Assembly (NCBI GenBank): GCA_963718665.1
Contig: OY970359.1
Coordinates: 1,216,001 to 1,280,000 of the forward strand
DNA from: an uncultured Phycisphaerales bacterium
Lineage (GTDB): Bacteria; Planctomycetota; Phycisphaerae; Sedimentisphaerales; Anaerobacaceae
Reading direction: 5' to 3'
DNA: 64,000 bases
Below are positions 1 to 64,000 of the stretch, one piece after another (position 1 is the stretch's first letter; each line of letters begins with the position of its first letter). The translations under genes and the position numbers were made by a program. A model generated the notes under the pieces. It was not told where the DNA came from. It ran no database searches and saw only the letters and a list, made by a program, of their open reading frames with translations.

Positions 1-44
1 CTTTGCTCACCAATACAAGGGCATCGGATTGAAATTACAAAAAA

Positions 45-133
45 CGGAGAGGGCGGGATTCGAACCCGCGGTACTCAATAAAGAGCACACTGGTTTTCGA
101 AACCAGCTCGTTCAGCCGCTCCGACACCTCTCC
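45..133 (-). tRNA. tRNA-Ser (anticodon CGA)
   Basis: Reverse complement GGAGAGGTGTCGGAGCGG...CTGGT-TTCGAAA-ACCAG, long variable arm, GGTTCGAATCC T-loop, acceptor CCTCTCC-G; CCA not encoded. Confidence 0.95.
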
Positions 134-304
134 GAAACCGCCCCGGCGGCGGCTCTGCCCTTCGCCGAGATCTCTTATCCTATACATTTTCGCACGCCAA
201 ATTGCAAGAACAATAGGCCTCGCCGGAAAAACCATTGATAACAAGCCGCCTCCGCCCTAAAATAGCCGGTTGACCTGTGCCTCCAGTATTGGGATGGGTA
301 ACCT

Positions 305-1237
305 GTGAGTGCTTATTTGAATAATCGAGGTACGATTTTGATATACCGACAAAAAACCGGCTTGTTTGTGATTACCGTTTTTTGCACGCTGCTTTTAATG
401 GCGGGCATCGGTATCTGCGCCGACCCAAACAGCCGTGACGCCAAACCGGCAGCGGACATCAACGACCCCAACGGCCCCACCGTTATGTTGAGCTACAACA
501 CTCTTAAGTCCGTGAAAACACCCACTGCCTCGTTTATGTATTTTATTCCCCTTATTTCGCCCACCCTCGTTTCTACCCAAATCAGCCCCAATAACCGCCA
601 ACAGGCGGTGTTTATATCGTATGAAAAAAGCGTCGTCCTGGATTCCTTCACTCTGAGCTGCGAATTCGAGTTGCAGGGAAGCGGCTTTTTCACGGATATT
701 TTTGACTCCAACGGGATTATAGCCACTTTCCCCGAAGAGATAAAGAAAAACGCCCCCGTGAATAACCTCCTCGATTATATCAGGTTGGAAGGAGAAGGGT
801 TTGGCCGAATAGACGTCAAGGGAACCATAGCCGATTCCAATGTAACCGTTACACAGGTGGACGTGCATTTCAACACAAGAGGGAAAAAAAGCCCAGTTAC
901 AATTGGGCTCTACAGCGTAAAACCTGAAAACGGGCACTATAAATACGAGAACAGGCATAATGAAATTGTCGCGCGGGTTGCCACCCTCACGTTCAAAAAA
1001 TGCGACGGCGAACCCAGGATGGATATCGAAGTGGTGTCCGTCAATAAGGCATCAAGACCAAACAGCTACATCGGCAGAGTCAAGGGGTTCATCGTCAATT
1101 TCTTTATTGACCCCATCAGAATATCCAAACTCGGCAACGATACCATGCTCAACTTCGGATATGCCCTGCTGAATAAGCAACCGTCGTTTACCTTCCCAAA
1201 AGCCGCTAATATAAAAAGTCAAACCGTAGCTCCGTAA
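305..1237 (+). CDS. Hypothetical exported protein, paralog A
   Basis: 310-aa ORF, N-terminal hydrophobic signal-like segment, colinear similarity to next ORF; start uncertain. Confidence 0.8.
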   Translation: MSAYLNNRGTILIYRQKTGLFVITVFCTLLLMAGIGICADPNSRDAKPAADINDPNGPTVMLSYNTLKSVKTPTASFMYFIPLISPTLVSTQISPNNRQQAVFISYEKSVVLDSFTLSCEFELQGSGFFTDIFDSNGIIATFPEEIKKNAPVNNLLDYIRLEGEGFGRIDVKGTIADSNVTVTQVDVHFNTRGKKSPVTIGLYSVKPENGHYKYENRHNEIVARVATLTFKKCDGEPRMDIEVVSVNKASRPNSYIGRVKGFIVNFFIDPIRISKLGNDTMLNFGYALLNKQPSFTFPKAANIKSQTVAP

Positions 1238-1248
1238 AGGAATAAGCC

Positions 1249-2244
1249 GTGAACTTACATTCGATAAATCCTCGCGCCTGTATAATAACCGCTGCTTTTA
1301 TGCTGCTTTTATTTGCCGGCATCGCAATCTGTTCCGATACCGATAAGTCAGCCAATAACCCCGGCGTCAAATTACCGGTGGACAGTAACGACCCCAACGG
1401 CCCGACGGTTACGTTAAGCTACGACGGTTCGAAGCCCATAAAAAATCCCTCATCTTCCTTTATGTATTTTGTTCCGCTTATCGCCCCGACACGCGTTGAT
1501 ATGGAAATCAGCCCCGATAACCAGCAGCAGGCGTGGTTTTTGTCGTATGATAAGAAGGTCACCAAAAAAACCTTCTACGTAACCGGCGAATTTGAAATGC
1601 GCGGAAATGGCTTTTTCAATAACACACTTGACTCCGCGGAGGTAATAGCGGCTTTCAGCGAAGAGATGAAAAAAGGCGCCCCGATTAAGAACGCCCTTGA
1701 TTTTATTAAATTCGAAGGCGAAGGCATCGGTCGCATCGAGGCGAGGGGAACGATCGACGATTCCAATGAAACCGTTACGGAGGTTAAGATTCATTTCAAC
1801 ATCGGAGGCCGAAAAAGCCCTATTACCATTGGCCTTTACTGCGTTGACCCCGAAAACGGACATTATAATTACAGCAAAAGATATAACGAGTTGGTCGCCC
1901 GCGCAGCCACCCTTACCTTCAAGAAAGGCGAAGGCGACCCCAGGATGGGAGTTACGGTTGTCTCGGTCGACAAGGCCGCGAAGCCAAACAGCTACATCGG
2001 CAAAATCAAGGGATTCATAGCCAATTTCTTTATAGAGCCGCCCAAGATTTCCAGGATAGGCAACGATACGATGCTCGACTTCGGATATGCCCTTCTGAAG
2101 CAAAAACCATCGTTCACTTTCCCGAAAGCCACTAATATAAAGCCCGCCAAACCAGCAATGATAAATAGGTTTACCTCGCCGGTTCTGCTCGCCCGAAATA
2201 TATTGCAACGAGCATTGGATAATTCTAAAATCCCTGATGACTAG
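1249..2244 (+). CDS. Hypothetical exported protein, paralog B
   Basis: 331-aa ORF, AAGGA RBS before GTG, signal-like N-terminus, shares blocks such as NDPNGPTV, SFMYF, KQPSFTFPKA-like with paralog A. Confidence 0.8.
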   Translation: MNLHSINPRACIITAAFMLLLFAGIAICSDTDKSANNPGVKLPVDSNDPNGPTVTLSYDGSKPIKNPSSSFMYFVPLIAPTRVDMEISPDNQQQAWFLSYDKKVTKKTFYVTGEFEMRGNGFFNNTLDSAEVIAAFSEEMKKGAPIKNALDFIKFEGEGIGRIEARGTIDDSNETVTEVKIHFNIGGRKSPITIGLYCVDPENGHYNYSKRYNELVARAATLTFKKGEGDPRMGVTVVSVDKAAKPNSYIGKIKGFIANFFIEPPKISRIGNDTMLDFGYALLKQKPSFTFPKATNIKPAKPAMINRFTSPVLLARNILQRALDNSKIPDD

Positions 2245-2268
2245 TTTAACTCTTTGAAGGACGAAACA

Positions 2269-2994
2269 ATGTATATCATACCGGCTATCGACCTTCGCGG
2301 CGGCAAATGCGTCCGCCTCATACAGGGCGACTACCATCGCCAAATCAATTACCAGGAAAACCCCGTCAAACAGGCACAGGAATTCATCACACAGGGTGCC
2401 GAATGGGTCCACATAGTTGACCTCGACGGCGCAAAGGTCGGAAGACCCGTCAACTCGCCGACTATTTCCGCCATCGCCGCTCTCGGCAAATTGAAAATCG
2501 AGGTCGGCGGGGGACTCCGAACCGAACAGGATATTAAAACCCTCATCGATTTGGGCGTCAAACGGGTTATCATCGGCACTCAGGCCGTTAACGACTTCGA
2601 ATGGTTCAGCGATATGGCTAAGCGTTTCCCCGGCAAAGTGGCGCTTGGCCTCGACGCCAAAGGTTCGCACGTCGTTACAGGCGGCTGGTATGACGAACAT
2701 CCCAAATCCCTGCTCGAACTTGCACGCGAGGCCACCGTGCTGCCCATAGCCGCAATAATCTACACCGACGTCGCCAAAGACGGCATGCTCGCCGGGCCTA
2801 ATTTTGAAAGGACCAATGTCCTCATTCACACCGTTTCGGTGCCCGTTGTCGCCTCCGGCGGTGTAACTACCATATCGGATATCAAAAAACTGGCCTCCCT
2901 CGGCGCTGCCGGCACTATCGTCGGCCGGGCGCTCTATGAGGGCTCTCTTGCTCTGCCGGATGCCATTAACGCCGCAAAAAACCCTTCCTCCTGA
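2269..2994 (+). CDS. hisA: ProFAR isomerase HisA
   Basis: IIPAIDLRGGKCVRLIQGDY, HIVDLDGA, EVGGGLR, ASGGV motifs; ATG at 2269 after AAGGA. Confidence 0.95.
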   Translation: MYIIPAIDLRGGKCVRLIQGDYHRQINYQENPVKQAQEFITQGAEWVHIVDLDGAKVGRPVNSPTISAIAALGKLKIEVGGGLRTEQDIKTLIDLGVKRVIIGTQAVNDFEWFSDMAKRFPGKVALGLDAKGSHVVTGGWYDEHPKSLLELAREATVLPIAAIIYTDVAKDGMLAGPNFERTNVLIHTVSVPVVASGGVTTISDIKKLASLGAAGTIVGRALYEGSLALPDAINAAKNPSS

Positions 2995-3331
2995 TACCCC
3001 CCACAAATGCCCCTCCAATACTCGTTTAGGGAGCTTTTGCCGCATTTCTACAAACATACAAGCACACAGAGTGAAGGAGGGTCCGGAAAAATCTTCCGCT
3101 TCGCTTATAGAAACCCTTATTTACCGGCTCCAAAACAAGCTACTATATGTAGTGTGTGCTCTTATGACCAAAAACCTTAGCTGATAAGTGATTTTGGATG
3201 AAATTGAATCCGTCATTTCTACTTTTTTTACACTATTTTCAGTGTTGAAACCCCGTTTTTTTGCCAAAAACGAACATAATTCCCGCTTCTACAAACGGTT
3301 AAGCAAATCTACGCCTTACCCTCGCATTCGC

Positions 3332-3360
3332 TAAAGTTTTTAAGGTATCATTGTCGATAA
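3332..3360 (+). promoter_or_regulatory. Possible sigma28-type promoter
   Basis: TAAAGTTT...GTCGATAA upstream of FlgM-like gene; spacing is 2 nt longer than the E. coli TAAA-N15-GCCGATAA consensus. Confidence 0.35.
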
Positions 3361-3483
3361 CAACACTGTAAACAAGATTGGGGTCCCAAAAAGGATTATG
3401 GGACATACAAGATATAGTGGTTGATAGCTTATGGTGAAAAAACGGAAATTTTCGCCTGCGGCTCGATAGACAAGGTAATATTG

Positions 3484-3786
3484 ATGTCCGATTGCACTCA
3501 CAAAAATTGGCTCACAGAACAGAGGTTCAACCTTGAACCGGTTCACGGAGAGTATGTCGAACCGGAAAATGACCTGATTGCAGATGATGACCTGCTTATG
3601 GAGCAGATTCTCGACAATATGAACGGCACGCCTCTCGGGCAGGTGCTTAAGAAAATCGCCGTGATGCCCGAAGTCAGGAAACAAAAAGTCCTTAAGGTCC
3701 GCCGGCAGCTCACCGAAGGCAGATACAACCTTACTGAACGGTTAGACCTTGCCCTGGAAAAGGTGCTCGACGACTTGGATATCTAA
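3484..3786 (+). CDS. FlgM-like anti-sigma28 factor domain protein
   Basis: C-terminus PEVRKQKVLKVRRQLTEGRYNLTERLDLALEKVLDDL resembles the FlgM C-terminal helices; start chosen at ATG 3484. Confidence 0.6.
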   Translation: MSDCTHKNWLTEQRFNLEPVHGEYVEPENDLIADDDLLMEQILDNMNGTPLGQVLKKIAVMPEVRKQKVLKVRRQLTEGRYNLTERLDLALEKVLDDLDI

Positions 3787-3787
3787 T

Positions 3788-3823
3788 AAAAACAGCCGGG
3801 CTTTACCCCACCGCACCCGGCTG
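3788..3823 (-). terminator. Intrinsic terminator candidate for spoVG
   Basis: CAGCCGGG...CCCGGCTG stem followed by a T tract on the minus strand, between convergent genes. Confidence 0.45.
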
Positions 3824-3921
3824 CACTGTCAGTTCCGCTTTAACGGAACTGTTACCGACAAATACCACAGTTTTACTCAACGGCTCATATTATTGTGGGC
3901 CGTTTGTGTTTACGCAGCTGT

Positions 3922-4362
3922 TTACGTTACTATCTCCGGGACCTCATCATCCGGCTCATCCATTTCCACCGGCTTATATCCCAGCTGCTTTGACTTCTCC
4001 AATTCTTCCTTGAACGCAGCCACTACCTTGTCCTGAATCTTCTTCCTGCACTCGGCGTTTATCGGGTGTGCAATGTCCGCGTGCAGCTTCATCCGGCCTT
4101 TCATATCCTTCTTCGCACGGTCGTCAGGAAGCTGGGCCCCGCAGTTATTGCAGAACTTCGCCCGGAGGTGATTCTTGCCTCCGCACTTCTCGCAGTGGTC
4201 GCTCATCTTCCTTGACGGCATCGCCACAAAATATCCGTTGGTACCCTCGATTACCTTTATGTCACGCACCACGAACTCATTGTCCATCGTTACCGAGCAA
4301 AACGCCTTCAACCTGTCATCCTTGTTCTCTATTAGCTTCACTCTCACTTCGCTGATTTGCAT
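3922..4362 (-). CDS. spoVG: SpoVG family protein with zinc-ribbon insertion
   Basis: [42 protein letters not shown]; inserted CEKC...CNNC. Confidence 0.9.
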
Positions 4363-4382
4363 ACTCTCGCCTCACCTATTAG

Positions 4383-5306
4383 CTACCAACCGTTGCTGTT
4401 TAATATCACGCTCTTACAGCCAAAATCTCGTGCAAGTTTGTTTTGGCATTTCAGCATCTTTTCCTCATCGCTTTCGTCAATAACACAATACATCGACGAA
4501 CCACTCCCGCTCAGGCAAACCGGCCCGATTCCTGTTCGCTCGATACCATTTTTCATCTCTCTAAGCTTCGTATTCAACTCAAAGCAACTTTCCTGGAGCA
4601 TATTTGCGCACAACTTACAAACCAAATCAATCTTCTTTTTCCTGATATATACGCTAATTTCCTTACTAAAGTGCTCATATTTCACTGAATCGTATCGGTA
4701 GTTTTCGTAAACCCTTCTGGTGGAAACACTTACGTTAGGGACAATCAAAAATACCCTAAATTCACTTTTTGGTAATTTTTGTACTTTTTCCCCCCTGCCC
4801 GTGCAAAAACCGACTGGCCCCCCCAAAAAGAACGCCACGTCACTGCCTAATTTCGTTGCTAATCCAGCAAGTATTTTTCGGCTAAGCCCCAGCTTCAGAA
4901 ACCTGTTGATACCCATCAATGTCCCTGCCGCGTCACTGCTACCAGACCCCAGTCCTGTCCCCGCAGGTATATTCTTCACCAGCGTAATTTTAACCGATGT
5001 CCCCTGCTCTCCTGATACCCCCATACCCTGATACCTTGTTTCCAGTATCAACTTCGCCGCCTTATAAACCAGATTATCTTCCCCCTCCGGCACCTCGCAT
5101 GGTCCCTTGCAAATCAGTTCAATCCCTTTTTCCCTCCCCGGCTCAATCAGTATCTCATCGTACCAGTTGATTTTCGCCATTATGGTTTCCAGCTCGTGAT
5201 ACCCGTCAGGGCGTTTGCCCGCGACCAGCAACGATAAATTGATTTTAGCCGGGGCTCTCACCAGCAAACCATCGCCGATATTTTCAAATTGTTTTTCCTT
5301 GCTCAT
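4383..5306 (-). CDS. ispE: 4-(cytidine 5'-diphospho)-2-C-methyl-D-erythritol kinase
   Basis: APAKINLSL, KRPDGYHEL, KNIPAGTGLGSGSSDAA, LGSDVAFF, LSGSGS. Confidence 0.95.
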   Translation of the reverse strand: MSKEKQFENIGDGLLVRAPAKINLSLLVAGKRPDGYHELETIMAKINWYDEILIEPGREKGIELICKGPCEVPEGEDNLVYKAAKLILETRYQGMGVSGEQGTSVKITLVKNIPAGTGLGSGSSDAAGTLMGINRFLKLGLSRKILAGLATKLGSDVAFFLGGPVGFCTGRGEKVQKLPKSEFRVFLIVPNVSVSTRRVYENYRYDSVKYEHFSKEISVYIRKKKIDLVCKLCANMLQESCFELNTKLREMKNGIERTGIGPVCLSGSGSSMYCVIDESDEEKMLKCQNKLARDFGCKSVILNSNGW

Positions 5307-5351
5307 GGCATTTTAACCAATGTTCGTGATAAATTTGTCGAAAGATAGTTT

Positions 5352-5477
5352 ATGGCAAGTGGCAGTCGAAGACAACATATTGTTCCCCGGCAGATGATTC
5401 GTCGGTTCGCTAATGAACAAGGTAAATTACACACCCTACAACTTCGGCTGGCGGAAGTTATGCTTTCGGGATTATAA
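5352..5477 (+). pseudogene. N-terminal remnant of DUF4238-like protein
   Basis: 41-aa ORF MASGSRRQHIVPRQMIRRFANEQGKL... matches the QHxVP-x4-RF N-terminal pattern of DUF4238 proteins, then ends. Confidence 0.5.
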
Positions 5478-5485
5478 TCCCAAGT

Positions 5486-6247
5486 ATGTGGTTTTTTAAG
5501 AAATGGCGTAGAAAGCGGATAAGGCAGCGGCCATTCCCGCCGGAATGGGCGGGTATAATTGAAGGGCATGTGCTGTTCTATCGCAGGTTGTCTGTGCTCG
5601 ACAAAAAGGAATTGAAGCAGCATATCCTCGTATTTTTAGCTGAGAAGAATTTCTTCGGCTGCGGCGGACTGGCGATTACCGATGAAATCAGGGTAACGAT
5701 AGCCGCGCAGGCGTGCGTATTGCTTTTACACCGCGAAACCGATTACTACCCGGGATTGCATTCGATACTCGTTTACCCGGCAGCATACGTGGCAAAAGCG
5801 ACGAGGCATCTGGCGGGCGGGGTCGTCGAAGAGGGATTCGACGTGCGATTGGGCGAGTCGTGGCATCGCGGGTCAGTTGTACTGTCGTGGGACGACGTCC
5901 GGCAAGGAGCGGCTGATGTGCGCGACGGGCATAACGTTGTATTCCACGAATTCGCACACCAATTGGACAGCACCTGCGGGCAAGGTGATAGTTCGGCGGT
6001 GCTACAGCAAAGGTCAACATTTATCACATGGGCAAGGGTGCTTCATAAAAACTATATAAAGCTTCAGCAGGATTTATCGAGTAACAGGCCGACGCTGCTG
6101 GGTTCATACGCGGGACAGGACCCGGCGGAGTTTTTTGCGGTCGCAACCGAATACTTCTTCGAACGGCCAAAGGATTTACAAAAAACATATCCGGATTTGT
6201 ATCGCGAGCTGAGTAATTTCTACCACCAAAACCCGGCGGAGCAGTAA
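5486..6247 (+). CDS. MtfA / peptidase M90 family zinc-dependent peptidase
   Basis: IAAQAC, ILVYP, GESW, VVLSW, HEFAHQLD, EFFAVATEYFFERP. Confidence 0.9.
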   Translation: MWFFKKWRRKRIRQRPFPPEWAGIIEGHVLFYRRLSVLDKKELKQHILVFLAEKNFFGCGGLAITDEIRVTIAAQACVLLLHRETDYYPGLHSILVYPAAYVAKATRHLAGGVVEEGFDVRLGESWHRGSVVLSWDDVRQGAADVRDGHNVVFHEFAHQLDSTCGQGDSSAVLQQRSTFITWARVLHKNYIKLQQDLSSNRPTLLGSYAGQDPAEFFAVATEYFFERPKDLQKTYPDLYRELSNFYHQNPAEQ

Positions 6248-6366
6248 AACCTTTTAACCGCGGATTTAGGTTGCAAACGGGCCGGCACAAGAGATAATAG
6301 CCATAATCATAACTATCTTCACCCTGATGGCGACAAAAATGACTAGATGTTTAATGGAGACGGAAA

Positions 6367-7101
6367 ATGAAAAAGTTATCGGCGTTGTTTGTGGCATTGA
6401 TAATGCTTGGTATATGCACATCATCCTATGGTTACTTCCTTATTTATAAGCTGTCGGGCACAATTAGAGGGGTAATGTATAGCCGGTCGGACACAAACAC
6501 AATAGGGATAGATGATACAAATGCGGTAACTATTCCCTTTAAGGGCTGTTTGGTGATGAACCTTGCTCTTGATGAGGTCAATGACACCAATACGCTTATT
6601 GACGCGAACATGATTATTTACGGCAGAGATGCCAACAATAATAAGGTTTACGTCCAGCTCAACTCAAGTGACAGCAACGAGTTCCTCGATTCGTATATAT
6701 TGGAGCGGGGGAACAAGAGACATTTCTACAGGCTCAACGGCATGTCGCCTTTTGACTTCAATGCGTTTATGATGGGCGACGTCCATAGCGTAAATATCGG
6801 TCTTCCACACGGATACAGAATACTTCTTGCCTCAAGCTTGAAGGGTCCTATTGCAGCGGGATACGGCATATTTCTCGACTTAGACCAGGAAATCGCGGGG
6901 GCAGGGAATATTTCGGCGTCGCTTTGGACCCTCGCGACAAAAGGGGTCAATAACCCTGATAACCCTGACCCCTATACCCCGCATACACAGGATGGGATTA
7001 TTGAGGCGATAAAAGGGATTGGTGAGTATAGTGATCATCCGTACTGGAATCACATCCTGGAGCACTATACAGAAGTAAGTATCCCGGCGCCAGCGCCATA
7101 A
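6367..7101 (+). CDS. Hypothetical secreted protein
   Basis: MKK signal peptide, GGAG RBS, strong terminator downstream. Confidence 0.8.
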   Translation: MKKLSALFVALIMLGICTSSYGYFLIYKLSGTIRGVMYSRSDTNTIGIDDTNAVTIPFKGCLVMNLALDEVNDTNTLIDANMIIYGRDANNNKVYVQLNSSDSNEFLDSYILERGNKRHFYRLNGMSPFDFNAFMMGDVHSVNIGLPHGYRILLASSLKGPIAAGYGIFLDLDQEIAGAGNISASLWTLATKGVNNPDNPDPYTPHTQDGIIEAIKGIGEYSDHPYWNHILEHYTEVSIPAPAP

Positions 7102-7142
7102 GGCAAAGAAATACTCGACTAAGCCGAAAGAACTGATTTTTG

Positions 7143-7181
7143 CCGGCCTGTTCCTGGTCAAAGGAACAGGCCGGTTTTTTT
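7143..7181 (+). terminator. Rho-independent terminator
   Basis: CCGGCCTGTTCC-loop-GGAACAGGCCGG then T7. Confidence 0.85.
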
Positions 7182-7262
7182 ATGCGCGGACTTTGCTGGG
7201 TTGATTATCAATGGCCGATGGCGTATTATTTAAGCAAAGTTGATTACCTGGAGGTATCAAAT

Positions 7263-8387
7263 ATGAACGGACGAAACGTATTCTGGTCGGCGATTCTCAT
7301 CGCGATGATTATTACTGGTAATATTATGGCGGAGACAAGTAAGGTTGTGCCTTTGGAAATCGGGGCGGCTGCGCCGGATTTCAATTTGCCCGGCGTAGAT
7401 GGTCGAGAATACCGGCTGGCGGATTTTGCCGACGCGAATATCCTCGTGATTGTGTTCACCGCTAATCACTGTCCGACGGCGCAGGCATACGAAAGCCGGC
7501 TGATGCAATTGGTAACGGATTACAAAAGTAAGGGAGTAGCGGTTGTGGCGATATCGCCGAATGACCCGCTGGCAGTCCGGCTCGATGAGATGGGATATAC
7601 CGACATGGGTGATTCCTTTGAGGAGATGAAGCTTCGCGCGGCTGAGAGAAAGTTTAATTTTCCGTATCTCTACGACGGCCAGACACAAACGGTATCCCGT
7701 GCTTATGGGCCGGTGAGCACTCCTCACGTATTCATATTCGACAAGGAACGCAAACTGCAATACTCAGGCGCAGTAGATAATTCGGACGACCCGAGCAAAA
7801 TAAAGAAAAGCTTTGTTCGGGACGCGATTGACGCGATGCTCGATGGGCGAGAGATTGCGATAAAGAAAATGAAGACGTTTGGCTGTACGATAAAATGGGC
7901 GGACAAGGAAAAATCAGCACAAAAGGCGTTCGCGGAATGGGCAAAAGAGGCGGTTGAGGTAAATCTTACCGACGCCAACGGCGTGCGCGAGATTATGAAA
8001 AACAATTCCGGCAAACTCCGGCTGGTCAACATATGGGCGACGTGGTGCGGGCCCTGTGTTATTGAAATGCCGGAATTAGTCAATATAAACCGGATGTATC
8101 GGGGCAGGGCATTCGAAATGGTAACAATCGGCGGGGATATGCCGAGCAAAAAAGATGATGTTATAAAATTCCTGAAGGATAAGCAGGTTTCTTGCACCAA
8201 TTACCTGTTTAATTCCGATGACAGAACTGAGCTGAGCGGGGTGATTGACAAAAAGTGGGAAGGCGGCATCCCTTACACGGTTATTATAAAGCCGGGCGGT
8301 GAGATAATTTATCGGCATACCGGCGCGATAGAGCCACTTGAAGTGAAAAAGGCAATAATTGGCTACATAGGCAGATATTACTTTTGA
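7263..8387 (+). CDS. Exported two-domain redoxin (AhpC/TSA-like + TlpA-like)
   Basis: Signal peptide; APDFNLPGVDG, ANHCPTA in domain 1; WATWCGPC in domain 2; GGAGG RBS. Confidence 0.85.
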   Translation: MNGRNVFWSAILIAMIITGNIMAETSKVVPLEIGAAAPDFNLPGVDGREYRLADFADANILVIVFTANHCPTAQAYESRLMQLVTDYKSKGVAVVAISPNDPLAVRLDEMGYTDMGDSFEEMKLRAAERKFNFPYLYDGQTQTVSRAYGPVSTPHVFIFDKERKLQYSGAVDNSDDPSKIKKSFVRDAIDAMLDGREIAIKKMKTFGCTIKWADKEKSAQKAFAEWAKEAVEVNLTDANGVREIMKNNSGKLRLVNIWATWCGPCVIEMPELVNINRMYRGRAFEMVTIGGDMPSKKDDVIKFLKDKQVSCTNYLFNSDDRTELSGVIDKKWEGGIPYTVIIKPGGEIIYRHTGAIEPLEVKKAIIGYIGRYYF

Positions 8388-8495
8388 CATCGAAATGACA
8401 AGGTGAGGGGTTTGTGTTCGGAAGAGTTTTGTGTTAAATTGGCTTGAGCCCGCCCGCTGGGGATGGGGCTAAACGATAATGATTGGGGTTAAAAG

Positions 8496-10499
8496 TTGGC
8501 TGAGACGCTTTTTTACAAGATACTTGGGGCGCACCTTGTTGAAGGAAAACTCGCGGCAGGCGAACAGATAGGGATACGGATTGACCAGACGCTGACGCAA
8601 GACGCGACGGGAACGACGGCGTTCTTGTTGTTCGAATCAATGGGGGCCGGTCGAGTAAGAACTGATTTATCGGTCAGTTATATTGACCATAATATGTCTC
8701 AGTTTGGGCCGGAGAATCATAACGACCATTTGTATTTGCAGACAATCGCGGCCAAAAGCGGGGTTTATCATTCGCGGGCGGGCAACGGGATTTGTCATCA
8801 GGTTCATTTGGAACGGTTCGCAAAACCCGGTGCGACACTATTGGGGAGCGATTCGCATACGCCTACGGCGGGGGGAATTGGGGCGATAGCGATAGGTGCG
8901 GGCGGACTCGACGTTGCGGTTGCGATGGGCGGAGGACCATTTTACCTGGCTTGCCCAAAAGTCATAGGTGTTAAATTGACGGGGCAACTGCCCGACTGGG
9001 TTGCGGCGAAGGACGTAATCCTGAAACTTTTGAGTATATTGACTACGAAGGGTAACGTCGGCTGGGGTGTTGAGTATTTCGGGCCTGGGGTTGCGACGCT
9101 GACTGTGCCGCAGCGGGCGACGATTACGAATATGGGAGCGGAACTGGGGGTAACAACAAGCGTTTTCCCCAGCGATGAGCAGACAAAGAAATTCCTCGCG
9201 GCGCAAAAGCGGGAGAAGGATTATCAGCCGATGAGTGCAGACGCCGGGGCTATTTACGACCGGCTGATTGAGATTGATTTGTCGAAGCTTGAGCCGATGG
9301 CGGCGTGCCCATCGTCGCCCGATAATGTGAAAACAATCACAGAAATCGCCGGCATTCCATCGAAACAAATAGCAATAGGAAGCTGCACAAATTCGAGCTA
9401 CGCGGATTTGATGATGGTTGCGACAGCGTTAAAGGGCAGGAAGATTGACCCGACGGTTGAATTCGCGGTTGCACCGGGAAGCAGGGAGGTTTTGAATATG
9501 CTGGCGGCTAACGGTGCGCTGGGGGATATTATATCTGCGGGGGCGAGGATTCTTGAGAGCGGATGCGGGCCTTGTATTGGGCTTGGTTTTTCGCCTGCGG
9601 ACGGGGTCGTAAGCTTGCGAACATTTAACCGGAATTTCGCGGGAAGAAGCGGAACGAAGGATGATAAGGTATATCTGGTGAGTCCTGAGACGGCGGTCGC
9701 ATCGGCGTTGAGGGGAAAAATTACCGACCCGAGAGAAATTAAAAAATTATTCGGGATAAAATACCCGAAGATTGAGCAGCCGGCGAAATTTATTATCAAT
9801 GATAGTATGATTGAGGCGCCTTTGAGCGAAAAGGAGGCAGCCAAAGCGGAGGTTATACGGGGAACGACGATAGTTGTGCCCGAACAGCCGAGGCAATTGC
9901 CGGCGGATTTGAAGGCGGAGGTGCTGATAAAGTGCGGCGATAAAATTACGACCGACCACATAATGCCCGCGGGAGTATTTTTGAAGCTTCGCAGCAACGT
10001 GCCCGAATACGCGAAGGTCGTGTTCCACTGCTTCAATGAAAAAGGCAAGCCCAGTTTTGCTGAACGGGCGATGAAGGTGAAAAACGAGGGCAGAGGCGGC
10101 ATTATTGTTGCGGGAGCGAGCTACGGGCAGGGGTCGTCGAGAGAGCACGCGGCGTTATGCCCGATGTATTTAGGCGTGCGTGCAGTTGTCGCCAAGAGTA
10201 TCGAGCGGATTCACAAGGCGAACCTGATAAACTTCTGCGTTGTGCCGATAGAATTGGCCAACCAGGATGACTACGAAAAAATCAGTCAGGGCGACAATCT
10301 GCGGATAGACGGCTTAGTCGATGCGATAAAAAACAAAGACGAAATAAAGATTGTCGAAGAAAAAGGCAGATATGAGATTATGGGCAAGTTAAACCTGTCG
10401 GGTAGAGACAGGCAGATTTTGCTTTCGGGCGGGCTACTGAAATATACGCTTGAGCAGTCGAACAAAAAAGCCGGCAAAAAAGAGAAAGCCAAACGATGA
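8496..10499 (+). CDS. Aconitate hydratase (short bacterial/archaeal type)
   Basis: QDATGT, YIDHN, GICHQVH, GSDSHT, IGSCTNS, CGPCIG, NRNF, TTDHI, YGQGSSREHAA. Confidence 0.92.
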   Translation: MAETLFYKILGAHLVEGKLAAGEQIGIRIDQTLTQDATGTTAFLLFESMGAGRVRTDLSVSYIDHNMSQFGPENHNDHLYLQTIAAKSGVYHSRAGNGICHQVHLERFAKPGATLLGSDSHTPTAGGIGAIAIGAGGLDVAVAMGGGPFYLACPKVIGVKLTGQLPDWVAAKDVILKLLSILTTKGNVGWGVEYFGPGVATLTVPQRATITNMGAELGVTTSVFPSDEQTKKFLAAQKREKDYQPMSADAGAIYDRLIEIDLSKLEPMAACPSSPDNVKTITEIAGIPSKQIAIGSCTNSSYADLMMVATALKGRKIDPTVEFAVAPGSREVLNMLAANGALGDIISAGARILESGCGPCIGLGFSPADGVVSLRTFNRNFAGRSGTKDDKVYLVSPETAVASALRGKITDPREIKKLFGIKYPKIEQPAKFIINDSMIEAPLSEKEAAKAEVIRGTTIVVPEQPRQLPADLKAEVLIKCGDKITTDHIMPAGVFLKLRSNVPEYAKVVFHCFNEKGKPSFAERAMKVKNEGRGGIIVAGASYGQGSSREHAALCPMYLGVRAVVAKSIERIHKANLINFCVVPIELANQDDYEKISQGDNLRIDGLVDAIKNKDEIKIVEEKGRYEIMGKLNLSGRDRQILLSGGLLKYTLEQSNKKAGKKEKAKR

Positions 10500-11326
10500 G
10501 GATAGCGAGATTTATATTGGCCCTGACAATTGCAGCAGCAATAACGATGTCGGCAGCGGCGGTAAAAACCAGCGGCAATAAATTACAGGCCGGCGACAAA
10601 TTATTGCCTGACGATTACGTTTTCGCGGGAGTTGACGGCAGGCTGATTCAAACAGGGACTGACAAATGGGCGTTTGAATTTGAGTCAGCGGTGAACGTCG
10701 GCGAAGCGGAGATAAAAGCAGGACAGACATTGGAGATGCTCGGCTCGGCGACGCTCGAGAAAATGATATTGGACGCAAAAGAACGAAGCGACGCGATGTT
10801 TCGGATATGGGCAAAGGTAACGAAATTCGAGGGAAAGAATTATTTGTTCGCGGTATATTATCTGTCGCTTCGCAAGATAAACAGACCCTCGGAAGAAAAA
10901 GGGCAAAATGAAGCAAATGCGGCTGCACAGGCGGTTAATGCACCCAATGACGTGGTGAATATCCCGCCGGAGATAGTGGCGTTATTGAAGACGTCGGAGG
11001 TTTTGCCGACGACTGAGGCGCAGGCGACCCGAGCTGAAGAACTGCAACTGAAACAGGACACTATTTTTGCAAACAGGGCCGGGCGAGTGATGGTCAAAAA
11101 CGGTGATTACTTTTTCGAGGCGGACGCGTTTGGGCGAGGGGTCGATAAATTCACTATAAAGCTGCTGCCCTGCCAGAAACTCGAAGAGGCGATGATACAG
11201 GTGCGAAGCGAATCAAACCCAGTCAGGTTCAACGTGGCGGGAATTTTAACTAAATATAAAGGCGAACAATACCTGCTGCTGCAAAAAGCGACAAGGATGT
11301 ATAGTTACGAGAATTTCGGAAGATAA
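10496..11326 (+). CDS. Hypothetical exported protein with two related halves
   Basis: Signal peptide; FRIWAKVTKFEGKNYLF and FNVAGILTKYKGEQYLL repeats. Confidence 0.75.
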   Translation: MRIARFILALTIAAAITMSAAAVKTSGNKLQAGDKLLPDDYVFAGVDGRLIQTGTDKWAFEFESAVNVGEAEIKAGQTLEMLGSATLEKMILDAKERSDAMFRIWAKVTKFEGKNYLFAVYYLSLRKINRPSEEKGQNEANAAAQAVNAPNDVVNIPPEIVALLKTSEVLPTTEAQATRAEELQLKQDTIFANRAGRVMVKNGDYFFEADAFGRGVDKFTIKLLPCQKLEEAMIQVRSESNPVRFNVAGILTKYKGEQYLLLQKATRMYSYENFGR

Positions 11327-11342
11327 CTTGCCACAGAGGTTT

Positions 11343-11364
11343 TTTAGCCACAGAGGACACAGAG
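11343..11364 (+). repeat. Dispersed 22-bp repeat TTTAGCCACAGAGGACACAGAG, copy 1
   Basis: Identical at 16828-16849 and, reversed, at 55386-55407. Confidence 0.85.
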
Positions 11365-11368
11365 AAAA

Positions 11369-12730
11369 ATGGTGAATGAGCTTGATAAAATTCTGATTAA
11401 ATATGACCAGCCGGGTTTTAATGAAAGATTTATAGAAATCCGTGCGGCCGTGATTCGTGGAACCCATTTTATTGGCGAGGCAGAACAACAATTAGAGACC
11501 ATTCTTAACGAGGTAATGCGACGCGGCGATGAGGCAGTAGCCGAATATACAGAAGATGGGAGAATACTTGGAGATGATAAAGCGGTAGCTAAATATACAG
11601 AGAAGCATGATAGGATTAAGCTTACTCCTGAACAATTCAGGATATCAGATGTGGAGCTGGATGATGCTCACAAAACAATCGACAAGAAGCTTTTGAAGTC
11701 GATTCGCTTGGCAATTAAGAACGTCAAAGAGTATCAGTCGAAAATATTCGTTGGTAAAGACAAAAATTTCAAATCGACCGGCATAAGATATACACCAATA
11801 AAGCGAGTGGGGATATGCGTTCCCGGCGCATCTGCGCCGCTGCCTTCGACTGTCATTATGACGGCTGTTCCGGCACAGGTGGCAGGAGTGAAAGAGATTG
11901 TTGTGGTATCGCCGCCGAGATATAACGGCAGCATTCATCCGGTCATATTAGCGACCTGCAAGGAATTGAAGATTAAAGAGGTTTACCGGATAGGCGGAGC
12001 ACAGGCCGTATTTGCGCTGGCCCAAGGAACAAAGACCATAAACAATGTTGATAAGATTGTAGGGCCAGGGAATCAATGGGTTCAGATGGCAAAGAAAAAG
12101 GTCTTCGGCCTTGTCGGGATTGATTCGATTGCAGGGCCAAGCGAGGTTTTAATAATAGCTAACAAATCAGCCAATCCTGCCTGGGTGGCAGCGGATATGC
12201 TGAGCCAGGCGGAACACAATCCCGGTTCTGCGGTTTTATTCACGGACTCCGAAAAATTAGGGCAAGATGTATTGGCCGAACTTAAAATACAAGTAGCAGA
12301 ACTGGTCAGGTCGAAAGAGACCTTTGATTGCTTGTTAGGATTCAGCGCGATTGTGGTTTGTAGAAATATGGCAGATGTAATAGTTTACGCAAACTTTTTC
12401 GCGGCGGAGCATTTGCAGATTCAGTGTGGAAAACAAAGCAAACAAATTGCCAACAAGATACAAAATGCAGGCGCGATATTTATCGGCGATTATTCACCCG
12501 TGGCAGTGGGTGATTACTGGGCGGGGCCAAGCCATACTTTGCCAACGGGAAGAAGCGCGAGATTTTTCAGTGCGTTGAGCGCAAATGATTTTATAAAATC
12601 GACGAGCATAATCGAATACGACAAGAAGAAGTTAGCTGATAGCGCGGATGATATAATCCGCTTAGCGGAAGCAGAGGGATTAGACGCGCACGCCAGAAGC
12701 GTGAAAATTCGGCAGGAAAATCGAAGCTAA
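11369..12730 (+). CDS. hisD: Histidinol dehydrogenase
   Basis: GICVPG, IGGAQAV, KIVGPGN, IDSIAGPSE, DMLSQAEH, EHL, GDYWAGPSHTLPT. Confidence 0.95.
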   Translation: MVNELDKILIKYDQPGFNERFIEIRAAVIRGTHFIGEAEQQLETILNEVMRRGDEAVAEYTEDGRILGDDKAVAKYTEKHDRIKLTPEQFRISDVELDDAHKTIDKKLLKSIRLAIKNVKEYQSKIFVGKDKNFKSTGIRYTPIKRVGICVPGASAPLPSTVIMTAVPAQVAGVKEIVVVSPPRYNGSIHPVILATCKELKIKEVYRIGGAQAVFALAQGTKTINNVDKIVGPGNQWVQMAKKKVFGLVGIDSIAGPSEVLIIANKSANPAWVAADMLSQAEHNPGSAVLFTDSEKLGQDVLAELKIQVAELVRSKETFDCLLGFSAIVVCRNMADVIVYANFFAAEHLQIQCGKQSKQIANKIQNAGAIFIGDYSPVAVGDYWAGPSHTLPTGRSARFFSALSANDFIKSTSIIEYDKKKLADSADDIIRLAEAEGLDAHARSVKIRQENRS

Positions 12731-13755
12731 ACGTCCCAGTTGAATTTTTCCTGATACTTGAAGTAAAAACAGCCAAGCAGGTGCGCCACCACCATTAGCA
12801 GATATACTTCAATTGCTCGGATGAATAGCCACAACAGAGGGCTCGCCAGTAGGAATTCCCTGGCCTTTGTAAACAGGAAAATAATTGCACAAACAAATAC
12901 AATCAGGCCGCAATACTGAAAAAACGCGCTGAACAGAGAGGGGATGACAATAACAGGATTCAGGCCGCGTATAGAATCAAACATTAAGACACCAAGCAGC
13001 GCCATCGGGTATAAAAATATTCCGCAACCCGCAATGATTTGGAAAGGCAAGTCGCATCTATAAGTATATCTGTAGTACAAAGAAGCTGGGAATAAATAGA
13101 CCACGAGACAGACAAATATCCGTATAAGCCGTAAGCCCATCTCCGCAAGCCCCGGAGTATTATCGGCCGTATTCGGCACACGCAGGTTTCCTTCGGCGCT
13201 GTCGCAGATGCATTCAGCCAGAAACCAGTACGCAAACATCAGGATTACAATATCCACTATTAAGTTGACAAAAATAACTAAAACGGCGAATTTTCCCATC
13301 AACCCGACAAGAAACTCAACCACAAGCTGAAACATCCACGGTATCAAAACAACGATGGCAAGAAAGATAATTCCGTGGAGGTTGGCGGGGTACAAAAATA
13401 TATCGATAAGCCAGGGGAATTTTCGTTGCGGCGGAGGCGTTGGCTGGAGGGAAGGTAATCCTTCGCTTTGCCGCAGCATTTCATACTGCTGGTCTTTCGG
13501 CTTGTCGGCAGCAATACGGTCGTGCGGGGGACTCGGCTGAAGAAGCAGGTCTAACTCCGGTCCGGGATCAATCGGCGTATTTGCCTGTGGGGACGAAGGT
13601 GCTGAGTATGGAACCAAGACGATGTTTTTGCACTGGGGACATTTCCCCTTTTTGCCAGCGTGCACCGACGGCACACGAATCTGTTTGCCGCAAAAGTCGC
13701 AGTTGAACCGGATTGCCGGTTCGGACGGCTTCTGGTTTGGGGTGTTTTCCTCCAC
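12727..13755 (-). CDS. Zinc-ribbon + multi-TM membrane protein (DUF4013-like)
   Basis: CDFC...CPQC N-terminus, Pro-rich linker, about 6 hydrophobic segments. Confidence 0.7.
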   Translation of the reverse strand: MEENTPNQKPSEPAIRFNCDFCGKQIRVPSVHAGKKGKCPQCKNIVLVPYSAPSSPQANTPIDPGPELDLLLQPSPPHDRIAADKPKDQQYEMLRQSEGLPSLQPTPPPQRKFPWLIDIFLYPANLHGIIFLAIVVLIPWMFQLVVEFLVGLMGKFAVLVIFVNLIVDIVILMFAYWFLAECICDSAEGNLRVPNTADNTPGLAEMGLRLIRIFVCLVVYLFPASLYYRYTYRCDLPFQIIAGCGIFLYPMALLGVLMFDSIRGLNPVIVIPSLFSAFFQYCGLIVFVCAIIFLFTKAREFLLASPLLWLFIRAIEVYLLMVVAHLLGCFYFKYQEKFNWDV

Positions 13756-13786
13756 TTGCCGACCTTTCCTTTTGACAAGCTAGGTT

Positions 13787-16498
13787 TTACAGTTTTGTTT
13801 TTATAACTTCTGCGGCTTTTGCGATCGCTTCGTCGAGCTTGTCGGGTTTTTTGCCGCCTGCTTGCGCCATATTGGGTCTTCCGCCGCCGCCGCCGTCGAT
13901 TATGGGGGCGATTTGTTTGAGGATTTCTCCTGCGCCGATTTTGCCGGTGAGGTCATCGGTTACGGCAGCAAGAAGGGTCGCCTTGTCGCCTTCTGCGAAG
14001 CCGAGGACGATGACGGAGGACGGGGCCTTCTTTTTGAGCATATCAATCGCGGCACGTGCCTGTTCGGCGGTCGTGGGCGATAATTTTCCCGTGATTACCG
14101 AGGCGTCGCCGACTTTTTCGCATTTATCCAGCATTTGTTTCGCTTCGGCGAGAGAATCGGACGCGGCCTGACGCGAGGGTGATTTAAGCTCTTTGGCGAG
14201 CCGTTTATTTTCGGTGAGCAGGTGAGTAACTTTTTCGACGATGCCCGTCGCAGGGATTTTGAGCGCTGCGGCGAGTTCATCGACAATGTCGCTTCTTTGT
14301 TCGAGGTATTTGGCGAGACCGCGACCCGTGTAGGCGGTGATTCTGCGCACCCCGGCCGATACACTTTCTTCCTTTATGATTTTGAAGTCGGTAATAACGC
14401 CCGTCCTGTCAACATGAGTGCCGCCGCAAAATTCCTTGCTGAATGCCTGGTTGAGGCCATTTGTGTCCGGCGCGCCGACCGCTACCACACGCACATCGTC
14501 GCCGTATTTTTCGCCGAATAGCGCCATTGCACCTAATTTGTCGGCCTGGTTTCGAGGCAGGACTGCGCAGGTAACCGGCAAATCAGCGATAATTTTGTCC
14601 CTGACGAGCGACTCGACCTGTTTTGTCTGCTCGGCGTCGAGCGACTTGGGATACGTAAAATCGAATCGCAGATAATCGGGGCAAACCAAACTACCCTGCT
14701 GTGCGACCGAACTACCAAGCAGTTGCCGCAAGGCCCACTGGAGCAGGTGCGTTGCGGTGTGGTTTTTCTTTGTGGCATCCCTGTCAGGGCTGACTGAGGC
14801 GGTAACTTTATCGCCTACGGCGATTGCTCCTTCGAGCAATTTGCCCTTGTGGATGACGCAATCGGCGACCTTGGTTGTAGCATCAACAATAAATTTGCCT
14901 TTGTCGGATTCTATAATGCCTACGTCGCCGACCTGGCCGCCCATTTCAGCGTAGAAGCAGGTTTTGTCGAGGACAATCGCCGCTTCCTCGCCGGCTTTGA
15001 TTTGGCCTGTTTTGTTGAATGCGCCGTTATCGATAAAGCCAAGCATCACGGCCGGGCATTTGTCGGCCGTATATTTGAAGTGATCCTGCGTTACGGGTAA
15101 TTCCGTGTCGGATGCCATAACGATAGTTTGTGCGCCTTTTTGAGCAGCCCTTGCGCGGGAGCGCTGCTGCTCCATCAATTTATCGAAGCCAGCGGTATCG
15201 ACTTTGAGGCCTCGTTCCTGCGCCATCAGTTGAGTAAGGTCAACTGGGAAACCGTAGGTATCATAAAGCTGGAAGGCATCGTCGCCGGGAATTGTTTTGT
15301 TTTTGGTATGGCTCGCCTTATCGGCAGCATCGGTAAAAATCTCAAGGCCCCTATCTAAAGTTCTGCCGAAGCTTACCTCTTCGGATTCGATTACGGTTGA
15401 GACGTAATCCTTTCGTGCCTTTATTTCGGGGAACGCTTCGCCAAGACAATCATCAACTGCGGGGACAAGCTTGAAGAGGAACGGGTCGTGCAGGCCAAGC
15501 TCTCTGCCGAAACGGAAGGCCCGGCGAAGTATTCTGCGGATGACATAGCCCCTGCCTTCATTGGACGGGGTCGCGCCGTCGGTTATAGCCATTGAGAGTG
15601 CGCGGATGTGGTCTGCAATGACGCGGAATGCGTTATCGGTTTTGTTATTCAGTTGCGAGGTGAATTTTTTACCGGTCATTTCGGCGAGCCGGTCGATTAC
15701 GGGCATAAACAGGTCGGTGTCGTAATTGCTGCGTTTATTTTGCAGGACGGCTGTAACTCTTTCCAATCCGGCGCCGGTATCAACGTATTTCGCATTCAAC
15801 GGCGTGAGTTTGCCGTCTTCGGCTCGATTGAATTGTATAAAAACGAGATTCCAAAGCTCGATGAACCTTGCGCAGCCGGCGTTTACGGCGCACTTGTGGC
15901 CGGGGACGTTTTTCTTGTCGCAGCGGTCAGGGCCGAGGTCGATGTGGATTTCACTGCAGGGGCCACAAGGGCCTGTTTCGCCCATTTCCCAGAAGTTGTC
16001 TTTCCTGCCGAATTTAAGGACGTGGTCGGCGGGAAGAGACGTTACTTTTGTCCAGAGATTCGCGGCCTCGCTGTCTTCGGGGAGACCATCACCTGCGTCG
16101 CCGGCGAATACGGTCGCGTATAAATTTTTCGGGTCGATTTGCCAGACATCGGTGAACAATTGCCAGGCCCATTCGATTGTCTCGGCTTTGAAATAATCGT
16201 CGAATGACCAGTTGCCTAACATTTCGAAGAAGGTGTGATGGTAGTTGTCGTGGCCGACTTCTTCGAGGTCGTTGTGCTTGCCGCTGACGCGAAGGCATTT
16301 CTGGCTGTTGACCGCGCGACGACACGACGGGGCGCTGAGGCCGAGGAATATGTCCTTGAACTGGTTCATTCCGGCGTTGGCGAAGAGCAGCGTCTGGTCG
16401 CCGATGGGGACAATAGGTGAACTGGGGACAAACTTATGGTCATTGCCCTTGAAGAAATCAATGAAGCTGGCTCTTATTTGTTTTGCGGTCAATGTCAT
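13787..16498 (-). CDS. alaS: Alanine--tRNA ligase
   Basis: LLFANAGMNQFK, HHTFFEMLGNWSF, GPCGPCSEI, HTATHLL, CGGTH, GGGGGRPNMAQAGG. Confidence 0.98.
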   Translation of the reverse strand: MTLTAKQIRASFIDFFKGNDHKFVPSSPIVPIGDQTLLFANAGMNQFKDIFLGLSAPSCRRAVNSQKCLRVSGKHNDLEEVGHDNYHHTFFEMLGNWSFDDYFKAETIEWAWQLFTDVWQIDPKNLYATVFAGDAGDGLPEDSEAANLWTKVTSLPADHVLKFGRKDNFWEMGETGPCGPCSEIHIDLGPDRCDKKNVPGHKCAVNAGCARFIELWNLVFIQFNRAEDGKLTPLNAKYVDTGAGLERVTAVLQNKRSNYDTDLFMPVIDRLAEMTGKKFTSQLNNKTDNAFRVIADHIRALSMAITDGATPSNEGRGYVIRRILRRAFRFGRELGLHDPFLFKLVPAVDDCLGEAFPEIKARKDYVSTVIESEEVSFGRTLDRGLEIFTDAADKASHTKNKTIPGDDAFQLYDTYGFPVDLTQLMAQERGLKVDTAGFDKLMEQQRSRARAAQKGAQTIVMASDTELPVTQDHFKYTADKCPAVMLGFIDNGAFNKTGQIKAGEEAAIVLDKTCFYAEMGGQVGDVGIIESDKGKFIVDATTKVADCVIHKGKLLEGAIAVGDKVTASVSPDRDATKKNHTATHLLQWALRQLLGSSVAQQGSLVCPDYLRFDFTYPKSLDAEQTKQVESLVRDKIIADLPVTCAVLPRNQADKLGAMALFGEKYGDDVRVVAVGAPDTNGLNQAFSKEFCGGTHVDRTGVITDFKIIKEESVSAGVRRITAYTGRGLAKYLEQRSDIVDELAAALKIPATGIVEKVTHLLTENKRLAKELKSPSRQAASDSLAEAKQMLDKCEKVGDASVITGKLSPTTAEQARAAIDMLKKKAPSSVIVLGFAEGDKATLLAAVTDDLTGKIGAGEILKQIAPIIDGGGGGRPNMAQAGGKKPDKLDEAIAKAAEVIKTKL

Positions 16499-16513
16499 AT
16501 CTGCTCTGTGAAA

Positions 16514-16789
16514 TTAGGCTGTCGTATCGTCTTTTCTGATAACAATGCCCTTGTCCAAACTGCCGGCTATTTTTTCGAAGGCCTTTACGAACCTGTAAAC
16601 CATAACAATAACGAACACAACGACAGCGATATTGAAAAGGAAATAGCCGTAACCCAAAATCTTGGCCTTTATAGACGGGGCAGGCCTGTCGGGCTGCTGT
16701 GTTGTGTTCTGGTATCCCTGGCCCTGATAGCCCTGATTCTGGTAAACCGGCGCCGGTTGTGTCGACGCTGCTGCTGCAAGTAAGTTCAT
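16514..16789 (-). CDS. Small hypothetical membrane protein
   Basis: 91-aa ORF, AAAGGA RBS, Q/G/Y-rich N-terminus, one TM helix. Confidence 0.65.
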   Translation of the reverse strand: MNLLAAAASTQPAPVYQNQGYQGQGYQNTTQQPDRPAPSIKAKILGYGYFLFNIAVVVFVIVMVYRFVKAFEKIAGSLDKGIVIRKDDTTA

Positions 16790-16827
16790 AATACTATCCT
16801 TTCTGAAAACCTTCTAACAAGAAGAGG

Positions 16828-16849
16828 TTTAGCCACAGAGGACACAGAG
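16828..16849 (+). repeat. Dispersed 22-bp repeat, copy 2
   Basis: Identical to 11343-11364. Confidence 0.85.
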
Positions 16850-16906
16850 ATTTATCCGCCTACGGCGGAAATGAATAAAAAAACAGTGTAAATCCGTGTC
16901 TAAGTA

Positions 16907-17980
16907 TTATTTATCTTCTATCAATCCTTTCGCGACGAGAATTTTGTGTTTTATCTGTTCGCAGAGGTCCTTGTTATCGATAAGGAATTGTCTCGCCTTT
17001 TCCCTTCCCTGGCCCAGGCGGATTTCGCCGAAACCAAGATGGGTGCCGGATTTTTCGATTACGTTGCAGGCAACGCCGAGGTCGAGTAGGTCGCCTTCGT
17101 AGCTTATGCCGTGGTCGAACATAATGTCGAATTCGGCTTCGCGGAAAGGCGGGGCGATTTTGTTTTTCACGACCCTAGCGCGAACCCTGTTGCCGACGGC
17201 GCCGCTGTCTTCCTTGAGGGTTGTTATTCGCCGCAGGTCAACGCGGACCGAACTGTAAAATTTAAGGGCATTGCCGCCTGTGGTGGTTTCGGGGTTGCCG
17301 AACATCACGCCGATTTTCATGCGAATCTGGTTGATGAATATAAGAGCGGTTTTGCTCCTGGCGATTATGGCTGTGAGCTTCCTCATCGCCTGGCTCATCA
17401 GTCGCGCCTGAAGGCCCATGTGGCTGTCGCCCATTTCGCCTTCTATTTCGGCTTTCGGGGTCAGCGCGGCAACCGAGTCGATAACAAGTACGTCAACGGA
17501 GTTGGAGGCGATAAGCATTTCAGCGATATCGAGCGCTTGTTCGCCGTTATCCGGCTGGCTGACGAGAAGCGAGCTGACGTCAACGCCGAGACGCTTTGCC
17601 CAGGTGGTATCGAGGGCGTGCTCGGCGTCGATGAACGCCGCAACGCCGCCTGCTTTCTGGGCGTTGGCGATGATGTGCAGGGCCAAGGTTGTTTTGCCTG
17701 ATGATTCGGGACCGAAGAGCTCGGCGATTCTGCCTCGCGGTATGCCCGCGCCACCCAAGGCGATATCGAGCGATAACGCGCCGGTGGGTATGCCTTCGAT
17801 TCGGGCGTATTTGTGCTCGTCCATCTGCATAATCGAGCCGCGGCCATATTGCTTTTCGATTTGGGCGATGACTCTTTGCAGGGCGGATTCCGCGCCCGAT
17901 TTATCCGCTGCGCCTGATTGCTGTGGTCTTAATGGTTCAACTGCGCCTTTGGTCTGCTGGGTGGTCTTTGTCTTTGTCAT
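16907..17980 (-). CDS. recA: Recombinase RecA
   Basis: [48 protein letters not shown]. Confidence 0.99.
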
Positions 17981-18040
17981 TTTTCTCGACTCCTATGTGG
18001 GTAGTGTGAGGGGAAACGTTCCCCGGCTTTTCATTCATCC

Positions 18041-18607
18041 TTACCGCAACTTAAAATCGCCCAATAGAGTATAGTTTGGACCGGCTGGTGTCAACTGACT
18101 TTGGTAAACGTAAATCGCGTCGGCGGCGATTAAGCCGAGCTTGAGATGTGAAAATTGTGCTATTGCCTCGCCCATTTTAATACCCGCCATCGGGTGATTT
18201 ACCCGGCAAAGCGTCAGGTGCGCGGAAAATTCTCTTTCTTCCTTGGGGAAACCCGCTTGGGCGAGAAGGTCATCGAGGTCCTTCTGCAATGCCAATAACG
18301 CGTCAGTTCCTTTTCCTGCGCCCACCCAGACGACTTTTGCGCTTCTGCCGCCAAATGAGCCGACGGATTCGATTTCGAGGTTAAATTTCTGATGCGCCTG
18401 GGCAACGGTATTTACTATTTCCTTTACCTCTTCTAATTGCTCATCACTTATCTCACCCAGAAATTTCAGTGTCAGATGGATATTATTCGGCTCAACCCAT
18501 TTGAGGTCGCCTTTTTTGACGTCAACTTTCGAGGCAATTTGTTTTTGCAAATTAGCGATTGCCTTTCGGATTTTGTCGTCGATATCGATTGCGATGAAAA
18601 CTCTCAT
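18041..18607 (-). CDS. thpR: RNA 2',3'-cyclic phosphodiesterase
   Basis: MRVFIAI, two HxT motifs (HLTLKFLG, HLTLCR). Confidence 0.92.
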   Translation of the reverse strand: MRVFIAIDIDDKIRKAIANLQKQIASKVDVKKGDLKWVEPNNIHLTLKFLGEISDEQLEEVKEIVNTVAQAHQKFNLEIESVGSFGGRSAKVVWVGAGKGTDALLALQKDLDDLLAQAGFPKEEREFSAHLTLCRVNHPMAGIKMGEAIAQFSHLKLGLIAADAIYVYQSQLTPAGPNYTLLGDFKLR

Positions 18608-18619
18608 ATTTCGCCCCAG

Positions 18620-19525
18620 TTAAAACTTTACCCGATTGCGAAGCTCATTCAGTCGGCTGTCGATGTTACGTCTTGTTGTTTTCGTCAGGCCTTTGAGCGA
18701 AAAATCGGAGATTGTGAAAGACGCAACGACTGTGCCATAAGCGATGGCCTTTTTCAATGTAGCGAAATCGGTTTTGTTTTGGCCCGCCATATAACCCATA
18801 AAGCCGCCCGCGAAGCTGTCGCCCGCGCCGGTGGGGTCTTTGACAATTGTGGCGGGATAGGCGGGTAGGACAAACAACTGGCCGTCGGATTGACGGATGA
18901 TTGAGCCGGATTCACCCTTCTTGATAACTACGACAGTGGGGCCGAGCTTCTCAATTTTTGCCGCTGCGGTTATAAGATTATGCTCATTTGCCAGCATTCT
19001 GGCTTCACCTTCATTGAGAATGAGACAGTCGATTTTTTTCAGGAGTTGTTTCAAATCGACAAGATTGTTATTTATCCAGAGATTCATCGTATCCGCGGCG
19101 ACAAATCTGGGCTTATGGAGCTGGTCGAGAAGCTGGATTTGCAGATTCGGCGCGGTATTTGCCAAGAAGACGAATTTACTGTCTTTGTATTCCTCGGGCA
19201 TTTGGGGCGGGTTTTCGGCTAAGACGTTTAACTCGACGGCGTCAGTTATGGCCTCATTCATTGCGCCCTGATATGAGCCGGCCCAGCGGAAGGTCTTGCT
19301 TTTGTGGCGCAATTCAAGGCCGTTGAGGTCAACCTTCCGGCCTTTGAATATTTTCTTCAAATCGAACGGGCAGTCGGCCCCGATTGCTCCGAGAAACCGC
19401 ACGTGCGTAAAGAAGCTCGCCGCCATACTGAAATACACAGCCGAGCCGCCCAGACAATCCTTACTCACACCAAACGGCGTCTTTACGGTATCTATCCCGA
19501 TTGAACCAGTTACTAATAGTGACAT
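18620..19525 (-). CDS. PfkB family carbohydrate kinase
   Basis: LGGSAVY, DTMNLWI, DPTGAGDSFAGG; ATG at 19525 after AAGGA. Confidence 0.9.
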   Translation of the reverse strand: MSLLVTGSIGIDTVKTPFGVSKDCLGGSAVYFSMAASFFTHVRFLGAIGADCPFDLKKIFKGRKVDLNGLELRHKSKTFRWAGSYQGAMNEAITDAVELNVLAENPPQMPEEYKDSKFVFLANTAPNLQIQLLDQLHKPRFVAADTMNLWINNNLVDLKQLLKKIDCLILNEGEARMLANEHNLITAAAKIEKLGPTVVVIKKGESGSIIRQSDGQLFVLPAYPATIVKDPTGAGDSFAGGFMGYMAGQNKTDFATLKKAIAYGTVVASFTISDFSLKGLTKTTRRNIDSRLNELRNRVKF

Positions 19526-19542
19526 ATCTTTCCTTATATAAA

Positions 19543-19999
19543 AAAGCAAATCGAAAACAGTAAAAATACAAAGTAAAAATCAAATAGTTCTTTTCCCCTT
19601 AGCGGTTAAAATACTGGAAGCGAAAATTTTCGAGAATTCGTCCAATTCACACAAAAACCACTGCACGGATTCAGATTTGGTCCGGTGACTATCCCTGAGC
19701 ACAGCAAGCCACATTTTACTTTCATTTGTTGAACGCAAAGATATATTGAAATAATTGACGAACTCCTTTTTGCTTGCGGCTGATTGTGCCTCTACGTAAT
19801 TACCCAAAATGCTGGTTCCGCTTCTAAGCAATTGATCGCCTATTCTGTGCGAAACATTATCTTTTGGGAGTGCGTCTATGAACTCAATCAATTTCAATAC
19901 AAAGTTGTACATTCGTTTCTTAAACGCGATTTTAATGTTTTCGTTTTCTTTTTGCATTTTCCTTTGTATTTTTACTTTTTACTATTTGCCATTTGCTTT
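19543..19999. repeat. Inverted repeats bracketing the four-helix-bundle gene
   Basis: AGTAAAAATACAAAG (19559-19573) / CTTTGTATTTTTACT (19962-19976), plus AAAGCAAAT (19543-19551) / ATTTGCTTT (19991-19999). Confidence 0.75.
19580..19957 (-). CDS. Four helix bundle protein (23S rRNA IVS protein / Avd-like family)
   Basis: QLLRSGTSILGNYVEAQSAASKKEF, ISLRSTNESKMWL. Confidence 0.9.
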   Translation of the reverse strand: MQKENENIKIAFKKRMYNFVLKLIEFIDALPKDNVSHRIGDQLLRSGTSILGNYVEAQSAASKKEFVNYFNISLRSTNESKMWLAVLRDSHRTKSESVQWFLCELDEFSKIFASSILTAKGKRTI

Positions 20000-20000
20000 G

Positions 20001-21620
20001 CTACACGAATTTTTTCAATGTGTTATCGATTCTCACTAAGGTTTTTTCTTTGCCCAACAATTGCACGGAATCAAATATTGGGGGGCTTATGGTTGAGCCG
20101 GTGATTGCGACGCGGAGGGGCTGGGCAACTTTGCCCAGGCCGACCTTGTGCTCTTCGGCTAACGCACGCAGCATATCCTCGATACCCTGCTCAGTTAATT
20201 CCGCCATCGCGGCTAATTTGTCGCGGACGAGTTTCAGCATCGCAAGGCCGTTATCCTTCAATAAAACCTTTTGCACGGCCTTTTCATCGTATTGAATCCG
20301 GTCATCAGCAGTAAAAAGGAATTTGCACTTGTGCTCGATATCAGCAAGAGTCCTTGCGCCTTCGCAGATTTTAATAAAGCGAAGCAATGTCTCATCGTCG
20401 GCTTTCGCAACCGGCGAATCGACGATTTTCAGATACGCCTTAAAATGAGCAAGTAATTTTTCTTTGGGGAGCATTTTCAGATGTTCGGTGTTGTAAGAGA
20501 GAAGCTTGCCGCGGTCGAACAAGCTGTTGGATTTAGTCAACCGTGTGATATCGAAACTTTGTATGAGTTCCTCTAAAGGCATAACTTCGCGTTCGTCTCC
20601 CGTGCTCCAGCCGAGTAACGCAAGAAAATTGACCATCGCCTCGGGTATATAGCCACTATTTCGGAAATCGACGACGTTAATTTCGGGCAGAACAACGCCG
20701 ATGTATTTTGCCATTGCCTCGATTGCAGGGACATCGGGAACGCTTTCGCCTTTAAGGAAATCGTTCATCTCGTCTGCGCTAAGCCCGCCAACGCCGGCTA
20801 TTTTTTTGAGGTCGATATCGGCTTTTGCTTTGATTGCCTTGCGCAGCGTTTGCGGGCGTTCGCGTTTTGAGAGTTTGCCTCCCGATTCGCTGATAGTAAC
20901 CGACATGTGCGCATACTTTGGCGGATTGTCGAAGCCGAGCGCCTCCCACAACGCCTGCTGGCCCGGCGTATTCATTAAATGCTCCTGTCCCCTTATTACG
21001 TGGGTAATGCCCATAAGGTGGTCGTCGATTACGCAGGCGAAATTATATGTCGGGAAGCCATCGCTTTTGATTATGATGAAGTCGCCTAATTCGGCTGTAT
21101 TGAAACTGACCTCGCCGCGGACTATGTCATTGATGACGATAGTTCCTTCGGGCATCGCGAAGCGAATTGTAACGGATTTGCCCTCGGCTTTCGCTTTTTC
21201 AACTTCCGCTTCGGTCGGGAATACCGCGGGCCTTTGATATACGAAACCTTTTTTCTGTGCCTCGGCCTGTTTGCGGAGTTTTTCAAGCTCTTCGCCCGTC
21301 TCGAAACAGTAATACGCCCTGCCCATATCGAGAAGCTGCCTGATGTATTTATCGTAAGTTTCTCTTCGCTGCGACTGGAAATACGGGCCGTTCGGGCCAT
21401 CGACTTCGGGGCCTTCGTCCCAGGTTATTCCCAGCCAGCGGAGGTCGTCGATGACCTGCTGGGTAGCGGTCGGGGTATTACGTTTGAGGTCGGTATCCTC
21501 GATGCGCAGGATGAATTTGCCGCCTGTCTTGCGGGCCAAAAGCCAGTTGAACAGGGCTGTTCTTGCTCCGCCTATATGAAGGTATCCCGTCGGCGACGGG
21601 GCAAAACGAGTTACGACCAT
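20001..21620 (-). CDS. gltX: Glutamate--tRNA ligase with internal insertion
   Basis: TRFAPSPTGYLHIGGAR, LRIEDTD, KLSKR, PLRVAITG; about 60-aa insertion after KLSKR. Confidence 0.96.
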   Translation of the reverse strand: MVVTRFAPSPTGYLHIGGARTALFNWLLARKTGGKFILRIEDTDLKRNTPTATQQVIDDLRWLGITWDEGPEVDGPNGPYFQSQRRETYDKYIRQLLDMGRAYYCFETGEELEKLRKQAEAQKKGFVYQRPAVFPTEAEVEKAKAEGKSVTIRFAMPEGTIVINDIVRGEVSFNTAELGDFIIIKSDGFPTYNFACVIDDHLMGITHVIRGQEHLMNTPGQQALWEALGFDNPPKYAHMSVTISESGGKLSKRERPQTLRKAIKAKADIDLKKIAGVGGLSADEMNDFLKGESVPDVPAIEAMAKYIGVVLPEINVVDFRNSGYIPEAMVNFLALLGWSTGDEREVMPLEELIQSFDITRLTKSNSLFDRGKLLSYNTEHLKMLPKEKLLAHFKAYLKIVDSPVAKADDETLLRFIKICEGARTLADIEHKCKFLFTADDRIQYDEKAVQKVLLKDNGLAMLKLVRDKLAAMAELTEQGIEDMLRALAEEHKVGLGKVAQPLRVAITGSTISPPIFDSVQLLGKEKTLVRIDNTLKKFV

Positions 21621-21655
21621 TATCAGAAACTCCAAAAAGATATATAAGCGGGTTC

Positions 21656-21684
21656 AGGATAAGCGTAAACACCGCCGAAGTCAA
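21656..21684 (-). promoter_or_regulatory. Sigma70-type promoter for gltX
   Basis: TTGACT-N17-TATCCT on the minus strand. Confidence 0.55.
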
Positions 21685-21718
21685 TTTTCAAAACCGCCGG
21701 TATAACGTTAAACCCTGC

Positions 21719-21747
21719 TTGACTATGGCGGGCGGGAGGACTAAAAT
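21719..21747 (+). promoter_or_regulatory. Sigma70-type promoter for thrS
   Basis: TTGACT-N17-TAAAAT. Confidence 0.65.
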
Positions 21748-21799
21748 GGCTTTGGTTTACAGTAATTTTTGAAATAGGACTGATTTATCGGATTGACAA

Positions 21800-23714
21800 A
21801 TGGCGAGGATTAAACTGCCGGATGGCGCGATTATAGAGGCCAATGACGGCATTACGGGAAAGCAAGTAGCAGAAAAAATCGGTGCAGGACTGGCGAAGGC
21901 GGCCATAGCGGCCAAAGTCAACGGCAACCTCGTTGACCTGTCGGCCCCGATAAACGGGGATGTGAGCATCCAAATCATCACCTCCAAAGATACCGAAGGC
22001 CTTGAAATAATGCGACATAGTTGCGCATATTATGGCCGAGGCGATTTGCCTGCTCTGGCCCAAAACAAAGCTTGTTTATGGGCCGACCGTTGATGACGGG
22101 TTTTATTACGATATCGACCTTGATGAGCCGATTCGCCCGGGTGATTTCGAACGCATCGAGGAGAAGATGAGCGAAATCGTCAAGGCCGACAAACCCTTTA
22201 TCAGGAAAGAAATGACCCGCGCCGAGGCGATCGCCAAACTTGGCGGCGAAAAATACAAAACCGACAACGTCAACCGCGCTACCGGCGACATACTCAGCTT
22301 TTACTCATCCGGCGACGGTTTCGAGGATCTTTGCCGCGGGCCGCATATCCCAAGCGCGGGCAAAGCGGGTGCATTCAAGATTATGTCGGTAGCCGGGGCT
22401 TACTGGCATGGCGACGCGACGCTGAAGATGCTGCAAAGGGTCTATGGAACCTGCTGGCGAAACCGCAAAGAGCTTGACGAATATCTTACCCGTCTCGAAG
22501 AAGCAAAAAAACGCGACCACCGCGTTATCGGCAGGCAGTTGGATTTGTTCAGCTTTAATGACGCAGGGCCAGGTTTCGCGTTTATGCACCCAAAGGGGAT
22601 GATTATCTGGAATTCGATAGTTGATTTCTGGCGCGGCGTTCACAAGCGATTTGGCTACGAGGAAATCAAAACGCCCATTATTCTTAACAAAGACCTGTGG
22701 CACAAGAGCGGCCACTGGGACCATTACAAAGAGAATATGTATTTCACCCGCTTCGACGATGCCGACTACGCGATAAAGCCGATGAACTGCCCGGGCGGCT
22801 GCTTAGTTTACCAAACCCGCAAACATTCCTACCGCGAATTCCCGCTGCGGGTCGCGGAGCTGGGGCTTGTCCACCGCCACGAAGCAAGCGGCGTAATACA
22901 CGGGCTTTTCAGGGTGCGGCAATTTACCCAGGACGACGCACATATTTTCTGCACCCCCGACCAGATTGAGGCGGAAATCATCGGCGTTATCGAGCTGACC
23001 TTCGAGATATACCGGGCATTCGGCTTCAAGGATTTCCACATCGAGCTATCCACCAAGCCCGAAAACCACATCGGCTCGGATGAAATATGGGAAACCGCCA
23101 CCAACGCCCTCATTAATGCCCTTAAGCACAAAAATATCGATTACAAGGTCAACGAGGGCGATGGCGCCTTTTATGGCCCCAAAATCGATTTCCATATCGA
23201 GGATTCACTGAAACGCTCCTGGCAGCTTGGCACCATCCAGCTCGATTTCTCGATGCCCCAGCGGTTCGAACTTGTTTTTACCGATAAGGACAACACCGAG
23301 AAGACGCCCGTTATGATTCACCGCGCGGTACTTGGCTCATTCGAGCGGTTTATCGGGATTCTCATCGAGCATTACGCGGGCGATATGCCTCTGTGGCTCG
23401 CTCCGCAACAGGTGATAATACTGCCCATAAGCGAAAAGACCAATGATTACGCCAAAGCGGTCGAAACCCGATTAAAGGCGCAGGGGTTGCGTGTCTCCTG
23501 CGATTTGACCGATGAGAAAATCGGGGCAAAAATCGCCCGAACACACGGCGACAAGCCCCCATATATGCTGGTGGTAGGGCCCAAGGAATCGCAGTCGGAT
23601 TCCGTAAACGTCAGGATTCGGGGCCAAGAGCAGACAAAGACGCTGAAAGTGGATGAATTTGCGGCAATCGCGGTAAAGAAAATTGCCGATAAGCAGGTAG
23701 AGCTGGCCTTGTAG
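21800..23714 (+). CDS. thrS: Threonine--tRNA ligase, frameshift at about 22024
   Basis: TGS domain MARIKLPDG...RHSC in one frame; AHIMAEA...DLCRGPH, KPMNCP, RVRQFTQDDAH, GAFYGPKID in another. Confidence 0.93.
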
Positions 23715-23777
23715 GCCGAGAGGTTTGAAGATTCTGACAGGCAACCACATTTATAGTTTTTGGAAAGGTGACAGTGA

Positions 23778-24296
23778 GTGATAATAAAAGTTAAGGGGTT
23801 GAGGATAAATGGGGGGATACGAGCAGATAAGGTTCGGCTCGTAGATGCAGAAAACAATCAGGTCGGTATAGTTGAGCGGCTTTTCGCCCTGGAAAAATCC
23901 CGAGAGGCCAATCTGGATCTCGTCGAGGTATCGCCGACCAGCGACCCGCCGGTATGCCGGATAATGGATTACGGCAAGTGGGTCTATGAGCAGAAACGCA
24001 AAATCCGCGAGGCACGCAAAAAAACGCACCATACCGGTTCACTCAAGGAAGTCCGGCTGCGGCCCGAAACGGATACACACGATATTGAGATAAAGGTCAA
24101 GCACGCCCGTGAGTTTATCGAAAAGGGGCACAAGGTCCAGTTTACGCTTGTTTTCCGCGGCCGACAGATGCTCCACAAGGAAAAAGGCGCGGAGGTTCTC
24201 AACGGCATAATTGAGTCCTTAGTGGATGTAGCCAAGGTTGACCGCTCCAGCGAGATGATGGGCAAGCGGATGACCATGGTGATTGCGCCAAAGTAA
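23778..24296 (+). CDS. infC: Translation initiation factor IF-3
   Basis: LDLVEVSP, PPVCRIMDYGK, KEVRLRP, FRGRQ; no ATG start (GTG or ATA). Confidence 0.95.
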   Translation: MIIKVKGLRINGGIRADKVRLVDAENNQVGIVERLFALEKSREANLDLVEVSPTSDPPVCRIMDYGKWVYEQKRKIREARKKTHHTGSLKEVRLRPETDTHDIEIKVKHAREFIEKGHKVQFTLVFRGRQMLHKEKGAEVLNGIIESLVDVAKVDRSSEMMGKRMTMVIAPK

Positions 24297-24341
24297 TAAG
24301 CCCGAAATAGTCGTTTTTCCCGTATAATCCTAAAATCGCTG

Positions 24342-24370
24342 TTGACCCTGGCAGGCAAATAGTGTATTCT
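24342..24370 (+). promoter_or_regulatory. Sigma70-type promoter for rpmI-rplT
   Basis: TTGACC-N17-TATTCT. Confidence 0.55.
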
Positions 24371-24376
24371 CCTCTG

Positions 24377-24444
24377 TTTAACCCGTGAGATAGCAAATCG
24401 ATATATCGATATGCTATCTCCAACGTTTTATCTCGCGGGTTGAA
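24377..24444. repeat. Inverted-repeat element (CCCGTGAGATA family), copy 1
   Basis: TTTAACCCGTGAGATA...TATCTCGCGGGTTGAA, related to 55167-55241. Confidence 0.7.
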
Positions 24445-24506
24445 CTTATTGCCGGGTAATGCTGTTATGCGCCCGGTTGAACGGACTTTTTTCAGGGTAG
24501 CGAACG

Positions 24507-24701
24507 ATGCCAAAGATGAAGACCCATAAGGGAATAAAAAAGAGATTCAAGGTTACCGCCTCAGGGAAACTGAGATACAAGCACCCGTCGGGCAACCATT
24601 TAATGAATAGCAAGAACGCCAAGAAGCGAAAAAGGATAGCCGGCCCCGCTATTATGACCGGGGTTTACGCCGATAAAATCAAGGCGATGTCCGGCAAATA
24701 G
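24507..24701 (+). CDS. rpmI: 50S ribosomal protein L35
   Basis: MPKMKTHKGIKKRFKVTASGK; synteny. Confidence 0.95.
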   Translation: MPKMKTHKGIKKRFKVTASGKLRYKHPSGNHLMNSKNAKKRKRIAGPAIMTGVYADKIKAMSGK

Positions 24702-24782
24702 CTTGTTTCGGCCCGCGTGAATCGAGGAATCGATTGCTTGCGATTGGCCGACTTAGCAGTGAGTTAAGAAAGGAAATCGGGT

Positions 24783-25139
24783 ATGCCAAGAATTAGAAAA
24801 AGCGCCGCAAGACGCCAGGCGCACAAAAGAGTATTAAAGGCGGCGAAGGGTCATCGCAGTTCCGCCGGTCATCTTTATCGTGCCGCGAAGGAAGCGATTG
24901 TTCGTGCGGGAGTTTATTCGCGTTTTGGTCGTAAGCTGCGCAAACGCGATTTCAGATCGCTGTGGATTACACGGCTGACCGCCGCCTGCCAGCAGCGGGG
25001 CATTATGTACAGCCGGCTTGTCAGCGGACTCAAAAAAACCAATATCACCCTGAACCGCAAGATGCTCAGTGAAATAGCGATAGCCGACCCGGTTGCGTTC
25101 GACGCAATCGTCGCGGCGGCAAAACCGGCGAAAATATAA
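24783..25139 (+). CDS. rplT: 50S ribosomal protein L20
   Basis: RKRDFRSLWITRL, LNRKMLSEIAI. Confidence 0.97.
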   Translation: MPRIRKSAARRQAHKRVLKAAKGHRSSAGHLYRAAKEAIVRAGVYSRFGRKLRKRDFRSLWITRLTAACQQRGIMYSRLVSGLKKTNITLNRKMLSEIAIADPVAFDAIVAAAKPAKI

Positions 25140-25147
25140 GAGTTTAA

Positions 25148-25175
25148 CTCCCGCCACATAGGCGGGAGCTATTTC
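25148..25175 (+). terminator. Hairpin after rplT
   Basis: CTCCCGCC-ACATA-GGCGGGAG, weak T tail. Confidence 0.45.
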
Positions 25176-25208
25176 TGTGAAAACGGGAATCCAGTTTCAG
25201 GACAGGGG

Positions 25209-26201
25209 ATGCTTGAGCAATTCGCCAAAATCGGTAAGGACGCTCTCGAAGAGCTAAAAGCAGTCGCCGATAGCGCGTCGCTGGAGCAATTCCGTATAAA
25301 ATACCTCAGCAGAAAAGGCCTCGTTACCCAGATACTTACACAAATCGGAAAAGTATCAGCCGAACAAAGACCTGCGGCGGGCCAGTTGGCCAACAAAATC
25401 AAAAACGAGGTAACTGCCGCATTCGAGCAGCTTAAGGAAAAAATCACCCAGACCCAGCGTTCTAAAAGCAGGCAATTGATTGATGTTACCCTGCCGGGGA
25501 TACAGCCGCGAATCGGCAAAAGACACGTTATAAATCAGACCACAAACGAATTACTGGAGATTTTCGCCCGGATGGGCTTTCCGGTCGCATACGGGCCTGA
25601 GGTTGAGGACGAATGGCACAATTTCGTCGCACTCAATATCCCCGCTGAGCATCCGGCACGCGACCCCTTGGATAACTTTTACGTCGATGACCAAACCCTT
25701 TTGCGGAGTCAGACCTCGACAATCCAGATTCGCGTGATGGAAAAGCAAAAGCCCCCTATCCGCATCGTTGCCCCGGGCCGGGTTTACAGGCCCGATACAG
25801 TTGACGCGACACATATGTTTATGTTCCACCAGCTCGAAGCACTCGTCGTCGATGAGGGTGTTACTATGGTCGATATGAAAACCACAATCGACCAGTTCAT
25901 AAAGGTTTTCCTGGGCAAGGATGTAAAATGGCGTTTTCGCCCGAGTTTTTTCCCGTTCACCGAGCCGAGCGCAGAAGTGGATTTGCTGTTAGTCGATAAG
26001 ACGGGCAAGGAGGTATGGGTCGAGATGGGCGGCTGTGGTATGGTTGACCCGAATGTTTTTGACGCCGTGGGTATCGATAGCGAAAAATACACCGGCTGGG
26101 CTTTCGGCTTCGGCATCGAACGGCTGGCTATGAGAAAATACGGCATCACCGATATTCGTTTATTCTATGAAAATGACCTTCGCTTCTTACAGCAGTTCTG
26201 A
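25209..26201 (+). CDS. pheS: Phenylalanine--tRNA ligase alpha subunit
   Basis: HPARD, LLRSQTS, PGRVYR, FHQLE, FPFTEPSAEVD, AFGFGIERL. Confidence 0.97.
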   Translation: MLEQFAKIGKDALEELKAVADSASLEQFRIKYLSRKGLVTQILTQIGKVSAEQRPAAGQLANKIKNEVTAAFEQLKEKITQTQRSKSRQLIDVTLPGIQPRIGKRHVINQTTNELLEIFARMGFPVAYGPEVEDEWHNFVALNIPAEHPARDPLDNFYVDDQTLLRSQTSTIQIRVMEKQKPPIRIVAPGRVYRPDTVDATHMFMFHQLEALVVDEGVTMVDMKTTIDQFIKVFLGKDVKWRFRPSFFPFTEPSAEVDLLLVDKTGKEVWVEMGGCGMVDPNVFDAVGIDSEKYTGWAFGFGIERLAMRKYGITDIRLFYENDLRFLQQF

Positions 26202-26215
26202 AATTGAACTGCTAA

Positions 26216-26234
26216 TCCTGAGCTTGTCGAAGGA
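26216..26234 (+). repeat. REP-like repeat TCCTGAGCTTGTCGAAGGA
   Basis: Related copies at 27685-27710, 28578-28597, 39569-39594. Confidence 0.65.
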
Positions 26235-26266
26235 CTAATTCAGTTTTAAGTTGCGGAGACAATAAT

Positions 26267-27145
26267 ATGAATTACAAAGGTATAATCCTCGCAGGCGGGA
26301 GCGGCACCCGGCTGCATCCCGTAACAAAAGCCATAAGCAAGCAGCTCATCCCGGTCTATGATAAGCCGATGGTTTATTATCCGCTGACGACGCTGATGCT
26401 GGCGGGAATAAAAGAGATTCTTGTAATCAGCACGCCCGCTGACCTGCCAATGTACAAAAAAGTCCTCGACGATGGTTCGCAGTGGGGTATCCGGCTCGAA
26501 TACGCCGAACAGCCAAGGCCCGAAGGGCTTGCACAGGCGTTTATAATCGGCAAAAAGTTTTTGGCGGGCAGCCCGGCATGTTTGATTCTCGGCGATAATA
26601 TCTTTTATGGCCACGGGCTTGTCGATTCGCTAAAAAAGGCTGTCAGCAGTGAAGCCGGCGCATCGATATTCGGCTATTGGGTCAGGGACCCGCACCGATA
26701 CGGCGTTATCGAGTTCGACAAAACCGGCAAGGTAATATCAATCGAGGAAAAACCCAAAAAACCAAAATCCAATTATGCGGCCGTAGGGCTTTACTTCTAC
26801 GATTCGCAGGTCTGCGACATCGCCGCGACCATAAAACCCTCCGCCAGGGGCGAGTATGAAATTACCGACCTCAATAACGCTTATCTTAAAATCAACAAGC
26901 TGAAAGTCGAATTGCTGGGACGCGGGACCGCCTGGCTTGATACCGGCACGCCCGAATCGATGCTCCAGGCGTCGAATTTTGTCCAGACCGTCCAGCAAAG
27001 ACAAGGCCTAATGATTGCCTGCCCCGAAGAAATTGCGTTTCACCTCGGCCTTATCGACGCCAAACAATTGACCAAACTCGCAGAACCCTTAGCCAAAAAC
27101 TGGTATGGGCAATACCTGCTTAATCTTGTGGATGAGTGCCGCTGA
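26267..27145 (+). CDS. rfbA: Glucose-1-phosphate thymidylyltransferase
   Basis: [44 protein letters not shown]. Confidence 0.97.
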
Positions 27146-27733
27146 ATGAAAGTTACACAGACGAAACTCCACGGTGTGCTGATTATTGAACCCGATGTTT
27201 TCGGTGACGCACGCGGTTTTTTTATCGAAACATTTAGCAGCAAACGTTATGAAGAAGCGGGACTGAGTCAGCCGTTTGTGCAGGATAACATCTCGTTTTC
27301 GACAAAGGGCACCCTGCGGGGTCTTCATTTTCAAAATCCGCACGCACAGGGCAAATTAGTGCAGGTATTATCCGGCGAGGTTCTCGACGTGGCTGTCGAT
27401 ATCCGCGTCGGCTCACCCGATTTCGGACAATGGTTCAGCGAAACGCTGTCGGCGGAAAATCACAAACAGATGTATATCCCGTCGGGTTTCGCGCACGGCT
27501 TCTGCGTTCTGAGTGACAACGCGCTATTCTCCTACAAATGCACCGACTACTACAGCCCGACAACCGAGGGCGGCATAATCTGGGATGACCCGGACATTGG
27601 GATTGCTTGGCCGATTAACAACCCGCTGGTTTCGAAGAAGGACGCCGGTTATCCCCGGCTCAAGGATATTCCTAAAGACAAACTGCCTGTCCTGAGCAAA
27701 CTCGAAGGGCCGCGATACGGGGAAAACAAATGA
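27146..27733 (+). CDS. rfbC: dTDP-4-dehydrorhamnose 3,5-epimerase
   Basis: FGDARGFF, QDNISFS, LRGLHFQ, GFAHGF, YKCT. Confidence 0.96.
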   Translation: MKVTQTKLHGVLIIEPDVFGDARGFFIETFSSKRYEEAGLSQPFVQDNISFSTKGTLRGLHFQNPHAQGKLVQVLSGEVLDVAVDIRVGSPDFGQWFSETLSAENHKQMYIPSGFAHGFCVLSDNALFSYKCTDYYSPTTEGGIIWDDPDIGIAWPINNPLVSKKDAGYPRLKDIPKDKLPVLSKLEGPRYGENK

Positions 27734-28584
27734 GCGGCTCTCCTGATAAAGTAATCATACTCGGCGGCAGGGGAATGTTGGGCACAGACGTCGCCGCGGA
27801 GTGCAAAAGCCGGGGTATCGACTACGAGGTGTTCGACCTGCCTGAATTCGATATAACCAACGAACATCAGTTATTGAGCGTAATTCATCCGGCGAAAACG
27901 ATAGTCAATTGCGCGGCTTACACCAATGTTGAAAAGGCCGAGACCGAAACTGAGCTTGCGTTTCGCGTCAACGCCGAGGCCATAAAAATGCTTGCCGTAT
28001 CCGCGAGGAAATCGGGGGCGTGGGTTCTGCATATAAGCACCGATTTTGTTTTCGACGGTGCCTCCGATAAACCATATACCGAAAAAGACATTCCGCACCC
28101 CATCAACGCTTACGGCAGAACCAAGCTTGTGGGCGAGCGTCTGCTGGTTGAAAACCACTGCCATTACTGTATCATGCGGGTCGAGTGGACTTACGGGCGC
28201 AACGGCGATAATTTCATAAAGAAAATCATTCAAAAGGCACAGACACAAAAAGAAATGAAGGTTGTCGATGACCAGGTCGGCTCGCCTACCGCGACAACCG
28301 AGGCCGCTGGGGCCATTTGTGACCTCATCAGCAAAAAGCCGACGGGCATATACCATTTCGCGAACCAGAGATACGCCAGCCGACTTGAAGTCGCCCGGTT
28401 TATCGCAGAAAAGCTGAATCTCGGCGTTAAACTGACCCCCTGCAAAACCAGTGATTTCCCTTCCGCGGCGGCCAGGCCGTTAAACAGCAGATTCGATTGC
28501 AGCAAAATAAGGCCCCTGCTCAGCAGCCCGATTAAACCCTGGCAGGGACCTCTGGAGGAATTCCTTAAACAGGCCCGGTCCTGA
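27730..28584 (+). CDS. rfbD: dTDP-4-dehydrorhamnose reductase
   Basis: GGRGMLG, NCAAYTNVE, ISTDFVFDG, YGRTK, DQVGSPT. Confidence 0.95.
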   Translation: MSGSPDKVIILGGRGMLGTDVAAECKSRGIDYEVFDLPEFDITNEHQLLSVIHPAKTIVNCAAYTNVEKAETETELAFRVNAEAIKMLAVSARKSGAWVLHISTDFVFDGASDKPYTEKDIPHPINAYGRTKLVGERLLVENHCHYCIMRVEWTYGRNGDNFIKKIIQKAQTQKEMKVVDDQVGSPTATTEAAGAICDLISKKPTGIYHFANQRYASRLEVARFIAEKLNLGVKLTPCKTSDFPSAAARPLNSRFDCSKIRPLLSSPIKPWQGPLEEFLKQARS

Positions 28585-28599
28585 GCGGAGTCGAAGAAT

Positions 28600-29613
28600 A
28601 TGAGAAAATTACTCGTTACAGGCGGAGCCGGCTTTATCGGCAGTAATTTCGTGAGGATGATTCTTTCCGAACAACCGGATTGTTTCGTCGTCAATCTCGA
28701 CAAGCTGACTTACGCGGGCAATCTTGAAAATCTCGCCGGTTTTGAAAATCACAAAAATCATAAATTCATAAAAGGCGACATCTGCGACGCCAAACTGATT
28801 GAGCGTATCATCGACGAGTTTAAAATCGATTCGATTGTGAACTTCGCCGCCGAAAGCCACGTTGACCGTTCAATCAGCGAACCGAAAATTTTCATCGAAA
28901 CCAACGTTACGGGGACATTGACGCTTCTTGAGGCGGCAAGAGACAAGAAACTCCGGCAATTCGTCCAGATTTCGACCGACGAGGTTTATGGCGCCCTTGG
29001 GCGTGAAGGGATGTTTACAGAAGATACGCCGCTTAGCCCCAACTCGCCATATTCAGCCAGCAAGGCCTCGGCGGACCTTCTCGTTCGCGCATTCGGGCAT
29101 ACATTCGGCGTCCAATACAATATCACTCGCTGCTCGAACAACTATGGGCCTTATCAATTCCCGGAAAAGCTCATCCCGCTGATGATTAATAACGCGCTGA
29201 ACGACAAACAGCTTCCCGTTTACGGCGACGGAATGCAAATCCGCGACTGGCTTTATGTCTATGACCATTGCATCGCAATCTGGAAGGTCCTCACCGAGGC
29301 GGCGCCCGGCGAAATATACAACATCGGCGGCTGCAGCGAAAAAACCAACATTGATGTCGTCCGGCTGATACTTGGCCGCTTAGGCAAACCGGAATCACTA
29401 ATCAAACACGTTACCGACCGCCCCGGCCACGACAGACGATACGCCATCGACGCGTCAAAGATAATCAACAAGCTGAACTGGAGGCCATCGGTATCGTTTG
29501 AACAGGGCATCGTCAAGACGATTGACTGGTATCTGGCAAACCGCAAGTGGCTGGCCAACGTGGTTTCAGGCGATTACCAGAAGTATTACGATTCGATGTA
29601 TAAGAACAGGTGA
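28600..29613 (+). CDS. rfbB: dTDP-glucose 4,6-dehydratase
   Basis: VTGGAGFIGSNF, AAESHVDRSI, STDEVYG, YSASKA, DRPGHDRRY. Confidence 0.97.
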   Translation: MRKLLVTGGAGFIGSNFVRMILSEQPDCFVVNLDKLTYAGNLENLAGFENHKNHKFIKGDICDAKLIERIIDEFKIDSIVNFAAESHVDRSISEPKIFIETNVTGTLTLLEAARDKKLRQFVQISTDEVYGALGREGMFTEDTPLSPNSPYSASKASADLLVRAFGHTFGVQYNITRCSNNYGPYQFPEKLIPLMINNALNDKQLPVYGDGMQIRDWLYVYDHCIAIWKVLTEAAPGEIYNIGGCSEKTNIDVVRLILGRLGKPESLIKHVTDRPGHDRRYAIDASKIINKLNWRPSVSFEQGIVKTIDWYLANRKWLANVVSGDYQKYYDSMYKNR

Positions 29614-29640
29614 TCGCTGCCGCAAAAGCTCGTCGCGAAA

Positions 29641-30483
29641 TTACTGGTCCAAGCTCGTATCTTCCATCAACTCTTTTGCCAGATTCGAATTGAAAAGCCG
29701 GCGAATTTTATGTTCCGCCTTTACCTGTGCCCGCAAGTGCCCCAGCCGTCGCTCAGCAGGTCGCAGACCAGCGGTCGCGTGCGCGAGGTGAACCATATAT
29801 TTCATCATCTCGGCGGTATCAATCACCGAGGCGTGATAGCCGTTTTCCTTGAGCTGGTAATACATCTGCTCCCCCGCCGTGTAACCACGATACTTACCCG
29901 CGGAATCAAAATGAAGTCCAAGTCGTCTTATTGGTTCAGAGCGATAAAGCGCACAGTAATCACGCGGGCATAACTCACGCGGCCGTTGTCTGGCTTTGGC
30001 GTCTCCCAGAAAAGTCCTTTTGAACCAGAGCTGTGCCTTTTTTGTATCGGTGATTTTTCTCAAAAACTCGTTCAGCGGGCTTCTTGCCTCAAGTTTCCAC
30101 GCCCCTGATGCTGCGCACTTGGGGTCATTATGCATCGGCTCAAGCATCCGCTCCAGCCACCCCGGATGTTTTACGATGGTGTCCGTGTGCATAATAATGA
30201 AATAGTCGCTGCGGCTGTTGGCGAAACCGATGTCAAGGGCCGAAACAAAACCGTCCACCCAAAACGCCGGAAGGTCCTGTTTGCGCCGTTCTATCAATCG
30301 TATCCATTTAAGCCCCCTCAGGTAATCCAGCGATTTATCCTCTGAGCCATTATCCACCACGATTACCTCAATCGGTATTTTGGTGGTAAACTTACGAATC
30401 GCCCGCAGGCAAAGCGTTATCAGCTCCTGCACCTGCCAGTGAGGCATACAAATTGTTACAAGCGGTTCTTTTTGCTGGGGCAT
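29641..30483 (-). CDS. Glycosyltransferase family 2
   Basis: VTICMP, EVIVVDNGSED, HTD in the DxD position. Confidence 0.8.
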   Translation of the reverse strand: MPQQKEPLVTICMPHWQVQELITLCLRAIRKFTTKIPIEVIVVDNGSEDKSLDYLRGLKWIRLIERRKQDLPAFWVDGFVSALDIGFANSRSDYFIIMHTDTIVKHPGWLERMLEPMHNDPKCAASGAWKLEARSPLNEFLRKITDTKKAQLWFKRTFLGDAKARQRPRELCPRDYCALYRSEPIRRLGLHFDSAGKYRGYTAGEQMYYQLKENGYHASVIDTAEMMKYMVHLAHATAGLRPAERRLGHLRAQVKAEHKIRRLFNSNLAKELMEDTSLDQ

Positions 30484-30635
30484 TTGATTGTCCTTAGGTC
30501 AAATAATTTTTAAGTCCGGCCATTGTAGGCAACAGCGGCAAAGCAGTCAATTCCCTATTGGTTTTTACCGGCGTGCAAGGTATAATAACCGCCGGCCAAT
30601 TGTGGCTTCATAATAAATGTGTAGAAGGTCGAATA

Positions 30636-31646
30636 ATGAAACGGATTCTTGTTACAGGCGGCGCGGGTTTTCTCGGCTCGCATCTCTGCGAACGTCTTCT
30701 AAAGGCCGGCAACGACGTCCTCTGCGTTGACAACTACTTCACAGGAAGAAAAGACAACGTCGCCCATCTTATGGGCAATCCTCGTTTCGAAATTATGCGT
30801 CATGACGTAACTTTTCCGCTGTATGTCGAGGTAGATGAAATTTACAACCTCGCCTGCCCCGCCTCGCCCATTCATTACCAGTTCGACCCGGTCCAGACCA
30901 CAAAGACGAGCGTCCACGGCGCAATCAATATGTTAGGGCTTGCCAAACGCATCAAGGCCAAGATTTTTCAGGCCTCCACAAGCGAGGTCTATGGCGACCC
31001 CAATGTTCACCCGCAAACCGAATCATACTGGGGCCATACTAATCCCATAGGAATACGTTCCTGTTACGACGAGGGTAAACGCTGCGCCGAAACACTCTTT
31101 TTCGATTATTACCGGCAGCACAAGCTCCGCATAAAAGTCGCTCGCATTTTTAATACTTATGGCCCGCGGATGCACCCCAACGACGGCAGGGTTGTCTCGA
31201 ATTTCATAATACAGGCGCTCAAAAACGAACCGATAACCATTTACGGCGACGGCTCACAAACCCGCTCGTTCTGTTATGTTGACGACCTGATTGAGGCCTT
31301 TGTTCGCCTGATGGATACCCCCGATGATTTCACCGGCCCCGTCAATCTCGGCAATCCCACTGAAAACACCATCCTCGGACTGGCGCAGGCCGTTATCGAC
31401 CTCGTCGGCTCCCATTCCAAATTAGTGCGTAAGCCATTACCTTCCGACGACCCCAGACAACGGTGTCCCGATATAACGCTCGCAAAAAAGACCCTCGACT
31501 GGCAGCCCACAGTTCCTTTGCGGGAAGGTTTGAAAAAAACTATCGAATACTTTGACCGCCTTCTGAATAAAAAAGAATCACGTCCGCCACTGCCGATAAA
31601 ATCTGTTGCGCCAAAACATCGCAATATAGAGGCCAGGAAGCCGTGA
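30636..31646 (+). CDS. UDP-glucuronate decarboxylase (UDP-xylose synthase) family SDR
   Basis: [48 protein letters not shown]. Confidence 0.93.
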
Positions 31647-31710
31647 ACGATTTGCATCGTTCCTCAGGAAAAGCCACGGCTGCAATCGAAAATTTGAACT
31701 CTCCCGGTAA

Positions 31711-31883
31711 CAATATATTTCGATTAAGAGAAATGTCGAAGATGTCACTAAACAGCACCTGTGCTTTTGCTGCGGCACCTGCGCGGCGGTATGTCCTGCA
31801 AACACCATAGTATGGTTGAAACCATCAACGGCCTGTTGATTCCCAAAGTCAATGACTCAACCTGCAACGGCTGTGGGTGCTGA
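31711..31883 (+). pseudogene. Remnant of a 4Fe-4S dicluster N-terminus (FrhB/FdhB-like)
   Basis: NVEDVTKQHLCFCCGTCAAVCPANTI, frameshift, MVETINGLLIPKVNDSTCNGCGC*; no start codon. Confidence 0.7.
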
Positions 31884-31895
31884 AATTATCTGGAA

Positions 31896-32741
31896 ATGAA
31901 TTGCGTAAACTGTGCGAATTTGATAGAAACGCCAAAAACAGGTTCGGCAACGAGTTGTATCGTTTCACAAGAGGAATTTCGGGCTATGTTGAGGAAAATG
32001 CTTAGGCAAACAGTTGGTTCCTGGATGCGACCGGTGGTGCCCGTCGATTGGGTGCAAAACGATGAAACATCATGGCTGGGACACTACTTAGGCAGCTTTG
32101 AAAAATCTGTCCGTGCCACCCGATTTGCCGCCCGCATCGAGCGTCTCTCAGCACATACAACCCGCCTGGGCCCGCAGCGCCTTTGGGACAAGTACCTTGA
32201 GATACCCGGCTACCATAAAAACAACTCTACTCGTCGGCCTGATGAAGTTCGCTCACACTTCGATGTCTGCAATCTCTTTGCCGACATAGTCCGTGTCCGT
32301 CGCCCGAATCTCGTAGTCGAATTCGGAGCCGCGTTTGGCGTTTCCGGCATGTATTGGCTCGCAGGTCTGGAAGAAGCGTCTGCCGGCCGCCTCCTCAGCT
32401 TTGAAGCCAATAAGGATTGGTGTGCCATAGCCCGACAAAATATGACTCAGATTGGGACACGGTTTAAACTTGTTGAAGGCACTTTCGAGAGCAACATTGA
32501 TGTCGAACTTGCTCCCGGCGAAAAAATTGATATTTGCTTCATCGACGCCATCCACACCCGTGAATTCGTTACGCGCCAATTTGAAATAGTCGCGGCCCGA
32601 CTTGCCCCGCAGGGCTTGGTCGTCATTGATGATGTTGATTTCCCAGGTATGGACGGATGCTGGGAAGATATTGCCGTCGATCCACGTGTTCGCGCCAGTG
32701 CCATTTTGCGCCGTCACATCGGTATTGTTGAATTCAAATAA
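31896..32741 (+). CDS. Class I SAM-dependent methyltransferase (Methyltransf_24-like)
   Basis: VVEFGAAFGVSG, IDICFIDAIH, VVIDD; true start may be about 31986. Confidence 0.8.
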   Translation: MNCVNCANLIETPKTGSATSCIVSQEEFRAMLRKMLRQTVGSWMRPVVPVDWVQNDETSWLGHYLGSFEKSVRATRFAARIERLSAHTTRLGPQRLWDKYLEIPGYHKNNSTRRPDEVRSHFDVCNLFADIVRVRRPNLVVEFGAAFGVSGMYWLAGLEEASAGRLLSFEANKDWCAIARQNMTQIGTRFKLVEGTFESNIDVELAPGEKIDICFIDAIHTREFVTRQFEIVAARLAPQGLVVIDDVDFPGMDGCWEDIAVDPRVRASAILRRHIGIVEFK

Positions 32742-32846
32742 ATTATATGCCGTCTGCAATAATGGCACAGTTTGCCAAGAAACACTTTGTGATTTCATTT
32801 CGTTGCGAAATCGATAAATAACAACTTTCAGGGAGACAGTCAGAGC

Positions 32847-33959
32847 TTGGGTTTAAGAAATGTAATTAGAGCTTGCGGATTCGTAAAACGAATCGTTTTC
32901 ACGAAAAAGCCGCGAATAGGTTACGTCGGAGGTTACCAGGGTCACAGAAACCTCGGCGACGAGGCCCTTTACGCTGCGCTCAGGCGGTTATTTTCATCAG
33001 GCAACTTTATCGACTACAACAGGGGGCTTTTGCCGAATCGTATAGTCAGGTCTCTTCCCAAATGCAACCTTATGCTTATGGGAGGAGGAACCATTGTTGG
33101 CGGGCAAAAGGAATCCTCGTATCGGTGGGCCAAAACATGCTTTACCCTCGCGCCTCACGGCATTGTCTTTGGTTCAGGTGTGGTCAGTCCGGAATTTACA
33201 ACTGCTGTCTTGGGGCAGCCGGCTGAAATCCAGAAACAGTGGGCGGATATTATAAAAAAATGTGATTACATCGGCGTCAGAGGCCCTTTATCGCGTGGCA
33301 TTCTTGAGGGGTGGGGAATTCATAATGTCGAGATTATCGGCGACCCCGTGCTGAATATTTCCCAAAGCAAAATGCCCGATGCCCATTCCATCGACAACAA
33401 CCTGATTGGTTTTAACGTCGGCCAGGCGGAAGGCAGCGTCTGGGGCAGCGAAACGCATATATGCGAAGAATTCATAAAATTGACACAAATTGCAGGCAAA
33501 GCCGGCTTCCGTATCAGGTGGTTTGTTGTTTGGCCAAAAGATTTGCCCGTGACTAAGCAGGTTGTCCGCAATAGTGGTGTACGGTCGGATATTTGTGAGA
33601 TTTACGAGGACTACGAGAAATATATGGATATCGTGAGTCAGGCAAATATCTTCGTGGGAATGAAGCTTCACGCCGTAGCGCTGGCAACCTGCGCTTACGT
33701 CCCATCAGTAATGCTCGAATATAATCCGAAATGCAGGGACTATATGGATTCGATTGGGCAGGGCGAATTTACGCTGCGCACCGATACGTTTACCGCACAG
33801 CAGGCATGGGAAAAAATTGAGAAGCTGCTCGCAAATCGCGCCTCTGTCGCAAAAAGTTTATTTGAAGCCGTCTCGAAATTTCGTAAACTTCAATCCATGC
33901 GGGCTTCTGAAATAAGTGCAAATCTCGGTTTGAAACAAATTAGCAATCGAAAGGACTAA
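32847..33959 (+). CDS. Polysaccharide pyruvyl transferase family protein
   Basis: NLGDEAL, MGGGT, VRGPLS, GDP, GMKLHA, Y-x-x-K motif. Confidence 0.85.
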   Translation: MGLRNVIRACGFVKRIVFTKKPRIGYVGGYQGHRNLGDEALYAALRRLFSSGNFIDYNRGLLPNRIVRSLPKCNLMLMGGGTIVGGQKESSYRWAKTCFTLAPHGIVFGSGVVSPEFTTAVLGQPAEIQKQWADIIKKCDYIGVRGPLSRGILEGWGIHNVEIIGDPVLNISQSKMPDAHSIDNNLIGFNVGQAEGSVWGSETHICEEFIKLTQIAGKAGFRIRWFVVWPKDLPVTKQVVRNSGVRSDICEIYEDYEKYMDIVSQANIFVGMKLHAVALATCAYVPSVMLEYNPKCRDYMDSIGQGEFTLRTDTFTAQQAWEKIEKLLANRASVAKSLFEAVSKFRKLQSMRASEISANLGLKQISNRKD

Positions 33960-33963
33960 ACAT

Positions 33964-35004
33964 ATCGGTAAAGCTAAACGCATTCTGATTGTCGCCGACC
34001 TCACTTATAAGCCGGCCAAAATGTTTATTTACCAGCCGCCTAAACTGGCCAAAGGTTTTATACGCCTCGGCCACGACGTTCGCCTGTTTAATTACACCGG
34101 CGCTCTAAATGAGTTAAGCTGTTTCAAAAGCAAAACCCTCACTCGATTATTTTACAAGCGAAAAGCCGACTATCTTCTCTCAGCCGAAATCAAGGCCTAC
34201 AAACCTGATGTCGTTCACATCAGCTTCCCGAGAATGCTCGATGGAGATACCGTCGAACATATCCGAAACGCCACCCCCAATGCCGTCTTCATAGGTTTCG
34301 ATGGCGACCTATGGCCTGCTTTGCGGCCAGAACGAATCAATGTCGCAAAAAAGCTCGACATCGTTACCGCGACCAATGATGGCGCGGGCCTGCTGGCCTA
34401 TAAGGATGCCGGCGTGCCAAAATGTGTCTTTATGCCCAATATGTGCGACCCCGATACCGATCATCGATATGACGTTGAGGAAAAATGGAAGACCGACATC
34501 CTCTGGACCGGACTAATCATACACGACCCCAAACGATACCCCGGCGAGCAAATGCGTTACGATATTATCAACCAATTGAACAAAATGCCGAATTGTGCCG
34601 TTTACGGCTGCTGCGGCAAACCCGGTATAGGCGGCATTGACTACCTTTATGCAATCAGCGGCGCAAAAATCGGACTAAGCATCAACGCCGACAACAATGT
34701 TCGCCTTTATCATTCCGACCGGCTGACGCATTACCTTTCCTGCGGCACTTTTGCCCTCGCCAAAAAAGTCCCGGACAGCGACCTGCTTTTTAAAGATAAG
34801 CAACACCTGCGGTATTTTGAAACCGCTGAAGAATTCTTTGAATTGGCGGACTGGTTCCTTAAACACGCCAACGAGAGAAAAAAAATCGCCGACGCCGGAA
34901 TGAAATGGATGCACGAACAGTTCAACAACGTCAAAATCGCCGGCTATATCCTCGATTTGATTGAAAAAGGCGCATATAAAGCACCCTGGAATTCTGCCCT
35001 ATGA
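33964..35004 (+). CDS. CgeB-like glycosyltransferase (Glyco_trans_1_2)
   Basis: LGHDV, SGAKIGLSIN, SDR...SCG, ERKKIADAG; frame open to ATC 33964 after AAGGA, first ATG at 34021. Confidence 0.8.
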   Translation: MGKAKRILIVADLTYKPAKMFIYQPPKLAKGFIRLGHDVRLFNYTGALNELSCFKSKTLTRLFYKRKADYLLSAEIKAYKPDVVHISFPRMLDGDTVEHIRNATPNAVFIGFDGDLWPALRPERINVAKKLDIVTATNDGAGLLAYKDAGVPKCVFMPNMCDPDTDHRYDVEEKWKTDILWTGLIIHDPKRYPGEQMRYDIINQLNKMPNCAVYGCCGKPGIGGIDYLYAISGAKIGLSINADNNVRLYHSDRLTHYLSCGTFALAKKVPDSDLLFKDKQHLRYFETAEEFFELADWFLKHANERKKIADAGMKWMHEQFNNVKIAGYILDLIEKGAYKAPWNSAL

Positions 35005-35918
35005 CGCAAAACATTCGGACAATTCCAGTTTTATGTAATATATGCCAGCGCGACAACGCCACGCCGCTTTGGATGGCGATTGACCGTCTTCACGGATTCG
35101 AAGGAAAGTTTCAATATGTTCAGTGTAAGGGTTGCGGCTTGGTCTATATGAATCCGCAGATTGCGCCAGAGCGCATCTCACAATTTTATCCCGATGACTA
35201 CGCCCCCCATCAAGCCGGCTCGGCATCAACAGGCAAAAATGTTCATAAACCGGATTTGCCCAGAATGATTCTCGATACGCTGAATTCTCAATCGAGCGTG
35301 CTCGACATCGGCTGCGGCAACGGCGAGTTTCTCAACCGGGTGCGTCAATTCTGCCGCTGCCGGGTCAGCGGGGTCGATACCTCTGAAAATGCCGTCCTCT
35401 GTGCAAAAAAACAGTGTGGCCTTGACGTGTTCCGCGGGGAAATTACGGCGGCTCCTTTTGAAGAAAAATCCTTTGACCTGATTACCGCCTGGTCCTGCAT
35501 CGAACATATGAATAACCCGGCACAGGCCGTTAAAAAAATATTTGCGCTTTGTAAACCCGGCGGCTTTCTGTTTATCAAAACCCCCAATTACGACAGTTTC
35601 GCCGCAAAGTTGTTCAAAGACAAATGGTATCATCTGGACTGCCCACGTCATTTATACATATTTTCCCCTGCTGCCATTACCGCCTTGCTCGAAAAATCCG
35701 GTTTCGAGGCGGTCAACGTGTACCACAAACCATCATCCAAGGGGTGGCTTGGCTCGCTGCAATATGTTTTTTACGGCGACAATTATCATCCGACAACAAA
35801 AAACAAGCTTCGCCGTTCTGCTTTGGCCAAGGCGTTTGTCTCGCCGTTATCTCGTTTGTCGGCATGGCTGAAAAAAGCCGATACTATGATGATAACCGCC
35901 CGGAGAAAAAAATCGTGA
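35001..35918 (+). CDS. Class I SAM-dependent methyltransferase with N-terminal Cys motifs
   Basis: CNIC...CKGC, VLDIGCGNG, IEHMNNP, PRHLY. Confidence 0.85.
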   Translation: MTQNIRTIPVLCNICQRDNATPLWMAIDRLHGFEGKFQYVQCKGCGLVYMNPQIAPERISQFYPDDYAPHQAGSASTGKNVHKPDLPRMILDTLNSQSSVLDIGCGNGEFLNRVRQFCRCRVSGVDTSENAVLCAKKQCGLDVFRGEITAAPFEEKSFDLITAWSCIEHMNNPAQAVKKIFALCKPGGFLFIKTPNYDSFAAKLFKDKWYHLDCPRHLYIFSPAAITALLEKSGFEAVNVYHKPSSKGWLGSLQYVFYGDNYHPTTKNKLRRSALAKAFVSPLSRLSAWLKKADTMMITARRKKS

Positions 35919-36907
35919 AACTTTTGATTCTGTCAAACAATACAGACCGGGCGAGTTTCAGGCAGCGTATAGCCGTTTACCTCGATACCCTCAGGACCAG
36001 CGGCATCGATTGCCGCGTCGAGCAATTGCCGCAGTGGATATTGTCTCGTCGCCGGCTGTTTATGCAGGCAAAGGATTTCGATGCTGTTTTTCTTCACAAA
36101 AAAATACTGAACCCATTTGATGCTCATTATCTTAAGAAATACGCGAAGAAAATAATTTATGACTTCGATGATGCCATAATGTTCGACGACAAACACCCTG
36201 AAAGACCACATCACAAACGGCAAACTTCTTTCAGAAGAACCGCTGCGCTTGCTGACCTTGTTATCGCCGGTAACTTTTATCTGGCCGAATACGCGAGAAG
36301 ATTTAATCCGAACGTCGAAATACTGCCCACCGGCCTTGATACAAAGGCCTACAAAACTACCGCAAAAAAAACCGGCGACGGCAAAATACGCCTCGTCTGG
36401 ATAGGCAGCCGCCCCACTTTACCTCATTTAAAACAAATATCGCCTGCACTTGAAGAAATCGGCTCACGTTTCGATAATGTTATCCTCAGAATCATCTCAG
36501 ACGAATTTTTTGACCTGCAAAATATCCCCGTCGAAAAAAAACCGTGGTCTCTGGAAACTGAAGCAGCAGAGCTTGTCAGCAGCGATATAGGTCTTGCGCC
36601 ACTGGCCAACAACAATTTTACAAGAGGTAAATGCGGCTTCAAAATCCTCCAGTATCAAGCTGCCGGCCTGCCCGTTGTCGCAAGTCCGGTTGGCGTCGAT
36701 GCGGAGCTTATCCGCGATGACGTCAATGGTTACCTCGCCGCTGCTGTTACGGATTGGGTTGAGAAATTATCTGCCTTGATTAAAGATACATCATTAAAAA
36801 CAAAAATGGGACAGGCAGCGATACAAACGGTTTCATCTTTTGATTTGGGCGCCATTGGCCCACGGCTTGTTGCTCTGATTACAAAGGCAATTGCTGCCTC
36901 GAAATGA
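35915..36907 (+). CDS. Glycosyltransferase family 4
   Basis: ASFRQR, IYDFDDAI, WIGS, KCGFKILQYQAAGLPVVASPVG; GTG overlaps upstream stop. Confidence 0.88.
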   Translation: MKLLILSNNTDRASFRQRIAVYLDTLRTSGIDCRVEQLPQWILSRRRLFMQAKDFDAVFLHKKILNPFDAHYLKKYAKKIIYDFDDAIMFDDKHPERPHHKRQTSFRRTAALADLVIAGNFYLAEYARRFNPNVEILPTGLDTKAYKTTAKKTGDGKIRLVWIGSRPTLPHLKQISPALEEIGSRFDNVILRIISDEFFDLQNIPVEKKPWSLETEAAELVSSDIGLAPLANNNFTRGKCGFKILQYQAAGLPVVASPVGVDAELIRDDVNGYLAAAVTDWVEKLSALIKDTSLKTKMGQAAIQTVSSFDLGAIGPRLVALITKAIAASK

Positions 36908-36924
36908 TTCATAGAGCTTAACGG

Positions 36925-37761
36925 CTACTTGCCTATAACACATATCCCCATCTTGTCCGCCAGAGCAAGCGTCTGGGGTTTGTCGATAATTATCGTCTTG
37001 CCGGCTTCGACCACAAGGCATTTTGCGCCGTTCGTCGCCAGCGAGCTTATTGTATCAGGCCCCACACAGGGGACATCGAATCGCATATCCTTTTTTGCCT
37101 TGGCTGCTTTGAGAAGTGTCCAGCCGCCCGCCCGGCACAGCCGACCCGCGCGTTCAATCATATCCGCCGTGCCTTCAATCCCCTCGACCGCTATAACTTC
37201 CCGTTCCTTGACAGCGATTGCCTGGCCTATGTCCATCTCCGCTATTTTTTTTACGATAGGCCAGCCAAATTCGATGTCGTCGGCAAGCGATGCGCTCGGC
37301 CCTCGTCCGGTCATAGGCCCGTTTGTCGCCAGGTGCTCTTTGCAGTATTTCGTCGAATCTTCCAGAATTATTCCTCCGCTTGCCAGCTCATCCGCCAGGG
37401 CCGACAGCAGCGTTTCATTTTGCTTGTTTTTCTTGCGAAGCCGCCAGTACCAGATTCTCACCGCCCGCCAGTCGGGCAGGTATCTCAGAATTCGCCAGGG
37501 CGTAAAAATCCGTCCCTTGGCAACGCGCCCCACCATAACAGTGCCTGTTACGCCGTGTCTTTTTAATCTGCGAATCCAGTTGCCCGGCCGGGCCAGCGGC
37601 ACCGTATAAAAAACATCCACCTCATCCGCCAGCGCCTGTTCCGTGCTTCCTTCAAGGCCGACGCAAATAACTTTCACCCCTGCCTGCCTGGCGCCGGCCG
37701 CTATCATAAAGGGGAGCCGGCCTTCGCCCGCAATCAATCCGACAATTTTGGCGCTATCCAT
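36925..37761 (-). CDS. lpxI: UDP-2,3-diacylglucosamine diphosphatase LpxI family
   Basis: GLIAGEGRLP, DIGQ, AVEGIEGT, DMRFDVPCVG. Confidence 0.88.
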   Translation of the reverse strand: MDSAKIVGLIAGEGRLPFMIAAGARQAGVKVICVGLEGSTEQALADEVDVFYTVPLARPGNWIRRLKRHGVTGTVMVGRVAKGRIFTPWRILRYLPDWRAVRIWYWRLRKKNKQNETLLSALADELASGGIILEDSTKYCKEHLATNGPMTGRGPSASLADDIEFGWPIVKKIAEMDIGQAIAVKEREVIAVEGIEGTADMIERAGRLCRAGGWTLLKAAKAKKDMRFDVPCVGPDTISSLATNGAKCLVVEAGKTIIIDKPQTLALADKMGICVIGK

Positions 37762-37784
37762 ATTACTCCCAGACCAGGAAAAAT

Positions 37785-38867
37785 TTATGGTTGTGCGGAA
37801 TGCGGCGAATCTTCCGGGCGGGACGGTTCATTTTCTCCGCCGGATAAAAGCTGCCTCATCTGCGCCTGAAGTTCACGGATGTTTTGTTTCATCTCGGGAA
37901 GATACTGAATCATACCGTAAGCGCGTTTGCCCTGCCCTGCGTCTATCGCCGGGGCTCCCAATATAACTTTGCCGTCAGAGACGTTATTGATTACGCCCGC
38001 CTGGGCGCCGATTGCGACGCAGTTTCCGATAGTGATATGCCCGACGAGTCCCGCCTGTCCGCCGATAATGCAGTGATGCCCCAGTGTCGTTGAGCCGGCG
38101 ATGCCCACTTGTGCCACAAGCAGGCAGTGAGGCCCAACCTTTGTCCCGTGACCAATAGCAATCAAATCGCCAAGTTTGCTTCCCTGCCCGATTATCGTAT
38201 CGTTGAGCGTTCCCCGCTCAATCCCGCAGCAGGCGCCTATCTCAACGTCATCCTCTATTATAACGCTGCCGATTTGCGGTATCTTGTGATGAACCCCGCT
38301 ATGCGTGGCAAAACCGAAGCCGTCTTCGCCGATTGTCGCGTTTGAATTGATAATCACCCGGCTGCCTATCTTGCACCCCTCGTAAATTACGACGTTGGGG
38401 TACAGGATGCAGTCGTTGCCTACCTGAACATTTTCGCCTATGAACGTGCAGGGATAAATTACACAGCCGTCGCCAATTTTTGCGCCGTCGGAGATTGTAA
38501 CAAAATCGTGGATTTGGCAGCCGGCGCCGACTTTGGCGCTGTCGGAAATAATCGCGCGGGGACTGATGCCTACTTTCTTGTGCTTTCGATGACCGTGCAG
38601 CGACACCATAATCTGCATAAAAGCGTAATACGGGTCTTCGGCCACCAAAAGCGGCACCGCGCCCGCGGCGACCGTGTCCTTACCCACAATCACCGCGCTG
38701 GCTTTTGTCGTGAGTAGTTGCTTTTCGTATTTTTCATTGCTGAGAAAACTTATATCGCCTTCGCCGGCCCTGCCTAATGTCGCGGCGGAGCGAATCTTGA
38801 TATTTGCGTCACCGAGGACGCGCCCGCCGACATACTGGGCCAGTTCGCCTAAGGTTTTGGTCGTCAT
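37785..38867 (-). CDS. lpxD: UDP-3-O-acyl-glucosamine N-acyltransferase
   Basis: ISFLSNEKY, hexapeptide repeats, IGEDGFGFA, KIPQIG, AQVGIAGS. Confidence 0.93.
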   Translation of the reverse strand: MTTKTLGELAQYVGGRVLGDANIKIRSAATLGRAGEGDISFLSNEKYEKQLLTTKASAVIVGKDTVAAGAVPLLVAEDPYYAFMQIMVSLHGHRKHKKVGISPRAIISDSAKVGAGCQIHDFVTISDGAKIGDGCVIYPCTFIGENVQVGNDCILYPNVVIYEGCKIGSRVIINSNATIGEDGFGFATHSGVHHKIPQIGSVIIEDDVEIGACCGIERGTLNDTIIGQGSKLGDLIAIGHGTKVGPHCLLVAQVGIAGSTTLGHHCIIGGQAGLVGHITIGNCVAIGAQAGVINNVSDGKVILGAPAIDAGQGKRAYGMIQYLPEMKQNIRELQAQMRQLLSGGENEPSRPEDSPHSAQP

Positions 38868-38928
38868 AAGAACCACCTTTTCGGAAAATCGTTTCCTGTT
38901 CGCGGCCTATTCTGTCAAGGCCAACGGT

Positions 38929-38956
38929 ATTATAGCAGATTTGCCTCGCCGGTCAA
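38929..38956 (-). promoter_or_regulatory. Sigma70-type promoter for lpxD-lpxI
   Basis: TTGACC-N16-TATAAT with TG extension, minus strand. Confidence 0.6.
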
Positions 38957-39007
38957 CCTGCGACAAATAATGCACCCGCCGCTTGTTTACCGCAGGGCGT
39001 CGGAGGG

Positions 39008-40090
39008 TCAACCTGTGGCTAATAACACAGCCGCCGCCTTATTTTGCAAATCTTCTGAAGTTGCTGCGGTAAAATCCGGAGTATTATTTTGCAGTATAGT
39101 TACAGCGGACCCGATTGGACGATAAATGGCTGGGTCGGTGGGGCCGAATACGGCGACCGTTCGGATTCCTAAAGCCGCAGCCAAGTGCGTTATTCCGCTG
39201 TCGTTGCCCAGAAAAGCCCTCGAACAGCTCAATATCGCAAGCACGTCCGACAAGGGTAAATCAGTAAGTAAATTTCCAAGTCCCCGAATGTAACTTATCG
39301 TTGATTCGCCGAATCGTTCCATCTCAGCAGGCCCGAGCAGAAATACTGAATCCATTCCCTCTTTCTCGAGCATTCGCGCCACCGCAAGGAAATTACCCAG
39401 ATGCCAGCATTTATGCGCCCCGCCGCTGCCCGGATGTATAACCATGGGTTTGACCGTTGGCATAATACCATTTTCAGCTAATATCTCCATCCCCCTGAGC
39501 TTATCCGCCTGTGTTGGTCTTATCAGGGGCATACTAATCGCCGAATCGTGCTCTTGAGATGACAATTCGCCCGCGGTGAGCTTGTCGAACCCGCCTTGTT
39601 CAACAAATTGCTTCCTGTAAAAATCGCTGACGTGGATATTGTGTTCCGCCGCCGGCTTCATCGCCAGCGTAATCACTTCCGCACTGTTGCTGCAATTTAC
39701 CGTGAAAATCAGGTTCTTCTCGAAAGGACTGTTCGACTCGCCTAAGAAACTGGCAATCCAGGAATAACCTGCAAACGCCATAATCAGCGGGTCGCCATCG
39801 GCAACCTCAAAATCTCCCTCACCGGCGAACAGCCGATGCAAACTTATCGAATCCAGCGACTTGACCGCATCGACACAGCTTCTCCCCGGCAGCATCCCAA
39901 GGTGTTCCGTATGGCCTATGATATCGACTCCGCCGGGGCAAACCGTTTCTTTCATCAGCTCCGCCAGAGGCAGCGTCAAAATACAATCGCCTATCGCCCC
40001 CGGCTGTAAAATCACCCCGCGCCGGCCCTGCTGTGCCGCAATCGCCAGCTTTTCCCGCAGCTTGTCTATAATATTGCTTTTTCCGCACAT
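39008..40090 (-). CDS. Glycosyltransferase family 9 (heptosyltransferase-like)
   Basis: GAIGDCILTLP, HPGSG..KCW, GNDSGITHLAAALG, FGPT. Confidence 0.88.
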   Translation of the reverse strand: MCGKSNIIDKLREKLAIAAQQGRRGVILQPGAIGDCILTLPLAELMKETVCPGGVDIIGHTEHLGMLPGRSCVDAVKSLDSISLHRLFAGEGDFEVADGDPLIMAFAGYSWIASFLGESNSPFEKNLIFTVNCSNSAEVITLAMKPAAEHNIHVSDFYRKQFVEQGGFDKLTAGELSSQEHDSAISMPLIRPTQADKLRGMEILAENGIMPTVKPMVIHPGSGGAHKCWHLGNFLAVARMLEKEGMDSVFLLGPAEMERFGESTISYIRGLGNLLTDLPLSDVLAILSCSRAFLGNDSGITHLAAALGIRTVAVFGPTDPAIYRPIGSAVTILQNNTPDFTAATSEDLQNKAAAVLLATG

Positions 40091-40216
40091 ATTTCGTTTG
40101 TGTAATATATCTTATTGAGGGGCTTGGTAACAAGAACGCAGGAGCTTTTATTGAGCAAGATGTGATTTTGAGTTATAATTGTGAGGTTTTGGACGGGAGC
40201 GAAAGATAGGGTAAAG

Positions 40217-42271
40217 ATGGCAAAGTTTGAACTGAATAATGCGATGAAGCCGGGTGGGGACCAGCCGGCAGCGATAAGCCGGCTGATGGAAGGGCTGCGC
40301 ACAGGTAAAAAGTTCCAGACGCTGATGGGCGTAACCGGGTCGGGCAAGACATTCACAATGGCAAATATCATCGCGGCATATAATCGGCCTACATTAGTCG
40401 TATCGCACAACAAGACCTTAGCAGCGCAACTTTACGAAGAGTTCAAGGATTTATTCCCCAATAACGCGGTCGAGTATTTCGTGAGCTATTACGATTATTA
40501 CCAGCCGGAGGCGTATATCCCGCAAAGAGATATATACATCGAAAAAGACGCCTCGAAAAACGCGGATTTGGACCGATTACGACTTTCGACTACGATGAGC
40601 TTATCGACCCGCGAGGATTGCATCATCGTGGCGTCGGTATCGTGTATATTCGGATTGGGTTCGCCGGAAGATTACAAGGCAAGCGTCGTGGGCGTGAGGG
40701 TAGGCGACACGATTGACAGAAATACCCTGCTCGGCCGATTGGCGGACATTCAATACTCAAGGAATGACTTTGATTTTCAAAGGGGCAAATTCCGTGTCCG
40801 CGGGGACGTGGTCGAATTGCACCCTTCTTATGAGTCGTTCGCGATTAGATTCGAGTTTTTCGGCGACCAGATTGAAAAAATCAGCTACATAAACCCGGTC
40901 AGCGGAGATATCCTCGCCCAAGAGGAGCAGGTCTTTATCTACCCAGCGCAGCATTACGTTACCGGCGGCGACAGGTTACTTGGCGCGATAGAAGGAATAA
41001 AGGCGGAATTATCACAGCGACTGATGGAGCTTCGCAGCCAGGCCAAATTGTTAGAGGCACAACGTCTTGAGGCACGCACAAAATACGATATCGAGATGCT
41101 GCAGGAAGTCGGCTATTGCAGCGGAATAGAAAATTACAGCAGACATTTGGCGGGATTGCCCGCAGGGTCGAAACCATATACGCTGATAGATTATTTCCCG
41201 AAGGATTTCCTGTTATTTATCGACGAGTCGCACGTAACGATTCCACAATTGCGCGGGATGTGGGCGGGCGACAGGAGCAGGAAGGACGTATTGGTCGAGC
41301 ACGGCTTCAGGTTGCCGAGTGCATTGGATAACAGGCCTTTGCGGTTCGAGGAATTCGAGGAAAAATGGAACCAGGTGGTTTTTGTTTCCGCGACGCCCGG
41401 TCCTTTTGAGATGGCTAAGTGCAATAACGAGGTGGTGGAGCAGATAATCAGACCAACAGGACTGATTGACCCGGAGATTTTTGTTCAGCCGGCAAAAGAC
41501 CAGGTGACGCATCTCATCGGCGAAATTGAGAAGCGAATCAAGGTCGGCGAAAGAGTCCTGGTAACGACGCTGACGAAAAAAATGGCGGAAGACCTGTCCG
41601 GGTTTATCGCTAAAAAGGGCATCAAGTGCCAATACCTTCACAGCGAGATTGAAACTTTGGAGAGAGTTGAAATCCTGCGCAACCTCCGGCTGGGACAGTT
41701 TGACGTGTTAGTGGGAATAAACCTGCTGCGCGAAGGGCTGGATTTGCCCGAGGTATCGATGGTGGCGATTCTGGACGCGGACAAGGAAGGATTCCTGCGG
41801 AGCGAGACGTCGCTGATACAAACTATAGGCAGGACCGCCAGAAACGTCAACGCGACGGTGTATTTGTATGCGGACACCGTCACCGAATCGATGAAGAAAG
41901 CTATTGACGAAACGTCCAGACGGCGTAAAATTCAGCTTGAATACAACCGTGAACACAACATCACCCCGGAAACGATACGCAAGGAAATACGGTCGGGGCT
42001 GGCAGTGGAATTCAAGGCCAGGCAGGCCGCGCGCGAGGCGGTGCGGTTTGAGCCGGATGAATTCGAGAAAGTCGAGTTGGTAGGGCAAATCGAAAAAGAA
42101 ATGCTCGAAGCCGCTGCGGCTCTTGATTTTGAGCGGGCCGCGTTTTTGCGAGACAAGCTCAAGGAACTGAAAGAACTGCCGCAAATGGTGCTGCTGGATT
42201 CAAAAAAGAAGAAAAGTGAATTTTTGGCCACAAAGAAACTGAAGCGATTCAATAATCAAAACGAAAGGTGA
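40217..42271 (+). CDS. uvrB: Excinuclease ABC subunit B
   Basis: [43 protein letters not shown]-terminal UVR. Confidence 0.98.
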
Positions 42272-42272
42272 T

Positions 42273-43142
42273 ATGAACAAGCTTGAAATGGAAAAAGTAG
42301 TGCCGCTGCTGAAACTGGCAATAGAGGAAGACATGGGACAGGGTGATATGACCAGCGACCTGTTCTTCAGGAGCAACGTCATCGACAAGGCGGATATCAT
42401 CTCCCGCGAAGAAATAATCGTATGCGGGATACCAATAGCGAAAACGATACTGCGTATGTATGACAAGCGTTTGAAGCTTGATGCGTATGTCAAAGACGGG
42501 CAGCAGGCCTACGTCGGCTGTCACCTGGCAACCATCAGGGGGCCGCTTGGCCCGATGCTGACCGCGGAGCGGGTGGTGTTAAATTTTATGCAGCGGCTGT
42601 GCGGGATAGCGACCACGACAAAAAAATACGTCAGGGCAGTGCTGGGAACAAATGCTAAGATATACGACACGCGAAAAACGCTGCCCGGCTGGCGGATACT
42701 CGAAAAATACGCCGTGCGATGCGGCGGCGGATACAATCACCGCCTCGGGCTTTACGACGGCATATTGATTAAGGATAATCATATTGCGCAATTGGGCAGG
42801 AATTTTAAGCCCAAGCTGAAAAAAATTATCGAAGAGGCACGCAAGATAAAACACGCCAAATTTGTCGCCGTAGAGGTTGACCACGTCGATGACCAGCTCA
42901 ACTATGTGCTGGCGATACCGGGCATCGACATAGTCCTGCTGGACAATATGGGACAGTGGCAGCTAAAGCACGCCGTGCAAATGAAACGCAAAATGTGCGG
43001 CAAGGGTAAGCCCCTGCTGGAAGCATCGGGCAATATAACGCTGGCAAACGTCTCGGCGATTGCGCAATCCGGCGTGGACCGGATAGCGGTTGGGGCGATT
43101 ACGCACTCGGCAACGGCTGTCGATATCGGGGTTGACAGGTGA
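42273..43142 (+). CDS. nadC: Nicotinate-nucleotide diphosphorylase (carboxylating)
   Basis: ERVVLN, DTRKTLPG, HRLGLYD, IKDNH, LLDN, EASG. Confidence 0.95.
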   Translation: MNKLEMEKVVPLLKLAIEEDMGQGDMTSDLFFRSNVIDKADIISREEIIVCGIPIAKTILRMYDKRLKLDAYVKDGQQAYVGCHLATIRGPLGPMLTAERVVLNFMQRLCGIATTTKKYVRAVLGTNAKIYDTRKTLPGWRILEKYAVRCGGGYNHRLGLYDGILIKDNHIAQLGRNFKPKLKKIIEEARKIKHAKFVAVEVDHVDDQLNYVLAIPGIDIVLLDNMGQWQLKHAVQMKRKMCGKGKPLLEASGNITLANVSAIAQSGVDRIAVGAITHSATAVDIGVDR

Positions 43143-43942
43143 ATAGGGCGGCACTGTTGCCGGATGCGCTCGACCCGGACAGGATAAAATCGCATCTCAG
43201 GACAAAACGCATAGGCCAAAAGGTCGTCGTTTATAACAGCACCGCCAGCACAAACGATGTCGCCGCCCAATACGCCAAAAATAAAAATAACGACGGCCTC
43301 GTCGTGCTCGCGGAGGAGCAGATAAAAGGGCGAGGCAGGGGCGGCAATAGATGGATCGCGGGTTTCGCCGACAGCGTAATTTGCTCGATACTCCTGACCG
43401 ATTGCGCCATAAACGCGGAATTGCTGTCATTGACAATCGCCGTTGCTGCCGCCGAGGCAATCGGCAAATGCACTAAGGCCGAAGCAAAAATAAAATGGCC
43501 CAACGATATCATCCTGAACAACAAAAAAGTCGCCGGTATTCTCGTCGAATCAAAGAAGGCGGGTAAATGTACCGCTTACGTAATCGGCATTGGCATTAAC
43601 TGCCATCAAAGCAAACAGGATTTCCCCGCTGAACTGCGGAAAACAGCTACGAGCATCGATATCCAAACCGGTGGCCAAATCGACAGAATCTCGCTCATCA
43701 AACGACTGCTGACCTCGGTTGAAAACTCACTTGAAATCGCGGAACAAAACAAAAAAGAAATTATCGAACATTGGCAACGGTTAAGCGCCCAACTCGGACA
43801 AAGGGTGGCTCTTATTTACAACAAGAGAAAATTTGCCGGCAATTGCATCGGCATTGACCCCGAAAACGGACTCATCTTGCAGTTAGACACCGGCGGAATC
43901 AGAATGTTCCAAGCAGCCCAGACAACAATCGCAAAAGAATAA
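43139..43942 (+). CDS. birA: Biotin--[acetyl-CoA carboxylase] ligase (no HTH)
   Basis: STN, QIKGRGRGGNRW, KWPND, KVAGILVE, GIGIN. Confidence 0.92.
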   Translation: MNRAALLPDALDPDRIKSHLRTKRIGQKVVVYNSTASTNDVAAQYAKNKNNDGLVVLAEEQIKGRGRGGNRWIAGFADSVICSILLTDCAINAELLSLTIAVAAAEAIGKCTKAEAKIKWPNDIILNNKKVAGILVESKKAGKCTAYVIGIGINCHQSKQDFPAELRKTATSIDIQTGGQIDRISLIKRLLTSVENSLEIAEQNKKEIIEHWQRLSAQLGQRVALIYNKRKFAGNCIGIDPENGLILQLDTGGIRMFQAAQTTIAKE

Positions 43943-43943
43943 A

Positions 43944-45479
43944 ATGCAGATACTCGAAAATAAAACCGGTTGCAAGTCATTGCTGATACGCGACTGCGGG
44001 TTGGAGAATTTCCGCAATACGCTGGAGGTGCAGCATAAGCTCGTTGAGCAAAGGAGGCAAAACGAAATCGGCGATACGGTTTTGGTTGTCGAGCATCAGG
44101 CGGTAATTACTTTAGGGGCAAGGCAAAACGCAAATAAGCTGCTTATCGAGCGGGACACATTATTATCTCAGGGCATCGACGTTGTCGAAATACGCAGGGG
44201 CGGCGGCGCAACCGCTCATAACCCGGGACAGATTGTGTTTTACCCGATTTTGAATCTTCAGGAATTGCACCTTGATATAAACGAATATATCAGGACGCTT
44301 GAGCAGATTGGAATCGAGCTTCTCGACCAGCTCGGCGTCAAAAGCGAAAGACAAAAGGGCTTTCCGGGTCTTTGGGTTGGCGATAAAAAAATCGCCTCAA
44401 TCGGCGTACGCGTTTCGAGACAGATTACACATCACGGGATGGCGATAAATATACAAAACGATTTGAGCATTTTCGACGCGATTGTCCCCTGCGGCCTTGA
44501 AAATATCAAAATGACCTCCGTCTTTAACGAAACAGGAAAAAAAGTTTCAATGCAGCAAGTTAAAAACAACTTATCGCAACTTCTGAAACGTCATTTCAAA
44601 TCAGAAATCATAAATAATAAATCAAAAATAAGACGCCTTCCCGACTGGCTGCGAAGGCCAATGCCGACAGCAGGCGAATATAGCAAGACGAGCGATATCG
44701 TCGGTTCGCTTGGCCTTGAGACAATCTGTATGAATGCCAATTGCCCCAATCGCGGCCAGTGCTGGGCGAGAGGAACAGCCACAGTCCTCATTCTGGGAAA
44801 CATCTGCACGCGGGGCTGCAAATTCTGCTCGGTTGCCAAAGGCAAACCGGGACCGGCGGACACAACCGAGCCGGGAAGAATGGCGGAACTGGCGAAAAAG
44901 CTTAAATTGCAATACCTCGTAATCACAAGCGTCAACCGCGACGATCTGCCTGATGGCGGAGCGGCCCATTTCCGTGATTGTATTAACGAAGTTCGCAGGC
45001 AATGTCCCAATGTCAAATTTGAAATCCTTACGCCTGATTTTAGCGACTGTCAAACCGGGGCAATTGATATTCTCGCGGAGGCGACGCCATTCGTATTTGC
45101 CCACAACGTCGAGACCGTGCCTTCGCTGTATAAAAAAGCCCGTGCGGGCGGCGATTACAAACGCTCGCTCAACCTGCTTAAAATAGCAAAAGACAAATAC
45201 GGCAGCATCCCGACCAAGTCATCTATTATGCTCGGCCTTGGTGAAACCGACGAAGAAGTTGAGCAGGTCCTGAAAGATTTACGGGCCGTCGGCTGCACTC
45301 GGCTGACAATCGGGCAATATCTCAAACCATCGAAGGATTCCCTTGAGGTTATCAAATACGTCACGCCTGAGAAATTCGACTGGTGGAAGCAAAGAGCGAT
45401 TGACCTTGGCTTTGACTGGGTAATTTCCGCACCCTTTGCCCGCAGCTCATATTTCGCGGAAATGGAAGCTGCGAAGTAG
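43944..45479 (+). CDS. lipA: Fused octanoyltransferase LipB - lipoyl synthase LipA
   Basis: EH..VITLG, RGGGATAHNPGQ, KIASIG, IVPCG (LipB); CMNANCPNRGQC, CTRGCKFC, HNVETV, ARSSY (LipA). Confidence 0.93.
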   Translation: MQILENKTGCKSLLIRDCGLENFRNTLEVQHKLVEQRRQNEIGDTVLVVEHQAVITLGARQNANKLLIERDTLLSQGIDVVEIRRGGGATAHNPGQIVFYPILNLQELHLDINEYIRTLEQIGIELLDQLGVKSERQKGFPGLWVGDKKIASIGVRVSRQITHHGMAINIQNDLSIFDAIVPCGLENIKMTSVFNETGKKVSMQQVKNNLSQLLKRHFKSEIINNKSKIRRLPDWLRRPMPTAGEYSKTSDIVGSLGLETICMNANCPNRGQCWARGTATVLILGNICTRGCKFCSVAKGKPGPADTTEPGRMAELAKKLKLQYLVITSVNRDDLPDGGAAHFRDCINEVRRQCPNVKFEILTPDFSDCQTGAIDILAEATPFVFAHNVETVPSLYKKARAGGDYKRSLNLLKIAKDKYGSIPTKSSIMLGLGETDEEVEQVLKDLRAVGCTRLTIGQYLKPSKDSLEVIKYVTPEKFDWWKQRAIDLGFDWVISAPFARSSYFAEMEAAK

Positions 45480-45486
45480 AAGCCGT

Positions 45487-46809
45487 CTAAACACCGGAGA
45501 CAACGATGTCATTGAAAACCATGCTCGGCGTTCGCCAGTCGCTGTAAAGCCATGGGTCGTTGGCACACTCGGCCAGCTTGTGCCAGAATTTGAGGTGATT
45601 GTCGGCGATATTCATTTCGGAAACGGGGTGAACTATTTTGCCGCCTTCGAAAAATTGCCCGAATATGCCGACCGAGAAATCGCCCGTCGTGGGATTCGAA
45701 TTGCCGCCGAGAAAATCCGTAACGAGGATTCCCCTGCCGAGGTCTTTGATTATTTTCTCGACCGAGCGAACGCCCGCCGGGATAATCATATTGCCCGTCG
45801 AGCCGCTTGTCGGCTCAAGCCCGAGCTTTCTGCTGTAATACCAGTCGATATAAAAATCTTTCAGGACGCCCGCCTCGATAATGGTCCGCTTTTTCGCCGC
45901 GAAGCCGTCCCCGTCATACAGCCGGCTTCCCTGCCCCTCCGGGATAAGCGGGTCATCAACAAGAATGAATTTGTCGCTCCCGATTTTTTGCCCCTTTTTG
46001 TCGGCCAGAAACGACTGCTTGCGATAAATATTTCGCCCCTCAATCGCCTCAAAAAAACCGCTTATAATCCGATACACGTTTCTGTTCTCGATGATAACAG
46101 GCAGCGTGGCAGTAGCTATTTTTTTTGCCCCAAGTTTCGCCAACGCCTTGCGTGCAGCGTTAGCGCCGATAGTTTCGGGGTTTCCCAGTTTTTTGTAGAA
46201 ATGGTATTGGGCATAGTCATAAGCTGTCGGCCTGCGGTTGTCATCGTCGCGAACACTTACCGAAACATCGGCGCTGAAATCTGTGGAGCTGCTGTAGCCC
46301 GAAAAGCCGTTGCTTGTAAGCGTAACCGACTCACCGAACTCGTCATTAAATCCTGCCTCAATGGTAACAACCTTGTCCCCGCCCGCCGACCACGCGGCGT
46401 TTTCCGCTGCTTTTACTATTGTATGCTTCTGCTCCGCCGACAAATCATCGATAGACGCATCCGCGATTTTAAGGTCGATATCCGCCCGGCCCTGGTAATA
46501 CTTCGGGTCGGGCAAAGTCCTGTATGGGTCCTCCGCAATAAGTTTTGTAGTAGAAACCGCGTCTGAAATAAATTCCTTCAGCGCATCTTTTCGCAAATCA
46601 CAGGTATTCTGCGAAGAATATCTGCCCGCGACAAAAAGGTCTATTCCCATCTGCACCGTGGTCGCCTGCTTGATTATCTCTGGTTTCCTGTCCCTGTATT
46701 GTATTTCCACGAACCGGCTTTTGCCCAACCCTACTCTCAAATCCTTCGCGCCCGCTTTGCCTGCGGTCTCCAAAACCCACTTGCACAGGTCATACATTTG
46801 TTTGTTCAT
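45487..46809 (-). CDS. TldE/PmbA family protein
   Basis: SFL..KKGQKI, DGDG, NPTTGDFSVG; no HExxH; follows tldD. Confidence 0.88.
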   Translation of the reverse strand: MNKQMYDLCKWVLETAGKAGAKDLRVGLGKSRFVEIQYRDRKPEIIKQATTVQMGIDLFVAGRYSSQNTCDLRKDALKEFISDAVSTTKLIAEDPYRTLPDPKYYQGRADIDLKIADASIDDLSAEQKHTIVKAAENAAWSAGGDKVVTIEAGFNDEFGESVTLTSNGFSGYSSSTDFSADVSVSVRDDDNRRPTAYDYAQYHFYKKLGNPETIGANAARKALAKLGAKKIATATLPVIIENRNVYRIISGFFEAIEGRNIYRKQSFLADKKGQKIGSDKFILVDDPLIPEGQGSRLYDGDGFAAKKRTIIEAGVLKDFYIDWYYSRKLGLEPTSGSTGNMIIPAGVRSVEKIIKDLGRGILVTDFLGGNSNPTTGDFSVGIFGQFFEGGKIVHPVSEMNIADNHLKFWHKLAECANDPWLYSDWRTPSMVFNDIVVSGV

Positions 46810-46810
46810 T

Positions 46811-48355
46811 CTATGCTCCCTGTTTTTTTGTCCCGCCGACAGTTAAAGACCGAACCATAACCGTAGGCATTCCCGCGTCTATCGGCACTAATTGCCCCTC
46901 TTTGCCGCAGGTGGACACGCCGCTCCAGCCCAGCTTCAGGTCGTCTGCGGCCATTGTGATATCCTGCAGCAGTTTCGGGCCGTTGCCCATTATGTTGATG
47001 TCTTTGATTGGGGCGCCGAGTTTGCCGCCTTCTATCAGCCGGCCCTGCGAAACATAAAACGCGAAATCCCCCTGGCCGATATTCACCTGCCCGTTGCTGA
47101 CGTCCTGGATATAAACGCCTTTCTTGACGCTTTCGATAATTTCCTGCGGCTTGTTTGGCCCGGGCAGAATATAGGTATTTCGCATTCTCGGTATCGGGTA
47201 ATGCGCATAACTTTCCCGCCGGCCGTTACCAGTGGAGGATAATCCGTAATGTTTGGCGGAAATCCTGTCGTGAAGATAACTTTTCAAAATTCCGTTTTCA
47301 ACAATCGCCGTTTTCTGGCTCGGCGTGCCCTCGTCGTCAAAGTTAATCGAGCCGCGCGCGTTAGGCCACATCCCGTCGTCAACAACCGTTACCATCGGCT
47401 CAGCGACTTTCTGCCCCATCATCGTGCTGTAAATCGACGTCTTCTTGCGGTTGAAATCCGCCTCGAATCCGTGCCCGACCGCCTCGTGCAGTAAAACGCC
47501 CGGAGAACCCGGGGCAAAAACAACAGGCATTTCGCCCGCGGGCACAACTACAGCATCGAGGAGCGTTACCGCACCATCGACAACACCCTCGGCCACTTCC
47601 TTCGCGATATCGTCTGTGTAATATGAAAAATCGCGCCTGCCTCCCCGTGAAAACCAGAACTGCTCTTTGCGACCATCTTTCTCAACCGTAACCATAGCGG
47701 TTAGCGAACTGCCGGGAAGCAAGTCCTCCGACTTGATCCCATCGCTCGTAACAACCATTATCCGCTTCCTCGCGTCGCTGAAACGGGCAATTGTCTTGAT
47801 AACGTAATTGGAGCTAGCGAAGCATTTGCCTGCGGTTGACTCGACAAGCGAAAGCCGGGGCGCCAATGGCGCGGGCTTTGTGCCCGTCAGCGGGTAGTAG
47901 TCACTTATCTTGGCAACCGCAAATTTACCGGACACAAGGGTCGCTGAACCGTCGGCAATCGTCGCGGCCGTCGCCGCCGCTGCCATCATCGATTTCTCCG
48001 TCAGCTCCTGCGTAAACCCGAACCCCACCTGGTCGCCCTTGACCGTGCGGATTCCCACGCCGAGATTGACCGATGTAGATGCCCGGTCAACCTTTTTGTC
48101 TTCCAAGCCCAGCGAATTTGATATGGTATGCTCGAAGTAAAGGTCCGCGAAATCCCCGCCCTTCGAAAGCGCCTTGCCCAGTACTTTTTTGCACAAAGCA
48201 TCGGTTATGCCGAATTCTTTTTCAAAATATCCTCCTCTTTCGGTTCCCGCGAAGGTCAGCCAGCCGTCGAACAACACAGGCGCAGCGATTATCGCGCCCC
48301 CGGCAGCTGTGGTGGCTTTCAGAAAAGTGCGTCTGTCAATTCTATCCATAATCAT
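46811..48355 (-). CDS. tldD: TldD family metalloprotease with Tat signal
   Basis: LHEAVGHGFEAD, DDEG, GNGRR, PRMRNT, CGKEGQ; N-terminal DRRTFLK. Confidence 0.92.
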   Translation of the reverse strand: MIMDRIDRRTFLKATTAAGGAIIAAPVLFDGWLTFAGTERGGYFEKEFGITDALCKKVLGKALSKGGDFADLYFEHTISNSLGLEDKKVDRASTSVNLGVGIRTVKGDQVGFGFTQELTEKSMMAAAATAATIADGSATLVSGKFAVAKISDYYPLTGTKPAPLAPRLSLVESTAGKCFASSNYVIKTIARFSDARKRIMVVTSDGIKSEDLLPGSSLTAMVTVEKDGRKEQFWFSRGGRRDFSYYTDDIAKEVAEGVVDGAVTLLDAVVVPAGEMPVVFAPGSPGVLLHEAVGHGFEADFNRKKTSIYSTMMGQKVAEPMVTVVDDGMWPNARGSINFDDEGTPSQKTAIVENGILKSYLHDRISAKHYGLSSTGNGRRESYAHYPIPRMRNTYILPGPNKPQEIIESVKKGVYIQDVSNGQVNIGQGDFAFYVSQGRLIEGGKLGAPIKDINIMGNGPKLLQDITMAADDLKLGWSGVSTCGKEGQLVPIDAGMPTVMVRSLTVGGTKKQGA

Positions 48356-48545
48356 TCCCCGGCTGTTCCCCCAATAACCTCTTTTATACTTGCCGCAAGT
48401 TTATTCTGTTCGCACCTCTTATGCAACCCGATTCCAGGAACTCAAAACCAAAATAGCGAAACTGGACAGACGGAAGGTAATCTGATAGATTTCCCATAGC
48501 CAAGACCCGTTGCCTCACAATCAATTATAAATACGAGGAATTGAT

Positions 48546-50288
48546 ATGACCGGAGAAAACGAAAAAGAAATCAGGCGAGATTTTATACGTGATATGGTTG
48601 CTGAGGATATCGCTCCCGGCGGCCGGTTCGAAGGAAAGACCGTCTGCACCCGTTTCCCTCCCGAACCGAACGCCTACCTTCACATAGGCCACGCGAAAGC
48701 CGTCTGGATTGACTACGGCATAGCCGAGGAATTCGGCGGACTGTTCAATCTCCGCTTTGACGACACAAACCCCGCAAAAGAAGAGCAGGAATTTGTCGAT
48801 GCCATCATCGAGGATGTCCGCTGGCTCGGCGCAAAATGGGATGGGCGATTATTCTTCGCCAGTGATTACTTCGGCCAGATGTACGACTGGGCAATCGAGC
48901 TGATTAAAAAAGGTAAAGCATACGTCTGCGACCTCACCCCCGACCAGGTCAGTGCGCACCGCGGCACACTTACCGCCCCGGGCAAAAACAGCCCCTATCG
49001 CGACAGACCCGTCGAGGAAAACCTCGATTTATTTACCCGGATGCGAAACGGCGAATTTCCCGATGGCGTAAAGACACTCCGCGCCAAAATCGATATGGCC
49101 CACCCCAACCTCAATATGCGCGACCCCATTATGTACCGCATCCTGCACACCGAACACCACCGCCAGGGTAACAAGTGGTGCATTTACCCGATGTACGACT
49201 GGGCGCACGGCTTCGAGGATTCAATCGAGGGCATCACCCACAGCTTGTGCAGTTTGGAATACGAAAATCATCGCCCCCTCTATGACTGGTTCATCGACGC
49301 GGTAAACGAAGGACGCACCGACGACGGCTCAGGCCCCTGGGGCAAAAAAATAAATCACCCGCGTCAAATCGAATTTGCTCGCCTCAATCTCACTTACACG
49401 GTTATGTCCAAACGAAAACTCATCGACCTCGTCCGCGGAGGCCACGTTCGCGATTTCGACGACCCGCGCCTCCCCACGCTCGCGGGCCTTCGCCGGAAGG
49501 GTTACACCCCCGAAGCGATTCGCAATTTCTGCGCCACCATCGGCGTCAATAAATTCTACAGCACCATTGATGTCGCCCTGCTCGAACACTGCGTCCGCGA
49601 GGACCTCAATAAAAGCAGCACGCGCGTTATGGCGGTATTACGCCCCTTGAAAGTGATTATAGATAACTACCCTGAAGGACAAACTGAGCAACTGGATGCT
49701 GTAAATAACCCCGAAGACCCGTCCGCCGGCACTCGAAAAGTCCCGTTCTCAAAAGAGCTTTATATCGAACGGGATGACTTTATGGAAACCCCGCCTCCCA
49801 AATTCTATCGGCTAAGCCCCGGCAAAGAAGTCCGCCTGCGCTACGCCTACTTCATCAAATGCACAAATGCCGTGAAAGATAAAAATGGCAATATCGTCGA
49901 ATTGCATTGCACCTACGACCCTGCCACAAAAGGCGGCGACGCATCCGACGGCAGAAAAGTAAAATCGACAATTCACTGGGTTTCCGCCAAAGACGCCATA
50001 CCCGCCGAAGTCCGATTGTATGAGAATCTCTTCACCAAAGAAAATCCCGACGACGCCCCCGAAGGCAAGGACTTCACCGCAAACCTGAATCCCAAATCGC
50101 TCGAAATCCTGAGAAATTGTTTTGTCGAGCCGGCCTTGAAAAACGCCCAGCCCCTTGCTCGCTATCAGTTTGAACGATTGGGCTATTTCTGCGTTGACCC
50201 CGACACCGCCAACGGCGCGCTTACCTTCAGCCGAACCGTTTCTCTCCGTGACGAATGGGCGAAAATACAGAAAACACGGAAATCCTAA
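48546..50288 (+). CDS. glnS: Glutamine--tRNA ligase
   Basis: [39 protein letters not shown]. Confidence 0.97.
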
Positions 50289-50299
50289 AGGTGTTATAT

Positions 50300-51145
50300 A
50301 TGAGATACATAACGCTTTTCGCAATGGCGATTATTTTTGCGGGCGGATGCCAACAGACCTACGTGGCCGAAAAAGCCGAAAAGGCGAAGTTGTCCGATGC
50401 CGAATATCGGGAAGTATTCAAAGCCGAACGCCTCGGCGAAGAACTCTATTTTCAGGATACCATCGCCGCGAAGGCCTCGCGTATGCTTTTGCAGACAGTC
50501 GGCCCCATAAAACCCGGCGAACTTTCCGGCTGGATTGTCGTCAAGGATGGCGTAAAAACCCTGACGCGATTTATCAGGCAAACCGGGGAAGATATTAACG
50601 TCATTTACGACGTGCAGCTTGACGTTAAGGGCGATGGTACGGTTACAAAGGATAATCTGAGACCTTTGTCGAAAACAGAAATAGCGATGTTCCACGCCAG
50701 GCGAAACGCAATGCGAGCCGCGCCGAAGGATTGCGCCCGGGCTTACAATACCGCCGTAATGGAGGACATAGATTCAAATGGCTGGCTGGTATATATCCTC
50801 GCAGCCACAAAGGAAAATGTAGTCGTTGTCGGAGGACACAGCCGGGTTAAGGTCTCCGCTGACGGCGATAACGTCCTGTCTGTAACCCCGCTTTATAAAT
50901 CCTGTCTTACCATACCGATACCCGCCGACGGCAACAATGCCAAACAGGAAGCGCTTTATCTTAGTTACCCAGTGGCCGACGTCCCTTCGGAAATCCACGT
51001 ATATCTGAACCGCCTTCACGGTTATCCTGTTTATGTAACCACAACAAGAGGCAACTGGCTGGTGAAGGATGGCAGAATTTTACTTCTCAAACCCCCCGAA
51101 AAAACAAAACCACAGGAAATCAACAAGGCACAGCAGAAAAAATAA
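50300..51145 (+). CDS. Hypothetical lipoprotein
   Basis: MRYITLFAMAIIFAGGC lipobox-like; GGH, PSEIHVY motifs. Confidence 0.75.
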   Translation: MRYITLFAMAIIFAGGCQQTYVAEKAEKAKLSDAEYREVFKAERLGEELYFQDTIAAKASRMLLQTVGPIKPGELSGWIVVKDGVKTLTRFIRQTGEDINVIYDVQLDVKGDGTVTKDNLRPLSKTEIAMFHARRNAMRAAPKDCARAYNTAVMEDIDSNGWLVYILAATKENVVVVGGHSRVKVSADGDNVLSVTPLYKSCLTIPIPADGNNAKQEALYLSYPVADVPSEIHVYLNRLHGYPVYVTTTRGNWLVKDGRILLLKPPEKTKPQEINKAQQKK

Positions 51146-51175
51146 ACCGCCTTGTGGTTATCGCTGCCGGATAAG

Positions 51176-51244
51176 TCATTTCGCCAGGATAAATTTGATT
51201 GAAATCACCAGCATCGCTACGCCGAAAATCCTCGAAAGCATCAC
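51176..51244 (-). pseudogene. 3' fragment of a small TSUP (TauE/SafE) gene
   Basis: VMLSRIFGVAMLVISIKFILAK*, typical final helix of short TSUP proteins. Confidence 0.55.
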
Positions 51245-51319
51245 CCCGATACCGCCAATGGCACACTCACCTTCAACCGCACCATCTCCCTCCGCGACGA
51301 ATGGGCAACGGTACAAAAG
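51245..51319 (+). pseudogene. Diverged copy of the glnS 3' end
   Basis: PDTANGTLTFNRTISLRDEWATVQK vs gln[26 protein letters not shown] (20/25 identical, 50199-50273). Confidence 0.9.
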
Positions 51320-51327
51320 CAGACAAG

Positions 51328-52109
51328 TCATAAAAGCCCCTGATACGCAACCCTGAGACCTGCTAATGTCACTGCGACAGCCAGGAGCTTTATTATCGAT
51401 GCACCCTTGAACCTCTGCGAAATCCTTGCGCCGATTTGAGCTCCTGTTATTACCCCGGCAGCCAGAAATAATACAGTCGGCCACTGCCCCGTCAGATTGC
51501 CCTGATATATATGAGCAATGGTGCCGGCCAGCGTCATTATCGCAAGGGTAAAATGACTCGTGGCAGTGGCGAAATGTACGGGGAAACGGAGCAAATATAC
51601 CATCATAGGCACATGAATAATACCGCCGCCGATACCCAGGATGCTCGAAAATAATCCTACAAGTGTGCTGATTATCATACCAATCTTAATATTATAGGGC
51701 GGAATGGTTGTAGCGTCGGCCTGCTGAAAATTGAGCCGTTTTTCAACTGAGATAAACAGGTATGTCCCTGCAAGTATCATTGTAAGGCCGAAAATTATGT
51801 CAAATGCCTTAATGGGGATATAATTAATCACTATTGCACCGATTATAGCCCCTGGTATCGCCGCAATTGCGAATAACGACCCTGCCCTGTAATTGATTCG
51901 CTTCATCCTTGCATAAGCGATGCTGCCTGAAACGGCGTTAGCGCAAATTATCGCCAGCGAAACGGCTGTAAGCACAGCGGGGTCCGCGTCTCTATAAAAA
52001 ATCAGAAATGCCGGCATTAGCAGGAAACCACCCCCGGCTCCAATTAATGTCCCCAGTGCCCCGACTAACACGCCGAAAATATTAATCCGATTATTACTTC
52101 AGGTCCCAT
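51328..52109 (-). CDS. Sulfite exporter TauE/SafE (TSUP) family, possible 5' frameshift
   Basis: GAGGG..P and GIGGGIIHVP repeats, ATATS; open from GTG 52071, ATG 52109 is out of frame by one base. Confidence 0.85.
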
Positions 52110-52188
52110 TACCGAACAGTTCGACTAATTTCGCTTCAATTGATTTGCTCTCACAAAACGCCTGTCCCACGAGGACGGCTCCCGCCCC
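52099..52188 (-). pseudogene. Diverged copy of the trpC 3' end
   Basis: GAGAVLVGQAFCESKSIEAKLVELFG vs trpC GVSAVLIGQTLCESRDIAARFKELFD (14/26 identical). Confidence 0.85.
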
Positions 52189-52255
52189 CGATACCCAAAA
52201 GCCCGCTCAGAATTCCCGCAACCAATCCGAACACCAAGTAAAGAGCTATCGCCAT
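52181..52255 (-). pseudogene. 5' fragment of a small TSUP gene
   Basis: AAGGA RBS then MAIALYLVFGLVAGILSGLLGIGGG; reading stops at 52151 inside the trpC remnant. Confidence 0.8.
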
Positions 52256-52286
52256 TTTATTCATCCTTATAAATCGATTTTAATAC

Positions 52287-53429
52287 TCACTTGACCAAAA
52301 GCACGATAAGGTCAATTATAAAAAGCAGCACAATCGTTACCTCAAGCACAAACATCACCGTGTTAAACCTGTTTTGAAGCAGAATCTGGTAGAGGCCGTC
52401 GAGCGTCCTGGTTTTTTCCCCGATTATACGCTGCCAGTCGCCGAGGTGGAACCTGTCCATAAGATTCCTGTGCGTCTTCGCAAGGTGCCAGTCGCCGAAA
52501 AATTTCGTTATGTTCGACAGCTCATCGCTTATTCTCGCAAGGTCAATACGAAGCTCGCGCAGATTATGCAGCATTTTGCGGGTGGAACCGGCTGCTTCTT
52601 TATTCATATCGCTGTAAGCAAACTGAAGCGCCTCATCCAGCGTCCTGTCATAAGCCGCAAGCTCGACTAACTGCACGTTTGCAAGCTCCATTATGTGCAG
52701 AACGTCGTCTAAGGAATCCTGCTGCCCCACCACAACCGCCGAATCCCAGTCAACCACAACAAGGTCGTCCCCGTAATAGCTCAGGTATAATTCCGTCGAT
52801 TCACTGACCTCCTGCTCTGATAACGATTCGGCGTTTTCCTCCTGCATAAGCAGCGCCGCCACTCGCCTTCTGTTGGCCTTCAGCCAGTCCTCTGCGCGAA
52901 CCCCCTGCCCTTCCACCCCAGGCAGTCCTGCCAAGCAAAACACCGTATATGCTTCCGCCTGCATCAGCGCAGCCACTGGTCGAACACAGTAAGGCGCAAG
53001 GTCCTTTCTAACGCTTTCAGCAAACTCCGCCACCTCTTCCTCAAGACCCCGCTGGGCGAATTTCAAATCGTGATAACCCACAAGGTCCTCCAGCCGGTTA
53101 ACCTCAAACGGCACTCGAACCTGGACGGTCATTGCGCCGACGCCGAAAATTTTAACGCTTTTCCTGATTTCAAGCGATTCTCCGCTGCGAAGCTGGCGCT
53201 TCTCAGGAGCAAACTCGGCTATTCTCGGCCGGTAGAAAAACATCTGCTTTGGAATTCGTTTGCTGGGGCCGACTAAGTAATCCCTTGTCGGCTGGTTTAA
53301 AATTTTCTCCACCGGCTCATTTTTAATATCGTATGCTATGTCATAAGCATAGACATAGACCACCTCGCCGTGATACGGCAAACCTTGCCCCTGCGCACTA
53401 CCGGCTTTTTTCTCGTTTTTTATCTCCAT
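52287..53429 (-). CDS. Hypothetical protein with C-terminal TM helix (RMD1/DUF155-like)
   Basis: Long ORF, helical C-terminal half ending LEVTIVLLFIIDLI. Confidence 0.7.
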   Translation of the reverse strand: MEIKNEKKAGSAQGQGLPYHGEVVYVYAYDIAYDIKNEPVEKILNQPTRDYLVGPSKRIPKQMFFYRPRIAEFAPEKRQLRSGESLEIRKSVKIFGVGAMTVQVRVPFEVNRLEDLVGYHDLKFAQRGLEEEVAEFAESVRKDLAPYCVRPVAALMQAEAYTVFCLAGLPGVEGQGVRAEDWLKANRRRVAALLMQEENAESLSEQEVSESTELYLSYYGDDLVVVDWDSAVVVGQQDSLDDVLHIMELANVQLVELAAYDRTLDEALQFAYSDMNKEAAGSTRKMLHNLRELRIDLARISDELSNITKFFGDWHLAKTHRNLMDRFHLGDWQRIIGEKTRTLDGLYQILLQNRFNTVMFVLEVTIVLLFIIDLIVLLVK

Positions 53430-53430
53430 T

Positions 53431-54231
53431 TCAGTCAAACAGCTCTTTGAACCTGGCGGCTATGTCTCTGCTTTCGCAAAGCGTCTGTCCAATCAGCACC
53501 GCGCTTACGCCCGCCGATTTCAATTTTTCAACGTCAGCCCTCGTCTTGATTCCGCTCTCGGCCACCAAATCGACCTTGTTATCCAGCAGGCCCGCAAGAC
53601 GCAGCGTCGTATTCAAATCCACCTGCATTGTCGCCAGGTCCCGGTTGTTTATCCCCAGAACACTGTAGCCCTTTCTCGGAAAGCCGACCATACTTCGCAC
53701 ACCCAAAAGCGAATCCGCGTCGTGAATTTCCAGCAGCACCGTCAGCGTCAGCTCTGCCGCGGCTATCATCAAATCCGCAAGCTCCGCCGGCTTCAACGCC
53801 TCCGCTATCAGCAGTATCGCGTCCGCCCCCGCCACCCGCGACTCATAAACCTGCCAGATATCGATGATAAAATCCTTGCGCAAAATCGGCAAATCCACCG
53901 CGTGCTTCACCTGGTCGATATATTCGAGCTTGCCCTGAAAATACTTCTCGTCCGTTAAAACGCTGATGGCGTCCGCCCCGCATTTCGCGTATGCCTTTGC
54001 GATTGTCACTGGCGCAAAGTCCCTGCATATCACCCCCGCCGACGGCGACGCCTTTTTTATCTCAGCGATAACATTCAGCCCTCTTTTATTCGTCTTCGTC
54101 ACGGCCTTATAAAAATTCCGGCACTTGTCCAGAATCGAAAGCTGCTCTTTCAGCTCCTCCAAGGGCCGCTGCCTTTTCCGCTTTTCGACTTCTTTCCTCT
54201 TATCCGCGATTATCTGTTCCAATATGGTCAC
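53431..54231 (-). CDS. trpC: Indole-3-glycerol phosphate synthase
   Basis: IAEIKKASPSAG, ISVLTD, LRKDF, GINNRDL, AESGI. Confidence 0.96.
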   Translation of the reverse strand: MTILEQIIADKRKEVEKRKRQRPLEELKEQLSILDKCRNFYKAVTKTNKRGLNVIAEIKKASPSAGVICRDFAPVTIAKAYAKCGADAISVLTDEKYFQGKLEYIDQVKHAVDLPILRKDFIIDIWQVYESRVAGADAILLIAEALKPAELADLMIAAAELTLTVLLEIHDADSLLGVRSMVGFPRKGYSVLGINNRDLATMQVDLNTTLRLAGLLDNKVDLVAESGIKTRADVEKLKSAGVSAVLIGQTLCESRDIAARFKELFD

Positions 54232-54257
54232 GAATGTCCCTTTGCGCTTTTTACTCG

Positions 54258-54659
54258 CTAATTTCCGGTTTGACTTGCAACCTTGACATATACCATACGA
54301 AGCTCATTAAGCGCGCTCGTTATGGCCTGCTGCTCCTCGTCGTTAAGATTGCCCTTGGTCTTCGCTTCGAGCATCCCTAGCATATCGATATTATACTTGG
54401 CAAGCGCAAGGTCTGGCGCACGTTTCTCCTGTCCCTTCACCTGGATAAACCCAAGCGAAAAAAGCGTCTGAGTGAAAAGCATGCTCACCAAAGCCGCGAA
54501 ATCCCCTTCAGGCAGCGCACCCTGGCGCCCGCCCTCTTCGGCTTCCTGCTTTTGCGACTCCTCATCCGCCGCCAGCACTTCCTTTTCCTTCTTGGCCTGC
54601 TGCTTCCAGTCCTCATCGATAAATATCTTCTTCTCGTCTTTTTTCTCGTTCTCAGCCAT
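54258..54659 (-). CDS. DUF1844 domain protein
   Basis: IDEDWK, AKYNIDMLGML..KTKGNL, ELRMVYV. Confidence 0.85.
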   Translation of the reverse strand: MAENEKKDEKKIFIDEDWKQQAKKEKEVLAADEESQKQEAEEGGRQGALPEGDFAALVSMLFTQTLFSLGFIQVKGQEKRAPDLALAKYNIDMLGMLEAKTKGNLNDEEQQAITSALNELRMVYVKVASQTGN

Positions 54660-54679
54660 AACCTGTTCGCTCCTTATTT

Positions 54680-55165
54680 TTAGCGACGAAACTTTTTCAT
54701 CCGTTTGTCAATGTCCCTTTTCTGTTCGCGTTCAGCTATCGCCTGGCGTTTGTCATATTGCCTTTTGCCTCGCGCAAGCGCAACTTCCGTTTTCGCCAGG
54801 CCCTTTTGATTGAAATATATCCGCAAAGGCACAAGCGTATAGCCGCGCTGTTCGAGTTTCGTGTAAATCTTGCGAATCTCATGCTTGTGCATCAGCAGTT
54901 TTCTTTTCCGCGTCGGGTTGTGACCGGTTAAACCCGTTATCTGGTATTGCGAAATTTTCGCGCCCACCAGCCAGCATTCCCCGTTCACGATTCTCGCGTA
55001 TGAGCCGCTCAGGTCCGCCTGCCCTGTGCGCAGCGACTTCACCTCGCTGCCCAAAAGCTCCATCCCCGCTTCGAACTTGTCTTCTATCTCGAAGTTATGC
55101 CATGCCTTTTTGTTGACCGCGACCGAAATGGCCGCCGCGTCTTTTTTCTGGGATTTTGCGGACAT
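54680..55165 (-). CDS. smpB: SsrA-binding protein
   Basis: NKKAWHNF, EAGMELLGSEVKSLR, RKLLMH, GKRQYDKR. Confidence 0.97.
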   Translation of the reverse strand: MSAKSQKKDAAAISVAVNKKAWHNFEIEDKFEAGMELLGSEVKSLRTGQADLSGSYARIVNGECWLVGAKISQYQITGLTGHNPTRKRKLLMHKHEIRKIYTKLEQRGYTLVPLRIYFNQKGLAKTEVALARGKRQYDKRQAIAEREQKRDIDKRMKKFRR

Positions 55166-55166
55166 T

Positions 55167-55241
55167 TTTACCCCGTGAGATATGCTCTTATTGGCAAATC
55201 AGGACCATCCTGTTCTTCTTCAAATTATCTCACGGGGTAAA
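55167..55241. repeat. Inverted-repeat element (CCCGTGAGATA family), copy 2
   Basis: Perfect 16-bp IR TTTACCCCGTGAGATA / TATCTCACGGGGTAAA with 43-nt spacer. Confidence 0.8.
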
Positions 55242-55385
55242 TAATAGCCGCCTTGGCCCATTTTTGCAAGGTCAACGGTTACCGGAAAGAAAATGAGGTC
55301 TTCGGCAACCGAGAAAAACAGTGTAAATCCGCAACTTGTTATTTTTGCCTTTTTACTTTTAACTTTTTACTTTTTTCTCTGTGAC

Positions 55386-55407
55386 CTCTGTGTCCTCTGT
55401 GGCTAAA
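55386..55407 (-). repeat. Dispersed 22-bp repeat, copy 3
   Basis: Reverse complement identical to 11343-11364. Confidence 0.85.
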
Positions 55408-55426
55408 CAAAAATATTCTCTGTGGC

Positions 55427-57886
55427 TTACATCGACGCCTTGCGATTCTCCTGGCAGAACTTGCCCATCAGCATCATCGCCTTATTAGTCGCCTCCGCCG
55501 AGCCGTCCATCTTCGCAAACGCATCCACCAGCGCAACCAAATCCGGGTCCGCCGGCACTCGCCCATAATGATGAGCCACGTTTACTATCCCCGCGTCAAG
55601 CCCGTATTCCATCGCCTTTGCCACGTAAGCCCTGCAAACGCCAATCCTCCGCCCCGGCAAATCGCGAACCGAATTACTGATGCCCAGCGAGCAATGCACG
55701 CCTTTCATCGCCGAATCGCTCTTTATTTTCTTGATTGCCTCGAATGCCCGGTACGTATATCCCGGCACCCCCGGCTCCATCGGCATATCTATCGCCAGCG
55801 GGAAAACCGTCGAATCGAAGAAAATCTCCTCCGGCTTAAACCCATACTGCCCCACCGCCTTCTCGTAAATCCTCTTCGCCAGCGAATACAATTCTTCCAT
55901 CGAATGTGACCCGCCCGGCCCCGTCGGCTTGTCCTCCGTCATCAATAACCCGATGAACGCGTAATCGTAATCCCTCTTCAGCGGGAAAAATTTATCCATC
56001 GTGTAAATCTTCACCGAATTTATAAGCGGCTGCTTCACCACCTCATCCGTGTCATACCACTCCTTCACCGCCGCGATGAGCACGTCGTTGTTGCCGCTGT
56101 CGATGCAGATGGGTACACCATCGCTCCACTTTCGCACTAACTTCACGTATTCGCACATCATATTCACCGCAACCTGCTGGTCATCCTCGCCGAATGCGTC
56201 AACGTTCACCGCGATATAATCCGCCCCGTCGTTCGCCTGCGATTCAATCAGCGCCCTGATATAATTCAAAGGCCCGCTCGGCTTGGTATATGCATCAGGC
56301 CCTAATTCCGCTAATTGTTTCATTATCTGCCCCGTCTTCGGTATCGAGGCGTGAACCGATTCGCCAATCGAAATCAGCGCGTTCTTCATCGTATGGTCCT
56401 TCCCGAACAAATAATTCAGAATCGACGCTGTCTTCTCCAGTGCCTTTATCCTCGGCTTATTGATTGTTCGTTTGAGTTTCGTAATGCCAAATTTTTCAGA
56501 TGCCGCTGCGTCGTAAATCAATTCCCCGATGCAAACTCGCTCCAGATTATTTCCGCACTTCCCATCGGCCGTCGCGTCCCCGCACGGCGCGTTTGCGAGC
56601 CCCTTTTCGCATCCCCCCATCGTGCAAAGCCCGAAATTCTCAGGCAAGTAACAATCCCCGCACCCCTCGCAGTCAAATATCAAATACTTGAGCGCACTCT
56701 CATTGGCGTGGAATAATTTATATATCGCGCCTTCCCCTTTTTCCGTCCCCAGCGCAGCCATCGTGCCCCTGAACATCTTAAACCCGCGATAATCAGGATT
56801 CAAAATCGCCCTGTGCATAAAGTTGAAAAACTTATGATTAAACGTCGCCTTCGGCTTCGACAAAGTTCTCTCTCGACCGCTATCATCATAAAGATAAAAC
56901 GCCCTCTTCGCGGGAAAGCACAGATTGTCCTTGTATTGTCCCCACCCGTCGCCAATCTCCGCCGCCCTCTTCAAAATCCCAGCGAACGTCTCAAAATTAC
57001 TCACGCCCCCGATATCCACCCCCGCCGCGCCAATCGCCTTATACATCGCCACCTGCTGCGCCGCCCGCTCGATATGCTGCGACAAATTCTCCGAATACAG
57101 CTTCGCCAGAAACTCATCGCTCACAAAACACCCCGTCAGTTTCGCGTCGTGCATCAACCTCGGCGCCGCCGTCGTTGTGCTCAAAAGAAAAACATTGCCG
57201 AATACGGGGATATTTATTTTATGATTATCTAAGTATTTGAACAGCTCCTGCGATTTCTTCCAGTCCCAGCCGACCTGCGTAATCAAAAATTTCGCCCCGC
57301 ACGCAATCTTCTTCTCCATCTTGTAATATTGCTGCATCTGCGATTGCTCTGTGTATTTGAATGGTGACACCGCCGCACCAGGGAAAAACTGGTGCACCTT
57401 TCCCAAATCCGCCGGCTTCGCCTTTAGATACCCCTCGTTGTTCATATCCCTGATGACCTGCAGCAATCCAATCGAATCCAAGTCGAAAACGCCCGTCGCT
57501 AAAATCGGCTTATCGCCCGTAAGAATCAGCACGCTCTCAACGCCCGAATCTCTCAGCCCCACAAGCGACGTAACAAGCGAATTGGCGTTCTGGTCCTTGC
57601 ACGAAATATGCGGCACACAATCCAAATCGCCCAGCAGACCTTCGGCGTTCAACCTGTCAATCGCGTGCCCCGGGTCGATATTTGCCACCCCGCCCGGATT
57701 CTGCGGCAGCATTATCCCTGCGAAATCGAACCCCGCCGGTATCGAATCAGGGCCTGCTTTCTTGTAAGCCGACAAAAACTTCCCTATCGGCCCAAAGTCA
57801 AAATTCGGCCCGCCCGTAAGCTCCGCTACCACTACGAAACCGGATTTGCTTTCCAGCCGTTCGCTTATCCTTTTCCGCTGCCCCAT
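55427..57886 (-). CDS. Methylenetetrahydrofolate reductase (MetF) + Cys-rich MetV-like + pterin-binding methyltransferase fusion
   Basis: PHISCKDQN, LILTGD, KKIACGAKFLITQ; CEGCGDC...C...CEKGLANAPCG...C...C; IGES, IDS, INSV, FFD, GISN. Confidence 0.85.
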   Translation of the reverse strand: MGQRKRISERLESKSGFVVVAELTGGPNFDFGPIGKFLSAYKKAGPDSIPAGFDFAGIMLPQNPGGVANIDPGHAIDRLNAEGLLGDLDCVPHISCKDQNANSLVTSLVGLRDSGVESVLILTGDKPILATGVFDLDSIGLLQVIRDMNNEGYLKAKPADLGKVHQFFPGAAVSPFKYTEQSQMQQYYKMEKKIACGAKFLITQVGWDWKKSQELFKYLDNHKINIPVFGNVFLLSTTTAAPRLMHDAKLTGCFVSDEFLAKLYSENLSQHIERAAQQVAMYKAIGAAGVDIGGVSNFETFAGILKRAAEIGDGWGQYKDNLCFPAKRAFYLYDDSGRERTLSKPKATFNHKFFNFMHRAILNPDYRGFKMFRGTMAALGTEKGEGAIYKLFHANESALKYLIFDCEGCGDCYLPENFGLCTMGGCEKGLANAPCGDATADGKCGNNLERVCIGELIYDAAASEKFGITKLKRTINKPRIKALEKTASILNYLFGKDHTMKNALISIGESVHASIPKTGQIMKQLAELGPDAYTKPSGPLNYIRALIESQANDGADYIAVNVDAFGEDDQQVAVNMMCEYVKLVRKWSDGVPICIDSGNNDVLIAAVKEWYDTDEVVKQPLINSVKIYTMDKFFPLKRDYDYAFIGLLMTEDKPTGPGGSHSMEELYSLAKRIYEKAVGQYGFKPEEIFFDSTVFPLAIDMPMEPGVPGYTYRAFEAIKKIKSDSAMKGVHCSLGISNSVRDLPGRRIGVCRAYVAKAMEYGLDAGIVNVAHHYGRVPADPDLVALVDAFAKMDGSAEATNKAMMLMGKFCQENRKASM

Positions 57887-58033
57887 TTATCATTCCTAAT
57901 AAATGCGCTATTCGTGTTCTTTTCGTTATATATATATTACGTCTCGACACAAAAATGGTGTCTTAAAACACCACCATTATAACTGTATGATGATAAATTA
58001 CCACTCCGTTCGGGCGTCTTGATTCGGGGTCCT

Positions 58034-58070
58034 CTTATTCCGATTTAGCCCCGGCCCCGCGCGGCCGGGG
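58034..58070. repeat. REP-like palindrome, left of transposase
   Basis: CTTATTCCGATTTAGCCCCGGCCCCGCGCGGCCGGGG; CCCCGGCC/GGCCGGGG stem. Confidence 0.8.
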
Positions 58071-58074
58071 TTTC

Positions 58075-58527
58075 TTAAGTTTCTTGTCCTTCAACGTACT
58101 TGATTCTGTTTTTCAGTGCCGCCTCATCAAAACAAAACCTGCTATCGTAACTTCTTGTCCAAACTTTTCCTTTGAACCCTCTCTCTCGTAGTGCATAGTA
58201 TGCTGCTGTCTTGAATCGATTTACAACCTTATCTGCCGGCTTGCCGCCTTCTTTGATAACTATATGTACGTGGCTGCTCCAGACCGATAATGCGAGTATC
58301 GTTTCCCCGATTCTCTCCGCCTCTTGAAGTATTGCCGTTCTCGCAATCTCACGTTCTCGTTTTCTCAGCCTGACCTCATCCCCTTTTATCGCCTTCTTAT
58401 TGGCTTGTTCTAATTCCTCACATCCCTCAAGTGTTTCCCCGTCCTTTACAAATCCTCTTTTGTCTCCTTGTAACCAGGTGCCATACGTTGTGAATGTCAC
58501 CATATATCCGAGAGTATTACCCATCAA
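58075..58527 (-). mobile_element. Y1 HUH transposase (IS200/RAYT-like)
   Basis: YMVTFTTYGTWL, HVH, W-x-R-S-Y, C-terminal YV..Q; flanked by REP-like direct repeats. Confidence 0.85.
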
Positions 58528-58570
58528 CGCTCTTCCTTCTTTGATTTCGATCCCGCGAGGTGGGGATTCC

Positions 58571-58606
58571 CTTATCCTGATTTAGCCCCGGCCCCGCGCG
58601 GCCAGG
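58571..58606. repeat. REP-like palindrome, right of transposase
   Basis: CTTATCCTGATTTAGCCCCGGCCCCGCGCGGCCAGG, direct repeat of 58034-58070. Confidence 0.8.
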
Positions 58607-58608
58607 AT

Positions 58609-58884
58609 TCATTTCCCTTTTTTGCCTGCCGTCCGCAGTGCTGACTTATTTTTCGCCATTTCTAACTGCTTCCCAATAGCACCAATTATTTCCTCATAAT
58701 ACTCCGCTATGCTCCTCGCCTCATGAGCACTTGAGCATTCTTCAATAAAACATGATTCGTCGTTTGTGTATCCCTCTTCCATATATTGTTCGGTGTCTCG
58801 CCAAACCTTCGTCCTTTCACGAAGGCCGTCTAAAATCTGACCAACCATATTATCCGGCAATTTTAATGTAATTTCCTTATCCAT
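58609..58884 (-). CDS. Hypothetical protein
   Basis: 91-aa ORF with GGAGG RBS. Confidence 0.65.
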   Translation of the reverse strand: MDKEITLKLPDNMVGQILDGLRERTKVWRDTEQYMEEGYTNDESCFIEECSSAHEARSIAEYYEEIIGAIGKQLEMAKNKSALRTAGKKGK

Positions 58885-58897
58885 TTTTGTCCTCCGA

Positions 58898-59662
58898 TTA
58901 TTGCAAAAATATCTTTTCTCTATGATACGCCAACGCTATTGGGTCTGGCCCAAATCTGTCTGGCAGATTAATCCTCTCGCCTTCAATTTCTAACAGACCG
59001 ATACGATGTAGTTTTGAAGCATTAGGCGTCTTAATTTCTCGTGACACGGCTATCTTAAAATCTTCACAAATCGTTATCAAACCCCGGTCAAAAGCCCTAT
59101 CGTGCAATGCACAAAGGCATATTCCATTCCGTGGGTCCGCCCTGCGTTGTTTGTTCGCGGCCCAAGGGATAATGTGACTCGCATTTAACATCACTGGCAG
59201 GGACATTCTGCATAAGGCACAATTAAAATTGTAACTTGCCAATACCGTGTCTCTGAAAAACCGTTGCACGAGTCGAACCTTTACGCTCCTTTCAACTTCT
59301 GTAACCGAAGGTTCCGAAAAATCAAGAATCTCTTCTTGTTCCAATGTCTTGCTCAATTGTTGAACAACACGTTGACTTTCGCTTGCCAAACCCTGCCAGT
59401 CCTCGTGAAATTCCTTCCAAATATATTCATCCTGTTTACTGCCATGCTGCAACCCTTTAACATTGCGGAGCCGATGCGTAGGGTCTAAACTTGCGAAGTT
59501 CACCATTTTCATAGCGACCGCACTGGGCGTTCGGCCTATCTTGTTTGCCAATTCTATTATCATCGGGTTGGATTTATGAATGCGGCCAAAAGGCGTTCTA
59601 CAGTAAAGGTTGAACGCTACGATTAGCTCGTTCCTCGTCCATTTCTCTCGTGTCGGCGTCAT
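58898..59662 (-). CDS. HNH endonuclease (putative restriction-type)
   Basis: GRTPSAVAMK N-domain; QRFFR..VL..Y..CALC, ASHIIPW, NGICLCALHDRAFDRG. Confidence 0.88.
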   Translation of the reverse strand: MTPTREKWTRNELIVAFNLYCRTPFGRIHKSNPMIIELANKIGRTPSAVAMKMVNFASLDPTHRLRNVKGLQHGSKQDEYIWKEFHEDWQGLASESQRVVQQLSKTLEQEEILDFSEPSVTEVERSVKVRLVQRFFRDTVLASYNFNCALCRMSLPVMLNASHIIPWAANKQRRADPRNGICLCALHDRAFDRGLITICEDFKIAVSREIKTPNASKLHRIGLLEIEGERINLPDRFGPDPIALAYHREKIFLQ

Positions 59663-59733
59663 TTCCTCTAACCTCTCAAAACTCAATCTGTTTCCGTGTT
59701 TTTGTTAAGATAGCATTTTCGGTTCGTAAGTCC

Positions 59734-60117
59734 TTGTGTGCAAGCATTTTCCTGGAAAACAGAAAAAACACTTCGCCGGAAATAATCGTTCGTTCCATCG
59801 TCCATCGAATGGGTTATCGTTACGCTTTACATCGCAGCGACCTTCCCGGCCATCCGGATATCGTTCTGGTCAAACACAAAAAAATAATCTTTGTTCATGG
59901 CTGTTTCTGGCATATGCACCGCTGCCGATACGGCCGAGTTATACCCGCTACTCGAACAGAATTCTGGCAAAATAAACGTCGCGGCAACGTCCTCCGTGAC
60001 AAACGAAATACCCGAAAGTTAAAGAATATGGGCTGGAAGGTTCTTATTATATGGGAATGTCAAATCCGTAACTCTGAAAAACTCCCCGCCATCCTTAAAA
60101 AGTTCCTTGCCCCCTAA
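59734..60117 (+). pseudogene. vsr: Very short patch repair endonuclease, N-terminally truncated
   Basis: KNTSPE, LPGHPDIV, FVHGCFWH, GWKVLIIWEC; usual N-terminal about 20 aa absent; only TTG 59734 as nearby start. Confidence 0.8.
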
Positions 60118-60201
60118 CCCCCCAAAACAAGTCCCGTTTTTTCGTTAAAAACCGAGGTTTACCCGCCTCCGGCGGCCTCCTAATTACGAAATACTAAATA
60201 C

Positions 60202-60246
60202 GAACGACTAACCACTATCGACTAACCACTAACGACTATCGACTAA
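60202..60246. repeat. Degenerate 7-nt tandem repeat
   Basis: ACGACTA ACCACTA TCGACTA ACCACTA ACGACTA TCGACTA. Confidence 0.8.
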
Positions 60247-60527
60247 TTAAATCCGTGTCTTTCCTCGACTTAAATCAGTAGTTTCGGCCAGTTCCGGCAA
60301 GTTTGCCGATGAACGACGCAGTCGGTCTTGTGGACGAGATACGGGCCAATCGCACCCCTTACCGGGGAGAATTGGCCGCAGCGAGTACACATCCCTGGCC
60401 GAAACCTTCGTGTAGCTTCGCGCTCTCCGTGGTAAAAAGCTGTCTGTGGTTTAAATATCTTTGCGTTCTCCGCGGTCTCTGCGGAAAACCGCCCCTCAAA
60501 AAAATTTTATTTTTTCCATTTTCGTCC

Positions 60528-60555
60528 TTGACGTCTGTCGTAATTGTAGTACAAT
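60528..60555 (+). promoter_or_regulatory. rRNA promoter
   Basis: TTGACG-N16-TACAAT with AT-rich upstream tract. Confidence 0.7.
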
Positions 60556-60826
60556 TGCTCTTCTCAATGGTCAAGCTAACAACGATGTTGCTTGGCCATT
60601 GGTGTCTTAACAAGGCACAAGTTGTTCTTTTACAAGTTAACAGTATAGCCAAATACAGCAACGAAAGTGCATTTTTAACCCTCCGTAGCCCGCAGGGCGA
60701 AGGGGGGTCTCAGCACTTTCGATGTGTGTGCCAATGAATGTGTTGAGCCTTTCATCCCGCTTGTCGGGATGAGAATTAACAAGACGACCTCCGTTCGGCG
60801 ACTTAATCGCCGGCGGATCGATGAAT

Positions 60827-62394
<1,568 letters not shown>

Positions 62395-62479
62395 AGGATA
62401 TATTTAGACCTCGCCCTTATGGGGTGAGTGTATTAGTCAGACATTTTCGTTGCTGTGGCTTGCTGTTACTTGAAAAGAT

Positions 62480-62509
62480 AAGCCCCGTGTGACCCACGGG
62501 GCTTTTTTT
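62480..62509 (+). terminator. Rho-independent terminator after 16S
   Basis: AAGCCCCGTG-TGACC-CACGGGGCTT then T run. Confidence 0.85.
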
Positions 62510-63069
62510 ATTTTTATGAACCCAATGAAAGACCCACCCCCACACTTGTCTGCCACCCACTGCCCCCTCTGCTTGTTTGCACAAGCAAACTGAGGGGGCA
62601 AAGCGTGGGGGCGTGCGACAAGTAGCCGTGGGGGCAGGCAGATTACACGGATGGACACGGATTAAGTCAGCCGGGGGCGTAATCGACAAGACCTGTGCTC
62701 CAAATAAGATTTGTGCGCCACGCCTTGGTCTCTTCCGCGGCCCCTTAGGGGCCGCTGTTACCAGCGTTCCGGCTGACAATAATAACAATAACCAAAACAA
62801 CTGGGTCCCTGCCAACGGCATGCGGGGATCTACGCTTCGCTCCGAGCGGATAAACTACACTACTACTGGACCCCAGATAACGACGTTTTGGGGTCTTCCC
62901 CCTTCGCTAAGAGCTACGGCGGGACAGGCCGCTACGCTGCGGAAAGTTTGCCTATTTTAACAGGAAGAGGGGGGCGTTTTTTTCATTCCCGCAAAGGAAT
63001 CTGCTGCCAGCACTACAGAGCAGCTGGTCCCTTTATCGTCCGATACTAGGGGTTCCCATCTGAGGTTCT

Positions 63070-64000
63070 TTATTTCGCGAGCTCCTTTGCTATATCCCCC
63101 GAGATCACCAATTCCGAGATTACCTTGGCTGTCTTTTGATGATTGAGAAGAGCTGCTATTACTCGTGCCTTCTTTTGTGAACTTGCGATAACGATAACGC
63201 CAGGTTCCCGCTGGGCGATCTTTTCGAGATCCTCCAGAGTAAGGCCGAAGATGCGATCGTTGACCTTGGAAATTGTAGAATTAACCTTACCAGTTTCTCC
63301 GTTTTTTGTAAGATAACGCCCCGCGATATCACCAACAGCTTCCTTGAGCAGCTTTTCCTTTTCTTCGTCCCCCAACAAAGGCGGCGCTGCTTCGCCTTTT
63401 TCAAGAGATCCAAAGCCGGTCTCTAAATCGCCTACTGATGTTATTACTGTGTCTAGTTTTTCGACCGCGCTCTCTTGACCATTGACGAAAATGTCGTGAT
63501 AAATAGGGATTGCCTCAACAAATGCTCTTGCGATTTGGAGTTCGTCCCCGGGGCTCAGTTTTTTGGCTATTGTGTCGAGTTTGGATTTGATGGTTTTATC
63601 ATTTGAGAATAGCCTGAGGAATGCAGGAGGAACATAGGCCGGCGTTTCCAGAAAGCGTCGTTGGCATTTGTCGGTACCTAAAATCCTGGCCAAGCGATTG
63701 GTAAGATATGAGGCACTACATTCGAGCCAATTGCTGTGGCGTTTATCGTCAAAAGGGAATGATAGAGAGCCGCAGATAGTCACGATAATTCGCGAGATAT
63801 CTGATGTATTGTTCTTCAGGACGTTTTGAACATCTGTGCTAAAATGCTCAAGGGCATCAACCATTTTCTGAAGGGTTCTACCATAACTGAGTCCAATCAC
63901 TTTCATATCAGGAATTCGCTCAATAAAAATCTTCGCTGCAGCATGAGCAACCAATCGCATATTTATCTCGTCTATCGCCTCGTTTGTTAAGGAGGAAGCA
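63070..64000 (-). CDS. SorC/DeoR-family regulator, sugar-binding domain (5' end outside window)
   Basis: IGLSYGRTL, AVGDIAGRY, GLTLEDL, KARVIAAL; frame open to the window edge. Confidence 0.8.
   Translation of the reverse strand, partial: ASSLTNEAIDEINMRLVAHAAAKIFIERIPDMKVIGLSYGRTLQKMVDALEHFSTDVQNVLKNNTSDISRIIVTICGSLSFPFDDKRHSNWLECSASYLTNRLARILGTDKCQRRFLETPAYVPPAFLRLFSNDKTIKSKLDTIAKKLSPGDELQIARAFVEAIPIYHDIFVNGQESAVEKLDTVITSVGDLETGFGSLEKGEAAPPLLGDEEKEKLLKEAVGDIAGRYLTKNGETGKVNSTISKVNDRIFGLTLEDLEKIAQREPGVIVIASSQKKARVIAALLNHQKTAKVISELVISGDIAKELAK

Follow-up and report, generated by a model that had tools for sequence, protein, structure and literature searches.

Domain organization of the fused gene

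What does a single polypeptide do that carries a methylenetetrahydrofolate reductase (MTHFR) barrel, a cysteine-rich MetV-like segment and a pterin-binding barrel, and which pathway does it serve? This question is raised by a gene on the reverse strand of the window, a stretch of 64,000 nucleotides (C1:1216001-1280000) of a planctomycete genome of the order Sedimentisphaerales that consists of one 2.61 Mb contig (C1) and is 94.6% complete. The gene (55427..57886, reverse strand) is a single open frame of 819 amino acids with an ATG start, no internal stops and a stop codon at 55427-55429. Pfam analysis found all three domains above their cut-offs and where the original prediction had placed them: MTHFR (PF02219) at residues 88-264 with 51.7 bits against a cut-off of 24, DUF5981 (PF12225, 'MTHFR C-terminal', the MetV family) at residues 390-463 with 50.7 bits against 23, and Pterin_bind (PF00809) at residues 545-769 with 47.4 bits against 25.5. 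An AlphaFold2 model of the whole protein had a mean pLDDT of 94.0 and a pTM of 0.92. Together with hhalign and Foldseek matches for the two barrels, this divides the protein into an MTHFR (MetF-type) TIM barrel (residues 1-335; 56882..57886, reverse strand), a helical linker followed by the MetV-like cysteine-rich segment (residues 336-500; 56387..56881, reverse strand) and a pterin-binding TIM barrel of the methyl-THF:corrinoid methyltransferase type (residues 501-819; 55430..56386, reverse strand). The three parts are thus joined in one chain with confident folds and conserved key residues, and the same three-domain Pfam set was common to all of the 120 best of 943 homologues. In literature outside subscription journals, searches for an MTHFR/pterin-binding fusion returned general papers only, with this architecture undescribed, and the topics methionine synthase, MTHFR and cobalamin returned nothing for Sedimentisphaerales or Sedimentisphaera.

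Conservation of functional residues

The MTHFR domain fits the beta8-alpha8 barrel fold, as judged from the AlphaFold2 model and from Foldseek comparison with MTHFR structures (TM on target 0.79 for 1v93 and 0.76 for 1b5t). In an hhalign alignment (probability 96.3%), E22, H93, D125 and Q204 correspond to E. coli MetF Glu28, His88, Asp120 and Gln183, which we take to be catalytic and flavin-site residues; the mapping covers these four positions, E. coli MetF Phe223 not being placeable in the alignment. E22, H93 and D125 were invariant in all 15 aligned triple fusions and Q204 was found in 14 of them. The fusion scored 41 bits on the TIGR00676 equivalog model, far below the cut-off of 294, and its MTHFR domain is therefore regarded as a divergent member of PF02219. 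Phylogenetic analysis placed the MTHFR domains of fused forms in one separate, long-stemmed clade (support 100/100), within which triple fusions appear in at least two places, indicating that the coupling is recurrent. The barrel is likely a methylene-THF reductase and is predicted to be a flavin enzyme.

The middle segment contains eight cysteines (C406, C409, C412, C421, C426, C435, C444 and C452; 56531..56671, reverse strand) that were invariant in 15 of 15 triple fusions and were kept in all five rows of an alignment with canonical MetV proteins. The segment aligned to the C-terminal half of canonical MetV from the same genome (G000) and from G445, and about 110 N-terminal residues of canonical MetV are missing from it, so that it departs from the full-length, separate MetV subunit. 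Because this N-terminal part is absent and the segment lies between two barrels, it was filed as MetV-like and not as MetV. Folded alone (residues 336-505, 21-row alignment) it reached a pLDDT of 62.5, which is too low a basis for a fold search. The eight cysteines are predicted to ligate one or more Fe-S clusters by analogy with purified Clostridium ljungdahlii MetVF, whose reported iron and sulfide contents (PMC8760232) are the basis for this assignment.

The C-terminal barrel was aligned to the E. coli MetH folate domain with a probability of 98.7% (hhalign), and D596, N623, D691 and N738 line up with the identical MetH residues D434, N455, D522 and N564, which presumably contact the pterin. 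By sequence, the closest solved relative is the Carboxydothermus methyltransferase MeTr (2yci, E 1e-11). Foldseek gave TM on target values of 0.80–0.82 for the MetH folate domains 5von/5voo, 0.77–0.82 across the MeTr and MetH folate structures 2yci, 2e7f, 5voo and 9cbq, and 0.76–0.77 for the O-demethylase methyltransferases 4o0q/4o1e. The fusion falls outside both curated families that were compared, with 48.1 bits on the AcsE model NF040758 (cut-off 370) and 60.8 bits on the MetH model TIGR02082 (cut-off 1010.85), where the folate domain alone matched; its profile, fold and four aligned MetH residues place the barrel among the PF00809 methyltransferases. The original prediction was open to the objection that the C-terminal domain might not bind pterin or that catalytic residues might be degenerate, and this objection fails because both barrels keep the residues expected for catalysis.

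Candidate methionine synthase parts in the host genome

Profile searches of the host genome yielded Pterin_bind matches in FolP and in the fusion only, and no match to MetE or core-MetE (PF01717), to the MetH reactivation domain (PF02965), to CdhD/CFeSP (PF03599) or to MttB. The genome does encode a homocysteine synthase (NF006096, 739 bits; cut-off 726). Two S-methyl_trans genes were found, encoding a 306-aa protein (C1:577594-578514) and a 620-aa protein (C1:569960-571822) that is YitJ-like (NF006396, 734 bits against 453), as well as one corrinoid protein of 208/214 aa with B12 cap and B12 domains (C1:2135054-2135698) and a 532-aa RACo-type activase (C1:175301-176899; PF14574, 259 bits; AcsV, 357 bits). 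B12-binding domains were matched at C1 positions 689434, 745972, 823042, 1795013, 2135336 and 2173299, all outside the window, which agrees with the earlier remark that the window holds no corrinoid partner. Besides the fusion, the genome has two MTHFRs, one within the YitJ-like protein and one as part of a MetF/MetV set that lies in an Hdr/MvhD-like cluster. The genome check for acs or split metH genes that had been proposed thus returned the parts of a split MetH and no CdhD/CFeSP: homocysteine-, pterin- and B12-binding proteins are encoded by separate genes alongside an activase, and no other methionine synthase was found.

The genome also encodes a 335-aa URO-D protein, one gene from an fhs-folD pair, which scored best on the MtaA/CmuA family (146 bits, under the cut-off of 235). 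The URO-D genes of this genome sit among sugar-utilisation genes.

Distribution across Sedimentisphaerales

Our survey of 81 Sedimentisphaerales genomes showed that the pterin module, fused or free, was present in 79, of which 59 had it fused, 19 had only a free copy and one had it cut at a contig end. MetE was found in eight genomes and a MetH-type pterin domain in five, while 68 genomes had neither; the module was present in 67 of these 68. A strong match to the corrinoid protein of about 210 aa was found in 75 genomes, and the homocysteine-binding domain in all 81, as a free frame of about 300 aa in 77. The only genome with a full-length MetH (1249 aa; G093) lacked the module, a strong corrinoid protein and a free homocysteine methyltransferase, a complementary pattern that is drawn from this one genome. 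The module and a MetE or MetH-type gene occurred together in 12 of the 81 genomes, indicating that the module is not everywhere simply part of the sole methionine synthase. A free module without the reductase part suffices in 19 genomes, and a built-in reductase is therefore not required for methyl transfer.

In the pterin-module tree, free and fused modules interleave. This was read from the genome-derived rows together with P0304 and P0353, since some 'free' metagenome proteins are possibly fragments of fused genes (e.g. P0272, on a 997-base contig), and the row ALONE_G245, which is mistranslated and has a branch length of 8–10, was disregarded. Because these modules have been joined and separated repeatedly, they offer a natural experiment on what is gained by linking successive one-carbon steps.

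Gene neighbourhoods of fused and free modules

Twelve probes were searched by tblastn against 80 fused-gene loci with flanks of up to 10 kb. Corrinoid, homocysteine-methyltransferase, URO-D and RACo probes each matched in none of the 80 loci, indicating that no operon ties the fused gene to its proposed partners, and neither FolD nor MetV genes were found near it within the same flanks. SmpB was found beside the fused gene in 23 of 80 loci and TrpC in 22.

Free modules have other neighbours. In G411 and G424 the free module lies directly upstream of a YitJ-like homocysteine-methyltransferase/MTHFR gene (11-nt gap or overlap), and in G445 the gene order is metV, metF, free module. In G448 the SmpB/TrpC synteny that surrounds the fused gene in the window holds a free module.

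Proposed function and alternative readings

The genome inventory, the order-wide pattern and the neighbourhoods of free copies together best support a split methionine synthase, one of three pathways that had been offered beside Wood-Ljungdahl and O-demethylation. We consider it probable that the fusion provides the folate side of a split methionine synthase that works through a corrinoid protein, and that it converts methylene-THF to methyl-corrinoid. The MetV-like cysteines would hold one or more Fe-S clusters, through which electrons of a low-potential donor (probably reduced ferredoxin) would reach the flavin of the MTHFR barrel, and this barrel would reduce 5,10-methylene-THF to 5-methyl-THF; flavin, clusters and electron donor are inferred here from other MetVF enzymes. 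The C-terminal barrel would then bind methyl-THF and use it to methylate the separate 208/214-aa corrinoid protein in its Co(I) state, from which a separate homocysteine-binding methyltransferase would methylate homocysteine to methionine. Candidates for this last step are the 306-aa protein, the 620-aa YitJ-like protein with its N-terminal half, or both. Oxidised corrinoid would be re-reduced by the 532-aa RACo/AcsV-like activase in place of the missing MetH reactivation domain. Such a fusion would set the formation of methyl-THF beside its use. Several findings count against this reading: the absence of partner genes from the 80 fused-gene loci, the 12 genomes that hold the module as well as MetE or a MetH-type gene, the two further MTHFRs of the host genome, the 19 genomes whose free module has no reductase part, and the catabolic look of the loci of distant relatives.

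Residues 500-819 modelled in complex with the corrinoid protein gave a score of 0.67, against 0.00 for the best of three controls. Of 157 solved complexes 116 reached this mark, as did 2 of 215 mismatched pairs; like complexes have been solved, so that the score speaks to likeness and not to binding. The runs agreed in at least 94% of contacts with a partner pLDDT of at least 85, and the modelled interface pairs positions adjacent to D691 and N738 with the surroundings of the DxHxxG loop. Since solved MetH folate-on states exist (e.g. 9cbq), the score may reflect likeness to known complexes.

Alternatively, the pathway may run mainly in reverse. A URO-D/MtaA-family methyltransferase would take a methyl group from a methylated substrate and load it onto the corrinoid protein, the C-terminal barrel would move it on to THF, the MTHFR/MetV-like part would oxidise methyl-THF to methylene-THF, and FolD and formate-THF ligase would convert the latter to formate and ATP. 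Because distant relatives of the fusion sit in URO-D/corrinoid/formate-THF-ligase clusters, this role is kept as a rival, though we regard it as doubtful. One of them (G245) has a corrinoid gene, an MTHFR+DUF5981 gene, a pterin gene, an amidohydrolase and URO-D, with two more corrinoid/URO-D pairs (three corrinoid and three URO-D genes in total), and its URO-D is 58% identical to the 335-aa protein that lies one gene from fhs-folD in the host genome; another (G009) has URO-D, a triple fusion and then formate-THF ligase, and in a third (G330) a corrinoid gene adjoins a two-domain form. Formate-THF ligase also lies directly upstream of the fused gene in one of the 80 fused-gene loci, that of a Sedimentisphaerales genome (L067), and the fold resembles that of the O-demethylase methyltransferase 4o0q (TM on target 0.76). 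The Ruegeria enzyme MtgD, which adjoins a metF paralogue, is reported to be bidirectional (PMC12478193). Against this, a URO-D homologue is patchy across the order (34 of 81 genomes at E ≤1e-30, only five at ≥70% identity) where the module is nearly universal (79 of 81), the probes found no match in five of eight distant two-domain loci, and the fused gene has neither URO-D nor corrinoid genes nearby in any of the 80 loci and often stands beside the housekeeping genes SmpB and TrpC. Free modules, moreover, pair with a homocysteine-methyltransferase gene, and MttB was not matched in the host genome. Quaternary-amine demethylation was set aside on the same absence of an MttB match. A dual use, as in Ruegeria MtgCDE, in which the module and the corrinoid hub would work forward for methionine and backward when a methyl donor is available, draws on all points that favour either direction, on the URO-D-like gene that adjoins the conserved corrinoid gene in G431, G436 and G452, and on the 12 genomes where the module occurs with MetE or a MetH-type gene; it appears improbable to us, given that the donor methyltransferase is not conserved across the order.

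That the protein is an AcsE-like enzyme fused to MetFV, methylating the corrinoid iron-sulfur protein in the methyl branch of the Wood-Ljungdahl pathway, accords with Carboxydothermus MeTr as the closest solved sequence relative and with the Hdr/MvhD/MetF/MetV cluster of the host genome, which is of a kind known from acetogens. It is nevertheless extremely unlikely: a 94.6% complete genome on a single contig gave no CdhD/CFeSP match, and the fusion reached 48 bits of the 370 set for AcsE. For its own organism, a Wood-Ljungdahl role was rejected on the missing CdhD/CFeSP match, and this part of the original prediction is not supported in this genome. It is also very unlikely that one of the barrels is a non-catalytic scaffold and the protein has a single activity. 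Pterin contacts are degenerate in the triple fusions P0121 (N623S, D691E, N738E) and P0123 (D691N, N738D), the fusion of G454 is degenerate (N623R, D691E) next to an intact free module, and each of the three domains has a modest Pfam score, whereas the fusion of the window keeps every one of the four pterin contacts as well as E22, H93, D125 and Q204, and its pterin domain is the sole one besides FolP in the genome.

The split methionine synthase can be set in a wider picture, which we offer tentatively and with more doubt than confidence: Sedimentisphaerales may use a methionine synthase of loose parts round a corrinoid hub, whose folate part has in most members captured a ferredoxin-type MTHFR, and the hub may also work backward on methyl groups that URO-D-family methyltransferases remove from methylated substrates, the fused MTHFR oxidising them towards formate with a gain of ATP. 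If so, the enzyme would start from methylene-THF rather than methyl-THF, and the reversible hub would give polysaccharide-degrading planctomycetes an anaerobic route of demethylation that depends on corrinoid. Methylated sugars are perhaps the substrates, as the URO-D genes of the host genome lie among those for sugar utilisation.

Comparison with known systems

Methionine synthases in three parts have precedents in Phaeobacter inhibens (PMC5764234) and in Ruegeria pomeroyi MtgCDE (PMC12478193). Their homocysteine-, pterin- and B12-binding parts are encoded by separate genes, as here, they lack the MetH reactivation domain and have an activase of the RamA/RACo type, and in Ruegeria a metF paralogue adjoins the pterin-binding gene; the likening to MtgD and PGA1_c16040 is by their descriptions and not by sequence. 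The present system differs in that its pterin part is fused to an MTHFR barrel and a MetV-type cysteine-rich segment, and in that its host is an anaerobic-type planctomycete whereas theirs are aerobic alphaproteobacteria. C. ljungdahlii MetVF (PMC8760232) likewise combines an MTHFR barrel with a DUF5981 segment that keeps the same eight cysteines, and by analogy FMN, [4Fe-4S] clusters and the use of reduced ferredoxin rather than NAD(P)H are predicted for the fusion. In the acetogen enzyme, MetF and MetV are separate subunits, in contrast to the fusion, where they are joined in the order F then V, about 110 N-terminal MetV residues are gone, a third, methyltransferase domain is added and the MTHFR domain belongs to the separate, long-stemmed clade.

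With MeTr/AcsE and the MetH folate domain the C-terminal barrel shares the TIM-barrel fold and, with E. coli MetH, four identical residues, but the fusion scores below the curated cut-offs, has no CFeSP match in its genome and is not part of a MetH chain. YitJ-type proteins (NF006396) also join an MTHFR to a methionine-synthase module, with the MTHFR at the homocysteine end, whereas here it is at the folate end with an added Fe-S segment. The methyl-corrinoid:THF methyltransferase of Desulfitobacterium hafniense O-demethylase (4o0q/4o1e) matches in fold, yet it stands alone in substrate-specific operons while the fused gene lacks such neighbours.

Automatic annotation names the fusion 'MTHFR C-terminal domain-containing protein' or 'MTHFR (NADPH)' and the free modules 'dihydropteroate synthase', so that pathway tools would miss any methionine synthase in 68 of the 81 genomes and might score these bacteria as methionine auxotrophs. 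Recognising a three-part system with a fused reductase would fill this methionine gap for widespread peat, wetland and sediment bacteria, and such a system would tie the methionine supply of Sedimentisphaerales to cobamide availability. The fusion also offers a single-chain system for two questions, namely how electrons enter a MetVF-type reductase and whether methyl-THF passes straight on to a corrinoid methyltransferase.

In Logan contigs from four wetland metatranscriptome runs (four studies), parts of the gene were matched at 88–99% identity; these contigs come from relatives, may include DNA and cannot rank expression, so that they lend no real support to expression of the gene. A pile of contigs at 55343-55409 is a short-repeat effect.

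Architecture and fold of the fusion protein

The single 819-aa frame on the minus strand at 55427-57886 carried three Pfam domains above their gathering scores: MTHFR (residues 88-264; 51.7 bits), DUF5981, the 'MTHFR C-terminal' family that includes MetV (residues 390-463; 50.7 bits), and Pterin_bind (residues 545-769; 47.4 bits). This agreed with the original prediction of a triple fusion, which had placed the three parts with an error of no more than a few tens of bases. NCBIfam returned only sub-threshold partial matches (YitJ-type MTHFR, methyl-THF:corrinoid/iron-sulfur protein methyltransferase, MetH and AcsE). The closest solved structure by sequence was Carboxydothermus MeTr (2yci; E 1e-11), with MetH folate domains next.

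An AlphaFold2 model built from a 60-row alignment had a mean pLDDT of 94.0 and a pTM of 0.92. Foldseek comparison against the PDB matched the N-terminal barrel to MTHFR of Thermus (1v93; TM on target 0.79) and E. coli (1b5t; 0.76), and the C-terminal barrel to the MetH folate domain (5von/5voo; 0.80-0.82), MeTr (2e7f/1f6y; 0.80-0.81) and an O-demethylase methyltransferase (4o0q; 0.76). The middle, MetV-like segment gave a poor fold prediction when modelled alone.

Residues were mapped by aligning a profile of 15 full-length fusions with MetF and MetH of E. coli K-12. The match to MetF (probability 96.3%) paired E22, H93, D125 and Q204 with Glu28, His88, Asp120 and Gln183, and the match to MetH residues 351-650 (98.7%) paired D596, N623, D691 and N738 with D434, N455, D522 and N564; we take these positions to be catalytic and pterin-contact residues. 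E22, H93 and D125 were invariant in all 15 fusions and Q204 was retained in 14 of 15. Eight cysteines (C406, C409, C412, C421, C426, C435, C444 and C452) were also invariant in 15/15 and aligned with cysteines in the C-terminal part of canonical MetV, whose N-terminal ~110 residues are absent from the fusion. Because the aligned MTHFR, cysteine and pterin-barrel residues are conserved, the concern attached to the original prediction, that the C-terminal domain might not bind pterin or that catalytic residues might be degenerate, was not borne out. These results establish the architecture, folds and conserved residues of the fusion.

Methionine and one-carbon genes of the host genome

Family searches covered the whole host genome, a single 2.61-Mb contig that is 94.6% complete. 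Pterin_bind occurred only in FolP and the fusion, and MTHFR domains occurred in three proteins: the fusion, a YitJ-like homocysteine-methyltransferase/MTHFR of 620 aa, which scored 734 bits on NF006396 (cut-off 453), and a 301-aa MetF. Also encoded were a free homocysteine-binding methyltransferase (306 aa), one corrinoid protein with B12 cap, B12 domain and DxHxxG loop (214 aa when translated from its first start codon, 208 aa in an alternative call), a RACo/AcsV-like activase (532 aa) and a homocysteine synthase scoring above its equivalog cut-off. The same searches of this 94.6% complete genome found no MetE or core-MetE, MetH activation domain, CdhD/CFeSP or MttB. Two URO-D-family proteins scored best against the MtaA/CmuA family, below its cut-off, and one of their genes is one gene away from fhs-folD. 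The organism makes homocysteine and has a separate gene for each part of a MetH-type system, in which the fusion is the sole candidate for the methyl-THF-binding part.

Two further loci of this genome were recorded. A cluster at G000:C1:2191415-2205482 (locus L141) encodes an MvhD-like protein, the 301-aa MetF, three glutamate-synthase-like proteins, HdrC-like and HdrB-like (CCG) proteins, a 1498-aa HdrA-like flavoprotein, a further MvhD-like protein and a canonical 222-aa MetV; it would represent an Hdr-linked MTHFR resembling that of Moorella, with glutamate-synthase-like parts added, in a genome that lacks CFeSP. A second corrinoid-like gene (G000:C1:689317-690124, minus strand; L008:1384-2191) consists of overlapping frames for a 123-aa B12 cap and a 169-aa B12 domain, with the B12 loop reading DELQELG and the His absent. 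Its relatives form one frame of ~245-250 aa, and the split is likely a frameshift or assembly error.

Distribution of the fusion and its modules

A word-index search yielded 943 homologues, the best 120 of which (69-100% identity) all had the same three domains and, where named, were called 'MTHFR C-terminal domain-containing protein [Sedimentisphaerales]' or 'MTHFR (NADPH)'; public annotation thus does not reveal the likely role of the fusion. When representatives at 50% identity were searched exhaustively, 1837 matched at E<=1e-3 and 130 of them reached E<=1e-30. Among the matches were full-length fusions down to 31% identity (P0121, P0122, P0123, P0126, P0128, P0129 and P0164) together with many two-domain MTHFR+DUF5981 proteins (~520-550 aa) and pterin-only proteins (~310-320 aa). 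Relatives were present in 316 stretches of GTDB species genomes, the best 80 of which all came from Sedimentisphaerales-type MAGs. Of 401 genomes sampled across the phylum, nine belong to the order, and eight of these encode the full-length form; none of 16 from elsewhere in the class did so at E<=1e-10. Its one occurrence outside the order was in G009 (838 aa, 30% identity), and seven further genomes had the two-domain form.

Within the order, 81 genomes including the host were used identically in every search; the counts taken from long tables may err by one or two, and the genomes are related, many of them being incomplete MAGs. Of the 81 genomes, 79 matched a profile of the fusions at E<=1e-30: 56 with full-length fusions, 3 with fusions cut at contig ends, 19 with only a free C-terminal module (308-357 aa) and one ambiguous case; five genomes had both fused and free modules. 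MetE was found in 8/81 and a MetH-type pterin domain (>=136 bits) in 5/81, and the module was present in 67 of the 68 genomes that had neither. A strong ~210-aa corrinoid protein, 84-98% identical among relatives, was encoded in 75/81 genomes, and a homocysteine-binding domain in all 81, as a free ~300-aa frame in 77. The genomes without the module were G413, which has another pterin protein of 285 aa, and G093, the only one of the 81 with a full-length MetH (1249 aa). Neither the strong corrinoid protein nor the free homocysteine methyltransferase is encoded in G093, a pattern that hints at replacement of the split parts by MetH in this one genome, to which no statistic applies. Counting against a simple reading, 12/81 genomes combine the module with MetE or a MetH-type gene.

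A differently split second MetH, in which a YitJ-like gene and a ~312-aa homocysteine methyltransferase precede a ~700-875-aa frame with MetH-type pterin and B12-cap domains, was observed at G222:C32:32936-36903 and also in G440:C2 and G460:C1, genomes that carry the triple fusion as well.

In the MTHFR-domain tree, two- and three-domain proteins formed one clade (100/100, long stem) separate from canonical MetF, YitJ-type proteins and E. coli MetF. Triple fusions appeared in a Sedimentisphaerales clade (100/99) and separately beside two-domain proteins, as G009 with P0176 (100/99) and P0164 with the G245 protein (91/86). The pterin-module tree, read without one mistranslated row and including free metagenome proteins of which some may be fragments, had fused and free forms interleaved. 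The modules have therefore joined and separated more than once.

Gene neighbourhoods

Among 80 fused-gene loci (tblastn; up to 10 kb of flank per side), none had a corrinoid, homocysteine-methyltransferase, URO-D or RACo gene nearby, and the fused gene stands alone in these loci without neighbouring partner genes. Formate-THF ligase occurred once, directly upstream on the same strand (L067), while SmpB and TrpC were found in 23 and 22 loci; the fusion gene of the window likewise has SmpB/DUF1844/TrpC neighbours. The surroundings of free modules were more telling. The free module lies directly upstream of a YitJ-like homocysteine-methyltransferase/MTHFR gene in G411 and G424, follows NiFe hydrogenase small and large subunits, HycI protease, metV and metF on one strand in G445 (L121; G445:C1, 4501-10002), and is within the SmpB/TrpC synteny in G448. 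In G454 (L122, 7685-11250) and G442 (L123), an intact free module is immediately downstream of a triple fusion whose pterin part is only 33% identical to that of the fusion in the window, with two contact residues replaced in G454.

Of the four pterin-contact residues, two or three are replaced in some triple fusions, P0121 and P0123 among them, and in G454 and G442 the fused barrel appears as if turned into a scaffold beside the intact module. Among more distant relatives, an island in G245 (L029; G245:C32, 4938-15726) has three corrinoid genes, three URO-D-family genes, an amidohydrolase, a two-domain gene and a pterin gene, in the order corrinoid, two-domain, pterin, amidohydrolase and URO-D with two more corrinoid/URO-D pairs, and looks like a multi-substrate corrinoid methyltransferase system. 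The G009 order is URO-D, triple fusion, formate-THF ligase; a corrinoid gene adjoins the two-domain gene in G330, and none of the probes matched in five other two-domain loci. Three genomes that share a genus have a URO-D-like gene adjoining the conserved corrinoid gene of ~210 aa (G431:C21:13380-14381; G436:C1:223798-224802; G452:C1:368923-369925).

Partner model and proposed function

Complex prediction for residues 500-819 with the host's corrinoid protein scored 0.67 (best of three controls, 0.00), passing a mark reached by 116/157 solved complexes and 2/215 mismatched pairs. The runs had at least 94% contact agreement and a partner pLDDT of at least 85. Predicted contacts involved fusion residues 696-703 and 742-744, beside D691 and N738, and the last barrel helix, and corrinoid-protein residues at about 56-67 and 103-110, beside the DxHxxG loop. 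Because MetH folate-on states are already solved, this modelled result shows likeness to those complexes rather than proof of binding by this pair.

Drawing on sequence, models and gene content, as for all functional statements here, we consider that the fusion probably serves as the methylene-THF-to-methyl-corrinoid half of methionine synthesis from separate parts. The MTHFR barrel would convert methylene-THF to methyl-THF, with Fe-S clusters of the Cys segment feeding its flavin by analogy with Clostridium ljungdahlii MetVF. That enzyme is reported to contain FMN, with iron and sulfide contents that fit two [4Fe-4S] clusters per MetV, and to be active with reduced ferredoxin and inactive with NAD(P)H (PMC8760232). 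The C-terminal barrel would pass the methyl group to the corrinoid protein in its Co(I) state, a homocysteine methyltransferase would form methionine in the last step, and the RACo-type activase would repair oxidised cobalt. The same chemistry run in reverse would give the fusion a methyl-oxidising role, which we regard as unlikely. Use of the fusion in both directions seems less likely still. Precisely this kind of dual use is reported for Ruegeria MtgC and MtgD, with a metF paralogue adjoining mtgD (PMC12478193).

Of the elements of the favoured methionine-synthesis role, a split MetH is already described (PMC5764234; PMC7311316). Also known are MetVF reductases, pterin-binding methyltransferases and YitJ-type fusions, in which MTHFR is joined to the homocysteine end, whereas here MTHFR and a MetV-like segment are joined to the folate-binding end. 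Neither a description of this latter arrangement nor a report of its near-universal presence in one bacterial order was found in open-access papers and bioRxiv.

Other features of the window

A complete bacterial 16S rRNA gene is on the plus strand at 60828-62390 (1438 bits). It may be unlinked from 23S, because the last 1.6 kb of the window gave no Rfam match to 23S or 5S and has an opposite-strand protein frame at 63070-63960. A short repeat, CACAGAGGACACAGAGG, had 4 matches with up to 3 mismatches (0.03 expected) at 55376-55401 (minus), 11349-11365 (plus) and 16834-16850 (plus), two of the copies forming a tandem pair shortly past the stop codon of the fusion gene. There, at 55343-55409, the repeat attracts a stack of many unrelated metatranscriptome contigs, and RNA evidence for the fusion gene is weak. 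A small patch between the fusion gene and 16S (58075-60117) looks mobile or restriction-related: it encodes an HNH_2 endonuclease, a Vsr mismatch endonuclease and an IS200-like Y1 transposase, the last matched weakly at 24 bits.
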